Of a stretch of 64,000 bases of DNA, positions 1 through 64,000 are shown in pieces. The stretch comes from Candidatus Aldehydirespiratoraceae bacterium (GTDB lineage Bacteria; Actinomycetota; Acidimicrobiia; Acidimicrobiales; Aldehydirespiratoraceae). Position numbers and translations under genes: made by a program. Below the pieces are notes generated by a model, which searched no databases, had not been told where the DNA came from, and saw nothing but the letters and a program-made list of their open reading frames with translations. How positions within the stretch are numbered: position 1 is the first letter of the stretch; the number at the start of each line of letters is the position of its first letter. Where the stretch lies: the NCBI GenBank assembly GCA_965205465.1, contig OZ242187.1, forward strand, positions 2,078,890-2,142,889. The letters are read 5' to 3'.

Positions 1-1397
1 TGAAGCTGGTCATGTCACGCGAAGAAGTGCTACGGGCAACCGGCCCGGCACCTGCCACCAAGATCACAGCCAAGATCGGTGCCACCGCGGACGGCGAAAT
101 CACCACCCTGCAATCCACGATGTACTTCGACAACGGCTCCACCAAAGGATTCAGCGCGCTCACCGGGGCGATGTCGGTGGCTTCCTACAAACTGCCCAAC
201 CTTGAGCTACACGCCATCGGTACTGTCACCAACACGGCACGCTCAGCTGCTTATCGGGCACCCTCGGCACCGCAGGCAGCATTCGCCGTCGAAACGTTGA
301 TTGACGAACTCGCACAGCGCCTCAATATGGACCCGATCAACATCCGCCTACAGAACGCGGCCGTTGAAGGCGACGCAACCGCAATGGGCGCACCACACCC
401 CAAGATCGGTTTCGTTGAGACCCTCGAAGCGATCAAGAACTCTGACCACTACAACTCACCGGTTCCAGAAGGCGCCGGGCGAGGCGTGGCAACCGGTTTC
501 TGGTTCAACATCGGGGAACAATCGTCAGCGACGGTCAACCTCAACGAAGACGGCACCGCCACAGTCATCACCGGCAGCCCCGACATCGGCGGCAGTCGCG
601 CTTCTATGGCGCTGATGGCAGCCGAAGAACTCGGCCTCGCCGTCGATCGCATAACACCGATCATTGCCGACACCGAATCGGTTGGTTTCACCGATATCAC
701 CGAAGGCAGCCGCGCCACGTTCGCCACCGGCATGGCTGTCGTCAACGCCTGCCGCGACCTCATCGGACAGTTGAAGCAACGAGCTGCCACCATCAAGAGC
801 GTGGACGTCGAACAGGTCGAATGGGTCGACGGCGCGGCGGTCATTGAAGGGCAGGATCCGCTCACCATTCCAGAGATCACCGCAATGGCCAAGAACACCG
901 GTGGGCCGCTCACCGCTACCGCCTCGCTCAACGCGGCGGGGGCGGGCCCGTCATTTGCGGTCCATGTCGCCGACGTAGCCGTTGACGAAGAAACCGGGGA
1001 AACCACGGTCCTGCGTTACACCGCCGCTCAAGACGCCGGCACTGCCATCCACCCCTCATACGTGGAAGGTCAGATACAGGGTGGGTCGGTGCAAGGCATC
1101 GGCTGGGCGCTCAACGAGGAGTACATCTACGACTCCAACGGGGTCATGGAAAACGCCAGCTTCCTCGACTATCGGATGCCTGTGGCGTCTGATCTACCGA
1201 TGATCGATGCGATCATCGTGGAGGTTCCCAACCCGAGCCACCCCTACGGCGTGCGCGGCGTCGGGGAAACAGGCATCGTGCCCCCGATCCCGACCATCGC
1301 CAACGCCATCGCTGCAGCGACAGGCGTGCGTATGACCTCGCTGCCGATGTCGCCTCCGAGGCTGCTGGCCGCGATCGACGAGAACGCCGGTAGCTAG
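1..1397 (+). CDS. Molybdopterin-binding large subunit of a xanthine dehydrogenase/aldehyde oxidase (CoxL/XdhB-type) enzyme, C-terminal part; 5' end outside window
   Basis: Frame is open to the window edge. The product carries C-terminal Mo-hydroxylase signatures (QIQGGSVQGIGWALNEE, HPYGVRGVGETGIVPPIPTIANAI). Confidence 0.8.
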   Translation, partial: KLVMSREEVLRATGPAPATKITAKIGATADGEITTLQSTMYFDNGSTKGFSALTGAMSVASYKLPNLELHAIGTVTNTARSAAYRAPSAPQAAFAVETLIDELAQRLNMDPINIRLQNAAVEGDATAMGAPHPKIGFVETLEAIKNSDHYNSPVPEGAGRGVATGFWFNIGEQSSATVNLNEDGTATVITGSPDIGGSRASMALMAAEELGLAVDRITPIIADTESVGFTDITEGSRATFATGMAVVNACRDLIGQLKQRAATIKSVDVEQVEWVDGAAVIEGQDPLTIPEITAMAKNTGGPLTATASLNAAGAGPSFAVHVADVAVDEETGETTVLRYTAAQDAGTAIHPSYVEGQIQGGSVQGIGWALNEEYIYDSNGVMENASFLDYRMPVASDLPMIDAIIVEVPNPSHPYGVRGVGETGIVPPIPTIANAIAAATGVRMTSLPMSPPRLLAAIDENAGS

Positions 1398-1416
1398 CAG
1401 CCGGTAGTCAGAACCC

Positions 1417-1662
1417 GTGCCCACCGTTCATCTTCAAGCCGATCATCGTCGCTTCACCGGCGGTGAGAAGGTCTTGCAGGTGGATGGCAACACGGTTGGC
1501 GAGCTGATCACAGAACTTGAGCGCCTCTACCCGGGGCTTGGGCCGTTGTTGACCGACGGCGCCAGCGTGGCCATCAACGGCGAACTGATCCCCAACGGGA
1601 TCTTCGAGAAGGTCGATTCCTCCACCGAGGTCTACTTCGTAGCGCCTATATCGGGCGGTTGA
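1417..1662 (+). CDS. MoaD/ThiS-family ubiquitin-like small protein (C-terminal Gly-Gly)
   Basis: 81 aa, GTG start, ends ...APISGG. Size and GG terminus are typical of beta-grasp sulfur carriers. It lies 20 nt downstream of the Mo-enzyme subunit. Confidence 0.55.
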   Translation: MPTVHLQADHRRFTGGEKVLQVDGNTVGELITELERLYPGLGPLLTDGASVAINGELIPNGIFEKVDSSTEVYFVAPISGG

Positions 1663-1741
1663 CAGCAGCTGTTGGGGCCGCTGTTGGGGCTGTTGTGGCG
1701 GCGGGGTTATAGTCGGCTGACCGTCTAATCAAGGGAGACCA

Positions 1742-2218
1742 ATGGCTCGCTTCCACGAGTTCGAAATGCTTTCGCTGGAAGGTGACCAAGTGGCGTTCTC
1801 GACGTTTGCCGACGCGGCTTGCCTGGTCGTCAACGTCGCCTCCGCTTGAGGCCTGACACGCCAGTACGCAGGTCTGCGTACGCTCCACAACGGAGACCAC
1901 GGAGTCCAGGTGCTGGGCTTTCCGTGCAACCAGTTCGGTGGTCAGGAACCGGGCAGCGCTGAAGAGATCCGGGCTTTTGTCGACGACAACTACAACATCA
2001 ACTTTCCGATGTTCGCCAAGATCAACGTCAACGGTGATGACGCTGCCGATCTCTACAACTGGCTCAAGCGCGAGCACCCAGGTGACGATGCCTTGTCAGA
2101 CATCCAATGGAATTTCGAGAAGTTCCTGGTCGGCTCCGACGGAGAAGTAGTTGCTCGCTTCTCACCCAAGGTCACCCCCGAAGAAATCACCGAACAACTG
2201 CCCACCCTGCTGAAATAA
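1742..2218 (+). CDS. Glutathione peroxidase, selenocysteine-containing (in-frame TGA 1847-1849 read as Sec)
   Basis: ATG 1742 lies in frame with ORF 1910..2218. The joined product has VNVASA-[TGA]-GLT followed by LGFPCNQFGGQEPG and WNFEKFLV GPx motifs. AAGGGAGA lies just upstream and a SECIS-like hairpin lies downstream of the TGA. Confidence 0.8.
1864..1881 (+). promoter_or_regulatory. Bacterial SECIS-like hairpin
   Basis: Perfect 7-bp stem GTACGCA/TGCGTAC with a GGTC loop, starting 15 nt after the TGA. The apex GCAGGTCTGC is identical to the apex of the E. coli fdhF SECIS minihelix. Confidence 0.7.
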
Positions 2219-2229
2219 AGGCACTCACT

Positions 2230-2706
2230 ATGACCCCCCAAGACCTCGTTGAGATCGAACAGATCAAACAACTCAAATACAAGTACCTCCGCCTGCTCGA
2301 CCAGCACTTGTTTAAGGAGATGCGTTCTGTGCTCACCGACGATGTGACCGTTCGCTACAGCGACGGCAAGTATTCGTACGACGGCGTCGATGCGGTGATC
2401 GGCTTCCTAACGGAATCGATGGGTTCAAAGAGTTTCCTGTCGAGCCACTCCTGCCATCATCCTGAAATCACTCTCAACGGGGACGGCACCGCGACCGGAA
2501 TCTGGAAACTCGAAGACCAGGTGATCATCGGTGAACACAACATCACCCTGCGTGGCGCAGCGTTCTACTACGACGAGTATGTGAAGACCGCTGCCGGTTG
2601 GAGGATCAAGACCACCGGCTACCGCCGGATCTTCGAAGAGATGCATCCCCGCTCCGCCATCGAAGGACTCAACCTCGTAGCCACCTGGTTCGGCGGCGAA
2701 ACCTGA
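2230..2706 (+). CDS. SnoaL-like / NTF2-superfamily protein
   Basis: An internal ATG at 2230, 9 nt after the GPx stop, gives 158 aa. The N-terminus IEQIKQLKYKYLRLLD and the size fit SnoaL_4-type proteins. The upstream part of ORF 2107.. overlaps the GPx gene out of frame. Confidence 0.7.
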   Translation: MTPQDLVEIEQIKQLKYKYLRLLDQHLFKEMRSVLTDDVTVRYSDGKYSYDGVDAVIGFLTESMGSKSFLSSHSCHHPEITLNGDGTATGIWKLEDQVIIGEHNITLRGAAFYYDEYVKTAAGWRIKTTGYRRIFEEMHPRSAIEGLNLVATWFGGET

Positions 2707-2794
2707 GCGTTTGAGTATCCGGGCGCCGATCTAGCGTGACAGGCGACAGGTGTCCTACGGCGTACACCGAGAGTGCAGAAGCGCGCGGCGACGG

Positions 2795-3289
2795 CTACGG
2801 ATCGGATACAAACACCTCAGCCGGCCCAACGAGAACCCCGTTGCCCGAAGGGACTGGGCGGGTGGACTCAGCTCCGTCCAGCCGCATTCTCGCCGTACCG
2901 TCGTCAACTAAACCCACAATGAGGAACTCACCCAGAGTACACACTACCGGATCCACTACTCCTGTTTGATCTTCCCATGACACAGCGAGCGGCGGATCGG
3001 TTCGAGAGATCACCGCGCGCAGATAAGAACCAAATAGGCTTTGCTCAACGTAAGTAGCATCACTCTCCGCGGGGAACTGAGCCAGTTCAGTGGACTTGTC
3101 ATGCTGGGTCTCGGCGATAATACTGAAACGAGGGATCAGGAGTCCATTCGCTGGTGCTGGTTCAATCCGAACTTGCTCGTTCAGACGACATTGATGGCTT
3201 TCAGTTACTGAATCAGCGCACGATACGACCAGAGCAGTCGTTGCGGAGATAAGAATTACGAGTCGCTTAATTGTCTGATACAGGGTCAA
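2795..3289 (-). CDS. Hypothetical lipoprotein
   Basis: TTG at 3289 gives M-TLYQTIKRLVILISATTALVVSC-ADS (signal peptide plus lipobox). No recognisable domain. It lies in a low-GC patch and the start is uncertain. Confidence 0.5.
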   Translation of the reverse strand: MTLYQTIKRLVILISATTALVVSCADSVTESHQCRLNEQVRIEPAPANGLLIPRFSIIAETQHDKSTELAQFPAESDATYVEQSLFGSYLRAVISRTDPPLAVSWEDQTGVVDPVVCTLGEFLIVGLVDDGTARMRLDGAESTRPVPSGNGVLVGPAEVFVSDP

Positions 3290-4022
3290 AGCTCTGCCTA
3301 TACCGATCAAGAAGATCCGAGTTGTCGTCACTCCAGTCGGGTATGAACTCAGTCAGCAGAAAGTACTCAAAATCAGTCTCAAGATCGACGGTACACTCAT
3401 CGCGATCTCGGATGGCTATCTGAGTACGTTGGAAGTTGAGCGACCCGTCACTTATTGCCGTCTCTATGTCGGTGGGCGAGTCGAAATTATGGCCTCGATC
3501 CCGCATGCACTGACGCCAAGATTCTTGGAGTCCAACCGCTAGGTCGGCTTTGCTTGCTCTGTCATAGAGTTCCTCTACTGCCACATCGAGTTCTTTCTGG
3601 ATTTCGATAAAGTCGAGAAGCACCGGGCGTGAACGGGCTGGACTATTGGGTTCCAGCGACTCCCTAGGGCTGTTCCCAAAAGCAAAAGCAGTGAACGACT
3701 CATCCTCTTTCGCCAGGTCAAGGATTGCGTTGAGCAGTTCGGCACGAGAACGTGACAGCGCCACGACGTCACGCTGCGATACAGCACCAAGGGCAGCGAT
3801 ACGAGGATCAAGCGAATACTGATCCAGAGCAGCTCTGATTTCCCTCTCCGAGGCTTCTCTCCCTTGTGTGGCAGCGCCGACCGTAATGCCTAACCCCGCA
3901 GTGACCAACACCAAGGTGACAACAACCACAAATCTTCGAGAGGGGCGCCTAGGATTCTTCGTCTGGGCACTAACCATAGAACCGTTCGCCATCTTCCTCA
4001 CAAACCAACCTAACCGGGACAT
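3267..4022 (-). CDS. Hypothetical membrane-anchored protein
   Basis: 251-aa ORF with a basic N-terminus followed by a TM helix (FVVVVTLVLVTAGLGITVGAA). No recognisable domain. GC is lower than the surrounding sequence. Confidence 0.55.
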   Translation of the reverse strand: MSRLGWFVRKMANGSMVSAQTKNPRRPSRRFVVVVTLVLVTAGLGITVGAATQGREASEREIRAALDQYSLDPRIAALGAVSQRDVVALSRSRAELLNAILDLAKEDESFTAFAFGNSPRESLEPNSPARSRPVLLDFIEIQKELDVAVEELYDRASKADLAVGLQESWRQCMRDRGHNFDSPTDIETAISDGSLNFQRTQIAIRDRDECTVDLETDFEYFLLTEFIPDWSDDNSDLLDRYRQSFDPVSDN

Positions 4023-4258
4023 GAGTACTGAGGTTGGATCTGACTATCCCCATGAAATCCGTCGAGATGAAACTGTAAGGTCGGACCGCTCCAAACCCAC
4101 CAACTGAGACCGGCGTGAGTGCGGTAACGGTGAGTGCCATCACGACAAGCCCTAGAGGGTGTCGCGCTCCAACTGCTTGTCCTTCCGTTCCCAAAAACTG
4201 CCGCACCGGTCTCCCAGTTGCATCCCCGCAACCAGATCACCAAATCCGCGACACACCA

Positions 4259-4642
4259 CTAGGGAGCTATTGCTACCGTTGCGTCGATCTCCACCAGCAT
4301 TTCAGCTCGGGGTAGTCCGGTTTCAACTGTCGTGCGCGCTGGGTAGGGGGCTTTGAAGTACTCGGCGTACACGTCGTTCATTCCCTCGAAGTTCTCCATT
4401 GTTGTGAGGTACACGCGGACCTGCACAGCATTATTCAAGTGACATCCCGCGGCCAGAGCCACAGCGGCCAGGTTGTCGAGCGTTTGTCTGGTCTGTGATC
4501 GGATGTCGGGACCGGCCAAGGCGCCGTTTCTGTCATATGGGCCCTGGCCGGAGAGAAAGGCCAAGTCATTGTGTTTGATGGCCGACGAGTACGGCCCGGC
4601 GGCGGGAGGCACGTCGGTAGCTGTCACGGCTTGTCGAGTCAT
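4259..4642 (-). CDS. RidA/YjgF-family reactive enamine/imine deaminase
   Basis: 127 aa. AAGPYSSAIKHNDLAFLSGQ...TTVETGLPRAEMLVEIDA matches the YjgF/RidA pattern. Confidence 0.85.
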   Translation of the reverse strand: MTRQAVTATDVPPAAGPYSSAIKHNDLAFLSGQGPYDRNGALAGPDIRSQTRQTLDNLAAVALAAGCHLNNAVQVRVYLTTMENFEGMNDVYAEYFKAPYPARTTVETGLPRAEMLVEIDATVAIAP

Positions 4643-4658
4643 GGGGGGCTTTCCTTTT

Positions 4659-6113
4659 CTAGGTGGTTGTGCGGCTCAGCACCGTTCCGCTGTTGGAATG
4701 GGTGAGTCCGCGAGGTGTTACTGCTGGTCGGCCGTTGACGAGCACCCATTTGATTCCCTCGGGTTGACGGCGTTGTTGGTAACTGCCGTTGTCGGCGATT
4801 CTGCTGTGGTCAAAGACGACGATGTCGGCGTATGTTCCCAACTGGATTCGACCGCGTTCCAACAGGCCGTAGCGGTCGGCCGGACATCCGGTCATCTTCG
4901 TGACAGCGGTGGTCAGATCGAATAGACCTTCGTCGCGGCTGTAGTGGCCGATGACGCGCGGGAAGGTGCCGAGAAGGCGGGGATGGGGAACACCGCCGTC
5001 TTGAGGGATGCCGTCGCTCCCGATCATCGCCAGCGGGTGACTGAGAACTGTCCGCATGTCACTCTCATCAATCTCGAAGATGATGCAAAGGGTTTCCACA
5101 GCGCGGGGAGCAGTGATGATTGATCGGGTGATGTCATCGACTGGTCTGCCCAACTCGGACGAGATGTCCAACAGATTCCTACCCTCATAGCTCGGGAAAT
5201 CCTTACAACGGGTGATCTGCACGAGTTCTGCGCGTTGCCGATCGATGTTGTCGGGGTCGAAGTACTGCGCTATCGGTCCGGAACCCGCCATATAGGGATA
5301 CACGTCGAAGGCAACGTCAATGCCGCTTGTGCGGGCCTCCTCTATGCGGGTCAGGGCGTCCTCGACTGAACCCCAGTTCTTGCGTCCGATGGCTTTGAGA
5401 TGTGAAATCTGTACCCCGGCACCCGACCTGCGGGAGACCTCCAGGGCCTCATCGATCGCGGCGAGCAGTCCGGCGCCCTCGTCTCTGAGATGAGTGCTGT
5501 GCAGCCCGCCCAGATCTGCGACGGCGGAAGTGATCTCGACGAGGTCGTCGAGGTTGCTGTAGCGGCCGGGCTCGTAGATCAAGCCGGTCGATACTCCGAG
5601 AGCGCCTTGTTCCACGGCACGTTTGGCTGCGTCCACAACGGCGGTGCGTTGGCTCTTGGAGAGACGTTTGTCGGTCCGCGGCGTGGTGTGGCTTGCCAGT
5701 GTGTTGTGCCCGACGAACGTGGCCATGTTTGGTCCGATACCGGTCGAACCCAGCGTGTCCACATATTCGGAGTAGGTGCTCCACGGGCCGTTGGTTCCCA
5801 GCAGGTCTTCTGATGTTCGGCCACGACGGTGTGGAAAGGCGCTGAAACCGCAATTGCCGCAGATGACCGTGGTGACTCCCTGAGCAAGCTTCTCCGGGTT
5901 GGACGGATCCCGGTACAGCTGCATGTCGTCGTGAGTGTGGGAATCGATGAATCCCGGGGCTACCACCGAACCGGAGGCGACGATCTCCTGATGGGCAGCA
6001 CCGACTCTTCCGATCGCGGCTATGCGGTCACCTTCTATGCCGATGTCGCCTTCGAAGGGAGCGTTACCGTCGCCGTCGACAATGAGACCATCGCGAATGG
6101 CGAAATCAAGCAT
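4659..6113 (-). CDS. N-acyl-D-amino-acid deacylase (D-aminoacylase) family amidohydrolase
   Basis: 484 aa. The N-terminus IRDGLIVDGDGN...GFIDSHTHDD and overall length are typical of D-aminoacylases. Confidence 0.85.
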   Translation of the reverse strand: MLDFAIRDGLIVDGDGNAPFEGDIGIEGDRIAAIGRVGAAHQEIVASGSVVAPGFIDSHTHDDMQLYRDPSNPEKLAQGVTTVICGNCGFSAFPHRRGRTSEDLLGTNGPWSTYSEYVDTLGSTGIGPNMATFVGHNTLASHTTPRTDKRLSKSQRTAVVDAAKRAVEQGALGVSTGLIYEPGRYSNLDDLVEITSAVADLGGLHSTHLRDEGAGLLAAIDEALEVSRRSGAGVQISHLKAIGRKNWGSVEDALTRIEEARTSGIDVAFDVYPYMAGSGPIAQYFDPDNIDRQRAELVQITRCKDFPSYEGRNLLDISSELGRPVDDITRSIITAPRAVETLCIIFEIDESDMRTVLSHPLAMIGSDGIPQDGGVPHPRLLGTFPRVIGHYSRDEGLFDLTTAVTKMTGCPADRYGLLERGRIQLGTYADIVVFDHSRIADNGSYQQRRQPEGIKWVLVNGRPAVTPRGLTHSNSGTVLSRTTT

Positions 6114-6154
6114 GTGTCACGGGACGGTTGAGTCCCGCTTCTCTCCAAGTTGAC

Positions 6155-6188
6155 TGCGTATACTGCATTAGATGCTGCATTATACGCA
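6155..6188. promoter_or_regulatory. Candidate operator (nested repeat) in the D-aminoacylase/eda divergent intergenic region
   Basis: TGCGTATA-n18-TATACGCA inverted repeat enclosing a TGCATTA direct repeat and a TAGATGC core. Confidence 0.4.
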
Positions 6189-6217
6189 ACTGAGTTCCGC
6201 TGTGCCAGGAACGTGTC

Positions 6218-6847
6218 GTGAAACCGGATATTAACTCCGTCAAACTGGCGGAGCGACTCCGACGGGATCCGGTGGTGGCCGTTCTGCGGGCTCTCGACCC
6301 TCACAATACAGCTTCGAGGGCCCGCGAGTTGTTTGCAATGGGCATCGAACATGTTGAGGTGACCATCCAGGACACGCAAGGGATCGATGCTCTGAGAGCG
6401 ACGGTTGCGTTGTGCGCTGGACAGGAGCGGCATATTGGGGCCGGGTCGATCATCTCTCCAGAAATGGCAGAACTTGCGATTGATATCGGGGTAGATTTCT
6501 TGGTGTCTCCAGGGTTGAGTTCGTCGATCGTCAGAGTCGCCCAGTCGCAAGGTGTGGCTGTACTCCCTGGAGTTGCCACACCTTCAGAAATTCAGAAGGC
6601 CATATCCCTGGGGCTACAGACGGTAAAGCTCTTTCCGGTTTCGCAACTGGGTGGTGCCGGGTATGTTCGTGCCCTGAGAGGGCCTTTCCCCGAAGTCGGA
6701 TTCGTCCCAACGGGTGGTGTCGACTGTGGCAGCATTGACAGCTTCCTCGAAGCTGGCGCAATCGGGGTCGGTCTGGGAAGTGAGTTGACGCGCGATAGTG
6801 GGTTGGAGGAGCTTGAACGATGGCTGACGCAACACAACAGTCGATGA
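6218..6847 (+). CDS. eda: 2-dehydro-3-deoxyphosphogluconate / 4-hydroxy-2-oxoglutarate aldolase
   Basis: 209 aa, GTG start. VVAVLRA...GIEHVEVT...VKLFP...GGV pattern of KDPG/KHG aldolases. Confidence 0.8.
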   Translation: MKPDINSVKLAERLRRDPVVAVLRALDPHNTASRARELFAMGIEHVEVTIQDTQGIDALRATVALCAGQERHIGAGSIISPEMAELAIDIGVDFLVSPGLSSSIVRVAQSQGVAVLPGVATPSEIQKAISLGLQTVKLFPVSQLGGAGYVRALRGPFPEVGFVPTGGVDCGSIDSFLEAGAIGVGLGSELTRDSGLEELERWLTQHNSR

Positions 6848-8082
6848 TGGTGCAGCAACGATTCGTTGCATCAGACAAAGGAATTCCCAGCGATCTCATC
6901 GGCCGACCGGTCATGTCTCTGGTTGGTCGCAACGTCCGTGACGGCACTTTCCCCTCGCCGGTGATCGTGGCGTATTCCGACCGCATCGAGCACAACTTGG
7001 CATTGATGAAAGCATGGTGCGACCACCATGGAGTGGAGATTGCCCCGCATGCCAAGACTGCTATGGCGCCGAAGTGGATCCGGCGGCAGCTAGGTGCTGG
7101 AGCGTCGGGCATGACGGTTGCGACAATCACACAGGCGCGGACGCTTCATGCTTTGGGGATCGACACGATTCTGTTGGCCAACCAACACATCAACCCCGCT
7201 GGTGTCGACTGGGCTTTCGATGCTTCTGTCTCCGGACTCGACCTGACCGTCTTCGTCGATTCAATCGAGGGCGTGGCCGCTCTTGAGCAGCAAGATCCCA
7301 GGGGGCAGGTGAAGGTGCTTGTTGAAGTGGGTGGTACAGGTGGTCGCACGGGGGCACGTTCAATAGAGGAAGCGCTTCGTATAGCGGAATCAGCAAATGC
7401 CACTCCGGGACTGACTGTGGTCGGTGTTGCCGGATACGAGGGCGTGTTTCTCGATGACGGCATGACTGACCCGCGGGCTCGCGTACGGGCGTATCTATCG
7501 CATGTGGCTGACACCTTCGAGGAGCTCGATGTGGCCGGGCACTTTGATGAACTCGACACGGTGGTGCTCTCGGCGGGTGGTAGCGCTTGTTTCGATGATG
7601 TTGCCGAGATTCTGTCCGGCGTCAGCAGCTCGCATCCGGTCCGAGTCGTGTTGAGATCGGGTTGCTATCTCACCCATGACCACGGCTTGTATGAAGGCGT
7701 GTCTCCGCTGCGCAACCACTCCGACTGGCGTCCGTTCGAGGCGGCGATCGAGCTTGCCGCGCAGGTGTTGTCACGTCCTGAACCGGGGCTGGCGTTGCTG
7801 GATACCGGCAGGCGTGACGTGTCGTTCGACTGCGGTCTTCCCAAGCCTCTCGGCTGGTTCCGAAGCGGTTCGGGGCCCGAGGATGCCCCCGGTCATTGGC
7901 GGGTTTTCCGAATTATGGACCATCACAGCTATCTCGCGGTGGACGACAGCGACGGGCTCCGGGTCGGAGACTTCGTTACGCTGGGGATCTCTCACCCGTG
8001 CACCACACTTGACAAGTGGCGCCATATCCCAGAGGTCTCAAACGACGGAACCGTGCTGGACGTAATATCGACGGTCTTTTGA
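6820..8082 (+). CDS. Fold-type III PLP enzyme, D-serine dehydratase-like / D-threonine aldolase-like 'amino acid deaminase'
   Basis: 420 aa with an alanine-racemase-N-like half (HAKTAMAP, VEVGGTGGRTGAR) and a C-terminus ...GDFVTLGISHPCTTLDKW. GGAGG lies 10 nt upstream of 6820. An alternative ATG at 6844 overlaps the eda stop (ATGA). Confidence 0.75.
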   Translation: MADATQQSMMVQQRFVASDKGIPSDLIGRPVMSLVGRNVRDGTFPSPVIVAYSDRIEHNLALMKAWCDHHGVEIAPHAKTAMAPKWIRRQLGAGASGMTVATITQARTLHALGIDTILLANQHINPAGVDWAFDASVSGLDLTVFVDSIEGVAALEQQDPRGQVKVLVEVGGTGGRTGARSIEEALRIAESANATPGLTVVGVAGYEGVFLDDGMTDPRARVRAYLSHVADTFEELDVAGHFDELDTVVLSAGGSACFDDVAEILSGVSSSHPVRVVLRSGCYLTHDHGLYEGVSPLRNHSDWRPFEAAIELAAQVLSRPEPGLALLDTGRRDVSFDCGLPKPLGWFRSGSGPEDAPGHWRVFRIMDHHSYLAVDDSDGLRVGDFVTLGISHPCTTLDKWRHIPEVSNDGTVLDVISTVF

Positions 8083-8128
8083 AGCAGACGAGAGGTCGGC
8101 CTCCCCAGCTTGCCAGCGTCATCCGTGC

Positions 8129-8878
8129 TTATGGTGGGGGCTGCCAGCCGTAATCGATCGAGATTGCTTGAGCCGCGGCTGCAAGGACGGGTTCAAACCC
8201 AAGAAGTTGTTCGTAGGTGCAAAGCAGAGTGGTCGTCGTAATCGACACCGATCCGAGGATCTCTCCAGAAGCACCTCGTATTGGTGCTCCCATGCAATTC
8301 ACGAAGTCCTCATGCTCTAGATGGTCCAGGGCGAACCCGCGCTCGGCGGTCGCCTCCAGTTCTGCCAGGAAACGGTCTGCGCTCGTGATGGTGTTTTTTG
8401 TGAACGGTTCGTAGGTCACCAGTCCAGCCAAGCGCTCTTGTTCGGAACGCGGGAGAAACGCAACAATCGCTTTCGCCACTGCTGTGCAGTGCATGGGGGC
8501 AACGTTGCCGATTCGTGACCACATCCGAACCGGATTCAAAGATTCTCGTTTGTCCACATAGATGACTTGGTCACCTTCAAGTATCGCAAGGTGGACTGTG
8601 TGCCCGACATCGCGGTTCAGTTGGTTGAGGTGCGGCTCTGCGGTTGAACGCAGGTCGACCTTCTCCAGTGCCTCGTTGGCAAGAGCAAAAAGCCCGCTAC
8701 CGAGACGGAACACATGGCGAGTATCTCTCACCACGAGACGTCGAGCTTCGAGAACTTGAAGCGACCGAAGAGCTGTTGACGGGTGGACACCCATCAATTC
8801 TGCGACCTCTTCGATAGTGCGGGGCTCCTCTGCGATGCTCTCCAACACTCGTAGTGCGCGCTCAACCGTCTGACTCAA
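8129..8878 (-). CDS. IclR-family transcriptional regulator
   Basis: 249 aa. N-terminal wHTH (RALRVLESIAEEPRTIEEVAELMGVHPSTALRSLQVLE) plus an IclR effector domain. Confidence 0.9.
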   Translation of the reverse strand: MSQTVERALRVLESIAEEPRTIEEVAELMGVHPSTALRSLQVLEARRLVVRDTRHVFRLGSGLFALANEALEKVDLRSTAEPHLNQLNRDVGHTVHLAILEGDQVIYVDKRESLNPVRMWSRIGNVAPMHCTAVAKAIVAFLPRSEQERLAGLVTYEPFTKNTITSADRFLAELEATAERGFALDHLEHEDFVNCMGAPIRGASGEILGSVSITTTTLLCTYEQLLGFEPVLAAAAQAISIDYGWQPPP

Positions 8879-8893
8879 CTCGACTCGGTTCTC

Positions 8894-9922
8894 TCAAGGA
8901 TGCGAATGCGGGAACTGATTGTAGACCAGCTTGCGCCAACCTTCGGCATCTGCGTCCAGCATAAGCTCGATTGTCTCAGAATCCGGCAATCGACCGACAT
9001 CGTGACGGCTTGTCAGAGCACTCATTGCCGTCACATGACCGAGTCGCTGGGCACGCCGGATGTCGTGCGGGCGTGTCAGCACCCCAAAGATGAATCCGGC
9101 CGCGAAAGCATCACCCGCTCCCATCGGATCGACCACAAGTCCACGAAGGGCGGGCTCAAAGTGCTGGGTCTCGGCCGTTATGGTGTGCACGCCGCGTTCG
9201 CCGTCCTTAACAACTATGCAATTTGGATCCGGGAGGAGCCTACGGATTTCGGAGACTTCGGTGATGTTCCATACGGCGGCTGCCTCGTCGGTTCCCACAA
9301 ACACAATATCGGCGCGGTTGGCCGCTTCTGTCAGCACACTTACCGCCTCCGTTGACGACCATAGAGTTGGGCGCCAGTTCAGATCGAAGGAGCGTAAGCA
9401 TTGCGACGGTTCGCTCAGCAGCGTGTTCACGAGATCGCGACAACCGTCGGATAGCGCCATCGTGATCCCGGTGAGATGCAGCAGCCTTGAGTTCAAACAG
9501 CGTTCGACAAGATGGCTATCAGGTGACATCTGAGAGGCTGCCGACCCCGTGCGGTAGTACTGAACGCGTCGATTCTGGAGCGGGATCTCCTTCATCATCA
9601 GCCCGGTTGGAGCGGTTTCGGAGAACTCGACGCCCGAAGTGTCCACACCGCTTGCCGAGATGGCATCGTGAACAAGCGACCCGGCAAGACCGATACCCAA
9701 TCGGCTGATCCAGCCTGTGCGGAGGCCCAATCCAGCGCAGTACCGCGCCACATTTGATTCAGCACCGCCGACATACCAACCGAATTGCTCCGAAGTGTTG
9801 TCACGGTAGAGCGTGAGCATTGATTCTCCGATTGTCAGGACATCGAAGGCGCAATCGTTTGGTTCGGAGTTGTTAGACATTTGACTCAGATCGTTTTTGG
9901 GGCCGGCGTCAATGGAGGACAT
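8894..9922 (-). CDS. PfkB-family sugar kinase, 2-dehydro-3-deoxygluconokinase-like
   Basis: FDVLTIGESML N-terminal motif and DPMGAGDAFAAGF C-terminal PfkB motif. The start is ambiguous (ATG 9922 or 9880). The rest of ORF ..10003 looks like an artefactual extension. Confidence 0.8.
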   Translation of the reverse strand: MSSIDAGPKNDLSQMSNNSEPNDCAFDVLTIGESMLTLYRDNTSEQFGWYVGGAESNVARYCAGLGLRTGWISRLGIGLAGSLVHDAISASGVDTSGVEFSETAPTGLMMKEIPLQNRRVQYYRTGSAASQMSPDSHLVERCLNSRLLHLTGITMALSDGCRDLVNTLLSEPSQCLRSFDLNWRPTLWSSTEAVSVLTEAANRADIVFVGTDEAAAVWNITEVSEIRRLLPDPNCIVVKDGERGVHTITAETQHFEPALRGLVVDPMGAGDAFAAGFIFGVLTRPHDIRRAQRLGHVTAMSALTSRHDVGRLPDSETIELMLDADAEGWRKLVYNQFPHSHP

Positions 9923-10039
9923 CGTTGAATAGGCAACACCGGTTATCGGCGGGGTGAAGCAGGAGGGGGTTGCGGCACCCCGCCGACAACCGCGGACGAT
10001 CAAGCGCGATCCTCCGAGTTGCTGAGCTTTGACGAGTTG

Positions 10040-11668
10040 CTAGGAGTCCAGCTCGATGTTTTCGACAATCAACATTGTGTCCACGGTCACCGCCGCTCCA
10101 GAAACGCTGTCCGACACCGCGCTTGTGTTCTGGTTGTATGCGATGTTGATGACCCAAGAGAGATCAAGAAGGACATCACGGAGATTCGCGAACGCGGCGG
10201 CTTGGTCAGACGGAGTGAGCGCTGTCGAAGCTTGGTTTATGGCATCGACATACTCCTGTGGGAGACCGTCGGGCCAACCGCGGTTGTCCTCGAGCCGGAA
10301 TGTAGAATTTCCCGTGAGTCGCGTCGGGTACTTCGCAAGATTTCCGTTGAAGTTGGTAATGAGGCCATAGTCCTTGGACACGTAGAAGTCGGCGAAAGCA
10401 GCCCCGTCGAGACTGTTGATCTCCATGTCAAATCCGATCTTGGCCAGATCGGCCTGAAGGATTTGACCCATCAGAAGCATCTGCGGTGTTCCGCTGTTGA
10501 TGTTCAGAACGGCGGAGGTTGGTGCGCCTTGCGCGACTCCGGCGTCGAACAATTCCTGTGCACGATCAAGGCTGAACGCGTATTCGGTGTTCAATGCGTC
10601 GTCGTAGGCGGGTGATGATTGTGCCCACGGCAGCACGGTCGGTTGACTCTGACCGAACAAAGCGGCTTCCACAATCCCTTCACGATTCGTGGCGTACTGC
10701 AACATTTGCCGCATATTCGGGTTGTCAAACGGTGGTCGATCGGCGTTCAATTGGAACGCATAGGTCAAAGAACCCGGATGGCCTCGCAGAATATTGTTCT
10801 CCGAGAGGCTGGCTGCGTCCTTGAGCGGAATGTTCCAGGCGATGTCGATCGCTCCAGAGTTGTAGGCCGCAAGTTGTGCGTCGCTGTCGTCGAATACCGT
10901 GTAGATGATCTGATCGACATACGGCCCGCCAGATCCCCAGTAATTGTCGTTGGCAGCGAGAACGAGTTCAACGCCGGGCTGCCACGATTCGAACTTGAAC
11001 GGTCCAGCTCCAGCGGCCCGAGTGGCAAGGTCATCAATTCCGGCTGGATCGATTATCGAAATGGCCTGGAGAATGTCGGTGATCGCCAACTCGGGTAGAG
11101 GATGCTTGAAATCAATGAGCACGGTGGAGTCGTCGACAGCCGAGACTGCCTCGATATCGACAGCGAACCCGAGCATGTTGTTTCCCGTCTCCGGGTCCAT
11201 GGCACGCTCATAGGTTGTCACGACGGCTGCTGCGTCAACCGGGCCACCATCGTGGAAGGCGACGCCATCGCGAAGGGTGACGGTCACTGATCTGCTGTCA
11301 GCCGCTACATCCCAGCTCGAAGCCAGGCTCGGCGAAACGTTGAGATCAGAGTCATACCGAACCAAAGCGTCGTACATTGCCATGATGGTGGGAAAGTGTT
11401 CGAAGTTCAGCGCGAACGGATCGAAGTTCAGGACATCCTGGTTCACGCCAATTCGAAGCGTGCCGCCACTCTCAGCGGGCGTTTCTTCAGCGGTGCCTTC
11501 GTCGGGTTCCTCGGGTGTGTCTCCACCTGAGGAGTCGTCGCCATCGTCGGGTTGCTCGGTCGGGTCTTCGCTGGACTCTTGGTCGTCATCGTCTCCGCAC
11601 GCCGTAGCGACGAGCGAGAAGACGAGTAGGAGACTGAGAAGCAGCCAACTGCGTTTGCGGGGATTCAT
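10040..11668 (-). CDS. ABC transporter substrate-binding lipoprotein, family 5 (peptide/nickel/opine type)
   Basis: ATG 11668 with AAAGGAAA upstream gives MNPRKRSWLLLSLLLVFSLVATAC (lipobox). A D/E/S-rich linker is followed by an SBP_bac_5-like body. Confidence 0.9.
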   Translation of the reverse strand: MNPRKRSWLLLSLLLVFSLVATACGDDDDQESSEDPTEQPDDGDDSSGGDTPEEPDEGTAEETPAESGGTLRIGVNQDVLNFDPFALNFEHFPTIMAMYDALVRYDSDLNVSPSLASSWDVAADSRSVTVTLRDGVAFHDGGPVDAAAVVTTYERAMDPETGNNMLGFAVDIEAVSAVDDSTVLIDFKHPLPELAITDILQAISIIDPAGIDDLATRAAGAGPFKFESWQPGVELVLAANDNYWGSGGPYVDQIIYTVFDDSDAQLAAYNSGAIDIAWNIPLKDAASLSENNILRGHPGSLTYAFQLNADRPPFDNPNMRQMLQYATNREGIVEAALFGQSQPTVLPWAQSSPAYDDALNTEYAFSLDRAQELFDAGVAQGAPTSAVLNINSGTPQMLLMGQILQADLAKIGFDMEINSLDGAAFADFYVSKDYGLITNFNGNLAKYPTRLTGNSTFRLEDNRGWPDGLPQEYVDAINQASTALTPSDQAAAFANLRDVLLDLSWVINIAYNQNTSAVSDSVSGAAVTVDTMLIVENIELDS

Positions 11669-11799
11669 GGTATTTCCTTTCAGTTTGTCGTCCGTGTAGC
11701 CAGCGCTTTCCTTCAGCACTTTGTGGCTCGAACGTTGAATTTTCATTTCTTGAGGGCGTAGTTGGTGTATACGTCTGTGCAGAGATCGCTTCCTTTCGC

Positions 11800-12750
11800 T
11801 TAGCCGCTTCGAATTCGAGGATTCAGAAAGCTGTAGAGAATGTCCGTGGCGAGATTCACGAGCGAGAAGATCACCACTACAACGAGGACCGCGCCCTGAA
11901 CGACAACAAAGTCGCGTTGAAGAATGGAACTCAGGATTAAACGGCCGATACCCGGGTAGTTGAATACCGACTCGGTGACGAGCGCTCCCCCGAGAAAGGT
12001 GCCGAACTGGATACCTACGACGGTGAGGGTCGGCAGAGAGGCGGCACGAAATGCGTGCTTGTAGACAAGCTTCGACTCGCTGACGCCCTTTGCCCGAGCG
12101 GTTCGGATGTAGTCCAGGCCGAGCACTTCAACCATTGATGCCCGAACGAACCGAGCGATGATTCCAGAGACGAAGAAACCGAGCGTGAAAGCGGGACCGA
12201 TCGTCAACTGGAACGCTGCGGCGGGATCCTTCCAAAATGGCACGTAACTTGATGCGGTGGGCACCCATCCGAGCGTGATCCCGAACAAGAGGATGAAGAG
12301 GATTCCGATCCAGAATGTGGGGACTGCAAGGCTGACGGCGGCGTAGCTGGCAACGAATTTGTCCAGCCATGAGCCCTCTCGACTGGCGGCCAACAACCCG
12401 AGTGGAATACCGGCGACTAGCCCGATGGTCATTGTTGCGAGCGTCAACTGAATTGTTGCGGGCATGCGGTTGCCGATGAGGCTCGTGGTGGGGGACTGGC
12501 TCACGATTGATGTGCCCAAGTCACCAGTCAGCACGCGCCCCAGCCATTCGATGTACTGAACTGGTAGCGGCTGATCGAAGCCGAGTTCGGAGCGAACCCG
12601 TGCCATTTGTTCTGGACTGGCATCAAGACCTGTGACAGTGACGACCGGATCCCCGGGGACAAGATGGATCATCAAGAAGATGCCCACCGATGCCAGCAAC
12701 AGGAGCGGGATCATGGCGATGATGCGAGTCGCGACGTAGCGGTACATCAT
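11800..12750 (-). CDS. ABC transporter permease (DppB/OppB-like)
   Basis: 316 aa multi-TM protein, N-terminus MYRYVATRIIAMIPLLLL, EAA-like loop. A 4-nt overlap links it to the upstream permease gene. Confidence 0.9.
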   Translation of the reverse strand: MMYRYVATRIIAMIPLLLLASVGIFLMIHLVPGDPVVTVTGLDASPEQMARVRSELGFDQPLPVQYIEWLGRVLTGDLGTSIVSQSPTTSLIGNRMPATIQLTLATMTIGLVAGIPLGLLAASREGSWLDKFVASYAAVSLAVPTFWIGILFILLFGITLGWVPTASSYVPFWKDPAAAFQLTIGPAFTLGFFVSGIIARFVRASMVEVLGLDYIRTARAKGVSESKLVYKHAFRAASLPTLTVVGIQFGTFLGGALVTESVFNYPGIGRLILSSILQRDFVVVQGAVLVVVVIFSLVNLATDILYSFLNPRIRSG

Positions 12751-13691
12751 CCTCCTCTTCCCGAGGCCGCATCAGCGGCGCCTGCTCCCCAGCGCCGTTG
12801 GAGTGCACGCCCGAGGATGTCGATGGCCAGAACGGTCGCTGTCAAAACAATCCCGGGCAATACTGAGTACCACGCGGATAGGTTCAAGTAGGATTTTCCG
12901 GTACTCAGCAACGAACCCCACGAAGCATCTGGAGGTTGAGTCCCAAGCCCGAGAAAGCTCAGGGCAGCTTCAAGAAGAATCGCGTTTGCTGCGGCCACGC
13001 TGGCTTGAACAATGAGTGGACTCAAGGCGTTGGGGAAGATCGTGCGAAACATCAAGTACAGATGGCCCGCTCCCGCACAGCGGGTGGCATGAACGAAGTC
13101 CTCCTCCTTTGTGGACAGGACACTGGCGCGGGCGAGCCGTGCGAATGCCGGTATCGACACAATGGTCACGGCGATGGTTGCGGGGCCGAATCCCGCGCCT
13201 AGTACAGCGGCGATCGTGATAGCCAACAGGATTCCCGGTACGGCCAGTAGGAAGTCCATGAGGCGCATGATCGCGGCTCCGGTAGCTCCCTCAATGTAGC
13301 CGGCAACGAGACCGCAAAGCGCGCCGACGGTCCCCGCAACGGTGACAGCAATCACCGCGGTCGTCAGTGATATTCGACTTCCGTGGATGACACGACTCAA
13401 CAAGTCCCGGCCGAGTTCGTCTGTACCGAATAGATGGGATCGTGAGGGGCCTTTGAGTGTCAGGCTGAGGTCTTGTTCAAGAGGGCTGAAAGGGGCAATT
13501 CGGGCAGCCGCGATCGCTACCACCCCAAGGGCTGTCAAATAGACGATGGCGACAGCAGCAGGCCGCTCAGACCGTAGCCAAAGACGTGTGGCATCGATCT
13601 TCTGAAGCGATTTGTGGCGTCGAGTAAGTAAAGCCTCGAACTCCGGGTCGTTTGGGAGTGTGTCGGGGCGATGCTGTAGCGGTGATGTCAT
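12747..13691 (-). CDS. ABC transporter permease (DppC/OppC-like)
   Basis: 314 aa multi-TM protein with HLFGTDELGRDLLSRV, typical of DppC-type permeases. A 4-nt overlap links it to the ATPase gene. Confidence 0.9.
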   Translation of the reverse strand: MTSPLQHRPDTLPNDPEFEALLTRRHKSLQKIDATRLWLRSERPAAVAIVYLTALGVVAIAAARIAPFSPLEQDLSLTLKGPSRSHLFGTDELGRDLLSRVIHGSRISLTTAVIAVTVAGTVGALCGLVAGYIEGATGAAIMRLMDFLLAVPGILLAITIAAVLGAGFGPATIAVTIVSIPAFARLARASVLSTKEEDFVHATRCAGAGHLYLMFRTIFPNALSPLIVQASVAAANAILLEAALSFLGLGTQPPDASWGSLLSTGKSYLNLSAWYSVLPGIVLTATVLAIDILGRALQRRWGAGAADAASGRGG

Positions 13692-15796
13692 GGGCCGCTC
13701 ACTTCATCCGCAATCCCCCTCAAGTGGCAGGCAATCTTGTGGGGTGCATTGTCTATCGACTCAAGAGGAGGAATCACAGAGGAGCAGACGTCTTGTCGGA
13801 TTGGGCAACGCAGGCGATACGGGCAGCCTTGCTCTGCGATTTTGATGCCGACATCGGCAGAACTGACGGCGAGTTCGTCGAGTTGCCGGGCAGGGTCCGC
13901 ACCGGGAATTGCGGCCAGTAATGCTCTCGTGTACGGGTGTTTCGCAGAATGGAATATGTCGTCGGCAGTACCGATTTCAACGATGCGTCCGGCGAACATG
14001 ACCGCGACGTGGTCAGCAAGTTGTCGGACTACGGCAAGATCATGAGAAATGAAGAGGTAGGTCAGGCCTAGTTCGGTTTGGAGGTCTGCGAGCAGGTTGA
14101 GGATTTGGGCCTGAATTGAGACATCAAGAGCAGAAACCGCCTCGTCGAGCACGAGAAAGCGCGAATCCAGAACCAGTGCCCTGGCGATTGCGATCCGCTG
14201 TCGCTGGCCCCCGGAGAGCACTACTGGTCGTCTGTTCCACTGATTTGGGTTGAGCCTTACGCGGTCAAGCAGGAGATCAACGCGTTCGCGGGAGTCGCTG
14301 TCGAAACGTCCCTGGATCTTCAGTGGTTCGGCGACCAGTTGACGGGCGGTCAAGCGCGGGTTGAGAGAACCGAAAGGATCCTGGAAGACCATCTGAAGTT
14401 TGCGCCGGGCGTCGCGTAGTTGCTTGCCTCCTGACTTTGCCAAGTCGATGCCATCGAAGAGGATCTCGCCTGACGTAGGTTTGTGCAGGCGCAGAATCAT
14501 CTTTGCAGTGGTCGATTTTCCAGAGCCGGACTCGCCCACCAAGGCCAGGGTTTTCCCGGCCATCACATCGAACGAGATATGATTGACGGCGACGCTCTCG
14601 CGTTGGGTTGAGAAGAGCCCCGTGCGAAGCGAGAATCGTTTTTCGAGGTTCTTGACTTGTAACACCGGAACGCGGTCGGTTTCTGCGTCGCTTATGGGCT
14701 TCGCGTGGCGCGCGGAGGAACGTTTGAGATCGACTTCAACTGCGCTGGTACGGCTGCTGAAGTGGCAGGCAGACTCGTGGAGGTTGTTGGTGCTCACCAG
14801 AACTGGCCGGGTCGTTCGGCAGATTGTCTCTCCAACTCCGATGTCGCATCTCGGATGGAAGGAACACCCCGCGGGGAGGTCGGTTGGATCTGGAGGTGAA
14901 CCCTGGATTGAGACCTGTCGCTCGGCGCGTTCGTGAAGTGCGGGGAGGCTCCTCAGCAATGCAGCGGTGTATGGGTGTTGTGGATTGTGAAGCACCTCTT
15001 GGGCCGGACCGGATTCCACAACCGAACCGGCGTACATGACCGCCACCCGATCTGAGATCTGGGCAACTACTCGCAAGTCGTGGGTGATGAAAATAACGGC
15101 GGCTTGCGTCTCCCTTTTGACGACGCGAAGTAGGTCGAGGATCTCGGCCTGGATGGTGACGTCAAGTGCCGTGGTGGGTTCGTCAGCGATGATCACGTCA
15201 GGCTGATTGGCGATAGCCATGGCAATCATGCAGCGTTGTCTCATCCCTCCCGAAAACTCGTGGGGATACTGGTTCATCCGCTCTTCTGCCGGGGCGATTC
15301 CAACGCTGGTCAGCAGTTCGACACAGCGCTGACGGTTCTCTGTTGTCGATAGTCCTTGCTGATGAACGCGGATCGCTTCGCTGAGTTGGGAACCGATCGT
15401 GTAGGAGGGATGGAGGGAAGTGGTTGGATCCTGAAAAATCATTGAGATGCGACGGCCCCGAACCTCGCGGAGTTGGCGATGATCAGCGGCGAGAAGATCG
15501 TCACCGTTGAGCAGGATCCTGCCTCCTAGAACGCGTGCGGGTGGCTCTGGGAGTAGCCGCAACACCGACATTGCGGTTGCGCTTTTTCCCGACCCGGATT
15601 CGCCGATGATTCCAAGCGTTTCACCACGGCGGACTGTGAGCGATACGTTGTTGACAGCTTGAACCGGAGCGTCGGTCGAAGCGAATTCCACGGTCAAGCC
15701 GTCTATTTCCAAAAGCACATCGGAGGACGATCGGGCGTTGCCGGTCATGTGTTGGCTCTGATCGTGATGACGGTTATCCACCGCGGCCCTTGGCAT
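13688..15796 (-). CDS. Fused double ABC ATPase (DppD-DppF type)
   Basis: Two Walker A motifs (GESGSGKS twice), two LSGGQ/LSGGMRQR signatures and oligopeptide-type C-terminal Cys motifs. The start may instead be the internal ATG 15748. Confidence 0.9.
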   Translation of the reverse strand: MPRAAVDNRHHDQSQHMTGNARSSSDVLLEIDGLTVEFASTDAPVQAVNNVSLTVRRGETLGIIGESGSGKSATAMSVLRLLPEPPARVLGGRILLNGDDLLAADHRQLREVRGRRISMIFQDPTTSLHPSYTIGSQLSEAIRVHQQGLSTTENRQRCVELLTSVGIAPAEERMNQYPHEFSGGMRQRCMIAMAIANQPDVIIADEPTTALDVTIQAEILDLLRVVKRETQAAVIFITHDLRVVAQISDRVAVMYAGSVVESGPAQEVLHNPQHPYTAALLRSLPALHERAERQVSIQGSPPDPTDLPAGCSFHPRCDIGVGETICRTTRPVLVSTNNLHESACHFSSRTSAVEVDLKRSSARHAKPISDAETDRVPVLQVKNLEKRFSLRTGLFSTQRESVAVNHISFDVMAGKTLALVGESGSGKSTTAKMILRLHKPTSGEILFDGIDLAKSGGKQLRDARRKLQMVFQDPFGSLNPRLTARQLVAEPLKIQGRFDSDSRERVDLLLDRVRLNPNQWNRRPVVLSGGQRQRIAIARALVLDSRFLVLDEAVSALDVSIQAQILNLLADLQTELGLTYLFISHDLAVVRQLADHVAVMFAGRIVEIGTADDIFHSAKHPYTRALLAAIPGADPARQLDELAVSSADVGIKIAEQGCPYRLRCPIRQDVCSSVIPPLESIDNAPHKIACHLRGIADEVSGP

Positions 15797-15846
15797 GACG
15801 TTTCACTCAAGCGTGCCATCGGTCTATCAATAGCACCGCCCTTCCT

Positions 15847-15879
15847 ATATTGCAATAGATGCATAGAATATTGCAATAT
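15847..15879. promoter_or_regulatory. Two palindromic ATATTGCAATAT boxes, 21 bp apart, upstream of the ABC operon
   Basis: 15847-15858 ATATTGCAATAg (11/12) and 15868-15879 ATATTGCAATAT (perfect 12-bp palindrome), separated by TAGATGCAT, which resembles the eda operator core. Confidence 0.4.
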
Positions 15880-15968
15880 ATGCAGTCAGTGTAAGAATCG
15901 GGACGCGCAAGTCAACCAATCAAGCCAGCTCTCCGAGGTCAGCCTTAACGGAAAGAAGCGAGAGGAAA

Positions 15969-16742
15969 CTAGTGGCGGGGGCCGCCGCGGTCGCCGGGCC
16001 AGCGGCTACCTCCGATGACGTCGGCGTGGGGCCAGAAGGCGATGGGGTCTAGAGGGCCGGCGTTGGTGATGTCGCGTGCTTTGGCTTGATGGGTGACCAA
16101 CTGGGACGACACCAGATCCTTGATCGGCAGGTAACGCGCCACTGGATCCCATGGTGAGTCGAGGAGTTTCAGATCACCGTCGATCTCCTCCACATGGATC
16201 TGCTCAAAGCGAGTGGCCACGTCGACCACATGGGGTGGGAAGTCATATTGCTTCTCGGCACCACCGATGGCACGGGAATACTTGGTCCACCACTCGTGCT
16301 CAACAAACTCACCCTCAACAGGGTCGCCCACACCAGTCACCTCACCTGAGAACTCAATGAAGGTGTAGCCCTGATGAACGGTACGAGCACCGACATGATC
16401 ACCGAGACGGAAGAACTCGATATCGCAGAGAAACTTGGGTTGGCCGTTGAGCTCACCGCTGATGAACACCGCAGCCTCCTGATCAATCCCCATACCGAGG
16501 TTGTAAGCCCCCTCGACACCGTTGAAAGAAGCCGGAACCTTCACGCTGACGCCGAACTCGGGTTCACCGAGAATAGGCACACAATAAATGCCTATCTGCA
16601 CAACCGGGTCGAGCGCAGTGAGCCCGGGAGGCAACAGCGGGGCGACGTTGGCCTCGTCGGTGGTGTACTTGACGACGAGCTTGGGCCAGCCGGCTACCTC
16701 ACCCGGACGGCTCATCGGCGCAGTGTTTTCTAGCGTGGTCAT
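15969..16742 (-). CDS. Acetoacetate decarboxylase (ADC)-family-like protein
   Basis: 257-aa ORF with strong coding bias. Size and beta-rich pattern recall ADC/MppR-like proteins. The family call is tentative. Confidence 0.5.
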   Translation of the reverse strand: MTTLENTAPMSRPGEVAGWPKLVVKYTTDEANVAPLLPPGLTALDPVVQIGIYCVPILGEPEFGVSVKVPASFNGVEGAYNLGMGIDQEAAVFISGELNGQPKFLCDIEFFRLGDHVGARTVHQGYTFIEFSGEVTGVGDPVEGEFVEHEWWTKYSRAIGGAEKQYDFPPHVVDVATRFEQIHVEEIDGDLKLLDSPWDPVARYLPIKDLVSSQLVTHQAKARDITNAGPLDPIAFWPHADVIGGSRWPGDRGGPRH

Positions 16743-16841
16743 TAGCAGTCCTCCGTTGGACTCAGATTTACAAGGGCGATCAACACTGATCTACAATGCC
16801 CGGGTTCGGGTAGAAAGCTCAAATCGTAAAGGAGCACACCC

Positions 16842-18131
16842 ATGCCGAATCTCCTCGAAGGCGTTGACCAAAGCAACGCTCCATACATCATCGTGTCGTC
16901 GGACACCCACGCCGGGTTGTTCGTTGAGGACTACCGCGAGTACCTCGAATCATCCGTGCACGCCGAGTTCGACGAGTGGTTGGTGACGCGCCACCAGCAG
17001 CGGGCGATGGTCGAAGAACTCAACGGCGAATACGTGGAGCAGTGGGAGCGGGAGAACGAAGTCGGTCTCAAAGGCGCTTACGACCCCGAGATCCGCGACA
17101 AAACCCTTGATGCAGACGGCGTGGCCGGGGAGATCATCTTCGCCGACGGCGACGCAGTGACCGGAATGGAAGCACCGCCTTTCGGGGCAGGGCTTCAAGC
17201 CGGGATGATCACCGACCCCAGACTTGCCTGGGCCGGAGCCCGAGCACACAACCGCTGGCTCGAAGAGTTCTGTGCCACCAACCCTCCCCGACGTGCCGGG
17301 GTAGCGCTCGTGCCGATCACCCACGGAGTTGCCGAATCGGTCAAGGAGATAGAGTCGCTGGCCGGGAAACCAGGGGTCAAGGGAATCATGATCCCCACCA
17401 TGTGGCACGACAACGCTTCCTACGGCCACGAGAGCTACGACCCGGTATGGGCCGCCTGTGCAGAAGCTGGGCTGGTGGTTCACACCCACTCCGGTGAGGC
17501 CGACTCCGGGTCTTACAACGACAACATGGCCCAATACATGCTGGAAGTGGCGTTCTGGACCCACCGACCGCTGTGGCAACTGCTGCTCTCCGGCAAGTTC
17601 GACAAGTTCCCGAACCTCAGATATGCACCTGTTGAATGCGGCTCCTGGTGGCTCGGCGACCTGCTGTTCAAAACCGACGCGGTCTTCGGCGGTCGCAACT
17701 GGAAGGTCAAGAAGATGGCCTCCCGAACCAAGGGCCTGATCCAGAAACTGCCCTCGGAGTACATCGGTACCAACGTTTTCATCGGTGCGTCGACCATGAG
17801 CAAAGTCGAACTTCGCCGCCGTTACGTGAACGGTATTGATGCGCTGATGTGGGGCACCGACTATCCCCATCCGGAGGGATCGTGGCCGCACACCCTCGAA
17901 CGTCTTGAGACTGATTTCCAGGAGATCCCGGTGGAGGAGACGCGGTTACTGCTCGGCCTCAACGCGGTGCGCTGCTACGACCTCGATCTCGACGGTCTCA
18001 CCAAGATCGCCGAAGACATCGGTCCAACGCCGTTGGAACTGAACCAGGACCTCAGCCTGCGCACCTCGCCCACTGCCATCCGTGAGGCCCGATTCTGGTT
18101 CGAGGACTACAACATCGAGTGGCCCGACTAG
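16842..18131 (+). CDS. Amidohydrolase_2 (ACMSD-like) family metal-dependent hydrolase/decarboxylase
   Basis: IVSSDTHAG at the N-terminus, HTHSGE, and WGTDYPHPEGSW near the C-terminus. AAAGGAG lies upstream of the ATG. Confidence 0.8.
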   Translation: MPNLLEGVDQSNAPYIIVSSDTHAGLFVEDYREYLESSVHAEFDEWLVTRHQQRAMVEELNGEYVEQWERENEVGLKGAYDPEIRDKTLDADGVAGEIIFADGDAVTGMEAPPFGAGLQAGMITDPRLAWAGARAHNRWLEEFCATNPPRRAGVALVPITHGVAESVKEIESLAGKPGVKGIMIPTMWHDNASYGHESYDPVWAACAEAGLVVHTHSGEADSGSYNDNMAQYMLEVAFWTHRPLWQLLLSGKFDKFPNLRYAPVECGSWWLGDLLFKTDAVFGGRNWKVKKMASRTKGLIQKLPSEYIGTNVFIGASTMSKVELRRRYVNGIDALMWGTDYPHPEGSWPHTLERLETDFQEIPVEETRLLLGLNAVRCYDLDLDGLTKIAEDIGPTPLELNQDLSLRTSPTAIREARFWFEDYNIEWPD

Positions 18132-18177
18132 GCCTGTCAGCGGTTTCCACACCGGTTAGCGGAGGCGGAAATCGTAT

Positions 18178-18203
18178 AATCAACGTTGCGGAAATCGTTG
18201 ATT
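18178..18203. terminator. Possible bidirectional terminator hairpin between convergent genes
   Basis: AATCAACG-n10-CGTTGATT (8-bp stem) between the amidohydrolase (+) and SDR (-) stops. There is no clear U-tract. Confidence 0.3.
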
Positions 18204-18252
18204 CAGATTGTGAACAGCGCTTTGTTCGTACCTGATGGCTACGTTTCTCGCG

Positions 18253-18993
18253 TTAGCTGGTGACGGAACCGCCATTGAGGTTGATTGTCTGGCCGGTCAT
18301 CCAACTGGCCTCTTCGCTGGCGAGGTAAACGCAGATAGCGCCGATATCGGCGGGCGTGCCGAGGCGTTTCAGGGGGATCCCGCGGGCGAGATGTTCGGTG
18401 TAGTCTCCACCGGCGGTGTTGTCCATCAAGCCGATAGCCACGCTGTTTGCAGTAACCCCGAGCTTGGCATTCTCCAAGGCCAGCGACCGCATGAACCCCA
18501 GCCCACCGCCCTTGCCCGCTGAGTAGGGCGCCACGCCGATCCCGACACCGGACGCGCCCGCACCTGACGAGATTGTGATTATCCGCCCCCAGCCGGTGTC
18601 GACCATCGGGTTGATCACGGCGTGTACGCAGTTCAGCACACCTCGAAGGTTGACCTCGATGGGGCTGTCCCATTCGGTTGGGTCCATCTCGCTGAACGGT
18701 TTGGGCCGCATCTGTTCAGCACCGCCGTTGCCGGCGTTGTTGACGAGAATGTTGATGGGCGGGTGTTCGGCGAGTTCGGCCTGGATGGCGTCGAGATCGG
18801 TCACATCGAACGCTCCAGGTGCGGCCGATCCTCCCGCAGCGACGATTTGATCGGCAACCGCAGCCGCTCGTTCGGGGAGAAGATCGTTGACCAGAACATG
18901 TGCCCCCTGGGTTGCCAGAGCCGAGGCGATGCCCGCCCCCACGTTCTGCCCCGCCCCCGTTACCAACGCCGTCTTGTCGGATAGATCAAACAT
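18253..18993 (-). CDS. SDR-family oxidoreductase (FabG-like)
   Basis: The internal ATG 18993 gives MFDLSDKTALVTGAGQNVGAG (TGxxxGxG), NNAG and YSAGK motifs. The upstream 106 codons of the ORF are an artefactual extension antisense to glnS. Confidence 0.9.
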   Translation of the reverse strand: MFDLSDKTALVTGAGQNVGAGIASALATQGAHVLVNDLLPERAAAVADQIVAAGGSAAPGAFDVTDLDAIQAELAEHPPINILVNNAGNGGAEQMRPKPFSEMDPTEWDSPIEVNLRGVLNCVHAVINPMVDTGWGRIITISSGAGASGVGIGVAPYSAGKGGGLGFMRSLALENAKLGVTANSVAIGLMDNTAGGDYTEHLARGIPLKRLGTPADIGAICVYLASEEASWMTGQTINLNGGSVTS

Positions 18994-19141
18994 CCACCGG
19001 ACGCTAGCCGACACAAGCCTGCTCGCCGAAATCTCTTGCGCGGCTCCGGCTACGCCCGGCGGCAACACCTCGTAGCCTGAGATCCGTGAAAGAAACCCCA
19101 CCGGTTCGACCAGTAACTCGGGTACCGACTTCATCCGGGAG

Positions 19142-20782
19142 ATGATCAAGAGAGACGCCGCCGATGGGCCCTTCGGGGGGCGGGTACAAACCCGTTTTCC
19201 TCCAGAACCCAATGGGTACTTGCACATCGGGCACGCAAAATCGATCACACTCAACTTCGGTGTGGCCAACGAGTTCGACGGTGTATGCCGGCTGCGCTTT
19301 GACGACACCAACCCAGAAACAGAAGACGCCAGCTTTATCGATGTGATCCGCCAAGACGTGGCGTGGCTAGGGTTCGAACCCGGCGAATCTGCCTATGCGT
19401 CGGACTATTTCGTGCAGCTAGCCGAATGGGCCGAACAACTCATCCGCGACGGGCATGCCTACGTTGATGATCAGGACGCGGAGACGATCTCAGCCAATCG
19501 GGGCGGATTCACCACGCCGGGCACCAACAGCCCCTATCGGGACCGGACCGTTGAGGAAAACCTTGATCTCTTCGCCCGAATGCGCGCCGGCGAGTTCTCC
19601 GACGGTGAGAAAGTGCTGAGAGCCAAGATCGAAATGGCTCACGACAACATGGCCATGCGGGACCCGGTCATGTACCGCATCCGCAACGCCCACCACTTCC
19701 GCACCGGCGACGAATGGAAGATCTATCCGACCTATGACTGGGCGCATGGGCAAAGCGATGCGGTTGAAGGAACGACGCATTCGCTGTGCACACTCGAGTT
19801 CGACACGCATCGGCCGTTGTACGACTGGTTCATTGAACACCTCGGCCTCGGCAAGGACCATCCCCGCCAAACCGAGTTCGCCCGTCTCAACCTCACCCAC
19901 ACCGTGATGTCGAAACGCAAACTGTTGGAACTGGTTCGCGACGGTCATGTCGATGGCTGGGACGATCCCCGCATGCCCACGCTGCGGGGCTTGCGCAGGC
20001 GTGGCTACCCTCCTGAAGCCATCCGTGCGTTCTGCTCGCACATTGGTGTCGCCCGGGTCAACGGCACGCACGAGATCGAACTACTTGAATCGTACGTGCG
20101 AACCCATCACAACCGACACGCCCTGCGGCGGATGGCCGTTCTCGATCCGGTCGAGTTGGTGATCGACAACTGGCCAGAGGGCTTGATCGATCAGCGTCCG
20201 GCGATCAACAACCCCGAAGACGAATCGGCCGGTACCCGCATGGTGCCGTTCAGCGGCAGGTTATGGATCGAACGGGGTGATTTCATGATCGACCCGCCCA
20301 AGAAATTCTTCCGGTTGGTGCCGGGCCGCGAGGTACGGCTGCGTGCGGGATACCTCATCACCTGCACTGATGTTGAGACCGACGCCGACGGTGAGGTGGT
20401 ACGTATTCACTGCAGCTACGACCCTGAAACCGCTGGTGGGCAGGCTCCCGATGGCCGCAAGGTGAAAGCCACGATCCACTGGGTGTCGGCTGATCACGCG
20501 CTCTACGGCACGGTCATGCTCTATGACCGGCTCTTCACCAACCCCTTTCCCGGTGCCGATGGTGCCGACCCACTCGCTTCGCTGAACCCCGCCTCGCGTG
20601 AGGATCGCAGCGGCTGCAAACTCGAACCTGCCCTCGCAGACACCCCAGCAGGCCGAGTGGTGCAGTTCGAACGTCTCGGTTATTTCGCCCACGACCAGCA
20701 AGACCCGCTGACCTTCCACCGCACCGTCGGCCTGCGCGATGAATGGGCCGCGATCCAACGCCGTCAATCCCAACAGCGCTGA
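19142..20782 (+). CDS. glnS: Glutamine--tRNA ligase
   Basis: TRFPPEPNGYLHIGHAKS (HIGH) and VMSKRKL (KMSKS) motifs, 546 aa. Conserved N-terminal residues continue upstream of the first canonical start (see findings). Confidence 0.9.
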   Translation: MIKRDAADGPFGGRVQTRFPPEPNGYLHIGHAKSITLNFGVANEFDGVCRLRFDDTNPETEDASFIDVIRQDVAWLGFEPGESAYASDYFVQLAEWAEQLIRDGHAYVDDQDAETISANRGGFTTPGTNSPYRDRTVEENLDLFARMRAGEFSDGEKVLRAKIEMAHDNMAMRDPVMYRIRNAHHFRTGDEWKIYPTYDWAHGQSDAVEGTTHSLCTLEFDTHRPLYDWFIEHLGLGKDHPRQTEFARLNLTHTVMSKRKLLELVRDGHVDGWDDPRMPTLRGLRRRGYPPEAIRAFCSHIGVARVNGTHEIELLESYVRTHHNRHALRRMAVLDPVELVIDNWPEGLIDQRPAINNPEDESAGTRMVPFSGRLWIERGDFMIDPPKKFFRLVPGREVRLRAGYLITCTDVETDADGEVVRIHCSYDPETAGGQAPDGRKVKATIHWVSADHALYGTVMLYDRLFTNPFPGADGADPLASLNPASREDRSGCKLEPALADTPAGRVVQFERLGYFAHDQQDPLTFHRTVGLRDEWAAIQRRQSQQR

Positions 20783-20939
20783 GCAACCGGTGCCGGTCTT
20801 AAAGGGATGCGAGCCTTAGCCTGGATCCACCGACGCGGTGAGGCTTGTGGGGTTGGCGCGTCCACCAGAAAGGCCTCCTGATCTGCGACGATTGTGATGT
20901 CAATATGCACGTTCGTCTCAAAAACAGGAGGCACTTTTT

Positions 20940-22252
20940 GTGTCTGTATCTTCGCGCAGTTTGGACCGGTTCGCAACGACCTTCGATCATGAGGGCCTGG
21001 TCGCCAACGCGGGCCTGATCCTGGCGGCCACGCTGATGGACCGTTTGGGTCTGCTGGGGCTGATCGAGCGGTGGGTGCGCACCGGCTCGGCGAACCCGGG
21101 CCGAAAGATTCTCACGCTGGTCGCGGCGATGCTCGCTGGCGCCACTCACATCGATCATGTCGAGATGCTGCGCGCGGGCGGCACCGGTCGGGTGCTGGGG
21201 TTCACCCCGATGGCGCCCTCCACGGTGGGGTCGTTCTTGCGGACCTTCACGTTCGGCCACGCCCGCCAGCTCGAAGCGGTGCTGGCGCGCACGCTGGCGC
21301 GTGCCTGGGGACTAGGCGCAGGCCCCGGCGACAAGCCGCTGACGGTCGATCTGGACTCCACGATCTGCGAGGTCCACGGCAAGCACAAGGGCGGCGCCGC
21401 GTACGGCTACACCAAGGTGCTGGGCTATCACCCGCTGCTGGCCGCACGCGCCGACACCCGCGAAGTGCTCGCCGCCCGCATGCGCAAAGGCTCCGCGGGC
21501 TCGGCGCGAGGAGTGGTGCGATTCGTCGACGAGCTCGTCGCCAACCTGCGACGCGCCGGGGCCGCCGGGCCGACCACCGTACGCGCCGACTCGGGGTTCG
21601 CTGGTCCCACAAGCTGATCGACCGCCTCGACGCCCACGACGTCAAGTGGTCGATCACCGTCGCGCTCGGATCCGCTGTGCGCGCAGCGATCCAAGCGATC
21701 GGCGACAACGCCTGGGCCGACATCGCCTACACCCAAGGCGGCCGCGCCCAAGTCGCCGAGACCCAATACGTCACCGGCCGCGGCAAACACGAGCGCACCG
21801 TTCGCCTCGTGGTGCGCCGCACCCGACTCGCCCAGGGCACCCAACAACAGATGTGGCCCGACTGGCGACACCACGCGTTCATCACCAACACCGACCACGA
21901 CACCGCCGCCGCTGATGAGTTCCACCGCGCCCACGCCGTCGTCGAGCTCGCCATCCGCGACCTCAAAGAAGGCTCCGGGCTCGACCACGTCCCCTCAGGC
22001 CACTACGGCGCCAACTGCGCATGGCTCGCCTGCGCAGTGCTCGCCCACAACATCGGCCACTGGACCGCGCTCCTCGCCGGCGCGCCGCCCGCCACCAACC
22101 ACTCCCGACGCACCCGACTCGTCGCCCTCGCCGCCGTGCTGGTGAACCGCTCAGGCACACCCACCCTGCGATACCCCGCCCGCTGGCCCTGGGCAACACA
22201 ATTCCACACCACACTCAAAGCCCTGCGAGCCCTTCCCGGACCCTCCGGCTAA
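20940..22252 (+). pseudogene. IS1380-family transposase, split by a frameshift near 21600
   Basis: ORF 20940..21617 ends ...VRADSGFAGPTS*. The protein continues as WSHKLIDRLDAHDVKWSITV... in the frame of ORF 21071..22252. The junction is TTC-GC-TGG (one nt missing). Confidence 0.75.
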
Positions 22253-22274
22253 ACGACACCACCCGGAACTGACG

Positions 22275-22390
22275 CCCCCACACAAACCCAGCGTCAACAA
22301 CCCAAACCACACCCCCACGCCTAGCCCAACACGCCCAAACACACCAAACCACACCCCCAACAACCCGACGCGACCCCAACCCGCCACCGG
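22275..22390. repeat. C/A-rich low-complexity tail inside the IS1380 3' end
   Basis: Degenerate repeats of CCAAACCACACCCCCA-like units between the transposase stop and the right IR. Confidence 0.4.
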
Positions 22391-22435
22391 CCCGCGAATC
22401 CCGCGCTCACCAAAGGCCAATCGGTGGATTCAGGC

Positions 22436-23392
22436 TTAGAGGGCGGCGAGATTTCGGAGGTAGGGCCAGGCGATTTCTGGGGGGATACCGCCGCACAGCG
22501 GTTGTAGGGAGAGAACGCCGTATTGGTCGCGAAGTTGGCGGGCTTCGTCGATAGTGGCGATCCTGTAGGCACCATTTTGGGCTCGGAGTTCAACGACGGT
22601 GGTCGCGTTCGACAAAGAAGCCGAAGCGACATCACCCATCCACTCCTTGTACATCACCGCGTCATGAAGGAGATGAGGGCCAAGGGACCGCCAGGCCGCA
22701 TCAGTGTCGTCGGAGACAAATAAAGTCGTAGGGGAACCAACCGGCGGCGACATGCACATGCCAGGCGGATGACCGGCCACAAGAGCGTCCGAATCGTAGG
22801 CTTCGGCCAGGGCCGGATCGCCGTGTTGAGGCAGAAACATCATGCCGCGGCGGCCGGCCCGGCGGGCTGCTGCCACAGTGCCACCGCCGTAAGCGATCAT
22901 TGGGCCGCCAGCGGTCAACGGTTCGGGCGTGACATGTACGGTGCGACCCCGCCACTCGAAGCGTTCCCCGGCCAGGGCTCGCTTCAACACATCGAGGTGT
23001 TCGTCCATAAGCACACCACGCCTCGACGAATCGACTCCGAACATTGCATATTCGCCGGCCCGGTAACCGAGCCCGATCGTGTAGCTGACACGGCCGCCGC
23101 TGAGATGGTCAAGCACGATCATGTCTTCGGCCAGTTTGATCGGGTCGTACATCAACGCCAACAGAGCACCCACGTTGATCGGCAGCGAGGTGGTGCGCGC
23201 TGCAGCCGCTGCAGCCATGACGATCGGGGAGGGCAAATAGCCGTCGCTAGCGCCGTGATGCTCAGAGAACATGGCCATCATCGCTCCGTTGGCTTCTCCC
23301 CATTCGCACATCTCCAGCGAAGCACTGTAGAGCTCGGCCATCGTGGCGTCGGATTGGGGGCCGAGGCGAAAATCGAATCGAAGAATAAACAT
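22436..23392 (-). CDS. LLM-class (luciferase-like) flavin-dependent oxidoreductase
   Basis: 318 aa. ...FSEHHGASDGYLPSPIVMAAAAA...LDHLSGGRVSYTIGLGY pattern. Its stop codon lies inside the IS1380 right IR. Confidence 0.85.
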   Translation of the reverse strand: MFILRFDFRLGPQSDATMAELYSASLEMCEWGEANGAMMAMFSEHHGASDGYLPSPIVMAAAAAARTTSLPINVGALLALMYDPIKLAEDMIVLDHLSGGRVSYTIGLGYRAGEYAMFGVDSSRRGVLMDEHLDVLKRALAGERFEWRGRTVHVTPEPLTAGGPMIAYGGGTVAAARRAGRRGMMFLPQHGDPALAEAYDSDALVAGHPPGMCMSPPVGSPTTLFVSDDTDAAWRSLGPHLLHDAVMYKEWMGDVASASLSNATTVVELRAQNGAYRIATIDEARQLRDQYGVLSLQPLCGGIPPEIAWPYLRNLAAL

Positions 23393-23430
23393 GGTGCTCA
23401 GCTTTCCCCGTCGTGGCGGCCGAGTCGAAA

Positions 23431-24216
23431 TCAGCCCAAGATTTCCCGCAGGACTGCAAGATCAGCGACCGCGGCCGCAAACAGCTTCTCTGGTTCGTTA
23501 TCGAGTTCGCGGAGGGTTCCGTCAACGAATTCGAGGCTCCAGGTGCCGTCGAAACCGAGGTCGTTGAGAAGGCTGACGGTCTTGGTGAACTCGTCGCGAA
23601 TCTCAGCCAACGGTGGCGCCTTCAGGTTGAGGTGGTTGATGTGCGCATGACAGATGCGCTCGCCGTATGCATCGAAACGCGCTCGGAGCAGATCGTGGCT
23701 GTCGTGGGTATGAACCAACGCACCCACCGCCTCAGGGGGTCCGCCGGCGGCCAACACTTTGGCCGCGACTGAGGGATCATCCATGGCCGAACCGTCGTGG
23801 CATTCGCACACGGTTTGGACGTCCGGCAACTCGCTGACCCAACGTGCGAGCCGCTCGCCGTAAGCGTTGAGAGAGGCTTCGTCACGGTCCGCCCCGGTGT
23901 TCCACTTGACCTTACGGGCGCCGCTGCGCAGAGTCATTTCGGCGGCTCGCTGACGTTCCGTGTCGGATCCATCGTCGAAACTGACGTAGGTGTTGTACAC
24001 GGCTACCCCGAGATCGTTCCCAAAGATCACTTCCAACTCGGCTGGGTCAGCTTCGGTGGCGTGAGCTTCCCACAGCTCAATACCATCGAACCCGGCGTCA
24101 CGGATTCGGTCGAGCCATTGACTGGCTGCGATCGTGGCCCAGCGGTCTTGAGTGATCCCAAACCAGCGGTTCGGTTCCAACGCGATCGTGGCGATATATA
24201 TCTGAGCAGTTGGCAT
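23431..24216 (-). CDS. Sugar phosphate isomerase/epimerase (xylose-isomerase-like TIM barrel)
   Basis: 261 aa. AGFDGIELWE, HINHLN and a length typical of the AP_endonuc_2 family. Confidence 0.75.
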   Translation of the reverse strand: MPTAQIYIATIALEPNRWFGITQDRWATIAASQWLDRIRDAGFDGIELWEAHATEADPAELEVIFGNDLGVAVYNTYVSFDDGSDTERQRAAEMTLRSGARKVKWNTGADRDEASLNAYGERLARWVSELPDVQTVCECHDGSAMDDPSVAAKVLAAGGPPEAVGALVHTHDSHDLLRARFDAYGERICHAHINHLNLKAPPLAEIRDEFTKTVSLLNDLGFDGTWSLEFVDGTLRELDNEPEKLFAAAVADLAVLREILG

Positions 24217-24221
24217 GTGTT

Positions 24222-24298
<77 letters not shown>

Positions 24299-24347
24299 AA
24301 CAGCGGTTCAGTGTACGCCAACTTCGCGGAGGCCCGACAACCTTTAG

Positions 24348-24794
24348 TCAGGTCGGCGTCCCAGTCATTTCCACTGGCTCAAGAACCACGACTGGAATCT
24401 CTCGATCAGTCTTCGACTCATAGGCGGCGTAATGCTTGAACTCTGAGATAGCCGCATGCCAGATCTCCGCTCGCTCGTCCCCCGAGGTGATGCGAGCGGT
24501 CATCTGCTTGGTGCCGTCTGCCGTACGCACAGTGACCGATGAGTTGTCCAGCAAATTCAGAAACCACGCCGGGTGGTTGTCGTTCCCACCAGCAGAGGCG
24601 ATCAATGCCATCCGGTCGCCGTCCTGCCACGGCGCAGTCAGCAACACCGAACGGGGTAGACCGCTCTTGCGTCCGATGGTGGTGAGCTCAAGGACCGGCA
24701 TCTTGGCCCCGGTCCAACCGATCTTCCCGCGGCTGATGGCTATTGCTGAGCTGTGAAAGCGATTCAAGGCTTTGAAGGCAAAATCGGAAGGCAT
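24348..24794 (-). CDS. Deazaflavin (F420)-dependent nitroreductase-family protein (Ddn/DUF385-like)
   Basis: The internal ATG 24794 gives a 148-aa product with ...LELTTIGRKSGLPRSVLL...GGNDNHPAWFLNL... Confidence 0.8.
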   Translation of the reverse strand: MPSDFAFKALNRFHSSAIAISRGKIGWTGAKMPVLELTTIGRKSGLPRSVLLTAPWQDGDRMALIASAGGNDNHPAWFLNLLDNSSVTVRTADGTKQMTARITSGDERAEIWHAAISEFKHYAAYESKTDREIPVVVLEPVEMTGTPT

Positions 24795-24813
24795 GACAAG
24801 GGGTCTTTCGGTT

Positions 24814-24830
24814 GGCGGGATCTTAGTTGA
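24814..24830. repeat. 17-bp direct repeat, copy 1 (GGCGGGATCTTAGTTGA)
   Basis: Identical to 26223-26239. The two copies bracket the DUF4143 ATPase gene. Confidence 0.85.
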
Positions 24831-24855
24831 TGACTTGCGGTTACGGAGAGACTGA

Positions 24856-26142
24856 TCAAGTAGCGAGGGCGGTGATGGGGACGATGGAGATGCCGTCGGG
24901 ATGTTCGTAGGCGTAGCCGGTGGCGGTGATGATGATGAGGCGGGATGGCGTTCCGCTGCGGTTGGGGTCGACCTTGTTCTGGAGGCGGTGGAGAGCGTGG
25001 ATGCCTTCTTTGATGCCCTTCTCGCTGCCGAGTTTGACTTCGGCGGCAATCCAGCGGCCGTCGGGGTGTTTGATGATCACGTCGACTTCAAGGCCGTCGC
25101 TGTCACGATAATGAGACAGATCAAGATTGTTGGCCTGTCCGTAGATCCGGAGATCCCGAACGACTAGGGACTCGAACAGCAGTCCGGCATATTGCCGGTG
25201 CTGCATGACAGTTTCGAGGGTCGAGTCCAGGGCGGCCACTGCCAGAGACGGGTCGATGAAGTGGCGTTTCGGTGCTTTCCGCAGTTGGGCTCGCGAGGTG
25301 ATGTGCGGCTTCCACGCACGCAGATCTTCAACCACGAACAAGCGCTCTAGGGCTGCGATGTAGGACGCCACCGTGCGGCGGTCAACCATGCCGTCCTCGT
25401 CTGCGGTGTCCTTGGCCAATGTGGCGAAGCTCGCCTCGGTGGCGATGTTTCGCCCGAGCGAAGCCAGCAGTTTGCGGACCCCGGCGGGGTTGCGGGCCAC
25501 CCCGTCCACTCTTGAGATGTCAGTTCGGCTGATCTCATTCAGGTAGCTGCGTGTGGCTCGCAGTGCCGATGGCACGTCGGCGTCCAGCAGCCTCGGCCAT
25601 CCGCCGCGACAGGCCGCTTCGATAACTTCGTCGAGTTTGAGCCCGCGGTCGCGCGCAGCGCATCTCTCTGGTTGGAAAAGACCGGCCAGCGAGATGCTGC
25701 CATCAGAATGACCGGATTCGAGCAGGCTCATCGGACGCATCATCACTCGTAGTACCCGCCCAGCACCCGAGTGGCGCGTGATGTCGTCAGGAGGGTCGGC
25801 AGAGCCGGTCAGAATGAATTGGCCTGACATGGCGCGCTGGTCGCATGCCCGGCGCATCGGGTTCCAGATCTCGGGTGCTAGTTGCCACTCGTCGAGCAGC
25901 CTCGGGGTCTCTCCTTCCAGCAGCACAGCCGGGTCCAGGTTCGATGCCAGAAGGGTGCTCGCGGTTGCGTCGAGCAGGACTTCGCTGCGGGCAAATCGCT
26001 TGCCGGTCCACGTCTTTCCGCAGGCTCGGGGCCCCTCCACCAGTACAGCCGGCGAGGCCGCCAGAGCGGCTTCCATCTCGGCATCGACCACACGTGGCTG
26101 GTAGCCGTCAGGGGTCAGATTCTGCGCCACAAGCACCTCCAA
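24856..26142 (-). CDS. AAA+ ATPase, COG1373 / AAA_14 + DUF4143 family
   Basis: 428 aa. Walker A GPRACGKTW, Walker B-like LLDEWQ, long C-terminal domain. Paralog of 31568..32725. Confidence 0.8.
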   Translation of the reverse strand: MEVLVAQNLTPDGYQPRVVDAEMEAALAASPAVLVEGPRACGKTWTGKRFARSEVLLDATASTLLASNLDPAVLLEGETPRLLDEWQLAPEIWNPMRRACDQRAMSGQFILTGSADPPDDITRHSGAGRVLRVMMRPMSLLESGHSDGSISLAGLFQPERCAARDRGLKLDEVIEAACRGGWPRLLDADVPSALRATRSYLNEISRTDISRVDGVARNPAGVRKLLASLGRNIATEASFATLAKDTADEDGMVDRRTVASYIAALERLFVVEDLRAWKPHITSRAQLRKAPKRHFIDPSLAVAALDSTLETVMQHRQYAGLLFESLVVRDLRIYGQANNLDLSHYRDSDGLEVDVIIKHPDGRWIAAEVKLGSEKGIKEGIHALHRLQNKVDPNRSGTPSRLIIITATGYAYEHPDGISIVPITALAT

Positions 26143-26222
26143 CAGCGATGGACAGTCGGAATCATAGCTTCAGGTGCCCGTTTATGGGCACTTCATACGC
26201 CTATTTATGGAGCCTTTCAGTA

Positions 26223-26239
26223 GGCGGGATCTTAGTTGA
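26223..26239. repeat. 17-bp direct repeat, copy 2 (GGCGGGATCTTAGTTGA)
   Basis: Identical to 24814-24830. Confidence 0.85.
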
Positions 26240-26455
26240 CGGCCGGTTCTCATCGTTTGGGCACGCGAGGACAAGTTGATGCCGCCCGCTCACGCTGAAC
26301 GACTAGCGGAGCATTTTGATGACTCGCGGTTGGTTTGGGTTGACGACAGCCGCACGCTGATCCCAATCGACCAACCAGCTGTCCTCACAACCCACCTCCG
26401 AACGTTCCTAGCCCAACAGACATGCTGAAAAGCGCCCCTGTTCCGGCAGCGGCGC

Positions 26456-26833
26456 TCAAACGTGGTGAGTGTCGAGGGTGGGTCCGAGCAGTTTGATGTC
26501 GTCCGGGTCGCTGGTGACGACCGTTGCCCCAAGTCGGTGAGCGCATACGGCCACATGCCCGTCGACGACGTCAGATGTCTCGGTCGCAGCTAGCAGAAGA
26601 CCGACACTTCTGGCTTCGGCGTGGTCCATCGAGACCACATCGGTATTGGACATCTTCAGCAGAGCCCCAAGGCGGGCTTGGCGGCTGGGATTACGCCACG
26701 CCTGAGCTATGCATGCCGCAGGAACGGTCAAAGTTTCTTTGGTTCGTCTTGCTTCGGAAACCACATTTGCAACGAAGCGGTCTCCGCGCTCCAAGGCAAT
26801 CAGAGCGCCGGTGTCCAACACGACACGGTTCAT
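26456..26833 (-). CDS. PIN-domain toxin (VapC-like)
   Basis: 125 aa. N-terminus VVLDTGALIALERGD, C-terminus VVTSDPDD. A 4-nt overlap links it to the upstream antitoxin gene. Confidence 0.85.
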   Translation of the reverse strand: MNRVVLDTGALIALERGDRFVANVVSEARRTKETLTVPAACIAQAWRNPSRQARLGALLKMSNTDVVSMDHAEARSVGLLLAATETSDVVDGHVAVCAHRLGATVVTSDPDDIKLLGPTLDTHHV

Positions 26834-27081
26834 GTCGCGGCATCACCGGTCAACAGGCGACGAGCTTCCGCCCTCTCCTCGTCGGTTGGTGGTCCGCCCG
26901 TGGCCTCCAGCATCTCAGCGAGCATCGTGTCGAATGAAGCTTCGGCTACGAGTTGACTGGCGACGGCGTGTTCGACGTATGCCGAGACACTTCGTGCCTC
27001 GCCCGCCTCAACTGCCGACTTGACGCGCGCCAGCACATCGGCATCGATGGTGACTGCGATCTTGGCCTTCGGAATAGTCAT
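26830..27081 (-). CDS. Ribbon-helix-helix antitoxin (VapB/CopG-like)
   Basis: 83 aa. MTIPKAKIAVTIDADVLARVKSAV is a typical RHH N-terminus. Confidence 0.8.
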   Translation of the reverse strand: MTIPKAKIAVTIDADVLARVKSAVEAGEARSVSAYVEHAVASQLVAEASFDTMLAEMLEATGGPPTDEERAEARRLLTGDAAT

Positions 27082-27173
27082 ACCAATTGTCCTACCTTTA
27101 TGAGTCGAATTGCTGCAAGGTCAATCCCCATGGCCACACCATAGTTCACTTGCCGTGACTCTCAACCATGATA

Positions 27174-27193
27174 CTATGAAAATCTATGAAAAT
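27174..27193. repeat. Tandem 10-mer CTATGAAAAT x2 in an AT-rich divergent TA promoter region
   Basis: Exact tandem duplication between the two divergently transcribed VapBC modules, 18 nt upstream of the GTG at 27211. Confidence 0.5.
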
Positions 27194-27210
27194 AGATAAA
27201 GAGTTCGTCG

Positions 27211-27501
27211 GTGCTGGTTGTTAATGTGCACGGTGATGCACCGGGTGTTACACTCAAGCGCGTGCCAACGTCTCGACCTCGTCATCCAGTGACCGAAACG
27301 GACGACATTGCTGCGGTTCTTGACGAAGCGTCGCGGCGATGGTCAGGCACGCCCCGAGCCAAGCTCATTCGCCTCGTATTGCTGGATTGGGCTAGTGGAG
27401 GCCGTTCGCCGTCGGCGCGTGCTCAAGCGCGTGAGGATTTAACGGGTTCGCTTCCTGGTTCTTCGCACCTGTATCAACGTGCTGAGGACTGGCCCGAGTG
27501 A
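27211..27501 (+). CDS. Putative antitoxin partner of the VapC at 27498
   Basis: 96-aa ORF whose stop overlaps the PIN gene start by 4 nt. No strong motif; the start is uncertain. Confidence 0.6.
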   Translation: MLVVNVHGDAPGVTLKRVPTSRPRHPVTETDDIAAVLDEASRRWSGTPRAKLIRLVLLDWASGGRSPSARAQAREDLTGSLPGSSHLYQRAEDWPE

Positions 27502-27884
27502 TTGTTGCCGACGCAAGCTGGGTTGTGGCGTTGCGTGACCCGAGTGATCGCCACCACAGTCGAGCGGTAGCTGTCAACTACGAGATCGGTAGCGAGAATT
27601 CGCTTCTGCACCCGGTGACCCTAGCTGAGTGCCTCGTTGCGCCAGCCCGACTAGGGGTCCTTGATGAAGCTTCGGCTCGACTGCAAGCGGCATTCGACAT
27701 CGACATCGTCGATCCCGGAGCTCCCTTACGATGGGCGAAGCTACGAGCCGAGACCCGGCTGCGGCTTCCTGACGCCATCGTGCTCGACACTGCCTTGAAC
27801 CGACATGCCCGAGCTGTTGCCACATTCGACGAGCAACTGCAGACCTGCGCAGCCGATTACGGTCTTGATGTCCTGGGAACTTGA
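27498..27884 (+). CDS. PIN-domain toxin (VapC-like)
   Basis: 128 aa. MIVADASWVVAL...PDAIVLDTAL...VATFDEQL acidic residues in PIN spacing. Confidence 0.85.
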   Translation: MIVADASWVVALRDPSDRHHSRAVAVNYEIGSENSLLHPVTLAECLVAPARLGVLDEASARLQAAFDIDIVDPGAPLRWAKLRAETRLRLPDAIVLDTALNRHARAVATFDEQLQTCAADYGLDVLGT

Positions 27885-27967
27885 TCGCCTTGATTCCGTG
27901 GGTATCCCAAAACCTGTAGCTCTGGAATGCGGAGTTACGGTCAGTTCGTAGTAGAGAGGTGATGCCG

Positions 27968-28921
27968 TCAGTCGGTGATGCGGAAGTTGCTGATTTGGAT
28001 GTCGTCAACGCCGTAGTCCGCGAAGTTGTCGTCGGCCCGTCCCTTGATGAACTCGCGCCAACTGAACCGGCGGTAGTGAGGTTGGCTGGTAAGCAACACA
28101 TCGATCGGCGCGATCACGCAATCACGGGGAGGGTTCGAAAAGAACGGGATGCTGTAGCGGGATCTCTCGGTCATGGGAACGACCCGATGAACCGCCGCCT
28201 TGTAACGGTCATTGGTCCACACCTGCATGGTGTCGGCGAGGTTCACCACAATGGTCCCCGGCCGGGGCTCGATATCGATCCAGCCGTGCTTGACCGATTC
28301 TGCTTGGAGTCCACCAGTGTCGTCTTGCAGCAACAGGGTGAGCACTCCAGGGTCCGTGTGATAGCCGAGAGCAGTTTCGCCAAGCGGGTTCAAGCCTTCG
28401 CGCTCTGGCTGCGGAACAGGATCCCCGACCGGGTAGTAGTTGAGACGCACCGTGCTGGTGGAACGCATGCTCGTGTGGCTCTGCGCCACCTCTTGGGGCA
28501 GACCCAAAGTGTGATGCAGCAATTCGAGCGTCCTCGACGCGAGCGCAGCGAAGGCATCGAAGAATTGCTCCATCGTCTCGCGGAAACCGTCGACTCCTTG
28601 TGGCCAACAGTTCGGGTTGTGCTCGGGGGGAATCTCAGGATCGATGAAGTCGAACACCTCCTTGTGGTCCCGTTTGCGTTTAGTGAGTTCACGGTCAAAC
28701 CAACCGAGCATCGAGTCGGGATTCCGGCGAATCGACTCCTTCACTTCTGGTGGTGAATCAAAGAACTGGCGTGTCGCACGCCAGGCTTGGTCGATCAGGT
28801 CGTCGAGGCCGTGGCCTTCGAGGAGAAAGAAGCCATGATCGGCGCAAGCAGCGTCCAGTGCGCTGAGCGACGCCGCTGACGGCTCAGCAATGTCAATAGT
28901 CGGAACCAGATCCATCTGCAA
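27968..28921 (-). CDS. 2-oxoglutarate/Fe(II)-dependent oxygenase (isopenicillin N synthase-like)
   Basis: 317 aa. N-terminus PTIDIAEP...HGFFLLEGHG, core YHTDPGVLTLLLQD...AAVHRV (HxD...H). Confidence 0.85.
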   Translation of the reverse strand: MQMDLVPTIDIAEPSAASLSALDAACADHGFFLLEGHGLDDLIDQAWRATRQFFDSPPEVKESIRRNPDSMLGWFDRELTKRKRDHKEVFDFIDPEIPPEHNPNCWPQGVDGFRETMEQFFDAFAALASRTLELLHHTLGLPQEVAQSHTSMRSTSTVRLNYYPVGDPVPQPEREGLNPLGETALGYHTDPGVLTLLLQDDTGGLQAESVKHGWIDIEPRPGTIVVNLADTMQVWTNDRYKAAVHRVVPMTERSRYSIPFFSNPPRDCVIAPIDVLLTSQPHYRRFSWREFIKGRADDNFADYGVDDIQISNFRITD

Positions 28922-28935
28922 TGAAGCTAGCCAAA

Positions 28936-30171
28936 TTATTCGAGAGCAGGATCTTCGCAGAAACTGGGAGCGCGCTGTGGGTTGAATATGCGGGGGCGTT
29001 GGATGAATCCTGTGCCCGGGCGTTCGGTATGGAGGTAGGCGTCGATGGCGTCGGCGGTGGCAGTGGCGGCTACCTGGATGTATTCATCGGTGGTGAACAA
29101 CTCCGCTTCTGGGAGGTTGGAAATGTAGCCGTACTCGATCAAGGCAGTAGGGACAGCCGGATGGACGATCATGCCATAGGCGTCGCGGCCGCTCGACGAC
29201 AGGACCCGCAGCACGCCTGCACTGGACGACCGGCTCCATGGGATGCCTTCGAAGGCAGCGAGCGCAGCGGTGACCTCTTCGTACAACAGCCCACCGAGCC
29301 GAGCGGAGTCGGCACGAGCCAGGTCACGTGAAGCAGATTGTATGAACACCTCGCTACCAGGGGTGCTGCTCGTCGCCCAAGTGGGTGCGTTGTGGTGGAT
29401 CGAAACCAGTGCTTCGGCTCCCAGATCGTCGGCGAGGAGGGCGCGAACCGACAGCAACGTCCCATAGCCGCCGGTGCGGGTGCTGACAGCGGAGATTCCG
29501 CGTCGGGCTAGTTCGTCGAGGACGGCGCGGGCGAGAGTGAGGTTCAGGTCGCGTTCTACCAGACCATTGGGTCCTACCGCGCCTGTATCCACGGGTCCGC
29601 CGTGGCCTGGATCGATCACTACCCGGACATCGTTGATCAACACACCCTTGGAAACTTCGGCGGGGTTTCCACAGGGCGTCCTCACCAAGAAGCCCGAAGC
29701 AGTACGTCCGAGAACGGCGACCGGGATACCCAGCGGCGTCACCAAACCGTCCGGAAGATCGCCTTGGGGAATCTGGTGGGCTGGGACCGTGACTATGGGT
29801 TGCGGCACGGTGGTTTGGGGTGGGGCGGTGGTTTGGGGTGCTGTTGTTGTGGTGGTTTGGGCTGTTGTTGTTTGGGGCGTGACGGTGGTTTCGGGTGCCG
29901 CGGTGCTGGTCTGGGGGGTGGCTGTGTCGGCTTCTGTGGTTGTTGTGGTGGTTTGGGCTGTGGTTGTGGTGGTGGTTTGGGCTGTGGTGGTTTCGGGTCG
30001 TTTTGTGGTGGTGGTATCGCGACCGACGGTGGTTTCGGGTGCGGTGGTGGTTGGTGCTGTCGTTGTGGAGGTGCCGTGAGCGAGTTCGTCGTTGTCGCCT
30101 TCAGAAGCGCAGGCAACCGCGGAAAGGGTGGCTATGGCTATGAGGAACAGGACTCGACAGCGAACTCTCAT
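28936..30171 (-). CDS. N-acetylmuramoyl-L-alanine amidase (Amidase_3) lipoprotein with Thr/Pro/Gln-rich linker
   Basis: The internal ATG 30171 gives MRVRCRVLFLIAIATLSAVAC (lipobox). A TTAQTTTTT repeat linker is followed by VVIDPGHGGPVDTGAVG and SIHHNA amidase motifs. Confidence 0.8.
   Translation of the reverse strand: MRVRCRVLFLIAIATLSAVACASEGDNDELAHGTSTTTAPTTTAPETTVGRDTTTTKRPETTTAQTTTTTTAQTTTTTTEADTATPQTSTAAPETTVTPQTTTAQTTTTTAPQTTAPPQTTVPQPIVTVPAHQIPQGDLPDGLVTPLGIPVAVLGRTASGFLVRTPCGNPAEVSKGVLINDVRVVIDPGHGGPVDTGAVGPNGLVERDLNLTLARAVLDELARRGISAVSTRTGGYGTLLSVRALLADDLGAEALVSIHHNAPTWATSSTPGSEVFIQSASRDLARADSARLGGLLYEEVTAALAAFEGIPWSRSSSAGVLRVLSSSGRDAYGMIVHPAVPTALIEYGYISNLPEAELFTTDEYIQVAATATADAIDAYLHTERPGTGFIQRPRIFNPQRAPSFCEDPALE
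29790..30090. repeat. Degenerate tandem coding repeats (Thr-rich linker of the amidase)
   Basis: Reiterated GGTGGTTTGGGCTGTGGTTGT-like units on the + strand, encoding TTAQTTTTT/PQTTAP on the - strand. Confidence 0.7.
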
Positions 30172-30298
30172 CGGGTTACATCGGTTACGCCGGGAGTCGG
30201 TCACCCGACACCGCGTTGGAAGCCAGCGATCATCGACCCGTGATCCTACCGTTGATGAAGCCGCCGGCCCGCGGGGTGCCGGCAAGCTGAGGCCCTGC

Positions 30299-31495
30299 TC
30301 AGAATCCGACGAGACGTTGGGCGTAGTACTGCCGACGACGCAGGATCTCTGAGCGCTCCTCGGGAGTGACCCGCCGAGTCGACTTCGGTACGTGCTTGTC
30401 GATGTCGTCGAAGGGCACCAGGCGCATCTCCGGCTCAGGCCAGGCATCGGTGAGCAGCCAACGCCCGTTGAGCGGTCCCCATGTGTATCCGGCGGTGTCG
30501 AGCCAGTTGTAGACCCCGGGGTCCCGGTGGGAGATGACGCAGCGGAAGACGCCGTCGTCGTCCACCTCGGCTTGGTGCCCGTTGAGCGATGTTTGACGTC
30601 GCCACCAATCAAGCGACTCCCAGAACCAGCTGGCGACCTGGAACCCCCAGTAGTGGCAGTCGGGCGGGGCGACTTCGAGGATCACTGCCTCGTCGGGTTG
30701 GCACTGGAAGTTGCCCATGCCGTACGACAAGCCTCGGTGCCCTCCCCACTCGCTCAATCCGGGATCGAGGAACGGAGACGAGTTCGGTTTGGTGTCGAGG
30801 CACCAGTGCGCCATGTCGTCCATGAACCTGGCCCCGTGCTCAATCCAGCGCATCAGCAGTTCGTACTTCTCGATTGTCCGTTCGGGTGGCTCGGGCGGGG
30901 GAGGATACGTCGCCCCAACCCGCTCGATCGTCAGGTCGGCAGGAACTTCGGTCTCCCAGTCGTAGAAGAACTGGCGAATGCACAGCGACTGCGTGCCCGG
31001 TTGGCTCTGGAGCCAGTTGCCCTCGTGAGGCTGAGGGCTGACGATGATCTCGACCGAACCGTCGTCGGCAACCTCGAGTTGCTCGAAGTTGATGTTGGCG
31101 ATGACCCGGTGGTTGGGTTGTTCGCAGAAGTGCGGAGCGTGGACTTGCACGTCGAACTGGTGGGCAGTTCCGCGCCGTCCATAGATCCGGTACGTGTCGG
31201 TGTCGTTGACTGCGGCGAACTCGTAGTTCCCGTCGGGGTTGTCGATCCCCCATGACCAGGCTTGATCGGCCCAACGTTCGAACCAGGGGTACTCGGGGTC
31301 GTTGTTCTCCACCGCGAGGATCGCGCCGGCGGTCAGGTAGCGGGTCAGGTATTTGATGCCGTGGGCCCGCATGAGGGAACCCGCAGCAGGACCCCGATCG
31401 CCGTAGACGATGTCTGCCATCTTCGCCCAGGTGTCAAGCACACGCTGGAAGAGCCGACTGTCCATGAGCTCGTTGATCGCCGGTGACTGGTTCAT
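30299..31495 (-). CDS. Conserved hypothetical protein (possibly DUF1214-like)
   Basis: 398-aa ORF with strong coding bias, Trp-rich, no signal peptide. The family call is tentative. Confidence 0.6.
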   Translation of the reverse strand: MNQSPAINELMDSRLFQRVLDTWAKMADIVYGDRGPAAGSLMRAHGIKYLTRYLTAGAILAVENNDPEYPWFERWADQAWSWGIDNPDGNYEFAAVNDTDTYRIYGRRGTAHQFDVQVHAPHFCEQPNHRVIANINFEQLEVADDGSVEIIVSPQPHEGNWLQSQPGTQSLCIRQFFYDWETEVPADLTIERVGATYPPPPEPPERTIEKYELLMRWIEHGARFMDDMAHWCLDTKPNSSPFLDPGLSEWGGHRGLSYGMGNFQCQPDEAVILEVAPPDCHYWGFQVASWFWESLDWWRRQTSLNGHQAEVDDDGVFRCVISHRDPGVYNWLDTAGYTWGPLNGRWLLTDAWPEPEMRLVPFDDIDKHVPKSTRRVTPEERSEILRRRQYYAQRLVGF

Positions 31496-31567
31496 GGGCC
31501 CTCGTTCTCCTAGATCCGCATATCAGCGGACACGCTAACTTGACGCGTCTATCAGCGCCTCAGGACA

Positions 31568-32725
31568 CTAGAGGAACTCGCCTTGCCAGAGTTCTCGGAC
31601 GAAGTCCGTGGCTCCGATCAAATCGATGTTGTCGCTGGTACGACGCGGCTTCGGTTCGAGGCAGACCACGACCCGGCGACTGACACTGGGATGTTCCTCG
31701 GCGAGGGTGCGGAGGCCCTTGAGGTGGCTGTTGGTGACTCTGGCGGTCGCTTTCGCCTCGATCGCGAGCCGCATGTCGCCCACAACGAAGTCGACCTCGA
31801 TCCCGCTCGGGAGTCGCCAATAGGTCAGTTGCTCGTCGCGTTCTCGGTATGCGAGGAACGCCGAGAGCTCGTGGAACAACCAGTTCTCGAACGCCTTTCC
31901 GTAGGAGTCGGAGCCTCGGTGCAGGTCACCGCGCCGCGCCAGACGGTTTACGACTCCCACATCCTCGAAATAGAGTTTGGGCGCGCCAGCCAAGCGGCGC
32001 TTGGCCCGGCGCCGCCAGCGGGGCAACCAACGAGCTAGCAGCGTGTCCTCGAGGATGCCAAAGTACGATTTGACGGTAGGACCCGACACGCCGCACTCGC
32101 GGGCAACGTTCGAATAGTTGACGGAACTGGTGTCGCTCAGTGCGGCCGCGTCGAGAAAGTCTGAGAAGGCGGGCAGGTTCCGCACCAGTCCCTCGGCGGC
32201 GACCTCCTCACGCAGATAGTCGGAGATGTAAGCCTCAAGCCTGCGGCTGTGCCTGTTCGACTCGTAGATCGAGGGTAGGTAGCCGTGGTTGAGAATTCGG
32301 TCGAGGTCGAAGGACTCCCCGAGTTCACCAGCGGTCAGGCCGCGCAGTTCGTAGCGCAGGGCGCGCCCGCCCAGCAGGTTCGCGGCGCCGCGTCGTACCT
32401 TGCGCGCGCTCGAACCACACAACGCGAACCGCAGCCCACGGTTCTCGATCAGCCAGTGGACCTCGTCGAGCAGGGCGGGAACCTTCTGGATCTCGTCGAC
32501 GACCACCTGGCGCGATGGATCGGGTCCCGCCGCCTCCAACTCCTCGCGCAACTGCTCGGGCCGGCTGATGTAGCGACGGAACTCGTCCGCCTTGAGCAGA
32601 TCAACCCATACGGCGTCGGGGTACCGTTGTCTGAGCAGGGTGCTCTTGCCCGCTTGCCGCGGTCCCCAAAGGAAGAAAGTCTCGACCCCAGACTCAGGCA
32701 GTGACAGCAACCGTTGAAACATCAA
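31568..32725 (-). CDS. AAA+ ATPase, COG1373 / AAA_14 + DUF4143 family
   Basis: 385 aa. Walker A GPRQAGKST, Walker B VVVDEIQ, and a C-terminal DUF4143-like region with ...EVDFVV... Confidence 0.85.
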   Translation of the reverse strand: MMFQRLLSLPESGVETFFLWGPRQAGKSTLLRQRYPDAVWVDLLKADEFRRYISRPEQLREELEAAGPDPSRQVVVDEIQKVPALLDEVHWLIENRGLRFALCGSSARKVRRGAANLLGGRALRYELRGLTAGELGESFDLDRILNHGYLPSIYESNRHSRRLEAYISDYLREEVAAEGLVRNLPAFSDFLDAAALSDTSSVNYSNVARECGVSGPTVKSYFGILEDTLLARWLPRWRRRAKRRLAGAPKLYFEDVGVVNRLARRGDLHRGSDSYGKAFENWLFHELSAFLAYRERDEQLTYWRLPSGIEVDFVVGDMRLAIEAKATARVTNSHLKGLRTLAEEHPSVSRRVVVCLEPKPRRTSDNIDLIGATDFVRELWQGEFL

Positions 32726-32863
32726 CTTTAGATTATCATGACAATCGAAAGTTTCACTTCACTTTTTCGGCTTGGCGTGGTCCAGTGCCGTTGGGCCGTT
32801 GTCTTGATCGTGCCCAGTCAGCGGCCCAATTGCAGACTCCCATCGGCCAAGGCGGTTCTGCAT

Positions 32864-32926
32864 GTGTCTTCTAGGGACTCGGCCCGCTACACAGACTCTG
32901 TCTCGCGGGCGGCCAGCGAGGCGAAG
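32864..32926. repeat. About 63-bp dispersed repeat, copy 1
   Basis: GTGTCTTCTAGGGACTCGGCCCGCTACACAGACTCTGTCTCGCGGGCGGCCAGCGAGGCGAAG. Roughly 85% identical to 36281-36343, same orientation. Confidence 0.75.
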
Positions 32927-33044
32927 CTGAGAGCGATCAGTCGCTGGGCCCGTTTGTCGGTGTCCTGCTTGCAGCCGGTGCGGCGCTCCTGAGCCAGCCG
33001 CCAGGCCAGGATCAGCGCGGCCGACTCGCGGGTGGGTGCCTTAG

Positions 33045-34214
33045 CTATCGGCGGCGATCGCGTCTGTTGATGGCGGCTGAGGTCATCGCGTCTGAGAATT
33101 GGTAGAGCAACGCGCCGACGACGGTGAGCATGATCACGTAGGTGGCTGAGAGCGCGCCGAGGTCGCTCTCGCGGCTGATTCCGAGTTCGGCGATGACGAT
33201 TGAGAACTCCCCGTGCGCCACAAGGGCGGCACCGGTCCGCAGTCGCCCGGGTGTGCCGATGCCGGCGCGGCCGGCCGCGATCCAGCCAGTGGCGATCTTG
33301 GCTGCAACGGAGACCACGGCGATGGCGGCCGCTACAGCGGCGACGCCCGGGATGAGGCCAGTGTCCACTTGCAGGCCGAAGAATACGAAGAACACTGCGG
33401 CGAAGAGGTTTCGCAGCGGCAGCAGCAGCCCCCGGGCATGGGAGACGATGTCGCCAGACAGCGCGACGCCCACGACGAAGGCGCCGACCGCGGTAGAGAG
33501 GTTGAGGCGTCCCGCGATGCCAGCGCCGAGCAGGGTGACGCCGAGCAGGGTCAACAACAGCGCTTCGCTGGACTGACTCAAGGCGATGGCGCTGAGCCGG
33601 TCGCCGAGCGCGTAGGCGATAGCGAGGACTGCCAACACCGCGGCCAGCGAGACGGCGACCGTCACGACGGTGCTCGTCACCGAACCGCCGAACAGCACGC
33701 CCGACACGATCGGCAGGTACAGCACCATGGCGAGGTCCTCGATGACCAGCACGCTGAGTACGACCGGGGTCTCGTGGTTGCCGATCCGGTCGAGGTCGGC
33801 GACCAGCTTCGCCACGATACCCGACGACGAGATGTAGGTGATGCCGCCCAACAGCACGGCCACGATCGGATCGAACCCGAGTAGCAGACCAGCGGCCAAT
33901 CCCGGCGCGAAGTTGAGGGCCAGGTCTGTGAACCCGGCCAATGTGGATCGGCGCACGTTGACGACCAGTTCGTGTGGCGAGAACTCGAGTCCCAGCATCA
34001 GCAGCATCAAGATCACGCCGATCTCCGCGCCGACCTCGATGAAGTCCGCCGATGCCGGCAACTCCACCAGGCCGCCGTCGCCGAGAGCAAGCCCCGCCAG
34101 CAGGTACAACGGGAGCGCGGGCAGCCCAGCCCTGCGCGCCACACGGGCGATGACGGCCAAGCCCAGGACCACCGCCCCCAGTTCGATCAACAGGAGATCG
34201 CCGCCCGTGTGCAT
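33045..34214 (-). CDS. Cation:proton antiporter (CPA2 / Kef-type)
   Basis: 389 aa, about 11-12 TM helices, N-terminus LLLIELGAVVLGLAVIARVARR... typical of Na_H_Exchanger family proteins. Confidence 0.9.
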   Translation of the reverse strand: MHTGGDLLLIELGAVVLGLAVIARVARRAGLPALPLYLLAGLALGDGGLVELPASADFIEVGAEIGVILMLLMLGLEFSPHELVVNVRRSTLAGFTDLALNFAPGLAAGLLLGFDPIVAVLLGGITYISSSGIVAKLVADLDRIGNHETPVVLSVLVIEDLAMVLYLPIVSGVLFGGSVTSTVVTVAVSLAAVLAVLAIAYALGDRLSAIALSQSSEALLLTLLGVTLLGAGIAGRLNLSTAVGAFVVGVALSGDIVSHARGLLLPLRNLFAAVFFVFFGLQVDTGLIPGVAAVAAAIAVVSVAAKIATGWIAAGRAGIGTPGRLRTGAALVAHGEFSIVIAELGISRESDLGALSATYVIMLTVVGALLYQFSDAMTSAAINRRDRRR

Positions 34215-34220
34215 GCTGGC

Positions 34221-34709
34221 TTAGCCGGATGGAGCGAGAAGCCTGGTGGCGGCCTTGACGGAAGACGGCACCCCTACCAACACTGCCGTGTCACCGGGTT
34301 CGAGACGGTCAGTTCCCCCCGGTATGGGAATCGAGCCCGAGTCGGTGACCAGCGCCACGATGCCGGCACCCGTGCGTTTGCGCAGCGCAGCCTCCGTCAG
34401 GGTCAGCCCGGCCAGAGACGACTTCTCGTCGATTTTGATCCACGAGATCACCAGGTCCTCCAGCCGGTGCACGGCATCGTCGAGATGCTCCAACACCGGG
34501 CTGCCGCCCAAGAGTTCGCCGAGCGTGTGGCCCTCGTCCTCGCTGAGTTCCACACTCTCACAGGCCCGGTCGACGTCCTGCTCGTCATATACGACCAGAT
34601 CACGCCGGCCGGACTGATGCACGACCACACCCACACAACGACCAGCGTTCGTCTGCAGGTCAAAGCGAACCCCCACGCCGGGCAGATCCGCCTCTGTTAC
34701 CTTGCGCAT
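34221..34709 (-). CDS. Antiporter regulatory subunit with TrkA-C domain (KhtT-like)
   Basis: 162 aa, ADLPGVGVRFDL...GRRDLVVY N-terminal domain plus a TrkA_C-like C-terminus (LAGLTLTEAALRKRTGAGIVAL). It lies immediately upstream of the antiporter. Confidence 0.8.
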   Translation of the reverse strand: MRKVTEADLPGVGVRFDLQTNAGRCVGVVVHQSGRRDLVVYDEQDVDRACESVELSEDEGHTLGELLGGSPVLEHLDDAVHRLEDLVISWIKIDEKSSLAGLTLTEAALRKRTGAGIVALVTDSGSIPIPGGTDRLEPGDTAVLVGVPSSVKAATRLLAPSG

Positions 34710-35012
34710 TGCTCACTCCTCCCGACAGCCGTTGAACGATACCGCACCGTAGCACCGCCCGTGTCTGTCGGGTCCGAGCCAGCGCGGATCGGGTCTCGAC
34801 GTAAAGAAGACGCACGCTGACGGTCCGCGTTGCGTCATTCCAGAGTCGTTCGCGGGAACTGGAACTCGGCTCGTCGATGATCAGGGGAATGAACGCGGAC
34901 GTTCAGCGGGGGTGAATCACAGCCCTGCGGAAGCTATATCCAATAGAGAGTGGCCTCTATACCCCACTCAGCGTTTTGCTAGGTCGGTAGGGGTCTCGCG
35001 GTATCGCCGAGA

Positions 35013-36197
35013 TCAGCCGGAGATTCCCGGCAGGGGTTGTTGGGGGAGCGTTTTGTAGGGGTCGTCGTGAGTTCTCGGTGGACGGGCGGCTCGGATCTCT
35101 TGCCACAGGCTGCGCAGCTGTTCGGACCCGTGGTAGGTGCGACCACGTCCCGCGCCGCTTGGTTCGAGGACCCCGGCATCAACCATGGCTTTCAGATCCC
35201 GACTCGCGCTGATCTCGGAAATCGGGTCGCCATCGGTCGTCTCCACGATATGGGTGTAGATCGACCGGCGAAGTCGGCGGCCTCGGGCGGCATCGGCCAA
35301 CGCACCGGTCACCCGGTTCGGCAGGCTGTGGCGGTCGACGAACTGGGAGATGCTGTCGTAGAGGTGTTCGGTCTCGTGGATGCGCCTCTGCAATGTCCAC
35401 GCTTGTTGATAGTGGGCTCTGAGCATGAATCGAATCCACGGCCGTGCCGAGTTCTCCGGGTGCCAACTGCCTTGGCCCACTTCAGACAACACTGCGTAGT
35501 AGGCGTCGGTGTTACGACCCAAATACTCTTCCACCGACGAGAAGATTGGGGAGACGATGTCCTCTCTTGAGAGCACCATCGTCTGCAACGCACGGGCCAT
35601 GCGACCGTTTCCGTCTCGGAAAGGGTGGATCATGGCCAGATTCAGATGTGACATTGCAGCCTGGAACATGACGGGCACAGACTCGTTGTGGTCGAGAGAC
35701 TCGATGAGTCGGCCCATTAGCGGCTCGACCAACTCTGCGTCGGGCGCGTCGTAGACATGTTCCCCGTTCTCGTCGGCGACCCAGACCGGCCCCTGCCTGT
35801 ATCTCCCTGGTCGTGCCTTCAGATCGTGTTTCGTCATCATGAAATGGAGAGCTTTCAGGAGAGACTCATCTATTACGGTCTCGGTTTCGGCGAGCTGTAA
35901 CACATAGGTCAAAGCATCTTGATAGCCGGAAACGGCAGCTCTGGTCTCTGCAGTTGCGTCTACGGGCTTCTCTCCGTCGATGGTGTCGAGTACGTCATCG
36001 AGAGAGGCGCGATAACCCTCAATCCAGTTCGAGCCCCGGACTGCTCGCGCAAAGCTCATCCTCCGAAGGTTTCCGGTCCATCGTCGTGGTTTGTAGGAGA
36101 CGAAGCGGGCGAGTTCTAGGCGCAGCCGCTCGATCTCATTGATGACTAGGAGATCCGCATCGTTCGGATCTGGTGCGATGAAGATACCCAATGACAT
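35013..36197 (-). CDS. Fic-family protein (AMPylase-type core)
   Basis: 394 aa with the canonical HPFRDGNGRMAR motif, an N-terminal Fic_N-like region and a C-terminal wHTH-like tail. Confidence 0.9.
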   Translation of the reverse strand: MSLGIFIAPDPNDADLLVINEIERLRLELARFVSYKPRRWTGNLRRMSFARAVRGSNWIEGYRASLDDVLDTIDGEKPVDATAETRAAVSGYQDALTYVLQLAETETVIDESLLKALHFMMTKHDLKARPGRYRQGPVWVADENGEHVYDAPDAELVEPLMGRLIESLDHNESVPVMFQAAMSHLNLAMIHPFRDGNGRMARALQTMVLSREDIVSPIFSSVEEYLGRNTDAYYAVLSEVGQGSWHPENSARPWIRFMLRAHYQQAWTLQRRIHETEHLYDSISQFVDRHSLPNRVTGALADAARGRRLRRSIYTHIVETTDGDPISEISASRDLKAMVDAGVLEPSGAGRGRTYHGSEQLRSLWQEIRAARPPRTHDDPYKTLPQQPLPGISG

Positions 36198-36212
36198 GAA
36201 GTTAAATATATC

Positions 36213-36243
36213 ACACTATGATATAAAGAACATATCATAGTGT
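36213..36243. promoter_or_regulatory. Perfect 12-bp inverted repeat upstream of fic (candidate operator over a leaderless-type promoter)
   Basis: ACACTATGATAT-n7-ATATCATAGTGT. On the fic strand a TATATT -10-like hexamer ends 7 nt before the ATG. Confidence 0.45.
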
Positions 36244-36280
36244 CCCGGACGTGGGACATACCGGACATCAGGCGCAGCAG

Positions 36281-36343
36281 GTGTCTTCTAGGGATTCAGC
36301 CCGCCACACAGATACTGTCTCGTAGGCCGCCAGTGAGGCGATG
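36281..36343. repeat. About 63-bp dispersed repeat, copy 2
   Basis: GTGTCTTCTAGGGATTCAGCCCGCCACACAGATACTGTCTCGTAGGCCGCCAGTGAGGCGATG. Paralog of 32864-32926. Confidence 0.75.
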
Positions 36344-36425
36344 AACAGCCCGGCAAGCCTCAACCACCCGCTGCGGATCCTCAGATCACGCCTGATACAA
36401 CAAAATTCCTGATTGTTCCTTCGAG

Positions 36426-36454
36426 TTGACTTATGTTAACATACTATATAAACT
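36426..36454 (+). promoter_or_regulatory. Sigma-70-type promoter of the giant exported protein gene
   Basis: TTGACT (36426-36431), 17-bp spacer, TAAACT (36449-36454), in a markedly AT-rich stretch. GGAGG lies at 36499-36503 ahead of GTG 36510/ATG 36513. Confidence 0.5.
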
Positions 36455-36509
36455 AATTACAACATATGGTGCGTACTGGATGTGCGACGGACTCCGATGG
36501 AGGTTGGCT

Positions 36510-36824
36510 GTGATGATGGTAGTAGGCAAGCGAGGCCTGGCAGCGTTGCTGGGCGCGATGATGTTGGCGGCGTTGCTGGTTCCCGTCGGTTCGAGTGCGC
36601 AGGCTGCGAACGGGTCTGTTTCGGGTGTGGTGGCGAGTTCGGATGCGCCGGGCGTGCTTACGGTGACGTGGGATGAGGCGTCGCCGGCGCCGTCGGGTTA
36701 TCGGGTGAGCTGGGTGCCGGTGGGGGAGCCGTTCCGTTCGTGGAGTGATCTGTCCGGGAATGCGTACCCGTCGGCGGAGTCGCACACGGTGGGGGGCTGG
36801 TCGCGGGCGCAGAATACAAGGTGA
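36510..36824 (+). CDS. N-terminal piece (signal peptide + first FN3) of the giant exported protein, cut off by a frameshift
   Basis: VMMVVGKRGLAALLGAMMLAALLVPVGSSAQA signal peptide followed by an FN3 start. The frame ends ...SHTVGGWSRAQNTR* right after a G6 run (36791-36796). Confidence 0.75.
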   Translation: MMMVVGKRGLAALLGAMMLAALLVPVGSSAQAANGSVSGVVASSDAPGVLTVTWDEASPAPSGYRVSWVPVGEPFRSWSDLSGNAYPSAESHTVGGWSRAQNTR

Positions 36825-39800
36825 GAGTGCGTGCGCGATATTTCGGGAACTCGCACTGGAGCGGCTCGTGGACCGAGGAGGTCACTGTCCGCATCCAGGA
36901 TGATCCGCCGGCCGCTCCCACCGAGCTGGCCGCCTCCAGTGTGACCCACGACAGCGTTACCCTTACCTGGACGGCGCCGAGCAGCGGTGCGGTCACCGGC
37001 TACAAGGTATTCCGCGGTGCCGACGCCGAGTCTCTGTCTGTCATCGAAGGCAACACTGGCAGTACCGACACGGCGTTCACCGACTCCAGCGTCGCGGCAG
37101 ATACCCAGTATGTCTATTCTGTTCTGGCCCTGAGTCCCGACGGCGATGGGGCCGAGTCCGGCATCTTCACCGTGACCACGCCCGCTGACGACACCGAGAG
37201 TTCAGAGACGAATGTGGAGGACGAGAACTCTGTTGAAGTGATCACGGTGACCTTCCCGCAAACGCCTGCCGAGCATGACGGCGTTACGGACTTCCACATG
37301 CACTTGGACTTCAGCCACGTTCCAGACAGCTTGGGCTGGCGGTCTCTGAAGGCCACCATGAGTTTTGAGGGCGCCACCACCGGCAGAGTCTGGCGCCGAG
37401 ATTCAGGGGTCGGTCGTCTCTGGGGCGTGACGGTGGTCCCCGACGGGATCGGTGACATTACCGTGACGATAAACGGCACTACCAACTGTTCTGACCAACA
37501 TGCGGTGTGCGACGCGAACGGTCTCATGCTTCGCGGCGGTGAGCAGGAAGTAATCCTGGGTCTGCTCACCTTGTCGGTATCCGAGCCGGAAGTTCAAGAG
37601 GACCAGGGGGCCACCCTCGACTTCGTGGTGTCCCTGAACCGGGTCCACGACCAGGCGGTTACCGTCTCTTACGAGACCGAGGATGGGAGCGCGACGGCCG
37701 GGTCCGACTACACCTCCGCCTCGGGTTCGCTCACCTTTGACGCCGGTCAGACCGAACAGACGGTGTCGGTAGCGGTGCTGCAGAACGTCGAGGACAGTGT
37801 TCGAGAGACTGTAGTTTTCCGCCTCACCGACCCTGTTGGCGCGATCCTGTACGACGAATATGCCCTGGGTACGATTGTCGGCTTGGAGGTGCCCAGCCAA
37901 CAGGAGGAGGTGAGCAACCAGCAGCCACAAAACCTGGACCCGACCAGCTGGTCGGAAGCGATTGGACGAAGTCCACTAGTGGTGATCACGGATGACGAAG
38001 AGGTAGAAATCCCGGACCCGCCCAGTTTGTCGGTAGCGGATGCAATGGTTAAGGAAGGCGCGGGGGCCACCCTCGATTTCGTGGTGAGCCTCAGTCAGGC
38101 CAGCGACCAAGTGGTTACCGTCACCTACCGCACAGGGCGGGGGACGGGGGACGGGGTCGCGCTGCCCGGTTCCGACTACCACGCCACCTCTGGCAGACTC
38201 ACGTTTGCCGCGGGTGATACGGAGAAGACCGTGTCGGTACGGGTGCGGGAGGACGAGGAGCAAGATGGCCGGGAAACCTTTCCGTTCCTGCTCACCAGCG
38301 CCGTAGGCGCGACCATCGCGGACGCTGAAGCCACGGGAGCGATTCTCAACACCCCGAAGGGACAGCGGCGGCCCGCATATTATGGTCATGACCGACCCGA
38401 TTGGTCCCCGGGACAGATCTTCCCCACCTCCGTCACCAGCACCGAGGCCCACGTCATTGACCTGGAATGGGCCGCGCCGAGCATTTACACCGCTCGCAAG
38501 TTCCGGGTCAACTTTGCACCGGTAGACCCTGCTTTTCCCAACTACAGCTTCCCCTGGGAGGGCGCGGAAACCGGTAATCACTGGGTTCATTACCCATTCG
38601 CGACCTCAACGAGGATTACCGGTCTGACCGGGGGGGTCGAGTACAAGGTGCGGGTGCAGGCCCAATTCCAAGCCCGCGGAGAATCGTCGGCCTGGAATGG
38701 ACCCTGGAGCCACATAATGAAGATAACCGCTGCCGGTGACGGCAGCCCGCCACCGCCATTGGCGACGGCCTCGACAGTCAGTTCGCCGACACCGGAGCAA
38801 TACGCCACCGGCCAACTGACATCGTTGAAGCTGACCACCTCGGAGGTAGGGAACATTCTGGTGGAATGGATCCCGCCGTCCTCGCCCACCAACAACGACG
38901 GTGCATTTCCTCCTGACGACTACCGCGTCAGCTGGGCCAAGGGCGATGAGTCGTTCCCCAGCGCCAGCACTACTGCTGGGAACGCTGATGTCGCCGGGGC
39001 CTCGTACGCGCTGACTGGCCTGGACAGCGGCGAGATCTACCGGGTCCGCGTGCGGGCCAATTACCCAGCCGGCGCGCTGTACCTGCAGCCCGCTTGGAAC
39101 GGCCCCTGGACGGAACTGCAGATAGTTGTCGCCAGCCCGGATTCAGAAAGGACGGGCAGAACTGTGCTCTTGCCCGCGGTGATACCCGAACCGGTGGTCG
39201 CTCCGGTTCCAGCAAAGTACGCACAGGGCCAGTTGGCCACGATGAGGCTTGAAAGCCCTGAGGCCGGGAACATCGAAGCGTCCTGGACCGCGCCGCCGCG
39301 GCCCACAGGCAAAGCACCCAGCGCCTACCAAGTCAATTGGGCCCAGCACGGGAGCCCTTACCCCGATTCTAACGCCTCCACCAGCTATGTTGAGGTAGCT
39401 GGCGCCTCTCACACGCTGACCGGCCTCGAGAGCGGCCACACCTACCGGGTCCGGGTCCGCGCCGGTTACGACCAAGGGTTGCACACTGCCTGGACTGGCC
39501 CCTGGACAGAGCTCGAGATCGTCTCGGCCATCCCCGAACTCACCGCACCCAAGTCGACCATTGAGGCAAGAGGCGCCGGGGCGTCAACGCGGGCGCTGAG
39601 TACCCAGGCGGAGGCCATCGACCACGACAGCGTCGCCGTCAGTGACTACATCTCCAGGGTTTGGGTCGTCTCCCAGCACAACCTTGTCCAGTTTTCCTGG
39701 AGGCGACCGACCCAAACAGTCCAATACCGGATCTGGCGCGCGCCGGCCGGAACCGATGCTTATACGAAGCTGGCTGAGGGCACGGACGTGACGTTGTCCT

Positions 39801-41305
39801 TTCAACCCGATAACCCGCTCGGCTCCCGCTTCTACTTCACCGACACCGTCGTGACTGCGTCCACCAACTACAAATATGCCATCCAGGTGCTGGAAAACGG
39901 GCAGTACAGCACGCCTTACGAGGTCCTCGCCAGCACGACGGAATGGCTTGCTCCGCTGACTCGGACGACGGCGCCAGAAGCCGTGCCAAGGAACGACGAC
40001 GGCGACTATCTGGTGGAAGTGGGTGAGAAACTGAAGGTGTATATAGCCAAGTCGGCCTCCACCGAAAGCTTCCTCGTGACCCTGGAAGCGGGAGAGGCCT
40101 ACCGTGTGGAACTGAACGACGTCGTTGCCCAGTCAATCAGACCCAACCACACCCACAAAGCCGTGGGCGGAATAGCTAGCTACGCAGGACCCATATCACA
40201 TACCCCCAACTTTGGGGCAATAGACATATTGCACACTCACGCTGGCCGACACCACATAAACCTCAGTTCCATAACCCGGGTTGCCAACGGCCGAACGATA
40301 AGCTACGAAAGCCAAGACTACAAGCCGCCGACATCCATGAATTGGCAGGTGTTCTGGGACGGGAATCTGTTCAAGCGCTGGGGCGATCCCGCGCAGTTCG
40401 GCCATGTTTTCCACGCCCCAGCCGCAGGCGACTATCGGGTGCAGGTCAGAACCGACGCCGCCCCCGCACTGTACGCGTTCAGAGTATCCAAGATCGGCGA
40501 CCATCCGGACGTACCGTCCTTCCGTTCCCGGCATCAGCTCTTTACACACGGCATCAGCAATTTGGGGCATAGCACCTCGGTGCTCGGAAATATCGGCGTT
40601 GATGACAAGGACTGGTTCGCCATCAAACTGGAGGCCGGCAAGACGTACCGGGTCGCCCTCGCTGCGGGCGGCAATTTGGAGTGGCAGGGATTGTCCAACC
40701 CTCGCTTGTTCGCCATGGCCGGACCTGACGGCGTACAAGTCCGACCTAGCTTCCAGGGAGCAAGCAGGGACCGGTTCCGGTTCAAGGTGCCCCGAGATGA
40801 AGGCGGTTACTACCACTTCGGCGTCTCGGGTGCTTCCGCCAGTGACCGTGGACTCTACGTGTTCTCCCTCGCCGAGGACGACTTCCCAACCAACCCGAGC
40901 GGCCCGGTACTGGCCGTCGGCCAGCAGTTCATTGGAATGATCGAGTCCGGATCCGACAAAGACTGGATCGGCGTCGATCTGACGGCCGGCCGAAACTACC
41001 GCATCAGAGTGTCCGGCAGCTACGGGAACATCGGCGGCCGCTTATTTACCATATACACCGGCATCGAAAACAAAGTCTATAACAACAGGGGTATGGCAGT
41101 GAACCTCGGCAATCGTCTCAGAAGGGAGAACGCCAACACCGATCACGGCGGCAACGTCGGCTACCTAGTAGGCCGGATCAATTCGTTGCGCTGGACGAAC
41201 GTCGCCACCAGTGGTCGCTACTTCTTCCAAGTCCAACAGTCCAGCCAGAAGGGGGTGAGCAACCTCGGAGCATACTATTTCCAGGTTACGGACATCGGGC
41301 CGTAG
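36821..41305 (+). CDS. Giant exported multidomain protein: FN3 repeats, 2 Calx-beta domains, C-terminal PPC (pre-peptidase C-terminal)-like domains
   Basis: 1494 aa. Calx-beta signature GATLDFVVSL...VTVSYETEDGSATAGSDYTSASGSLTF appears twice. There are multiple FN3 modules (YRVRVRA...) and C-terminal ...DKDWFAIKLEAGKTYRV..., ...DKDWIGVDLTAGRNYRI... The frame is open back to 36749 and continues the upstream piece (LVAGAEYKVRVRARY). Confidence 0.85.
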   Translation: MRVRARYFGNSHWSGSWTEEVTVRIQDDPPAAPTELAASSVTHDSVTLTWTAPSSGAVTGYKVFRGADAESLSVIEGNTGSTDTAFTDSSVAADTQYVYSVLALSPDGDGAESGIFTVTTPADDTESSETNVEDENSVEVITVTFPQTPAEHDGVTDFHMHLDFSHVPDSLGWRSLKATMSFEGATTGRVWRRDSGVGRLWGVTVVPDGIGDITVTINGTTNCSDQHAVCDANGLMLRGGEQEVILGLLTLSVSEPEVQEDQGATLDFVVSLNRVHDQAVTVSYETEDGSATAGSDYTSASGSLTFDAGQTEQTVSVAVLQNVEDSVRETVVFRLTDPVGAILYDEYALGTIVGLEVPSQQEEVSNQQPQNLDPTSWSEAIGRSPLVVITDDEEVEIPDPPSLSVADAMVKEGAGATLDFVVSLSQASDQVVTVTYRTGRGTGDGVALPGSDYHATSGRLTFAAGDTEKTVSVRVREDEEQDGRETFPFLLTSAVGATIADAEATGAILNTPKGQRRPAYYGHDRPDWSPGQIFPTSVTSTEAHVIDLEWAAPSIYTARKFRVNFAPVDPAFPNYSFPWEGAETGNHWVHYPFATSTRITGLTGGVEYKVRVQAQFQARGESSAWNGPWSHIMKITAAGDGSPPPPLATASTVSSPTPEQYATGQLTSLKLTTSEVGNILVEWIPPSSPTNNDGAFPPDDYRVSWAKGDESFPSASTTAGNADVAGASYALTGLDSGEIYRVRVRANYPAGALYLQPAWNGPWTELQIVVASPDSERTGRTVLLPAVIPEPVVAPVPAKYAQGQLATMRLESPEAGNIEASWTAPPRPTGKAPSAYQVNWAQHGSPYPDSNASTSYVEVAGASHTLTGLESGHTYRVRVRAGYDQGLHTAWTGPWTELEIVSAIPELTAPKSTIEARGAGASTRALSTQAEAIDHDSVAVSDYISRVWVVSQHNLVQFSWRRPTQTVQYRIWRAPAGTDAYTKLAEGTDVTLSFQPDNPLGSRFYFTDTVVTASTNYKYAIQVLENGQYSTPYEVLASTTEWLAPLTRTTAPEAVPRNDDGDYLVEVGEKLKVYIAKSASTESFLVTLEAGEAYRVELNDVVAQSIRPNHTHKAVGGIASYAGPISHTPNFGAIDILHTHAGRHHINLSSITRVANGRTISYESQDYKPPTSMNWQVFWDGNLFKRWGDPAQFGHVFHAPAAGDYRVQVRTDAAPALYAFRVSKIGDHPDVPSFRSRHQLFTHGISNLGHSTSVLGNIGVDDKDWFAIKLEAGKTYRVALAAGGNLEWQGLSNPRLFAMAGPDGVQVRPSFQGASRDRFRFKVPRDEGGYYHFGVSGASASDRGLYVFSLAEDDFPTNPSGPVLAVGQQFIGMIESGSDKDWIGVDLTAGRNYRIRVSGSYGNIGGRLFTIYTGIENKVYNNRGMAVNLGNRLRRENANTDHGGNVGYLVGRINSLRWTNVATSGRYFFQVQQSSQKGVSNLGAYYFQVTDIGP

Positions 41306-41356
41306 CAGGAGAATTGCAAACGTAGGTACCCGACTAGCGTAGAGAGTTTTCCGATC

Positions 41357-41890
41357 ATGAAGTTACTTTTGAACTTGCTCGCCGTGGTGGCACTGCTTGC
41401 GGCGCTGGCGGCTTGCGGCGGCGATTCGGTGCCCGCAGCCATAGGCGCGAGGGCCTCGGCGAACCTGACCGGACCCGACGGCGCGCCGATGGGCACAGTG
41501 ACGCTCACCCAGGGCCCCCAAGGCGTGCTGATCTCGGCCGACGTGACCGGGCTGTCGTCGGGCGCGCACGGCTTCCACATCCACGCCCTCGGCACCTGCG
41601 CCCCGGACTTCGCGGCGGCCGGCGGCCACTTCGACCCCCGCAGCGGTGGCCACGGCTTCTTGCATGAGGACGGCGCGCACGCCGGCGACCTGCCGAACAT
41701 CCACGCCGGCGCCGACGGCTCCGCTCGCGCCGACTACTTCAGCGACGCCGTCACCTTGGGCGGCGGCGTCGACCACTCCGTGTTCGACGACGACGGCTCC
41801 GCGATCATCGTGCACGCCAAACCTGACAGCTACGGCGAGGACGCCGAGGCCGGCGACCGCGTCGCCTGCGGCGTTATCCAACCCCGCTAG
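41357..41890 (+). CDS. sodC: Cu/Zn superoxide dismutase, lipoprotein
   Basis: MKLLLNLLAVVALLAALAAC lipobox; GFHIHALGTC, HAGDLPN, IIVHAKPD, RVACGVI motifs. Confidence 0.9.
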   Translation: MKLLLNLLAVVALLAALAACGGDSVPAAIGARASANLTGPDGAPMGTVTLTQGPQGVLISADVTGLSSGAHGFHIHALGTCAPDFAAAGGHFDPRSGGHGFLHEDGAHAGDLPNIHAGADGSARADYFSDAVTLGGGVDHSVFDDDGSAIIVHAKPDSYGEDAEAGDRVACGVIQPR

Positions 41891-42007
41891 CAGGGCGCAG
41901 ACAAATCCCCGATTCTGAGCCGCCGGGTCTCTCAGCGTAGACGAGGAGGACTTCTCGTCCACCTGCGTTGTAACGCTCGAACCAGAGCGCCAAGGCTTTA
42001 CGGCTTT

Positions 42008-42241
42008 TTACGGCGCACTGAGAGACGAGCAAAGTGCCCTGCGCCCCAGGGCGATGAGATTTTGGTCGCCGCTAGCGAAAACTGTGTCCACATCGGCAAC
42101 TGTCTGCGCCGCGGCCAGGTGAACGGCGTCGTAGCCGCGTAGTTGGTGCTCTTCGGCTAGGTCGCCCGCAGTTCGGACCAGTCGGTCGGTGCTCTCGACG
42201 TGATCGACTTGGGCACTGAGGTCGTCAAGTAGCGCAACCAC
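42008..42241 (-). pseudogene. C-terminal fragment of a PIN-domain (VapC-like) toxin
   Basis: ...LRGYDAVHLAAAQTV...VFASGDQNL... matches only the last half of a PIN domain. The N-terminal acidic motif and any antitoxin are missing. Confidence 0.5.
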
Positions 42242-42286
42242 AGAAGCAAGCCCTCCTCGGGTTAGCCGCGAGTTCTTTCCCGAGCA

Positions 42287-42735
42287 CTAGCTGCGCCTCC
42301 ACTCGTAGTCCAGGCTCGCGCTGTCGGCCACCAATATCTGGCCGGTTTGCGAGTCGATCTCAAATGGGGCGGAGCCGACCCGCGTCAGCGTGTAAAGCAG
42401 TTCATCGTTGTCGGGATCGAGCGCCGTGACCGGGCCGCCGACCGCGGTTCCAGCCCGGGCGTTCTCCTCCACGTGGCGCTCAGTGGTTGCCGGATCGAAG
42501 TCCGGCGTCTGGTTCTGGGCTGCCTGAACCCGGTGGGCTGATTCGGCCTGCGCTGACTTGGCCGTGCCGTGGTCGTCGTCATAGGACACAACCGCGCGCA
42601 GATGCTGGTCAATGTCTGCGGTCTGGGGGGGTGTAGGTGTCGAAATCACTGTTTCGCCCCGAGATGGTCGGGGCTTCATTTGCATCCCAAAGGACACACA
42701 CCAATTCAATTATGCAACACCATGCGAACGTCTGG
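42287..42735 (-). pseudogene. Remnant of a cadherin-repeat adhesin gene, 5'-truncated and frameshifted
   Basis: DANEAPTISG...FDTYTPP in one frame continues as QTADIDQHLRAVVSYDDDHGTAKS...ALDPDNDELLYTL...FEIDSQTGQILVA in another. The break is at a C7 run (coding strand), + strand 42625-42631. Confidence 0.6.
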
Positions 42736-42902
42736 TTGCTGCATGGGCAACACAATGTTGCATCGATAGTCGAGGTTCGCCGCGCTACGGCAGCGAACCG
42801 GCGGGCGGCGGCTGAGCCAACGGGGGGTTCGCTGGCAACACCAGGCCCGCGGCCCGCAAGACCCACCAACGAGCGATGCGCGATCGGGCACCCACTGCGA
42901 GC

Positions 42903-43034
42903 GAGCGGAGACGGTGGTGTTGTGGTTCAAGACATAGGAAGGGTCTGGTCGGCTGATGTTGGGGCATGTCGAAACGTCGATCGGTTATCTTGTCGGTGGT
43001 GTTGGAGGGTCGGACCCAGGCCCAAACGGCCAGG
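42903..43034 (+). mobile_element. Solo left-end remnant of the IS481-family element (15-mer tRNA-Ser-like flank + IR + first ~25 transposase codons)
   Basis: Near-identical to 45971-46130 apart from a 23-nt gap: GAGCGGAGACGGTGGTGTTGTGGTTCA-AGACATAGGAAGGGTCTGG...ATGTCGAAACGTCGATCGGTT... Similarity stops at ...CCCAAACGGCCAGG. Confidence 0.75.
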
Positions 43035-43105
43035 GCATCAGCACTGAGAGAACGTAGCTGAAAAGCAGAGGCTCTTCGGATTTCAGGGGCGACTGATTGA
43101 CTGGT

Positions 43106-43111
43106 TATAAT
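43106..43111 (+). promoter_or_regulatory. Consensus -10 box TATAAT upstream of the FN3/PPC gene
   Basis: A perfect TATAAT lies 50 nt upstream of ATG 43161, which itself has GGAGG 5 nt upstream. The ATG at 43110 overlaps this box and is unlikely to be the start. Confidence 0.4.
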
Positions 43112-43160
43112 GGGATCAACTACTATGGGCACCATCTGGCGAACACACGTCTTTGGAGGC

Positions 43161-44447
43161 ATGCAGACAACTGTCGCTGCGGCGTCGGGCTCGGGGCGGG
43201 CGCGGCGACGGGCCTCGGCGACGGTGTTGGCGGCGGCGGTGTTGGTGCTGGGCAGTGCGGTGCCGGTGGCAGCGACGACTGGCAGCGTGCCGGCCAGGCC
43301 GACGGGCTTGTCGGCGGTCGCGGTGGCGCACGACTCGGTGCAACTGTCCTGGAACGATCCCGGTGATGCCGGCATCACCGGTTATCAGGTGCTGCGACGC
43401 GACCGCACAGCGGGCAGTTCAGGCGGTTTCTCGGTGATCGCGGAGGACACCGGCTCGGCCTCGACCACCTACGTCGATGGCAGCGTCGCGGCGAACGGTT
43501 CGTATGGGTACCGGGTGCGGGCCCTCAATGGCGAGGGATCGAGCCGGCGATCGCGCAGCGCGCGGGTCCAGACTCCCGCGGCGCCGGAGCCGCAGGTCGA
43601 AGGCGTGTTGTCGGAGCCGGCGAACGGCGCGGGTGCAACGACGCCCAGCGACGACTATCCGGCCAACACCACGACGTCGGGCACTGTCGCGGCGGGGGGT
43701 TCGACCACCGGCGAGTTCGAGAGCGCGGGCGACGAGGACTGGTTCTCGGTGAGCCTGGCGGCGGGCAAGACGTACCAGATCGATCTCAAGGGATCATCGA
43801 GCGGCCGCGGCACGCTGCCGGATCCTTATCTGCGCGGTGTGCATGACGAGAACGGGAACCTGATCGCCCACACCGGCAACGACGATGGGGGGCACCTGTT
43901 CGATAGCAGAGTCAGGTTCACCCCGACATCGGCGGGAGCCTATTTCGTGAATGCTGGCAGCTTCTGGGAGTCGACCACGGGCACCTACGAACTGTCGGTG
44001 GCCGATGTCACCGGCCAGCCGCCTCCTGCCGGTCCCGCTGATGACTACGCCGCGGGCACCGCCACGAGCGGCACCGTCAAGCTGGGCGAAGCGGCGTTCG
44101 GCTCGCTCGAGGACTTCGGCGACCGGGACTGGTTCGCGGTGGAGCTGGTGGCGGGCAAGACCTACCAGTTCGATGCGATGGGCCTCTCCACCGGCGACGG
44201 CACGCTCGCAGATCCGTACCTGCGAGGCATTCGTGACTCCTCGGGCCAGCGCATCCGCCGCACCTCCGACGACGACAGCGGCACCGGCATGAACGGGCGG
44301 GTGACGTTCACCGCCTCGGACTCCGGGACGCACTACGTGGTGGTGGGCACGTTCTGGGATTACATGACGGGCACGTACAAGCTGTCGGTCACCGATGTCT
44401 CAGCGGAGCCCGACGTCGTCGAGGTCACCGACATCGATCCTGCGTGA
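43161..44447 (+). CDS. Exported FN3 + 2x PPC-like domain protein
   Basis: MQTTVAAASGSGRARRRASATVLAAAVLVLGSAVPVAA signal. The FN3 reads PARPTGLSAVAVAHDSVQLSWNDP...YRVRALN. There are two repeats of DDYxxxTxTSGTVxxG...D(R/E)DWF(S/A)VxLxAGKTYQ(I/F)D...GTYxLSVxDV. Confidence 0.85.
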   Translation: MQTTVAAASGSGRARRRASATVLAAAVLVLGSAVPVAATTGSVPARPTGLSAVAVAHDSVQLSWNDPGDAGITGYQVLRRDRTAGSSGGFSVIAEDTGSASTTYVDGSVAANGSYGYRVRALNGEGSSRRSRSARVQTPAAPEPQVEGVLSEPANGAGATTPSDDYPANTTTSGTVAAGGSTTGEFESAGDEDWFSVSLAAGKTYQIDLKGSSSGRGTLPDPYLRGVHDENGNLIAHTGNDDGGHLFDSRVRFTPTSAGAYFVNAGSFWESTTGTYELSVADVTGQPPPAGPADDYAAGTATSGTVKLGEAAFGSLEDFGDRDWFAVELVAGKTYQFDAMGLSTGDGTLADPYLRGIRDSSGQRIRRTSDDDSGTGMNGRVTFTASDSGTHYVVVGTFWDYMTGTYKLSVTDVSAEPDVVEVTDIDPA

Positions 44448-44564
44448 CGGCGTCGCTTCTCGCTCAGTAGCCGACCGCCCCGCGATGGGGCAGCAGATGG
44501 ACTCGGGGTACCCGAGACAGCCCTCGTCCCGGGTGCCGTCGGTGAGTTCGGGGCGGTTGATTTG

Positions 44565-45916
44565 GGCCCTTCGCGTATTCGTGGGATTGAGGGTTGCTGG
44601 CACCGGTTGGGGTCATTATGTCACGAGGATGCCGCGGGCTTCGAAGTTGCGTGGGTTTGTGAACCCGTGGGCGCTTCGGCGCAGCACTTGGAGCAGGTTG
44701 TTGGTTCCTTCGATTCCTGCCGTTGGAGGCTCGGTCGGTGTGGTGCCAGTTGAGGATCTCGTCGGTCCAGGCGATGATGGTGTCGACGGTGTCGTGGTAC
44801 TCGGGCAGCTCGCCGGTCTGGTAGAGGTCACAGAACCGTCCGAGGGACTTGAGGGCGCCGTCGTAGTCGTCGGCGAGGTAGAGGCCGTGGAGCTCTTGCA
44901 GTGCCTGCCAGCCGGCCCGCAGGCGGGGTGGGCGTCGAAGAGGGCGTCGAGGCGCACCCGGTCGGCGTCGGTGAGGGTGTCGCCGCGTCTCAGCAGCGCG
45001 AACCGGGCCCGGAACACTTCGGGGTCGAAGGCGGGCTTGGAGCCTTCAGGGCGGCGCTGGACGTCGCGGCGGACCGCGGTGAGCCCCGCCGCGAACCATC
45101 TGATGACACCGAAGCGGTCCAGCACATGGCGGGCGTGGCCCAAGTGGGCGTCGATGGCGGCCTTGTAGGCCTTGGAGCCGTCGCTGACGACGACTTTGAC
45201 TCCCTTGCACCATCTGTGGCCTTGTTGCATCAAAAACGTTGACAGCGCAGCCGAACTGCGGTGCTGGACCATCGCCAGGGTGCGGCCGGTGTCGCCGTTG
45301 ACGATCACCGTCACATAGCGGTGCCGTTTGCGCATCGAGGTCTCATCGACCAACAGCACCGCGCGCCGGCGGCTGCGGCGCCGCTCAGCGACCAGAGCCG
45401 ACCAAGTGTCCACCAGGGCGCGGACCGCGTGCCAGTGCACACCATGGCGGCGCGCCACCGCGCTGAACGTCATCACCTTGGCGTCAGCGACGACCCGCCG
45501 CGACAAACGCGCGGTGAGCGCGCCCTCGAACGCCGGATGGTCCTCCAAGAACCGGCTGGCGCAGTTGTCGCACACCATCCTGCGCCGCTGCCACACCAAC
45601 GTCATACGCCGCCCCGACACCTCCAGGTCCCGGACCTTCTTGGCGCGGCGGTCATGCACCCGGTGGCACTTGAACCCGCACTGAGCACAGCGCAGCCGCC
45701 TGAACGTCGACTCGACGCTCACCACAAGCGCCCCCGGAGTGTCCTCGACCACCTCCAACACACGAATCTGCGCCAAGTGCAGCCGCACTGTTATAACATC
45801 GCAAGCCATCGAGGCCCTCCTGGATCGTTGATCTCTCAATCACCGATTCCAGCAGGGCCTCGACCCCTACTCAGGGACCCTCAACCACGCCGCTCCCCAC
45901 ATATACGCGAAGGCTC
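44565..45916 (-). mobile_element. ISL3-family insertion sequence
   Basis: Terminal IRs GGCCCTTCGCGTATTCGTGGGA (44565-) and reverse complement GAGCCTTCGCGTATATGTGGGGA (-45916) enclose an ISL3-type transposase. Confidence 0.8.
44616..45839 (-). pseudogene. ISL3-family transposase with two compensating frameshifts
   Basis: zf-ISL3-like N-terminus (RCAQCGFKCHRVHDRR), DDE core and C-terminus IEGTNNLLQVLRRSAHGFTNPRNFEARGIL. About 74 internal codons read as S/T/P-rich junk, while the adjacent frame reads RLRAGWQALQELHGLYLADDYDGALKSLGRFCDLYQTGELPEYHDTVDTIIAWTDEILNWHHTDRASNGR. Confidence 0.75.
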
Positions 45917-45985
45917 AAAAACCCCGCCCCGCGTGGGTTCACAAGGTTCCTATGTCTTGACACATCACAAGAGCGGAGACGGTGG
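45917..45985 (+). mobile_element. Solo right end of the IS481-family element plus duplicated tRNA-Ser-like flank
   Basis: AAAACCCCGCCCCGCGTGGGTTCA..CCTATGTCTTGACACATCACAAGAGCGGAGACGGTGG duplicates 47218-47285 with a few mismatches. It directly abuts the ISL3 right IR. Confidence 0.7.
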
Positions 45986-46013
45986 TGTTGTGGTTCAGGA
46001 CATCGGAAAGGTA

Positions 46014-47265
46014 TGTGTCAAGACATAGGAAAGGGTCTGGTCGGCTGATGTTGGGGCATGTCGAAACGTCGATCGGTTGTCTTGTCGGTGGTGTTGGAGG
46101 GTCGGACCCAGGCCCAAACGGCCAGGCTCTACGGGGTGTCTGAGGGTTGGGTTTCCAAGCTTGTGGCCCGCTGGCGTGCTGAGGGCGACTCGGCTTTGGA
46201 GGCCCGGTCGCGGCGTCCCGGTAGCTCACCATCCAAGGTCTGTGACGAGACGGTCGAGTTGGTGGTGAACCTACGCTCAGAGCTGTCTGCCCAGGGCCTC
46301 GACGCCGGCCCCCACACCGTCTGCTGGCACCTCCAACAGCACCACCAGATCACCGTGTCGCCATCGACGATCCGGCGCCGTCTCGTCGATCTGGGTCTCG
46401 TGGAGCCCAACCCCAAGAAACGGCCCCGGTCCTCCTATGTCCGGTTCCAAGCCGATCTGCCTAATGAGATGTGGCAGTCAGACTTCACCCACTGGCGCCT
46501 CGCCGCAGGCACCGAGACCGAGATCATCACCTGGCTAGACGACCATTCCCGCTACGCCCTGTCCGTCACCGTGCACCGGCGCATCACCGGACCGATCGTT
46601 GTCGAAACCTTCGACCAAACCTGTGCTGACCACGGGGTTGCTGCGTCCACGCTCACCGACAACGCCATGGTCTACACGACCCGCTTCTCCGGCGGGAAAG
46701 GAGGCCGCAACGCCTTCGAGGCCCGCCTCGCTCACCTCGGCACCGAACAGAAGAACTCCGCGCCCAACCACCCCACCACCTGCGGAAAAGTCGAACGTTT
46801 CCAACAAACCCTCAAAAAATGGCTCACCGCGCGAACCCCCGCCAACGACCTCAACGAACTCCAAGTACTCCTCGACGAATTCACCTACACCTACAACCAC
46901 AACCGGCCCCACCGATCCCTTGGACGTTCAACCCCCGCCGCTGTCTACAACCGGCTCCCCAAAGCCGAACCGGGCCAAACAAGCAACACAACCCACTTCA
47001 GAGTCCGCCACGACCGCATCGACAAAACAGGCACCGTCACACTCCGCCACAACAGCCGACTCCACCACATCGGCATCGGCCGCCGCCACGCCCACACCCC
47101 CGAAACCCTGCTCATCGCCGACCTCGACATCAGAGTCATCGCAACCCACACCGGCGAACTGCTCCGACACCTCACCCTTGACCCGACCCGCGACTACCAA
47201 CCCCAAAACCAACCCTAAAAAACCCCGCCCCGCGTGGGTTCATACCTTTCCTATGTCTTGACACA
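46014..47265 (+). mobile_element. IS481-family insertion sequence (about 1.25 kb), apparently intact
   Basis: 21-bp perfect terminal IRs TGTGTCAAGACATAGGAAAGG (46014-) and CCTTTCCTATGTCTTGACACA (-47265) enclose an rve-type transposase. Confidence 0.85.
46058..47218 (+). CDS. IS481-family transposase (HTH + integrase-core/rve domain)
   Basis: 386 aa. N-terminal HTH (RTQAQTARLYGVSEGWVSKLVARWR), DDE region (WQSDFTHW...WLDDHSR...LTDNAMVYT) and ...YNHNRPHRSLG. Confidence 0.9.
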   Translation: MSKRRSVVLSVVLEGRTQAQTARLYGVSEGWVSKLVARWRAEGDSALEARSRRPGSSPSKVCDETVELVVNLRSELSAQGLDAGPHTVCWHLQQHHQITVSPSTIRRRLVDLGLVEPNPKKRPRSSYVRFQADLPNEMWQSDFTHWRLAAGTETEIITWLDDHSRYALSVTVHRRITGPIVVETFDQTCADHGVAASTLTDNAMVYTTRFSGGKGGRNAFEARLAHLGTEQKNSAPNHPTTCGKVERFQQTLKKWLTARTPANDLNELQVLLDEFTYTYNHNRPHRSLGRSTPAAVYNRLPKAEPGQTSNTTHFRVRHDRIDKTGTVTLRHNSRLHHIGIGRRHAHTPETLLIADLDIRVIATHTGELLRHLTLDPTRDYQPQNQP

Positions 47266-47273
47266 TCACAGAG

Positions 47274-47362
47274 CGGAGACGGTGGGATTCGAACCCACGA
47301 ACGCCTTACGACGTTACTTCCTTAGCAGGGAAGCGCCTTCAACCTGGCTCGGCCACGTCTCC
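47274..47362 (-). tRNA. tRNA-Ser (anticodon GCT)
   Basis: The reverse complement GGAGACGTGGCCGAGCCAGGTTGAAGGCGCTTCCCTGCTAAGGAAGTAACGTCGTAAGGCGTTCGTGGGTTCGAATCCCACCGTCTCCG has a long variable arm and anticodon loop CTGCTAA. CCA is not encoded. Confidence 0.95.
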
Positions 47363-47466
47363 AGAGTTGTGAGGCTAGCGCACAGAAGAACAAGCCCACC
47401 TTCCTGATAATGTTCCTGTAAGCGGAACGTCATTCCGCAAACAAGCGAACCGGAAAGGGGGCACTC

Positions 47467-47745
47467 GTGCCTGATGTCGTGGGGTACCGGGCCAAGATCG
47501 GGGTCATCGTGCCGTCGACCAACACTGTCGTCGAACACGACTTCACCCGGGTGCGTCCGCCCGGAGTCACCTTCCATAGCGGACGCTTCTTAGTAGAAGC
47601 ACCCGACCTGAGCAGCGACGAGGCATTCCTGCATTTCCTGGATCTCATCCGCGAGACCATCCCCACCGCAATCCGCGACATCATGACCTGCAAACCCGAC
47701 CACATCCTCATGGGCATGTCAGCCGAGACATTCTGGGGAGGTTCG
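47467..47745 (+). pseudogene. N-terminal ~93 codons of a maleate isomerase / Asp-Glu racemase-family gene (truncated)
   Basis: ...YRAKIGVIVPSTNTVVEHDF...PPGVTFHSGRF...ILMGMSAETFWGG then runs out of frame into the next gene. The expected C-terminal ~150 aa are absent. Confidence 0.65.
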
Positions 47746-48317
47746 GCAAGCGGCCCGCCCTCGTTGTCATCGACTTCTGTCGGGCCTACCTGGATGAGGC
47801 GTCGCCGCTTTATGCCGGGGTGGAGGATGCCCGCGCTTCATGTGTGCGGGTGCTGAACGCTGCCCGAACCGCTCAGATCCCGGTGCTGCACACGAGAGTG
47901 GAGTTCCAACCCGGTGGGGCCGACGGCGGCATATTCTTCCGCAAGGTCGGTGCCCTTGAGTGTTTCGTGAGGGGTAACCCGCTTGGCGAGTACGGCGCTG
48001 GTCTCGAACCCACCGCTGGTGAGGTGGTGGTCGTGAAGCAGTATGCCTCAGGGTTTTTCGGCACTTCGCTGGCTTCGACGCTCACCGCGATGGGTATCGA
48101 CACGCTGATCCACACCGGTGTTTCCACCAGTGGTTGCGTTAGAGCCACGGCGCTGGATGCCTGCCAGCACGGGTTTGTGCCGATCGTGGTGCGTGATGCC
48201 TGCGGGGACCGGGACGCAACGGTGCATGAGTCCAACCTGTTCGACCTCGACGCCAAATATGGTGATGTTGTCTCCGAACAAGAAGTGCTGGCCTACCTGG
48301 CAACTCGAAGAGCCTGA
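47742..48317 (+). pseudogene. Isochorismatase-family hydrolase (maleamate/N-carbamoylsarcosine amidase-like), 5'-truncated
   Basis: The frame reads FGKRPALVVIDFCRAYLDEASPLYAG...VKQYASGFFGT...HTGVSTSGCVRATALDA. No canonical start lies upstream of the catalytic-Asp segment (VVIDF); the first start is GTG 47820. Confidence 0.7.
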
Positions 48318-48319
48318 GA

Positions 48320-48415
48320 CTCAGGCCGGGTTACTGGGACGGAACGAACAGCGTCGCAGGCTAACCGACCAACAACACTGTTTTTGCCGAACAACTCGCT
48401 TGACGTTGGGTGAAC
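48320..48415. repeat. Solo remnant resembling the 3' end (34 bp) fused to the upstream region of the lipoprotein gene 49152..50774
   Basis: 48320-48353 matches 49141-49174 (32/34). 48353-48373 GTCGCAGGCTAACCGACCAAC is identical to 50799-50819, with weaker similarity onward (CTCGCT..TTGGGTGAA). Confidence 0.65.
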
Positions 48416-48841
48416 TCAGAGCGGGTTGCGCCAGTTCAGCCCCGGGAAGCGTGCGAAGTCGCTGTCGTTGGAGTGGACCTCTGCTTGGTGCTCAACGGCC
48501 AACGCGGCGATGTGGGCGTCGGTGACGAGGTCTCCTCCTGTGCCGGCGGCAGCCAGCATGTTGCGCAAGATCGCGATGTGCTGGGGGCCCGGGTTCAGCG
48601 GTGAAACGGTGGGTGAGTTGAACCATTGGGCCATGAGGTCGACGGCGTGCACCGGATCCGCTGGGGTGTTCATGACCCTGGGGTGGGTGAGCAGTCGCAC
48701 GAAACCTGCCGCCACCAGCCACGGAACCCCGACTCGTTCGGTTCCGTTCACCAGATCCTCCCACCATTGCCGGGCCGGATCGTGCAGTGGCGCGCCGGTG
48801 CTGTGGGCGTATACGAGAAGGTTCAGGTCCGGGACAATCAC
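48416..48841 (-). CDS. PIN-domain toxin (VapC)
   Basis: 141 aa. MIVPDLNLLVYA...LVTDAHIAALAVEH...VHSNDSDFARF. A 4-nt overlap links it to the antitoxin gene. Confidence 0.85.
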   Translation of the reverse strand: MIVPDLNLLVYAHSTGAPLHDPARQWWEDLVNGTERVGVPWLVAAGFVRLLTHPRVMNTPADPVHAVDLMAQWFNSPTVSPLNPGPQHIAILRNMLAAAGTGGDLVTDAHIAALAVEHQAEVHSNDSDFARFPGLNWRNPL

Positions 48842-49095
48842 TGTGGCGGTGAACCAGCGAAGTCGTCGGCCGCAAGCGAGTCGTTGAGCTGATTCAGCCG
48901 CAACGGATCGATGCCGGGTCTGAAACCGCTGTCGTGGGGCCTGATCTTGTAGTCGGACTCCGTCTTTGCGAGCACCGGGGACAGGCCCCGCCGCAGGGTG
49001 TCGTTGACGACATGCTTGAACGGCACTCCCACCCGTTGGGCGTGTTCTCTGAGGGCCGCGGCCAAGTCATCATCGAGAGTCAACGTTGTTCGCAT
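48838..49095 (-). CDS. VapB-type antitoxin
   Basis: 85 aa. MRTTLTLDDDLAAALREHAQRVGVPFKHVVNDTLRRGL is a typical VapB N-terminus. Confidence 0.8.
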   Translation of the reverse strand: MRTTLTLDDDLAAALREHAQRVGVPFKHVVNDTLRRGLSPVLAKTESDYKIRPHDSGFRPGIDPLRLNQLNDSLAADDFAGSPPQ

Positions 49096-49151
49096 TCAGA
49101 CATCATAGCATCTCAAATTTATGATGCTCTGATGTGTCCGCTCAGGCCGGG

Positions 49152-50774
49152 TTACTGGTACGAAACGAACAGCGCGTCGGGGGTCAGGGCCAACACTTGT
49201 GCAGCGGTGGCGGTGGGGGAGTCCTCGTCGTAGAAGTTCTTCCAACCCCAATAGAACTGGTCGGCATCGGACTGGCGGGTGAGGGCATTCCAAGAGCTGT
49301 ACTTGGTCGACAGCGGACCTTGGCCGTCCATATGGACCAGAACCGCCAGCTCGGCAGGAGTCTCGACCAGATGGCGGTTCGTGATCATGGAGAACCGGAA
49401 CTGGTGGAGCACCAGCAACTTCTGGGGAAGAGCCTCTTCCCGGACAATTCCCGCCAACCACTCGACAACCTGGTTGATCTCTGCTGCGTCGACCGTGCCG
49501 ATCTGCCGCAGATGACGCTCGCCGGGCTTCAGCCTCCACTCGGGATCCAGTGCCAGCCCCACATGGGGGAGGCGCAAGAACTCCTCGTAGATCTTTGCCT
49601 GTGAGAGATAATCGGATAGTCCGGGCTGAAGATCCAAGACCACGTAGATGTCGTTGGCGGCCGCCGTCTCGATTAGGGGCCTGAGCACGTCCAGAGCGGT
49701 CTCATTGGAGAAGTTCCCGTCGCGACCGCTGCTCGCGGCAGCCACGGTGGCGATGATCTCGAAGGTGGGAAGCACGGTGGATCCGTCCGCGTCGTAGCCC
49801 TCGGCGATCGACCGCAGTCGTTCGACGGATGCATTGGGTCCCTGTTCTCCCAACACTCCGAGCCCTGATGTCTGTGGATGGCCGTACATGGCAACCATGC
49901 GGCGGGGTTGGTTTGGATCAAACAAGAGGAAACCACCCCCAGGCAGTTCAGCGCCACGGCGGATTACATCCAATTGCCAGGCTGCGTCCTCGCCGTAGTC
50001 CGAAAGCAGTTCCACCTCAGAAGCAGCGGCGATCATTTCCCGTTCCTTCGGAGAAGCGGCTCGGAGGTCCCCAGCCACAGTGATCACGCTGACACCGATT
50101 TGGTTGCCGAGAACCGCCAGCGGCAAAGCCTCGGTGTAGTTGTCGACAAGCCAGACGCGGTCATAAGACCCACCTTGAGGCAAGAGTTCGGCCTGCTGAT
50201 CGACAGTTACGGACTCGGAGACGAAGTCGGCCAGCTCGCCGTTGAGGTGCCGGTCGTCAATTCCTACAGCAACGATCTTCTCTGGAGCGAGACGCCCAAG
50301 CTCGTCCAGCAGAGGAACATCAAATTGACGATCGACGAATAGCAGCGGCCCCTGAATCCCCTGAGACTGAAGCGTGGAGATCGCGGCAGGGTCGGTGGCG
50401 TAGGCAAGACCGACCTCGTGGGCGCAGTCATAGGTGGCCTGTGATATCTCGATGCTGGCAGCCGTTGGAGAGGGTTGGGATAAGCGAAGATCGTTGGGAA
50501 TATGGGGTGAACAATCGCGCTCGGACTCGTCTACTTCGGGCGGTTCGACCCGATCGTCGGCGTCTGTTGATCCCTGGACTTTCTCGGATGCGGTTGTGCC
50601 CGGCTGAGCGGGTTCGTCGTTTTCGACAGAACTGGTCGAACCCGGGTCTGGAATGCCCTCGTCTCCAGAAGCGCAAGCCGCAATTACCAACAAGGCCACC
50701 AAGAGAAAATGTCGGGTCGCAAAACACCAAGAGCTGCAACTGCGCTCCAGGCCTAGAGAATTCAGCGAACCCAA
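49152..50774 (-). CDS. Exported lipoprotein of unknown function
   Basis: TTG 50774 with GGAGG 6 nt upstream gives M-GSLNSLGLERSCSSWCFATRHFLLVALLVIAAC (lipobox). An acidic linker is followed by a ~450-aa conserved-looking body. The ORF extension to 50978 overlaps another gene fragment. Confidence 0.75.
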   Translation of the reverse strand: MGSLNSLGLERSCSSWCFATRHFLLVALLVIAACASGDEGIPDPGSTSSVENDEPAQPGTTASEKVQGSTDADDRVEPPEVDESERDCSPHIPNDLRLSQPSPTAASIEISQATYDCAHEVGLAYATDPAAISTLQSQGIQGPLLFVDRQFDVPLLDELGRLAPEKIVAVGIDDRHLNGELADFVSESVTVDQQAELLPQGGSYDRVWLVDNYTEALPLAVLGNQIGVSVITVAGDLRAASPKEREMIAAASEVELLSDYGEDAAWQLDVIRRGAELPGGGFLLFDPNQPRRMVAMYGHPQTSGLGVLGEQGPNASVERLRSIAEGYDADGSTVLPTFEIIATVAAASSGRDGNFSNETALDVLRPLIETAAANDIYVVLDLQPGLSDYLSQAKIYEEFLRLPHVGLALDPEWRLKPGERHLRQIGTVDAAEINQVVEWLAGIVREEALPQKLLVLHQFRFSMITNRHLVETPAELAVLVHMDGQGPLSTKYSSWNALTRQSDADQFYWGWKNFYDEDSPTATAAQVLALTPDALFVSYQ

Positions 50775-50889
50775 TTTGAACCTCCGAGTGCCGGTCGAGT
50801 CGCAGGCTAACCGACCAACGACCCAATTCGTGTCAAAAGCTCGCTCGGCTTTGGGTGAATTTGCACCGCCTGGTCGCCCAATCGTCGCG

Positions 50890-51219
50890 CTACGACGACA
50901 GCGTGCTCCAGTCCACGGATTGAGGTAGGCGACCCAGGGGTTCGGACCCGATGGCCTCGACATACTTCTGGGCTGCACCGGTGTTGAATATCACGACCCG
51001 CTCGTCGGGGTGGATCGCCTTCTCGGCGACGAGCAGTTCAAGCACTCCGAGGCAGGCACCGGCCTCGGGGGCGAAAGGGATGCCTTCCAGCGCGGCGCCC
51101 TGCCGAGCCCCGTAGTAGGCAGCTTCGAGCTGGTTGACGATCGGAGTGTCAGCGGGCATGAAGACGAACGCCTCCATGCCAACTCGGGCTGCGTAAGCGG
51201 CCATTGCGCCCCCTGCGTT
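50890..51219 (-). pseudogene. Fragment of a PLP-dependent threonine synthase-like gene with an internal deletion
   Basis: [26 protein letters not shown]...YYGAR jumps directly to ...LEGIPFAPEAGACLGVLELLVAEKAIHPDERVVIFNTGAAQKY. About 200 aa of the fold and the N-terminus are missing. Confidence 0.6.
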
Positions 51220-51229
51220 GCGCACGGGA

Positions 51230-51364
51230 AACGTTCTCGTGAAGTTCGGCCCAGGACATCGAGGACTCGAGACCATCCTCGCGACAAAACAGGATCGCCG
51301 GGGCATCGTCGTTGCGTCGGAGAAGGTTCTCCGCGTAGTTCAGCCGCGCATCTGGGAAGAACTG
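51230..51364 (-). pseudogene. Inverted fragment of an acetoacetyl-CoA synthetase-like (AMP-forming ligase) gene
   Basis: [45 protein letters not shown] matches the N-terminal region of acetoacetate-CoA ligases. Its orientation is opposite to the next fragment. Confidence 0.6.
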
Positions 51365-51365
51365 G

Positions 51366-51530
51366 GTGGGCGATCGCGTCGCCGCCTGGATCCCGAATGT
51401 CCCGGAGACGTACGTGGTCATGCTCGCGGCAGCTTCGCTTGGCGCCGTGTTCTCGTCGTCGTCACCGGACTTCGGCGCCGACAGCGTTGTAGATCGTTTC
51501 GGTCAGATCGAACCGGTTGTGCTGGTTGCT
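51366..51530 (+). pseudogene. Fragment of the same acetoacetyl-CoA synthetase-like gene (next segment, + strand)
   Basis: [55 protein letters not shown] matches the segment that normally follows the one at 51230-51364. Confidence 0.65.
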
Positions 51531-52313
51531 GCAGGTGTTGTCCGAGGGCATCGCGCGTACTTGACCGGCGCCAGCGACGAGGTGATCGATGATTGGCATC
51601 GCTCTACTGGCGTGACCATGGTGACGATCGCTCCGGAGCTTCCCGGGGCGCTCGATGTCATAGGCGAACTCAACCGCAGAGGAATCGTTGTTGCCGCCGG
51701 ACACTCGGCTGCTACCGCGAACGAGGTGCTGGCGGCCATCGCCGCCGGAGTAAGCACGGTCACCCATCTCTTCAACGCGATGGCTCCTCTCGGGCATCGA
51801 AGTCCGAATCTGGTCGGTGTGGCTCTGGCGGACACGCGTCTCACGGCCGCCATGATCGTCGACGGTGTGCATGTCGACCCCGTCGCGGTGGCGGCGGCCT
51901 GGAACGCCAAGGGGCCCGACGGAATCGCTTTGGTGACCGACGCCGTCTCGGCAATGGGGCAGCCGCCCGGTGCCTACCGGCTGTCGGGCACTCCCACTGT
52001 CTTCGATGGCGTGAGCATCCGTGCTGCAAACGGTGTCCTAGCCGGCAGCGCGGTCACCTTGAACCGAGCTGCGGCCAACCTTGCCGAGTTCACGGGCTGT
52101 GACCGGCACGAGGCTCTAGCGGCCGCGACCTCGATACCGGCGGGGATCATCGGCGAGACCCGCCGGGGGCGCCTGGACCCGGGCTCGATCGCCGACCTGG
52201 TGCTCCTTGATGACGGCTACCGGGTCCAAGCAACGGTTTGCGGCGGTCTCGTGACCCATCTCGACAGGGCATCCGAGCACCGCTTCCCGGAATCGCTCGT
52301 GAAGGTCTCATAG
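51531..52313 (+). pseudogene. nagA: N-acetylglucosamine-6-phosphate deacetylase, lacking the N-terminal ~140 aa and fused in frame to the ligase fragment
   Basis: ...[39 protein letters not shown]...THLFNAM...GLVTDA... is NagA-like. The N-terminal metal-binding part is absent. Confidence 0.75.
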
Positions 52314-52317
52314 GGCG

Positions 52318-53103
52318 ATGGAGGTCGTCATCGCAGGTTCGGCCCGAGAGGTTGCGGTCGTGGCGGCCGATGCTTTCGAGAGTGTGCTGTCGACCGCCGA
52401 GCAGCCCGTCCTCGGGTTGGCTACGGGCCGTTCCCCCCTTCCCACCTACCGCGAGCTCATTGAGCGTCACCGCGACGGGCGGGTGAGTTTCGCTCGCACG
52501 CGAATGTTCCTGCTCGATGAGTACGTGGGCCTCGACCCAAAGCATCCGCAGTCGTTCCAGAGCTTCATCCGACGCGAGCTCATCGACCATGTGGACACTC
52601 CCGAAGGCGCTCTGATCGTTCCTGAAAGCGCCTCGGCGGATCTCGCCTCGGCGGCTGAAGCCTACGAACGGCGCATCGCCGAAGCGGGTGGCATCGACTT
52701 GCAACTGCTCGGCATCGGCCGCAACGGCCACATCGGATTCAACGAGCCGCCGTCCTCGCTGGGGTCGAGAACACGCTTGACGACGCTGGCCCGGTCAACC
52801 CGCACCGACAACGCCCACTCGTTCGATGACAACCCCGACAAGGTGCCCCGAAACGGGATCTCTATGGGGGTCGGCACCATTCTCGAGGCCCGCCACGTTG
52901 TGTTGATCGCCACCGGCGAGGTCAAAAGCGAGCCGATCGCCAAGGCTGTGGAGGGACCCGTTACTGCGATGGTGCCGGCATCCGCTCTACAACTGCACCC
53001 CCACGCCACAGTCATCATTGACGAAGCTGCCGGCCGGCAACTGGAACACGCCGACTACTACCGCGAGACATACCGCAACAAGCCCGACCAGCAACATCAT
53101 TGA
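52318..53103 (+). CDS. nagB: Glucosamine-6-phosphate deaminase
   Basis: 261 aa. LGLATGRSP, FLLDEYVGL and LLGIGRNGHIGFNEP motifs. Confidence 0.9.
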   Translation: MEVVIAGSAREVAVVAADAFESVLSTAEQPVLGLATGRSPLPTYRELIERHRDGRVSFARTRMFLLDEYVGLDPKHPQSFQSFIRRELIDHVDTPEGALIVPESASADLASAAEAYERRIAEAGGIDLQLLGIGRNGHIGFNEPPSSLGSRTRLTTLARSTRTDNAHSFDDNPDKVPRNGISMGVGTILEARHVVLIATGEVKSEPIAKAVEGPVTAMVPASALQLHPHATVIIDEAAGRQLEHADYYRETYRNKPDQQHH

Positions 53104-53140
53104 ACAAGTCTGATCAGCAACATCATTGAACGAGTCTGAT
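53089..53140 (+). repeat. 26-bp tandem duplication spanning the nagB stop codon
   Basis: CAGCAACATCATTGAACAAGTCTGAT followed immediately by CAGCAACATCATTGAACGAGTCTGAT (1 mismatch). Confidence 0.9.
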
Positions 53141-53316
53141 TGAAACAGCCGCGGCGGTGCAACAACCGGCCTGTCAGCGAACGGCCGAGTAGTCGACAGG
53201 CTCGCGCAACCAGCGCCTGTCCCCACGGCCGCTGCATGGCATGACTCCGAACATGGCCTTGACAAGTATATGTTAGTTCGCTAATCAATCATATCCGGCT
53301 TCACGGGGAGAGAGCA

Positions 53317-54417
53317 GTGCTGTTGCGGGTTGCGGCGAAAGTAGGGCATCAGGACACTCGGAGCACGAACCGGCGGTTGGTGCTGCAGGCGCTGGTCCGC
53401 TCAAGCGGTCGCAGCCGCGCCGATCTGGCCCGCATGACCGGTCTCACGCCGGCGACGGTGTCGGCGCTGGTGGCTGACTTGTTCGAGGAGGGCCTTGTCG
53501 AAGAGTTGGGGCGGGGCCCGGCCAAGGTGGGCAAACCTTCGCAGCTGCTGGGGTTGAACGCCGGCTCACGGAACATCATCTGCGTCGACTTGAGCGACAG
53601 TTCGGTGCTGCGGGCCGCGGTGATCGATCTGTCCGGTGAGATCATCCATCGGGTCGAGCACCCGTTCGTAGGGGTCGCCGGCGAGGCGGCGGTCGCGCTG
53701 ACCTGCGATGCGGTCGCGGAGGCGGTCTCGGCGGCGCTGGCGCCGCTGTTGGGTGTCGGGGTGGGAACGCCCGGGGTGGTGGCGCCCGAGGGCATCGTGG
53801 TCGAGGCCAGCCGCTTGGGCTGGACCGGCCTAGACCTGGCTCAGCGGCTCGGTGACCGCTTCAGTGTGGCGGTGAGGGTTTCCAACGACGCCAACGCGGC
53901 CGCGCTGGCTGAGTACTCCCACGGGTCGGGCAGCCACAATTTGATGGTCATCCGCATCGGTAGCGGTGTGGGCGCTGGGATAGTGCTCAACGGCCAGCGC
54001 TACTACGGCGAGAGCTTCGCGGCAGGCGAGATCGGCCACGTAGTCGTCGTTGACGACGGCCCCCGGTGCTCGTGCGGCAACCGGGGCTGTCTGGAGACCT
54101 TTGTGTCGGCTCCGTTGCTGAGCGCTGCCATCGCGGCCGGCGAGGACCCCCACGAGGTCGTGGCGGCCGCTGGGCGGCGGCTCGGCGTCGCGTTGGCCCC
54201 AGCGGTGAGCGTGCTCGACATCCATGACATCGTCGTGTCCAGCTACGGGCTGCCCCTCCCGGATGAGCTGTGCGGGGCCGCCTTGGAGTCGCTGCGAGCG
54301 CGCACCCTGGCCCGCTTGGCTCGTTCGGTCACTCTGCGGCCGTCGAGTCTCGGCGCCGACATGGTCCTTCTCGGCGCGAGCGTTCTCGTGCTGAGTCAAG
54401 AGCTTGGGGTCGCCTGA
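53317..54417 (+). CDS. ROK-family transcriptional regulator (NagC/Mlc-like)
   Basis: N-terminal wHTH (RRLVLQALVRSSGRSRADLARMTGLTPATVSALVADL) plus a ROK sugar-kinase-like body with a CSCGNRGCLE zinc motif. Confidence 0.85.
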   Translation: MLLRVAAKVGHQDTRSTNRRLVLQALVRSSGRSRADLARMTGLTPATVSALVADLFEEGLVEELGRGPAKVGKPSQLLGLNAGSRNIICVDLSDSSVLRAAVIDLSGEIIHRVEHPFVGVAGEAAVALTCDAVAEAVSAALAPLLGVGVGTPGVVAPEGIVVEASRLGWTGLDLAQRLGDRFSVAVRVSNDANAAALAEYSHGSGSHNLMVIRIGSGVGAGIVLNGQRYYGESFAAGEIGHVVVVDDGPRCSCGNRGCLETFVSAPLLSAAIAAGEDPHEVVAAAGRRLGVALAPAVSVLDIHDIVVSSYGLPLPDELCGAALESLRARTLARLARSVTLRPSSLGADMVLLGASVLVLSQELGVA

Positions 54418-54626
54418 CGGCACCCCGCAACCGAATGAAACGAACAACGAGTCACCCAAAGCGGACCGCGAGGTACCCGCACTTCCACAGTGAGACCAAC
54501 GCTGTCAAGTGGTAGACGACGCTGTTCCAGGGGGCGCCGCTGTTGTCGACCGGCAGGGCTATCGAGGTGGTGTGGCTTTTGTGGTAGCGTTCGTAAATCC
54601 TGTTACAACGGACCTGCTATTGATCC

Positions 54627-55283
54627 ATGTCTCCCCCTGAAATTTTCCCCAGCGTCGACGATGGCACGCTGACTCCCAAGCATGATCCCAGCAAAACGAC
54701 GGCGCGCTTGCTGGAGGTCGCCGCCAAAGAATTCATAGAGCGCGGCTATGAGGCGGCCCGGGTGAGCGACATCGCCCGTCGTGCGGGGGTGACAACGGGT
54801 GCCATCTATGCTCGTTGGCCCAACAAGACCGACGTGATGGTGGCCGCCCTGAACCACATCTTCCAGAAGATCCTCCCTGATGGAGAGATCGAAGCTCTCG
54901 GTGTCTCAGAGAAGGAACCTCTCGACATCATGGCGGTTCTGGGGGAGAACCTGCTGGTCTTCGACGAGAACAAGGACATCATGGTCCAAGTGTTCGGCAG
55001 CGCCCGGAACAACGAAGCGATCCGAGCCTGCCTTCAGACATACCTCGACGACGAGGCTGACCAGTTGAGCCGCCTTGTAGAGGAGGGCAAGAACACGGGT
55101 TTGTTCGATCCCGCCGTCAGCACCACCGCCATCAGCTTGCTGTGCCAGTCGCTGGGCCTCGGCAGCCACTTGCTGCTCACAGCCGGCCTCAGCGAGCGCC
55201 ATGTCCCCAGCGAAGACGAATGGATTGACCTGCTCTGGAAGTTGCTGACCGCCGTGGCCCCCCCACCGCCGCCACCGCACTAA
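54627..55283 (+). CDS. TetR/AcrR-family transcriptional regulator
   Basis: LLEVAAKEFIERGYEAARVSDIARRAGVTTGAIYARWPNK is the canonical TetR_N HTH. Confidence 0.9.
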   Translation: MSPPEIFPSVDDGTLTPKHDPSKTTARLLEVAAKEFIERGYEAARVSDIARRAGVTTGAIYARWPNKTDVMVAALNHIFQKILPDGEIEALGVSEKEPLDIMAVLGENLLVFDENKDIMVQVFGSARNNEAIRACLQTYLDDEADQLSRLVEEGKNTGLFDPAVSTTAISLLCQSLGLGSHLLLTAGLSERHVPSEDEWIDLLWKLLTAVAPPPPPPH

Positions 55284-55413
55284 CCGCCGGACTCACCCCG
55301 CCTCTGAATGCCTCGTAGCAATGGGCCACATACCCAAGCCCAGCATGTTGCGTACTTCCTCCGCCTTTCGACGGATATCGTCCTTTTGGGAGAACTGAGC
55401 ACGGTGGCTGAGC

Positions 55414-55455
55414 GGATCTCTGGAGTGGTCAACTCGCTATATCGATCGTCGGCGT
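55414..55455 (+). repeat. 42-bp direct repeat, copy 1
   Basis: GGATCTCTGGAGTGGTCAACTCGCTATATCGATCGTCGGCGT. 40/42 identical to 62495-62536. Confidence 0.9.
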
Positions 55456-55467
55456 CGAGAGATAGAG

Positions 55468-55563
55468 ATTCCCCTCATCGCCGCTACGACCGAGTTGTTC
55501 GATCTCACCGTGCTGCACGTCGATAGGGACTTCGACTTGATAGCGCAGTTCACTGGGCAACCT
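55468..55563 (+). pseudogene. C-terminal remnant of a PIN-domain toxin
   Basis: [32 protein letters not shown] resembles the last helix-strand of VapC proteins. The N-terminal part is missing and there is an in-frame stop at 55396. Confidence 0.5.
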
Positions 55564-55660
55564 GGGGTGAGTTCGGGCGGCTCACAATTCTCGCTGTACT
55601 CGCGGAGCGCTCTGAGGAATAGCTCCCGCTCATCCTCGTTCGATGGCAGTTCGGATCCCA

Positions 55661-55903
55661 TCAGCGGTAGAGGTCCTTCCTGGCGCCGATCGTAAGCACG
55701 ACAATGTCACCGTCTCGCGCTGTGTAGATGATGCGATGAGAGTGTCCTAGGCGCGCGGAGCGCTTGTCCCGCAGTTGGCCCTTGAGTTTTTTCCCGAGTC
55801 CAGGCTCGTCGTCGAGTCGTCTGATGAGCTCGCGCGCTTTCTGCGAGAGCGCCGGGGGTAACCCATCGAGGTCTTTATTTGCTCTGGCGGTCAGTTTGGG
55901 CAC
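55661..55903 (-). CDS. RelE/ParE-family toxin
   Basis: GTG 55903 gives about 80 aa, ...[27 protein letters not shown]...[27 protein letters not shown]. It lies 7 nt after the antitoxin stop. Confidence 0.8.
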
Positions 55904-55910
55904 GATTTGA

Positions 55911-56183
55911 TCAATCGAGGGGAACGAGGTCTCCGGCAGCGAGGTCAGCCTCGGCTTCGGCGATAGCGGCCACGGTGTCGCTGTCCGCAAGGATGTTGAG
56001 GGTCTCAATCAGCGATTCGTACTCTTCGTGCCCCACGATCACAGCTGCTGGGCGGCCGTGCTTGGTGATGACGAACTCGGCCCCGGTGGACTCGACCTCG
56101 TCGACGATCTCGCTCAGGCGACTACGGGCATCAGTCAATGGCGCTGTGTAGCTGCTGGGACTGGTGGTGGTGTTGGTGGTCAT
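55911..56183 (-). CDS. Phd/YefM-family antitoxin
   Basis: ...LTDARSRLSEIVDEVESTGAEFVITKHGRPAAVIVGHEEYESLIETL... is the canonical YefM fold signature. The start is taken as ATG 56183. Confidence 0.85.
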   Translation of the reverse strand: MTTNTTTSPSSYTAPLTDARSRLSEIVDEVESTGAEFVITKHGRPAAVIVGHEEYESLIETLNILADSDTVAAIAEAEADLAAGDLVPLD

Positions 56184-56426
56184 ACTCAAACTGTACAGAA
56201 AACCAGACATAACGTCACCAGCGTTTCCTGGAAATCAACGCGCCGCCTATGCCTCGACGCGCGAATTGCAGGCATGAATGGCGGAAGGAGGGGGAAACCA
56301 CCGAGCCTTGCGGCCTTGCTTCGGGGACTGGGGGGATGGGGGTCGGCTGCCGCTCGTTTGAGGCAACTGCGATCAGCAGGGAGCCTCGCTGACAACGCAC
56401 GGCAGCCGACCAACGTCCAAGCGGGG

Positions 56427-58110
56427 CTACTCCTCGGTCACTTTCAGGGTGTAACTGCCTGTGCAGCCATGAAGTCCGGAGCAGTCGCCCGTGCCTGCTA
56501 CCGAGATGTAGTGAGTCCCAGTCCTATTCGCTGTGTAGGTCGTGCCGCCTTTCTGGAACAGATTTCCGAGGCGGTACACGCCGTCGATCAACAGATCCGC
56601 CTCGCTCTCCAGTTGCAGCTTGTAGGTCCGACTATTGGTGAGCTCGACTCGGAACCAGTCACGGTCGCAGGTGTCCCCGTCCAGCTCGATGCCGTCACCG
56701 GTTTCCTCGTGGCAGCTGGAGCCGTAATGGTTTTTCGTCCAGCCCGGCTCATGGGAGTAGTAGCCGTCGGGGCCACCAGTATCACCGGCGTTGTACCAAC
56801 TCGGAGTCGAATCAATCCGGCCCGACACAGAGCCGCCCACAGACACGGTGCCGCTGGTGGACGTGTCCGCCGCGTAGTCGTCGAAGAACGGGGCAGACGC
56901 CTCGGTCACTTCCAGGTGCCAGTCGCCCAGCCGCTGACCCGCTGAGCCGCGGCTGCCGAACTCGATGATGTGGTCTCCGGTCTCGGTCGCGGTGTAGATG
57001 AGGCGCGCCGCGTTGCCGGGGCCGGAGTCGTGGTCGAAGAAGCCGTCGTAAGACGCCCCGAAGAAGGTGGTGCAGGCCGGTGGGTCCGGTGGAGTATTTG
57101 TATAATCACACCGGCCGGTTCGCGTGATCCGGTCGCCGTTCGGGTCCCGGATGTCTATGATCCACGGGTCGATGCCCGGGTATCCGACGGATCGAACGTC
57201 GATCTGGTACGACTTCCCGTTCACCATCGGCACGTCCACCGCGTCAGTGTCAGTGGGGGTCCCGATGGTCCCCGTCGCAGTGTCCCCGACGTCCACGGTA
57301 GGTTCGATCTCAGCAGTGCTCCGGTCCGCCACGAGCACCGTCTTGCCTCCGGACGTCGTGGTGATCTTCACGTAGTGCACGCCCGCCACCGACGGCGTGA
57401 AGAAGTTGAGCGACGCATCATTGCTGCCCACTCCTGTGCCTGCGCGTGCTCTCGTGTTTCCAATCTCCACTTCGTCCGGTCCGCACACGAACTTAATCTC
57501 CGCCTTGCCGATTTCAGCGTCAGCGTAGATCTGATACGTGCCCAGAGCGTCCGTGAGCATGACCTGCACCCATTCCTGGCTGCTGGAGAGGCCCTTCCAC
57601 GCGTCGAGCGTGGCAGTGACGATGTTCGCAGCAGGGCTACACGTTTCGCCTGCCGCCTTCTCGGTCAGGGGCTCCTTCTCGGGGACTTGGGTGATGGTGC
57701 CCGGCGTCGGCCTCAGGGGGAGAGGGGGAGGGGGTTCGTCGAGCATCAGCTTGGCGACCCGTGAGCGTCGGCTTGTCAGCGAGTCGCGTACCGCAGCGAC
57801 TTTGTAGCGCCGGTCGCCTGCGGTCAGGTCCGTGTCGGTCCACTCGTTCAATTCGCCGTCAACCGTGGCGATCACCGTGTGGGATGTCTCCGCGGGACGG
57901 ATCTTGCGCAACACCTGCCACGAGTCCACCGTCTCGTCCGGGGCATCCCAGCTAAGAAATACCCCCCCCCCCCCCGCTGTCGAGGTCGGCGGTCAGGCCG
58001 GTCGGCCGGTCCGGCGCGACGGGTGTTGCGAATGCTTGGGTGGCCAAACCGGCGACAAGTGCCCCGGCCAGCAGTACAGCCATCCATGCGCGGTTACGTC
58101 TCTTGAACAT
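56427..58110 (-). CDS. Exported FN3 + PPC-like domain protein, currently out of frame at a poly-G tract after the signal peptide
   Basis: ATG 58110 (GAAGGAACGAGAC upstream) encodes MFKRRNRAWMAVLLAGALVAGLATQAFA-TPVAPDRPTGLTADLDS, then G14, then a stop at 57952-57954. The ORF body 56427..57929 continues the FN3 (..FLSWDAPDETVDSWQVL..) in the -1 frame. The C-terminal repeats contain DDYAADTSTSGTV...DRDWFRVELTNSRTYKL. Confidence 0.8.
57962..57975 (-). repeat. Homopolymeric tract: 14 G on the coding (-) strand
   Basis: The + strand reads A-C14-G. The tract starts exactly at codon 46 of the signal-peptide ORF. 13 or 16 G would join it in frame to the FN3 body via GTA (Val). Confidence 0.95.
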
Positions 58111-58185
58111 GTCTCGTTCCTTCTCTCAGGCACGAGCAACTGATTGTGCCCGTACGTACGCACGTCGCTGCATCCTATTGTAACG

Positions 58186-58221
58186 GACACATGATGTCAT
58201 CGTAGCCGACACATGATGTCA
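58186..58221. promoter_or_regulatory. 14-bp direct repeat x2 (22-bp period) in the promoter region of the poly-G gene
   Basis: GACACATGATGTCA at 58186-58199 and 58208-58221. On the gene strand the upstream copy forms part of a perfect TTGACA hexamer. Confidence 0.4.
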
Positions 58222-58289
58222 ATAGTAATCGATATTATTAATTGCCGCGATCGCTGAAGCGGGACGGCTGCTGACACCAGCAGGGCCTT

Positions 58290-58454
58290 TCAGTGGCGGT
58301 GGCAGCGTCGCTGCGTTCGATCTGCGAATGCGTCGCGCACATCCAGGCGGGTGAGGCAGGCCAGCACGTCGCTTTGGTGTATCCGGTCCACCGGCATGTT
58401 GCCGAGGGTCGGCATGGCGTAGGTCTCCAAGGTCTGCCACCAGGCGGAATATCT
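58290..58454 (-). pseudogene. Remnant of a P4-type (DUF4102-arm) tyrosine integrase
   Basis: RYSAWWQTLETYAMPTLGNMPVDRIHQSDVLACLTRL matches the conserved W..TLE.YA.P.lG..pV..I...DVL segment of tRNA-associated integrases. Only about 55 codons remain, ending at a stop, 16 nt from the tRNA-Ser 3' end. Confidence 0.55.
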
Positions 58455-58469
58455 GCCAACTGTAATTTG

Positions 58470-58554
58470 CGGAGGGAGGGGGATTCGAACCCCCGGGGCC
58501 GTGAAGCCCGCTGGTTTTCAAGACCAGTGCATTCGTCCGCTCTGCCATCCCTCC
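58470..58554 (-). tRNA. tRNA-Ser (anticodon TGA)
   Basis: The reverse complement GGAGGGATGGCAGAGCGGACGAATGCACTGGTCTTGAAAACCAGCGGGCTTCACGGCCCCGGGGGTTCGAATCCCCCTCCCTCCG has a long variable arm and anticodon loop CTTGAAA. Confidence 0.95.
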
Positions 58555-58754
58555 AACTGACCAGGATACTGGAACGCCTCTGGAACAGGGCTCGCCAACA
58601 GCCCGGGCATAGCTCGCGCTGCTCCGTCGGCTCTGTCACATGCCTGTGCGAACCTGTGCTCTTGCACGCGCCTTCTGGGAGCGATGAGTCCGAGACTCAG
58701 GCCCTGGGGTAGCGCGTGTCATCGGATTAGCGTCCCCGTCTTGGAGCATCGAAA

Positions 58755-60419
58755 ATGCAATACTTCACACAAATGACACTGACAGGAGTCGAGGCGGTGC
58801 CCGAGGCCGCGGTTAGCGGGGGTTTGTCTTGCGAGCGTGGCCTCGCAGTTGCTGCGTGGGCGATCGCCAAGAACGGGGCCCTTGCGGGGATCACAGGACG
58901 CGAGTCAAGCCTGTTGAATGAGACGGGACCGGTAGACGCCGGTTCTGGAATTTACGGGCTGATTGACTTGATTCGGGAGGGTAGCGACCCGCTTGGCGAG
59001 GCGTTTACTCGGATTCGTCCGGCGAGGCAACGCCGGTCGTTGGGAGCGACTTACACCCCGTCTGAGATCGTGTCCTCGATGGTGGCCTGGATCGCCAGTC
59101 AGGGTGAGCCTTCGCGCATCGTTGACCCGGGGACCGGCTCGGCAAGGTTCTTGTTGGCGGCTGGCCGGGCGTGCCCGCAAGCGTCGCTGGTCGGCGCTGA
59201 GATCGACCCTCTTGCTGCTCTTGTAGCCCGTGCAAACCTGACCGCTGCCGGGTTCGACACTCGGTCGCAGATCGTTGTGGGCGACTACAGAACAGCTGCG
59301 TTCGATGACTGCGACGGAAATACTGCGTTTCTAGGCAATCCCCCGTATGTCCGACACCATCAAATCGAACCTGCCGGCAAGAAGTGGCTGGCCGACAGCG
59401 CGGCGCAGCTCGGGCTGCGGGCCAGCGGCCTCGCTGGTTTGCATGCACACTTCTTGGTTGCGACCGCTCTTCGCGCCCGTTCTGGCGACATCGGCTCGTT
59501 CGTCACGTCAGCCGAGTGGCTCGACGTCAACTACGGGCGGCTGATGCGAGAACTATTTGCAGCCCGTTTGGGAGGCTTGTCGATCCACTTGATTGATCCT
59601 ACGGCGAGTCCCTTCAGTGACGCGGCTACGACCGCCGTAGTGACCTGCTTTGAGGTGGGCACCACCTCAAAGGCGATCCGCATGAAGCGAATCCCCGACA
59701 CAGGCGCGTTGGGTGCGCTTGATGACGGACGTGAAATAGACCGACAACAACTTTTCAATGCCCCCCGCTGGACCCCGCTGCTCAACAGGACCCCGAAACC
59801 GCCCGCCGGCTATGTCGAACTCGGTGAGTTTTGTCGAGTACACCGCGGTGCGGTGACCGGCGCGAACAAGACTTGGATCACCGAGGCCTCTGACCCCGCG
59901 CTCCCTTCAAGCGTGCTGATACCTGCGGTTACTCGCGCCCGCGAACTGTTCGACGCACCCGACGGGATGCTGAACACGGCGCTGAATCTGCTCGCTGTCG
60001 TAGCCCTGCCCGCAGACCTGGATATGTTTGACTCCGCTGACAGAGTTCTCATCGACAGGTTCCTTCGTGCAGCGCAGCGGCAAGGCATCCCGTCGGGATA
60101 TGTCGCGAGCCACCGCAGACCGTGGTGGTCGGTGAGGCTCCGAGAACCGGCGCCGATCCTCGCAACTTACATGGCGCGGCGTCCACCGGTGTTCGTGCGC
60201 AACAAGGCCGCCGCGGGCCACATCAACGTAGCCCACGGAATTTACCCGCACGAGCCACTGACGGAGCCGACCCTCGACGCCTTGGCAGCCGCTCTCTGTG
60301 CTGCGGGCCCCACCGCTGTTGGACGCACCTACGCAGGCGGACTCGTCAAATTCGAGCCGTCGGAGATGGCACGCATCCACATCCCAGCTCCAGAGATGCT
60401 TGAAGTGATTGCAGCGTGA
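58755..60419 (+). CDS. N6-adenine DNA methyltransferase (gamma class, Eco57I/TaqI-like)
   Basis: 554 aa. GATYTP, motif I VDPGTGSARFL, motif IV NPPYV, then a long target-recognition region. Confidence 0.85.
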   Translation: MQYFTQMTLTGVEAVPEAAVSGGLSCERGLAVAAWAIAKNGALAGITGRESSLLNETGPVDAGSGIYGLIDLIREGSDPLGEAFTRIRPARQRRSLGATYTPSEIVSSMVAWIASQGEPSRIVDPGTGSARFLLAAGRACPQASLVGAEIDPLAALVARANLTAAGFDTRSQIVVGDYRTAAFDDCDGNTAFLGNPPYVRHHQIEPAGKKWLADSAAQLGLRASGLAGLHAHFLVATALRARSGDIGSFVTSAEWLDVNYGRLMRELFAARLGGLSIHLIDPTASPFSDAATTAVVTCFEVGTTSKAIRMKRIPDTGALGALDDGREIDRQQLFNAPRWTPLLNRTPKPPAGYVELGEFCRVHRGAVTGANKTWITEASDPALPSSVLIPAVTRARELFDAPDGMLNTALNLLAVVALPADLDMFDSADRVLIDRFLRAAQRQGIPSGYVASHRRPWWSVRLREPAPILATYMARRPPVFVRNKAAAGHINVAHGIYPHEPLTEPTLDALAAALCAAGPTAVGRTYAGGLVKFEPSEMARIHIPAPEMLEVIAA

Positions 60420-61372
60420 CCACAATCAGGCCGCCTTGGTGGGAACCCGAGGACTTCCAACGGGACCTGGACAGAGCCGTCGAACTGTTCCGGGCACGGA
60501 GACTGAAAGAACCCGTCGACCAGTACCGCAGGGAATTCGAGGAAGCCGTGGAGCGAGTCGAGCATCTCCTGAGGAACACCGACAACCTGACCGCGACCCT
60601 GCCGGGTGCGCCGAATGCGCCGGAGGTGGTACTGGGTCTCCTGGCAGACCCGGAGTTGCGCGTCGTCTTGAGGTACTTGGCTGGGCCACCGATCTCAGAG
60701 GATGATCTCAAGACACTTGCCGAAGCGCCCTCCTTGGCCCCGAGTCGGCTCAGCGGAGACGAGGCCATGGTGCAGCGGATCATGGCGGTGTTGCACGAGA
60801 GCCTCGACACCAAACGCTTCCCTTGGATGCCGGCGCCGGAGCAAGAATCCCCGGATGACAGAGATCTGTATGCCGCAGTCGTCGCGTCGGCGAGCCTCCT
60901 CGCCACACAGCGCGTACAGACAACGCGCCGAAATACTGACAAGGAACGTCAAGAAGGAAGGGTGCAGAGATACTTGACGCTGATTGGACTCAAGCAGGTT
61001 GATCCGAGACCGATCCCGACAGTCCGCGAAGCCCCTGAACCCGGCGAGTTCTGCGGTGAATGCCAGGTTGCCCGGCGAAAAGCCGACATCGTGGTGGCGC
61101 TCCATGACGGGCGGGTCATGCCCATCGAGTGCAAGGTCTCCAACTCAGCAATCAACTCCGTCAAACGACTCAACAACGACGCGGCCGCCAAAGCGGCCCA
61201 ATGGCTCGACGCGCTCGGCAAGGACCAGGTTGTGCCATGTGCCCTGCTATCCGGCGTCTTCAACAAGCACAACCTCGAAGATGCCCAGAACGCGGGGCTA
61301 GCGATCTTCTGGGCTCACAACCTCAAGCCACTCGGAATTTTCATTCGCACCATCCAAGAGCAGACCCCCTAG
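60416..61372 (+). CDS. Type II restriction endonuclease, XamI-family-like (PD-(D/E)xK)
   Basis: 318 aa, with a 4-nt overlap onto the methylase stop. The candidate catalytic core is ...RRKADIVVALHDGRVMPIECKVSNS... The family call rests on recollection of XamI-like architecture. Confidence 0.6.
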   Translation: MTTIRPPWWEPEDFQRDLDRAVELFRARRLKEPVDQYRREFEEAVERVEHLLRNTDNLTATLPGAPNAPEVVLGLLADPELRVVLRYLAGPPISEDDLKTLAEAPSLAPSRLSGDEAMVQRIMAVLHESLDTKRFPWMPAPEQESPDDRDLYAAVVASASLLATQRVQTTRRNTDKERQEGRVQRYLTLIGLKQVDPRPIPTVREAPEPGEFCGECQVARRKADIVVALHDGRVMPIECKVSNSAINSVKRLNNDAAAKAAQWLDALGKDQVVPCALLSGVFNKHNLEDAQNAGLAIFWAHNLKPLGIFIRTIQEQTP

Positions 61373-61729
61373 CACACCGAAACTGAAGCAGGCCGTTGAC
61401 AGTCGGGGGTTTGTTGAGAGGAAGATCCTATGGACGACAGAGAGCAGCAGCGGTTTGTCGTGTGACGGGTTCCTTGCGATTTGTGGACGAGCCCGAACTG
61501 ACGGCACTGGCCGAGGCGCTCTATGTGATCCTTGAGGTCGTATGGCCCTTACCGTTTGGATGCTCACAATGATGGATGGGCTACGGGAGGGAATTGAAGA
61601 CTGTGCACCCGTCACATGCGTGTTCGCGTAACCCCTGACCCTTGATGGTGCGGGGCTTCTGCTAGCCCTACGGACTTGTAGTCTGACCGACACCGACGGA
61701 GAGAATCGGACGCCAGGAAGGGACGGACC

Positions 61730-62485
61730 ATGACCACAGACGACTCTGAGACGAGAACGCCGACCGCAATTGGCCGTTGGCAGCTATTTGTGGATGTTCC
61801 CTTGCTGGTGCTCGCTCTCGCGAGTATCCCGCTGATTGTCGTAGAGGACGTCGGACATGGCGCAGTCGCTCAAGGCGCAATAATCGCAAATTGGGTGATA
61901 TGGGCGTTCTTTGTTGTGGACCTCACAGTGCGAGTGTGGCTCGTTCGCCACAATCGGATGCGGTATCTCGTCGTCCACTGGTACGACGTGGGCATTGTCG
62001 TGCTGTCGGTGTTGCCCTACTTCCGTCCACTGCGGATTCTGCGATCCGCAAGAGCGCTCCGTGTGCTGAGGGCGACTCGCGTCATCGTCTACGCCACGAG
62101 CTTCTGGCACATTGTGGTACGCCTGTGGGGAGGGCTTGTCGGGAAGACGCTTGTGGTAGTTATTCCAGCCATTGTCGCCGCTGGCGCTGGAGGAGTGTGG
62201 ATAGTCGAAAAGGACGGCAACGGTGCCATCGGCAGTTACGGCGACGCGGCCTGGTGGGCTGTCACTACCGTCACCACCGTCGGATACGGGGACATCGCCC
62301 CGGTAACAGTTGAGGGCCGCTTGATAGCGGCGGTGCTGATGGTCACGGGAATTGCCACATTCGGAGTTGTCACGGCCAACATTGCTGCCGCCATGACCAC
62401 CAAACGCGAGACATCCAAGGATGTAGATGCCCGTATCGACGAACTTTTGGCAGCCCTGAACGAACTCAAGCAACAGCGCCCCTGA
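61730..62485 (+). CDS. Voltage-gated-type potassium channel (6TM, KvAP-like)
   Basis: S4-like RPLRILRSARALRVLRATRV, selectivity filter TTVGYGD and flanking TM helices. 251 aa. Confidence 0.85.
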   Translation: MTTDDSETRTPTAIGRWQLFVDVPLLVLALASIPLIVVEDVGHGAVAQGAIIANWVIWAFFVVDLTVRVWLVRHNRMRYLVVHWYDVGIVVLSVLPYFRPLRILRSARALRVLRATRVIVYATSFWHIVVRLWGGLVGKTLVVVIPAIVAAGAGGVWIVEKDGNGAIGSYGDAAWWAVTTVTTVGYGDIAPVTVEGRLIAAVLMVTGIATFGVVTANIAAAMTTKRETSKDVDARIDELLAALNELKQQRP

Positions 62486-62494
62486 AACGCCGAT

Positions 62495-62536
62495 GGATCT
62501 CTGGAGGGGTCAACTCGCTATATCGATCGCCGGCGT
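62495..62536 (+). repeat. 42-bp direct repeat, copy 2
   Basis: GGATCTCTGGAGGGGTCAACTCGCTATATCGATCGCCGGCGT. 40/42 identical to 55414-55455. Confidence 0.9.
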
Positions 62537-62851
62537 TAGTGGTGGCGCGGGTGCGGCCTTGGACAGGATGGACTGCGGCCCTCCTCGGTTGGGTGTTCAC
62601 CAACCTGGCCGAGCTATTCCTCCGCGACTCGGAGGTTTGACAGGCGCAGTGACCCTTGTCCGACGGAGCGTTAGTCCACCATAGCGACGCTGCAGTGGGT
62701 ACTCCGACGTCGACTTTTCTGGAGCGGGTGTCACTCCCAAATAAAGTTCCAATTGATGTGCGTGCCGCTGGGGATGTGCTGCACTATCCATCCGCTCCTG
62801 CCAAGCTCACTGGATAGGGATCTCAAGACCTCTGGTGTGAGATCGGCCTCG

Positions 62852-63505
62852 TCAATTCGCACCAGCGAGATTTTCAAGTTGTGGGAATGGGCACGTCGAG
62901 TCCCAGAACCCATGTGCTTTCATTTCAGCGTGAATGCGATTGGCCTGATGGCGCGTGATCGTTCGCTCGTCAGCGGCTCGAACGAGCAGCTTACGGATCC
63001 TCTCGTACTTGTAGGGTTTGTCGCCGCTGAGTCCTGAGAGCACCTTAAGGGCATCAGAATCATCCGTCACTAGCGTCCAGTCGCGTCGGTGAGCTATAGC
63101 GACGCAGGCCGCTTCTCCCGGCCCGAGTGGTGCCTGCAGCCCGAAGTTCGATGCATAGGGGCCTTGAAGTTGATCTGCAAGCCGTTGCTCCAGAGGGTCC
63201 ATAGCCTCCGCGACAAGGCGTCGCTCATCGTGCAGACGATCGACACGGCTGACTTTCGAGAGAGATTCGGTGTCTCCATTAGATTCAGCGAGGCTGCCGT
63301 AGTACCTAACGATTTGTCGCATCTCTGACAGAAGATCAGGCTGCGGACTGGACTCCAGAGGGATCGCCCGATCCTCCGGGTCATAGACCGCGAAGGGCAC
63401 CCTGACGGGCCACCCGACCAGCTCGCCCAGCAGTTCCTCCTGGTCAGCCAAGAGGAAGTACAGCAATACGACAGTGTCGAGTACGTGTGATTCGTCAGAT
63501 GACAC
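62852..63505 (-). CDS. PIN-like nuclease-domain protein (possibly DUF4411-like)
   Basis: GTG 63505 overlaps the upstream gene's stop by 11 nt. It has the N-terminal motif HVLDTVVLLYFLL and a distal GEAACVAIAHRRDWTLVTDDSDALKVL, typical PIN-like acidic motifs. Confidence 0.65.
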   Translation of the reverse strand: MSSDESHVLDTVVLLYFLLADQEELLGELVGWPVRVPFAVYDPEDRAIPLESSPQPDLLSEMRQIVRYYGSLAESNGDTESLSKVSRVDRLHDERRLVAEAMDPLEQRLADQLQGPYASNFGLQAPLGPGEAACVAIAHRRDWTLVTDDSDALKVLSGLSGDKPYKYERIRKLLVRAADERTITRHQANRIHAEMKAHGFWDSTCPFPQLENLAGAN

Positions 63506-64000
63506 CAGTGTCCTCGAACTCGTCGAACTCTGTTTCGACGAGTTCCCAGCCCTCCTCCTCGATCGGTAGTTCGCCCACGATCTTGGCAATTTCGGGGAGC
63601 GCTATACCAGCGAAGGAAGCGGCCGTGGGCGGCGACATCAACTCCTTGACGACCGCGTCGCGAAGCATCCGCAGAAACGGCCTAGGGAAGCGGCGCAGTC
63701 GCCAACGCTCTGGATCTTGGTTCTGTTCCTCTGGATCAACGGTGTAGCCCAATGATCGCGCCAGCCCCACCGGACGAACTGTCTTCCTGAAACTGTCGTA
63801 GGTAGCCTGGCTGATGCCGTTCATCTGCCTGAGCCGTACGAGCGCCGTCGGCCATGACACCCGAAAGTAGCGTTGGATACGCACGGCGTGCCGGGGTTCA
63901 TCAATCCGTGGGGCCATTCCGGCCTCCTCCATGAACGCGCGGACGCCTTCGCGAGGCATTAGGAACTCGCCCGCGAAGATGTCAGCAAAGGTCTCATCAG
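63495..64000 (-). CDS. ImmA/IrrE (COG2856)-family metallopeptidase-like protein, C-terminal part; 5' end outside window
   Basis: The frame is open to the window edge. ...DETFADIFAGEFLMPREGVRAFMEEAG... is the conserved segment that follows the HExxH motif in this family. The tail is acidic. Confidence 0.6.
   Translation of the reverse strand, partial: DETFADIFAGEFLMPREGVRAFMEEAGMAPRIDEPRHAVRIQRYFRVSWPTALVRLRQMNGISQATYDSFRKTVRPVGLARSLGYTVDPEEQNQDPERWRLRRFPRPFLRMLRDAVVKELMSPPTAASFAGIALPEIAKIVGELPIEEEGWELVETEFDEFEDTGVI

Follow-up and report, generated by a model that had tools for sequence, protein, structure and literature searches.

A long poly-G tract behind a signal peptide: a candidate phase-variation switch in an exported protein family of probable sponge-symbiotic Acidimicrobiia

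Introduction

Most of what is known about contingency loci comes from pathogens and a few gut commensals. One of the systems closest to the locus described here is found in the pilin genes bbr_0113 and bbr_1889 of Bifidobacterium breve UCC2003, where an intragenic G-tract has been shown experimentally to act as a replication-slippage switch, and where strains engineered to carry the tract in frame formed pilus-like structures as seen by electron microscopy (PMC9187656). In Neisseria, Haemophilus and Campylobacter (e.g., the Neisseria phasome, PMC5953494), poly-G or poly-C tracts in the 5' coding region switch surface and glycosylation genes of Gram-negative pathogens and commensals ON and OFF in a background of MutSL repair. 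The length of these tracts is polymorphic from strain to strain, alleles with short or interrupted tracts are phase-locked, and the switching rates are well measured. Within the Actinomycetota a further case is Mycobacterium tuberculosis, in which glpK contains a short tract of 7 nt. For this species reversible frameshifts at G/C homopolymers, among them the glpK C tract and ESX-1-associated tracts, have been described as adaptive variation (bioRxiv 10.1101/717272, PMC10334774, PMC11898584), and the NucS pathway, the mismatch repair of actinobacteria, has been described as unable to correct indels (PMC8228993).

A separate line of work concerns the eukaryotic-like proteins of sponge symbionts (fn3, cadherin, Calx-beta), which have been described also for Poriferisodalaceae. 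Proteins with fn3 domains are reported to be enriched in symbiotic Acidimicrobiia, and a role in host recognition or in escape from digestion has been proposed for them (PMC11706023). Frameshifts or pseudogenes are not mentioned in that paper, searches of the literature on Poriferisodalis and on phase variation among symbionts of sponges gave no relevant paper, and no published description of such proteins being controlled in an on/off or length-variable manner was found.

The present analysis deals with a gene in a 64-kb stretch of DNA (the window) in which a run of 14 G lies shortly after the region encoding a signal peptide. With the B. breve pilin genes it shares the phylum, the animal-associated commensal or symbiont context, a 5' G-run splitting an ORF with a Sec signal from the ORF of the mature body, a tract length that decides whether the two are fused, and lengths that differ at the equivalent site between related strains. 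In contrast to the G10 to G12 of B. breve, tracts of up to G16 were read in this family and about G22 can be deduced. The B. breve products are sortase-dependent LPXTG pilins, whereas the window protein is unrelated to them, consists of an FN3-like part and beta-sandwich modules without LPXTG, and belongs to a gene that is multi-copy with a hypervariable body; no sortase or pilus operon was found among its neighbours. Switching has been measured in B. breve, whereas for the window locus it is proposed from sequence comparison. Judged by analogy, the locus would work like the B. breve pilin switch and is not a member of that system. As G-tract switches of the same architecture are already known from these pilins, novelty is limited, and the initial annotation, which was aware of none for surface-protein families in this kind of genome, had gone too far in this respect.

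The likeness to the loci of the Neisseria type lies in the 5' coding poly-G frame switch between ON and OFF, the length polymorphism and the short or interrupted, seemingly phase-locked alleles, and the difference in the host, here an uncultured acidimicrobial symbiont. M. tuberculosis shares the phylum and a repair background which does not correct indels; glpK, however, is a metabolic gene, its tract does not come right after a signal peptide, and it does not belong to a multi-copy hypervariable exported family. With the eukaryotic-like proteins of sponge symbionts the window protein shares the FN3-like character and the predicted export.

Architecture of the Locus

The features of the gene, which is encoded on the minus strand, are collected in Table 1. 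From the ATG start codon (58110–58108) the sequence reads MFKRRNRAWMAVLLAGALVAGLATQAFA/TPVAPDRPTGLTADLDS, then G14 (57975–57962), then GGT ATT TCT TAG, the last triplet of which (57954–57952) is an out-of-frame stop. This is the arrangement that had been described initially. The list of ORFs for the same strand contains a 500-aa ORF (56427..57929) besides the 52-aa stub. The former had been taken as the body of the protein, and it is indeed present, but its frame is already open from 57962 and not only from the GTG at 57929. The body had also been assigned to the −1 frame; counted from the signal peptide it lies instead in the +1 frame, since one G has to be removed to reach it. When the tract was set in silico to G13, G16 or G10 a single ORF of 560, 561 or 559 aa was obtained, in line with the continuous protein of about 560 aa that had been expected for 13 or 16 G. 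G14 led to a stop after 52 codons and G15 to a stop after 79 codons. In the stub frame the tract encodes a Gly run, which in an in-frame allele lies within the FN3-like domain. The window body extends to the native C-terminus of the family (...CTGSYTLKVTEE).

Table 1: Coordinates of the gene features in the window.
Feature	Position	Strand	Remarks
G14 homopolymer (C14 on + strand)	57962..57975	-	135 nt after ATG; the putative switch itself
52-aa stub ORF	57952..58110	-	start codon, signal peptide, first FN3-like strand, Gly run, TAG
Body reading frame	56427..57962	-	511 codons + stop; open from last G to TGA
8-bp tandem repeat GACCGGCC, ~3 copies	57984..58011	-	encodes PDRPTGL just 5' of tract
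Promoter-like site and direct repeat	58172..58221	-	putative function
Sec-type signal peptide, 28 codons	58027..58110	-	read directly from translation
FN3-like domain	57768..58020	-	~residues 31–114 of joined protein; interrupted by tract
Pro-rich linker DEPPPPLPLRPTPG	57699..57740	-	encoded by short C-runs; up to C8 in relatives
Tandem beta-sandwich modules (collagen-binding-domain/PPC/CUB-like)	56430..57662	-	hypervariable part of the family

The promoter-like site (ATGACA-17-TAGGAT, 58200–58172, minus strand) is overlapped by the two copies of the direct repeat TGACATCATGTGTC (58221–58208 and 58199–58186), and a putative purine-rich ribosome-binding stretch is found downstream of it at 58127–58117. 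The motif TGACATCATGTGTC also occurs upstream of a paralogue at another locus (L013). The neighbours of the gene comprise a tRNA, a TetR gene, a toxin-antitoxin pair, and a restriction-modification system. Within the 64 kb no part of the gene occurs a second time.

The Encoded Protein and Its Family

The signal peptide shows a hydrophobic core behind a positively charged n-region (MFKRRNR), has AFA in front of TP, and lacks a Cys lipobox. For the remainder of the protein an FN3/PPC composition had been proposed, which holds in part. Pfam did not report fn3 for the window protein, and its PPC match (PF04151, residues 482–538) reached 18.9 bits, below the cut-off of 25.9 bits, while some homologues carry a precomputed PF04151 match. 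The family profile, on the other hand, matched the "Fn3-like protein" 3mpc of the PDB (E 1.5e-4, positions 31–114), and Foldseek matched collagen-binding/PPC-like beta-sandwiches, its hits including the tandem collagen-binding domain of ColG (5iku), botulinum HA70, CUB domains, and the SIDT1 ectodomain. In the AlphaFold model confidence is good at about residues 150–330 and in several C-terminal stretches, and low for the N-terminal 149 residues, which contain the FN3-like part. As modelled, the fold of the window protein is PPC-like, with membership in PPC itself unproven for this copy. The designation as a surface protein is weaker than had been claimed, as the window protein has no LPXTG motif, lipobox or C-terminal anchor.

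On the sequences compared the family is lineage-restricted, multi-copy, and hypervariable in the Acidimicrobiia. Its sole named member is from Candidatus Poriferisodalis, and the source organism of the window is a probable sponge-symbiont actinobacterium. NCBIfam assigns no family to the protein, and no relatives were found in JGI metagenome contigs. Viral contigs and PHROGs did not contain relatives either, so a phage tail-fibre-like origin is not supported. The possibility that the hypervariability stems from a diversity-generating retroelement was rejected, there being no template repeat in the window and no reverse transcriptase among the called neighbours. About one-third of the family is annotated as N-terminally truncated "hypothetical proteins" plus stubs of 50 aa.

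The Tract against Its Genomic Background

In the 64-kb window the G14 is the sole homopolymer longer than 7 nt, the runner-up being a run of 7 nt. G/C runs of at least 6 nt are depleted, with 19 observed and about 73 expected for independent bases, and the observed count of G10 was not reached in any of 100 dinucleotide-preserving shuffles. In a census of 190 kb, made up of the window and 16 related loci, all ten homopolymers of at least 10 nt were located at the tract site, and the longest run elsewhere had 9 nt. GGG accounts for 18.6% of the Gly codons, and GGG-GGG was found in three of 67 Gly-Gly pairs. The length of the tract is far beyond chance.

Tract Length among Relatives

Tract length in related strains or MAGs had been proposed as a check of the switch, and the comparison supports the core of the proposal with a G8 and a G14 in nearly identical surroundings and a range from G5 to G16 that includes all three phases. 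ENA metagenome contigs or MAG records supplied all family DNA read for this purpose. A near-identical contig (L006; ENA ERZ25071132, 16x) differs from window positions 53427–60935 by one mismatch in 7.5 kb and has G8 in place of G14, both alleles being OFF in the same frame. At another locus (L007) two tandem paralogues with nearly identical 5' regions have G12 and G13. Altogether, the 17 copies read at the DNA level comprise G5, two short tracts with an interruption (GGCGGGG and GGTGGGG), G7 (two copies), G8 (two), G11, G12 (two), G13, G14 (four), G5TG15, and G16; the stub and full-length proteins imply lengths from 7 to about 22 G. Homologous stubs of 50–83 aa with differing numbers of Gly were found in other assemblies. 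From such comparisons the tract appears to mutate much faster than its flanks. The consensus length does not always move fast, as an identical G14 OFF allele in two different samples (L015, 24x; L016, 3x) was kept across 8 SNPs.

In-frame and both out-of-frame phases are each common among the relatives, long-tract alleles being distributed as approximately 16 ON to 12 OFF (+1) to 7 OFF (−1) by our own count. In-frame alleles occur at lengths 3 nt apart, G11 (L011) and G14 (L010) having been read from DNA and 8 and 17 being deduced from proteins. Since stepwise slippage between such lengths passes through OFF, these alleles suggest that OFF is recovered from. In a tree of the conserved 5' region the ON and OFF alleles are interspersed, and the tract has expanded in at least three clades with differing flanking codons. 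Short or interrupted tracts (two Gly) are in frame at the tract in 39 cluster representatives. As judged from the sequences, the contrast of short in-frame and long tracts has the form known for phase-locked as opposed to switchable alleles. In sum, the tract lengths of the relatives argue for the initial view that a slippage-prone run decides on the joining of the export signal to the mature protein and that the window allele is OFF.

Integrity of the Body and Selection

Decay is no more advanced in OFF alleles than in ON alleles. Of the 39 bodies with a truncation at the tract, 35 keep the native C-terminus, as do 44 of the 53 ON proteins, including three with variant final residues, and body frameshifts were seen in about nine of the 53 ON-type and four of the 39 OFF-type representatives. 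At the DNA level the body was intact in 14 of the first 16 copies. Other lesions do occur. In L001 the frame is broken by a 17-bp duplication at the site of the 8-bp repeat just 5' of the tract, L009 and some of the stubs have an IS insertion or rearrangement breakpoint at the tract, and L005 and L013 carry extra lesions. In the Pro-rich linker L005 has an additional C as compared to L001. In view of the body frameshifts, the duplication and the breakpoints, decay is real in this gene family. Alternative-frame C-terminal tails (HRGCGRLCVGPD and others) were considered as a second hotspot and dismissed, since they reflect one out-of-frame stop which is reached upon any upstream frameshift.

The two parts of the protein differ in their substitution patterns. 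The FN3-like part, with pN/pS values of 0.04–0.7, is under purifying selection. In the beta-sandwich body pN/pS is 1.2–16, with patches well above 1 where pS is 0.007–0.04, and the whole-body dN/dS is about 1–2.

Switch, Hotspot, or Artefact

It is fairly probable, from the comparison of alleles, that the G14 is a hypermutable slipped-strand frame switch, i.e., a contingency locus, of a gene for an exported protein. The locus combines a long tract in the 5' coding region, a product toggled by the length of this tract, and ON/OFF length polymorphism in close relatives. The tract would act 45 codons after the start and within the FN3-like domain, presumably in the loop between its first two strands, a position derived from the FN3 sequence pattern only, because the AlphaFold model is not confident at the N-terminus. 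In-frame lengths (13, 16, and 10 G for the window allele) would yield the 560-aa secreted protein with a Gly loop of 3–5 residues. With one extra G ribosomes would stop 8 codons past the first Gly codon at the conserved out-of-frame TAG, and the 511-codon body would have neither its own start codon nor its own export signal, which would make the gene OFF and presumably not expressed. Gain and loss of G, presumably by slippage in replication, would move lineages between the ON phase and two OFF phases, and such changes may be reversible within a population.

Instead of a selected switch, the tract might be a non-adaptive mutational hotspot in a fast-evolving and partly decaying family, with OFF alleles representing young pseudogenes. 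Poorly repaired indels would then expand and contract the G-run and merely inactivate copies, the phase distribution with roughly one-third in frame is what unselected drift in length would give, and the common occurrence of other lesions (body frameshifts, L005, L013, the duplication in L001, the IS in L009) as well as a whole-body dN/dS which does not reveal purifying selection fit this explanation. It is nevertheless unlikely, as at least three clades have kept long tracts or formed them anew in a genome background that otherwise avoids homopolymers, several in-frame lengths imply recovery from OFF, and the OFF bodies are as intact as the ON bodies. Purifying selection on the FN3-like part, together with patches of pN/pS above 1 at very low pS, which point to positive selection, also suggests a working protein. 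RNA polymerase and ribosomes are known to slip on long homopolymers, as reviewed in a work that PMC9187656 cites, which leads to the idea of a leaky gene, in which RNA-polymerase slippage on C14 or +1 ribosomal slippage (tRNA-Gly on GGG) partly restores the frame. The length of the DNA tract would then have almost no selective effect and the gene would always be expressed to some degree, which would explain both the similar frequency of the three phases and the intact OFF bodies, and GGG as a minority Gly codon could slow decoding. What makes leaky expression improbable is that the frame relation is not conserved in homologues (ON, +1, and −1), as would be expected of a programmed recoding site, and that pilus-like structures in Bifidobacterium were observed in strains engineered with an in-frame G-tract. 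Programmed frameshifting as a designed mechanism was rejected as well, all three frame relations being present among close homologues.

Another explanation would be that the true tract is in frame, e.g., G13, and that the extra G is a homopolymer consensus error of sequencing or assembly. Homopolymers longer than 10 nt are the main error class of long reads. The names of the contigs (ctgN_16x_l) look like those given by a long-read metagenome assembler, for which tract calls above 10 nt can be off by one, and by our own count nine of the 12 OFF copies read from DNA are exactly one G over an in-frame length, which could reflect a systematic over-call. Penno et al. have also cautioned that G-tract lengths in databases may differ from those in the population (PMC9187656). 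Against such an error, which we regard as very improbable, speak the long intact ORFs in the rest of the window, which is free of signs of indel errors, and the in-frame C8 runs within the same genes. OFF alleles occur also at short, reliably called tracts, namely, G7 (L008) and G8 (L005, L006), and the difference between G8 and G14 amounts to six bases and not to one. Moreover, the G14 OFF call was repeated in two separate samples, and OFF alleles are at least as numerous as long-tract ON alleles, too many for consensus errors. A poly-G artefact at the ends of reads or contigs was dismissed, as 17 copies from 17 contigs all have the tract at the same codon with conserved sequence on either side.

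Implications

Read as a switch, the tract probably varies the exposure of a host-, phage- or matrix-interacting protein in the symbiont population, given a multi-copy family with hypervariable binding modules. The wider proposal that sponge-symbiotic Acidimicrobiia (Poriferisodalaceae-like) combine poly-G switching of each copy with positive or mosaic diversification of the binding modules in an exported FN3/beta-sandwich family, and that this constitutes a phase- and antigenic-variation system with which a mutualistic, uncultured animal symbiont manages how the sponge host or phages recognize it, is a tentative one. About one-third of the family is called as truncated proteins and stubs, which distorts the gene catalogues of these MAGs and their pseudogene counts. 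If the switch is real, it would be the first contingency locus among sponge symbionts and within the class Acidimicrobiia, as far as literature searches tell, and it would act on one of the "eukaryotic-like" exported proteins to which a part in host recognition is attributed. The symbionts within one sponge would then be a mixture of cells displaying and cells not displaying a given binding protein.

Tract Anatomy and Reading Frame

According to the initial annotation, a run of 14 G lies between the signal peptide and the body of the gene and the frame is broken at a TAG, and this is borne out by the sequence, the list of open reading frames, and in silico replacement of the tract. With G13, G16, or G10 a single reading frame of 560, 561, or 559 amino acids results; with G14 translation stops after 52 codons and with G15 after 79. 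In the window, with its G+C content of 61%, the second-longest homopolymer has 7 nucleotides, runs of G or C of at least 6 nucleotides are about four-fold fewer than expected from independent bases, and none of the dinucleotide-preserving shuffles matched the observed count of G10. From these frame tests, the homopolymer census, and the shuffles it follows that the G14 observation is correct and not due to chance.

Features of the window, ordered by position
Feature	Position	Strand	Source
Glutaminyl-tRNA synthetase	19142-20782		
24-bp repeat, about 2.5 copies, within an amidase-like gene (28936-30612)	29827-29993		
Reading frame of 1494 amino acids	36821-41305	+	
C-terminal two thirds of Amidohydro_1 (NagA-like) after a short AMP-binding-enzyme fragment; adjoins nagB-like and ROK genes	51366-52313	+	
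26-bp tandem repeat, 2.5 copies, between nagB-like and ROK genes	53077-53140		
PhdYefM/ParE toxin-antitoxin pair	55661-56210	-	
Body reading frame, 500 amino acids, on the strand of the stub	56427..57929	-	ORF list
Hypervariable beta-sandwich part of the body	56430-57662	-	
Stop TAG (GGT ATT TCT TAG), 3' of the tract	57954-57952	-	read from sequence
Stub reading frame, 52 amino acids	57952..58110	-	ORF list
G14 tract, 14 G	57975-57962	-	read from sequence
8-bp tandem repeat GACCGGCC	57984-58011		
Signal peptide, 28 residues (MFKRRNRAWMAVLLAGALVAGLATQAFA), then TPVAPDRPTGLTADLDS	from 58110	-	translation
Start codon ATG	58110	-	read from sequence
Direct repeat, TGACATCATGTGTC twice, 22 bp apart, overlapping an upstream promoter-like site	58186-58221	-	
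tRNA-Ser(tga); the tract-bearing gene lies directly downstream of it	58469-58554	-	
Type II restriction-modification pair: N6_Mtase/Eco57I-like methyltransferase and XamI-like endonuclease	58755-61372	+	

Tract Length in Related Loci

Comparison of the tract across related strains and metagenome-assembled genomes, as the initial annotation had proposed, revealed that its length varies. A 71.8-kb contig of assembly ERZ25071132 (16x) encodes a 500-amino-acid body identical to that of the window and differs from window positions 53427-60935 by one mismatch in 7.5 kb, yet G8 replaces G14. The tract site was read in the DNA of 17 gene copies, from the window and its relatives. Alleles are termed ON where the tract joins signal peptide and body, and OFF(+1) or OFF(-1) in the two other phases.

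Tract alleles read in DNA (L numbers denote related metagenome loci)
Locus	Tract	State
Window	G14	OFF
L006 (near-identical contig)	G8	OFF
L010	G14, then A	ON
L011	G11	ON
L014	G12	OFF
L012	G16	OFF
L008	G7	OFF
L013	G5TG15	OFF
L007, two tandem paralogues	G12 and G13	both OFF, frames differ
L015 and L016, two different samples	G14 each	both OFF
L005	G8	OFF
L001	G7	in frame at tract; frame broken by upstream 17-bp duplication
L002 and L004	GGCGGGG and GGTGGGG (interrupted)	ON
L003	G5	ON

Among about 123 protein cluster representatives, the signal peptide is joined to the body via 2 glycines (short tract) in 39 and via 3-5 glycines in 14, the body begins just 3' of the tract (MDSWQV... or MLRKI...) in a further 39, and 8 have an N-terminus in another frame or are not classifiable. 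About 19 separately called stubs of 50-83 amino acids end in one or the other of the two out-of-frame readings and have 2 to 7 glycines, which corresponds to tract lengths between about 7 and 22 G provided that every glycine codon is GGG. By our own count of protein classes and stubs, ON, OFF(+1), and OFF(-1) stand at roughly 16 : 12 : 7 among long-tract alleles. In the 190 kb of window and related loci, all ten homopolymers of at least 10 nucleotides occupy the tract codon position, the longest elsewhere being 9.

Genomes carry two or three copies, at times in tandem; the paralogues of L007 (431-4500 of an 813-kb contig) have nearly identical 5' regions and are broken in different frames. Small repeats at the 5' end vary too: the duplication in L001 (about 4090-4130) consists of GGACCGCCCGACCGGCC, and in L002, L004, and L005 two to three in-frame copies of a 15-bp unit lengthen the hydrophobic core of the signal peptide (GALVA repeats). 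In an eighteenth copy, L009, the 5' end has been replaced by an element of the ISL3 family that sits where the tract would be (about 2700-2990), and in the stubs P0265, P0266, and P0270 the glycine run is followed by unrelated sequence; the tract may be a preferred site of insertion or breakage.

Switch, Decay, or Artefact

Judged from the compared sequences, a functional slipped-strand switch at the tract is the reading we consider reasonably probable. The glycine run is encoded by GGG throughout, in a homopolymer-avoiding genome where GGG is a minority codon (18.6% of glycine codons) and 3 of 67 Gly-Gly pairs are GGG-GGG. On a tree built from the conserved 5' part, three or more clades contain long tracts, with differing flanking codons. 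A non-adaptive hotspot within a decaying family would agree with the near random distribution of phases, with body frameshifts in about 9 of 53 ON-type and 4 of 39 OFF-type representatives, with the extra lesions in L005 and L013, and with duplications and IS insertions elsewhere in the family. It is nevertheless unlikely, as OFF bodies are intact to the same degree as ON bodies (native C-terminus kept in 35/39 versus 44/53 cluster representatives), which counts for a working switch. At the DNA level the body is open to the native C-terminus in 14 of the first 16 copies. Also against decay, ON and OFF alleles are interspersed on the tree and in-frame alleles exist at several lengths that differ by steps of three nucleotides (G11 and G14 in DNA, 8 and 17 by inference), so that single-base slippage between them must go through OFF and return. 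Leaky expression via transcriptional or ribosomal slippage, which would render the tract length in DNA nearly neutral, seems less likely still.

The chance that the window's own allele is a miscall is slight. Contig names suggest long-read metagenome assemblies, and G-tract lengths in databases may differ from those in the population (Penno et al., PMC9187656). For any single long tract, that of the window included, the stated length may be off by plus or minus one, an error that leaves the tract real and hypervariable. Against a miscall, the difference between G8 and G14 amounts to six bases, the identical G14 OFF allele was assembled independently in L015 and L016, out-of-frame states are seen also at G7 and G8, which are reliably called in consensus, C8 runs within family genes stay in frame, and the reading frames of the window are otherwise long and intact, one having 1494 codons.

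Encoded Protein and Its Diversity

A profile of 26 family members matched the solved "Fn3-like protein" 3mpc (E 1.5e-4, positions 31-114). For the window protein, Pfam gave only sub-threshold hits, PPC with 18.9 bits against a cut-off of 25.9 and PKD, and NCBIfam gave no match. The confident parts of the AlphaFold model (mean pLDDT 58) are beta-sandwich modules, found at about residues 150-330 and again in several stretches near the C-terminus. Foldseek links them to ColG through its tandem collagen-binding domains (5iku), and also to the ectodomain of SIDT1, to CUB domains, and to botulinum HA70. The window protein lacks an LPXTG motif, a lipobox, and a hydrophobic anchor at the C-terminus. 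Taken together, these results indicate an exported, probably ligand-binding product.

Nei-Gojobori pairwise estimates for 14 intact bodies yielded pN/pS of 0.04-0.7 in the FN3-like part, 1.2-2.7 in the central modules, and 3.9-16 in patches toward the C-terminus that have a pS of only 0.007-0.04; whole-body dN/dS was 0.85-2.1, alike for ON-ON, ON-OFF, and OFF-OFF pairs. This pattern speaks for diversifying selection, or else for mosaic exchange, within the putative binding modules. The beta-sandwich part is hypervariable also in the L001-L016 bodies, the FN3-like part being conserved, and body variants resemble shuffled discrete cassettes (LTNSR/LIRNR/LTVNR, RLGNLFQ/RFGVQYQ/RHGSLFQ); a DGR-like template was not found in the window.

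Genomic Neighbourhood

Family copies reside in variable neighbourhoods with many defence and mobile genes. The restriction-modification and PhdYefM/ParE pairs flank the tract-bearing gene in the window, a setting that looks like an island. A SAVED-domain protein, an AAA_21 ATPase, DUF4365, and IS elements neighbour other copies. The TGACATCATGTGTC motif, found also upstream of the L013 paralogue, could be a regulator-binding site. Elsewhere in the window, residues 260-322 of the 1494-amino-acid protein weakly match the sodium/calcium-exchanger model TIGR00845, far below cut-off, and could be a Calx-beta-type repeat, a kind listed among "eukaryotic-like" domains of sponge symbionts; the Amidohydro_1 reading frame may have arisen by rearrangement or fusion.

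Host Lineage, Proposed Mechanism, and Known Switches

The family is nearly confined to ENA metagenome assemblies; one member bears the name Candidatus Poriferisodalis sp., a sponge-associated genus of Acidimicrobiia, and the genome records with relatives are titled "Dehalococcoidia bacterium" (L001, L002, L004, L005) or "Candidatus Poriferisodalis sp." The best named relatives of the window's glutaminyl-tRNA synthetase are from Acidimicrobiales and Actinomycetota; this and one sister genome indicate Acidimicrobiia (Candidatus Poriferisodalis), and the Dehalococcoidia taxonomy looks wrong. The organism is here taken to be an acidimicrobial actinobacterium. Poriferisodalaceae have been described as a sponge-symbiotic clade, and symbiotic Acidimicrobiia as enriched in fn3-type "eukaryotic-like" proteins (PMC11706023).

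In the proposed mechanism, G residues would be gained or lost by replication slippage. Actinobacterial repair of the NucS type reportedly leaves indels uncorrected (PMC8228993), and this presumably applies to the window organism. An in-frame tract encodes 2-6 glycines, predicted from the FN3 sequence pattern to lie between the first two FN3-like strands, and the protein would be exported. One extra G leads within a few codons to a conserved out-of-frame TAG in Leu-Ser codons (CTTAGC), which would give a tight OFF state; with one fewer, about 30 more codons are read before a stop. The body has neither a start codon nor an export signal of its own.

Literature searches turned up no description of a switch of this type from sponge symbionts or Acidimicrobiia. 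While comparative tract data support the core of the initial interpretation, its claim of novelty was overstated: in Bifidobacterium breve UCC2003, the closest case, a G10-G12 tract separates Sec signal and LPXTG body in two pilin genes and replication slippage sets expression (PMC9187656). Phylum and architecture are shared, but the window protein is unrelated and has no sortase context. More broadly, the locus is in keeping with the class of homopolymer contingency loci of Neisseria, Haemophilus, Campylobacter, and Mycoplasma and with the documented homopolymer-tract phase variation of M. tuberculosis. By analogy, it would work like the Bifidobacterium breve switch without being a member of that system.
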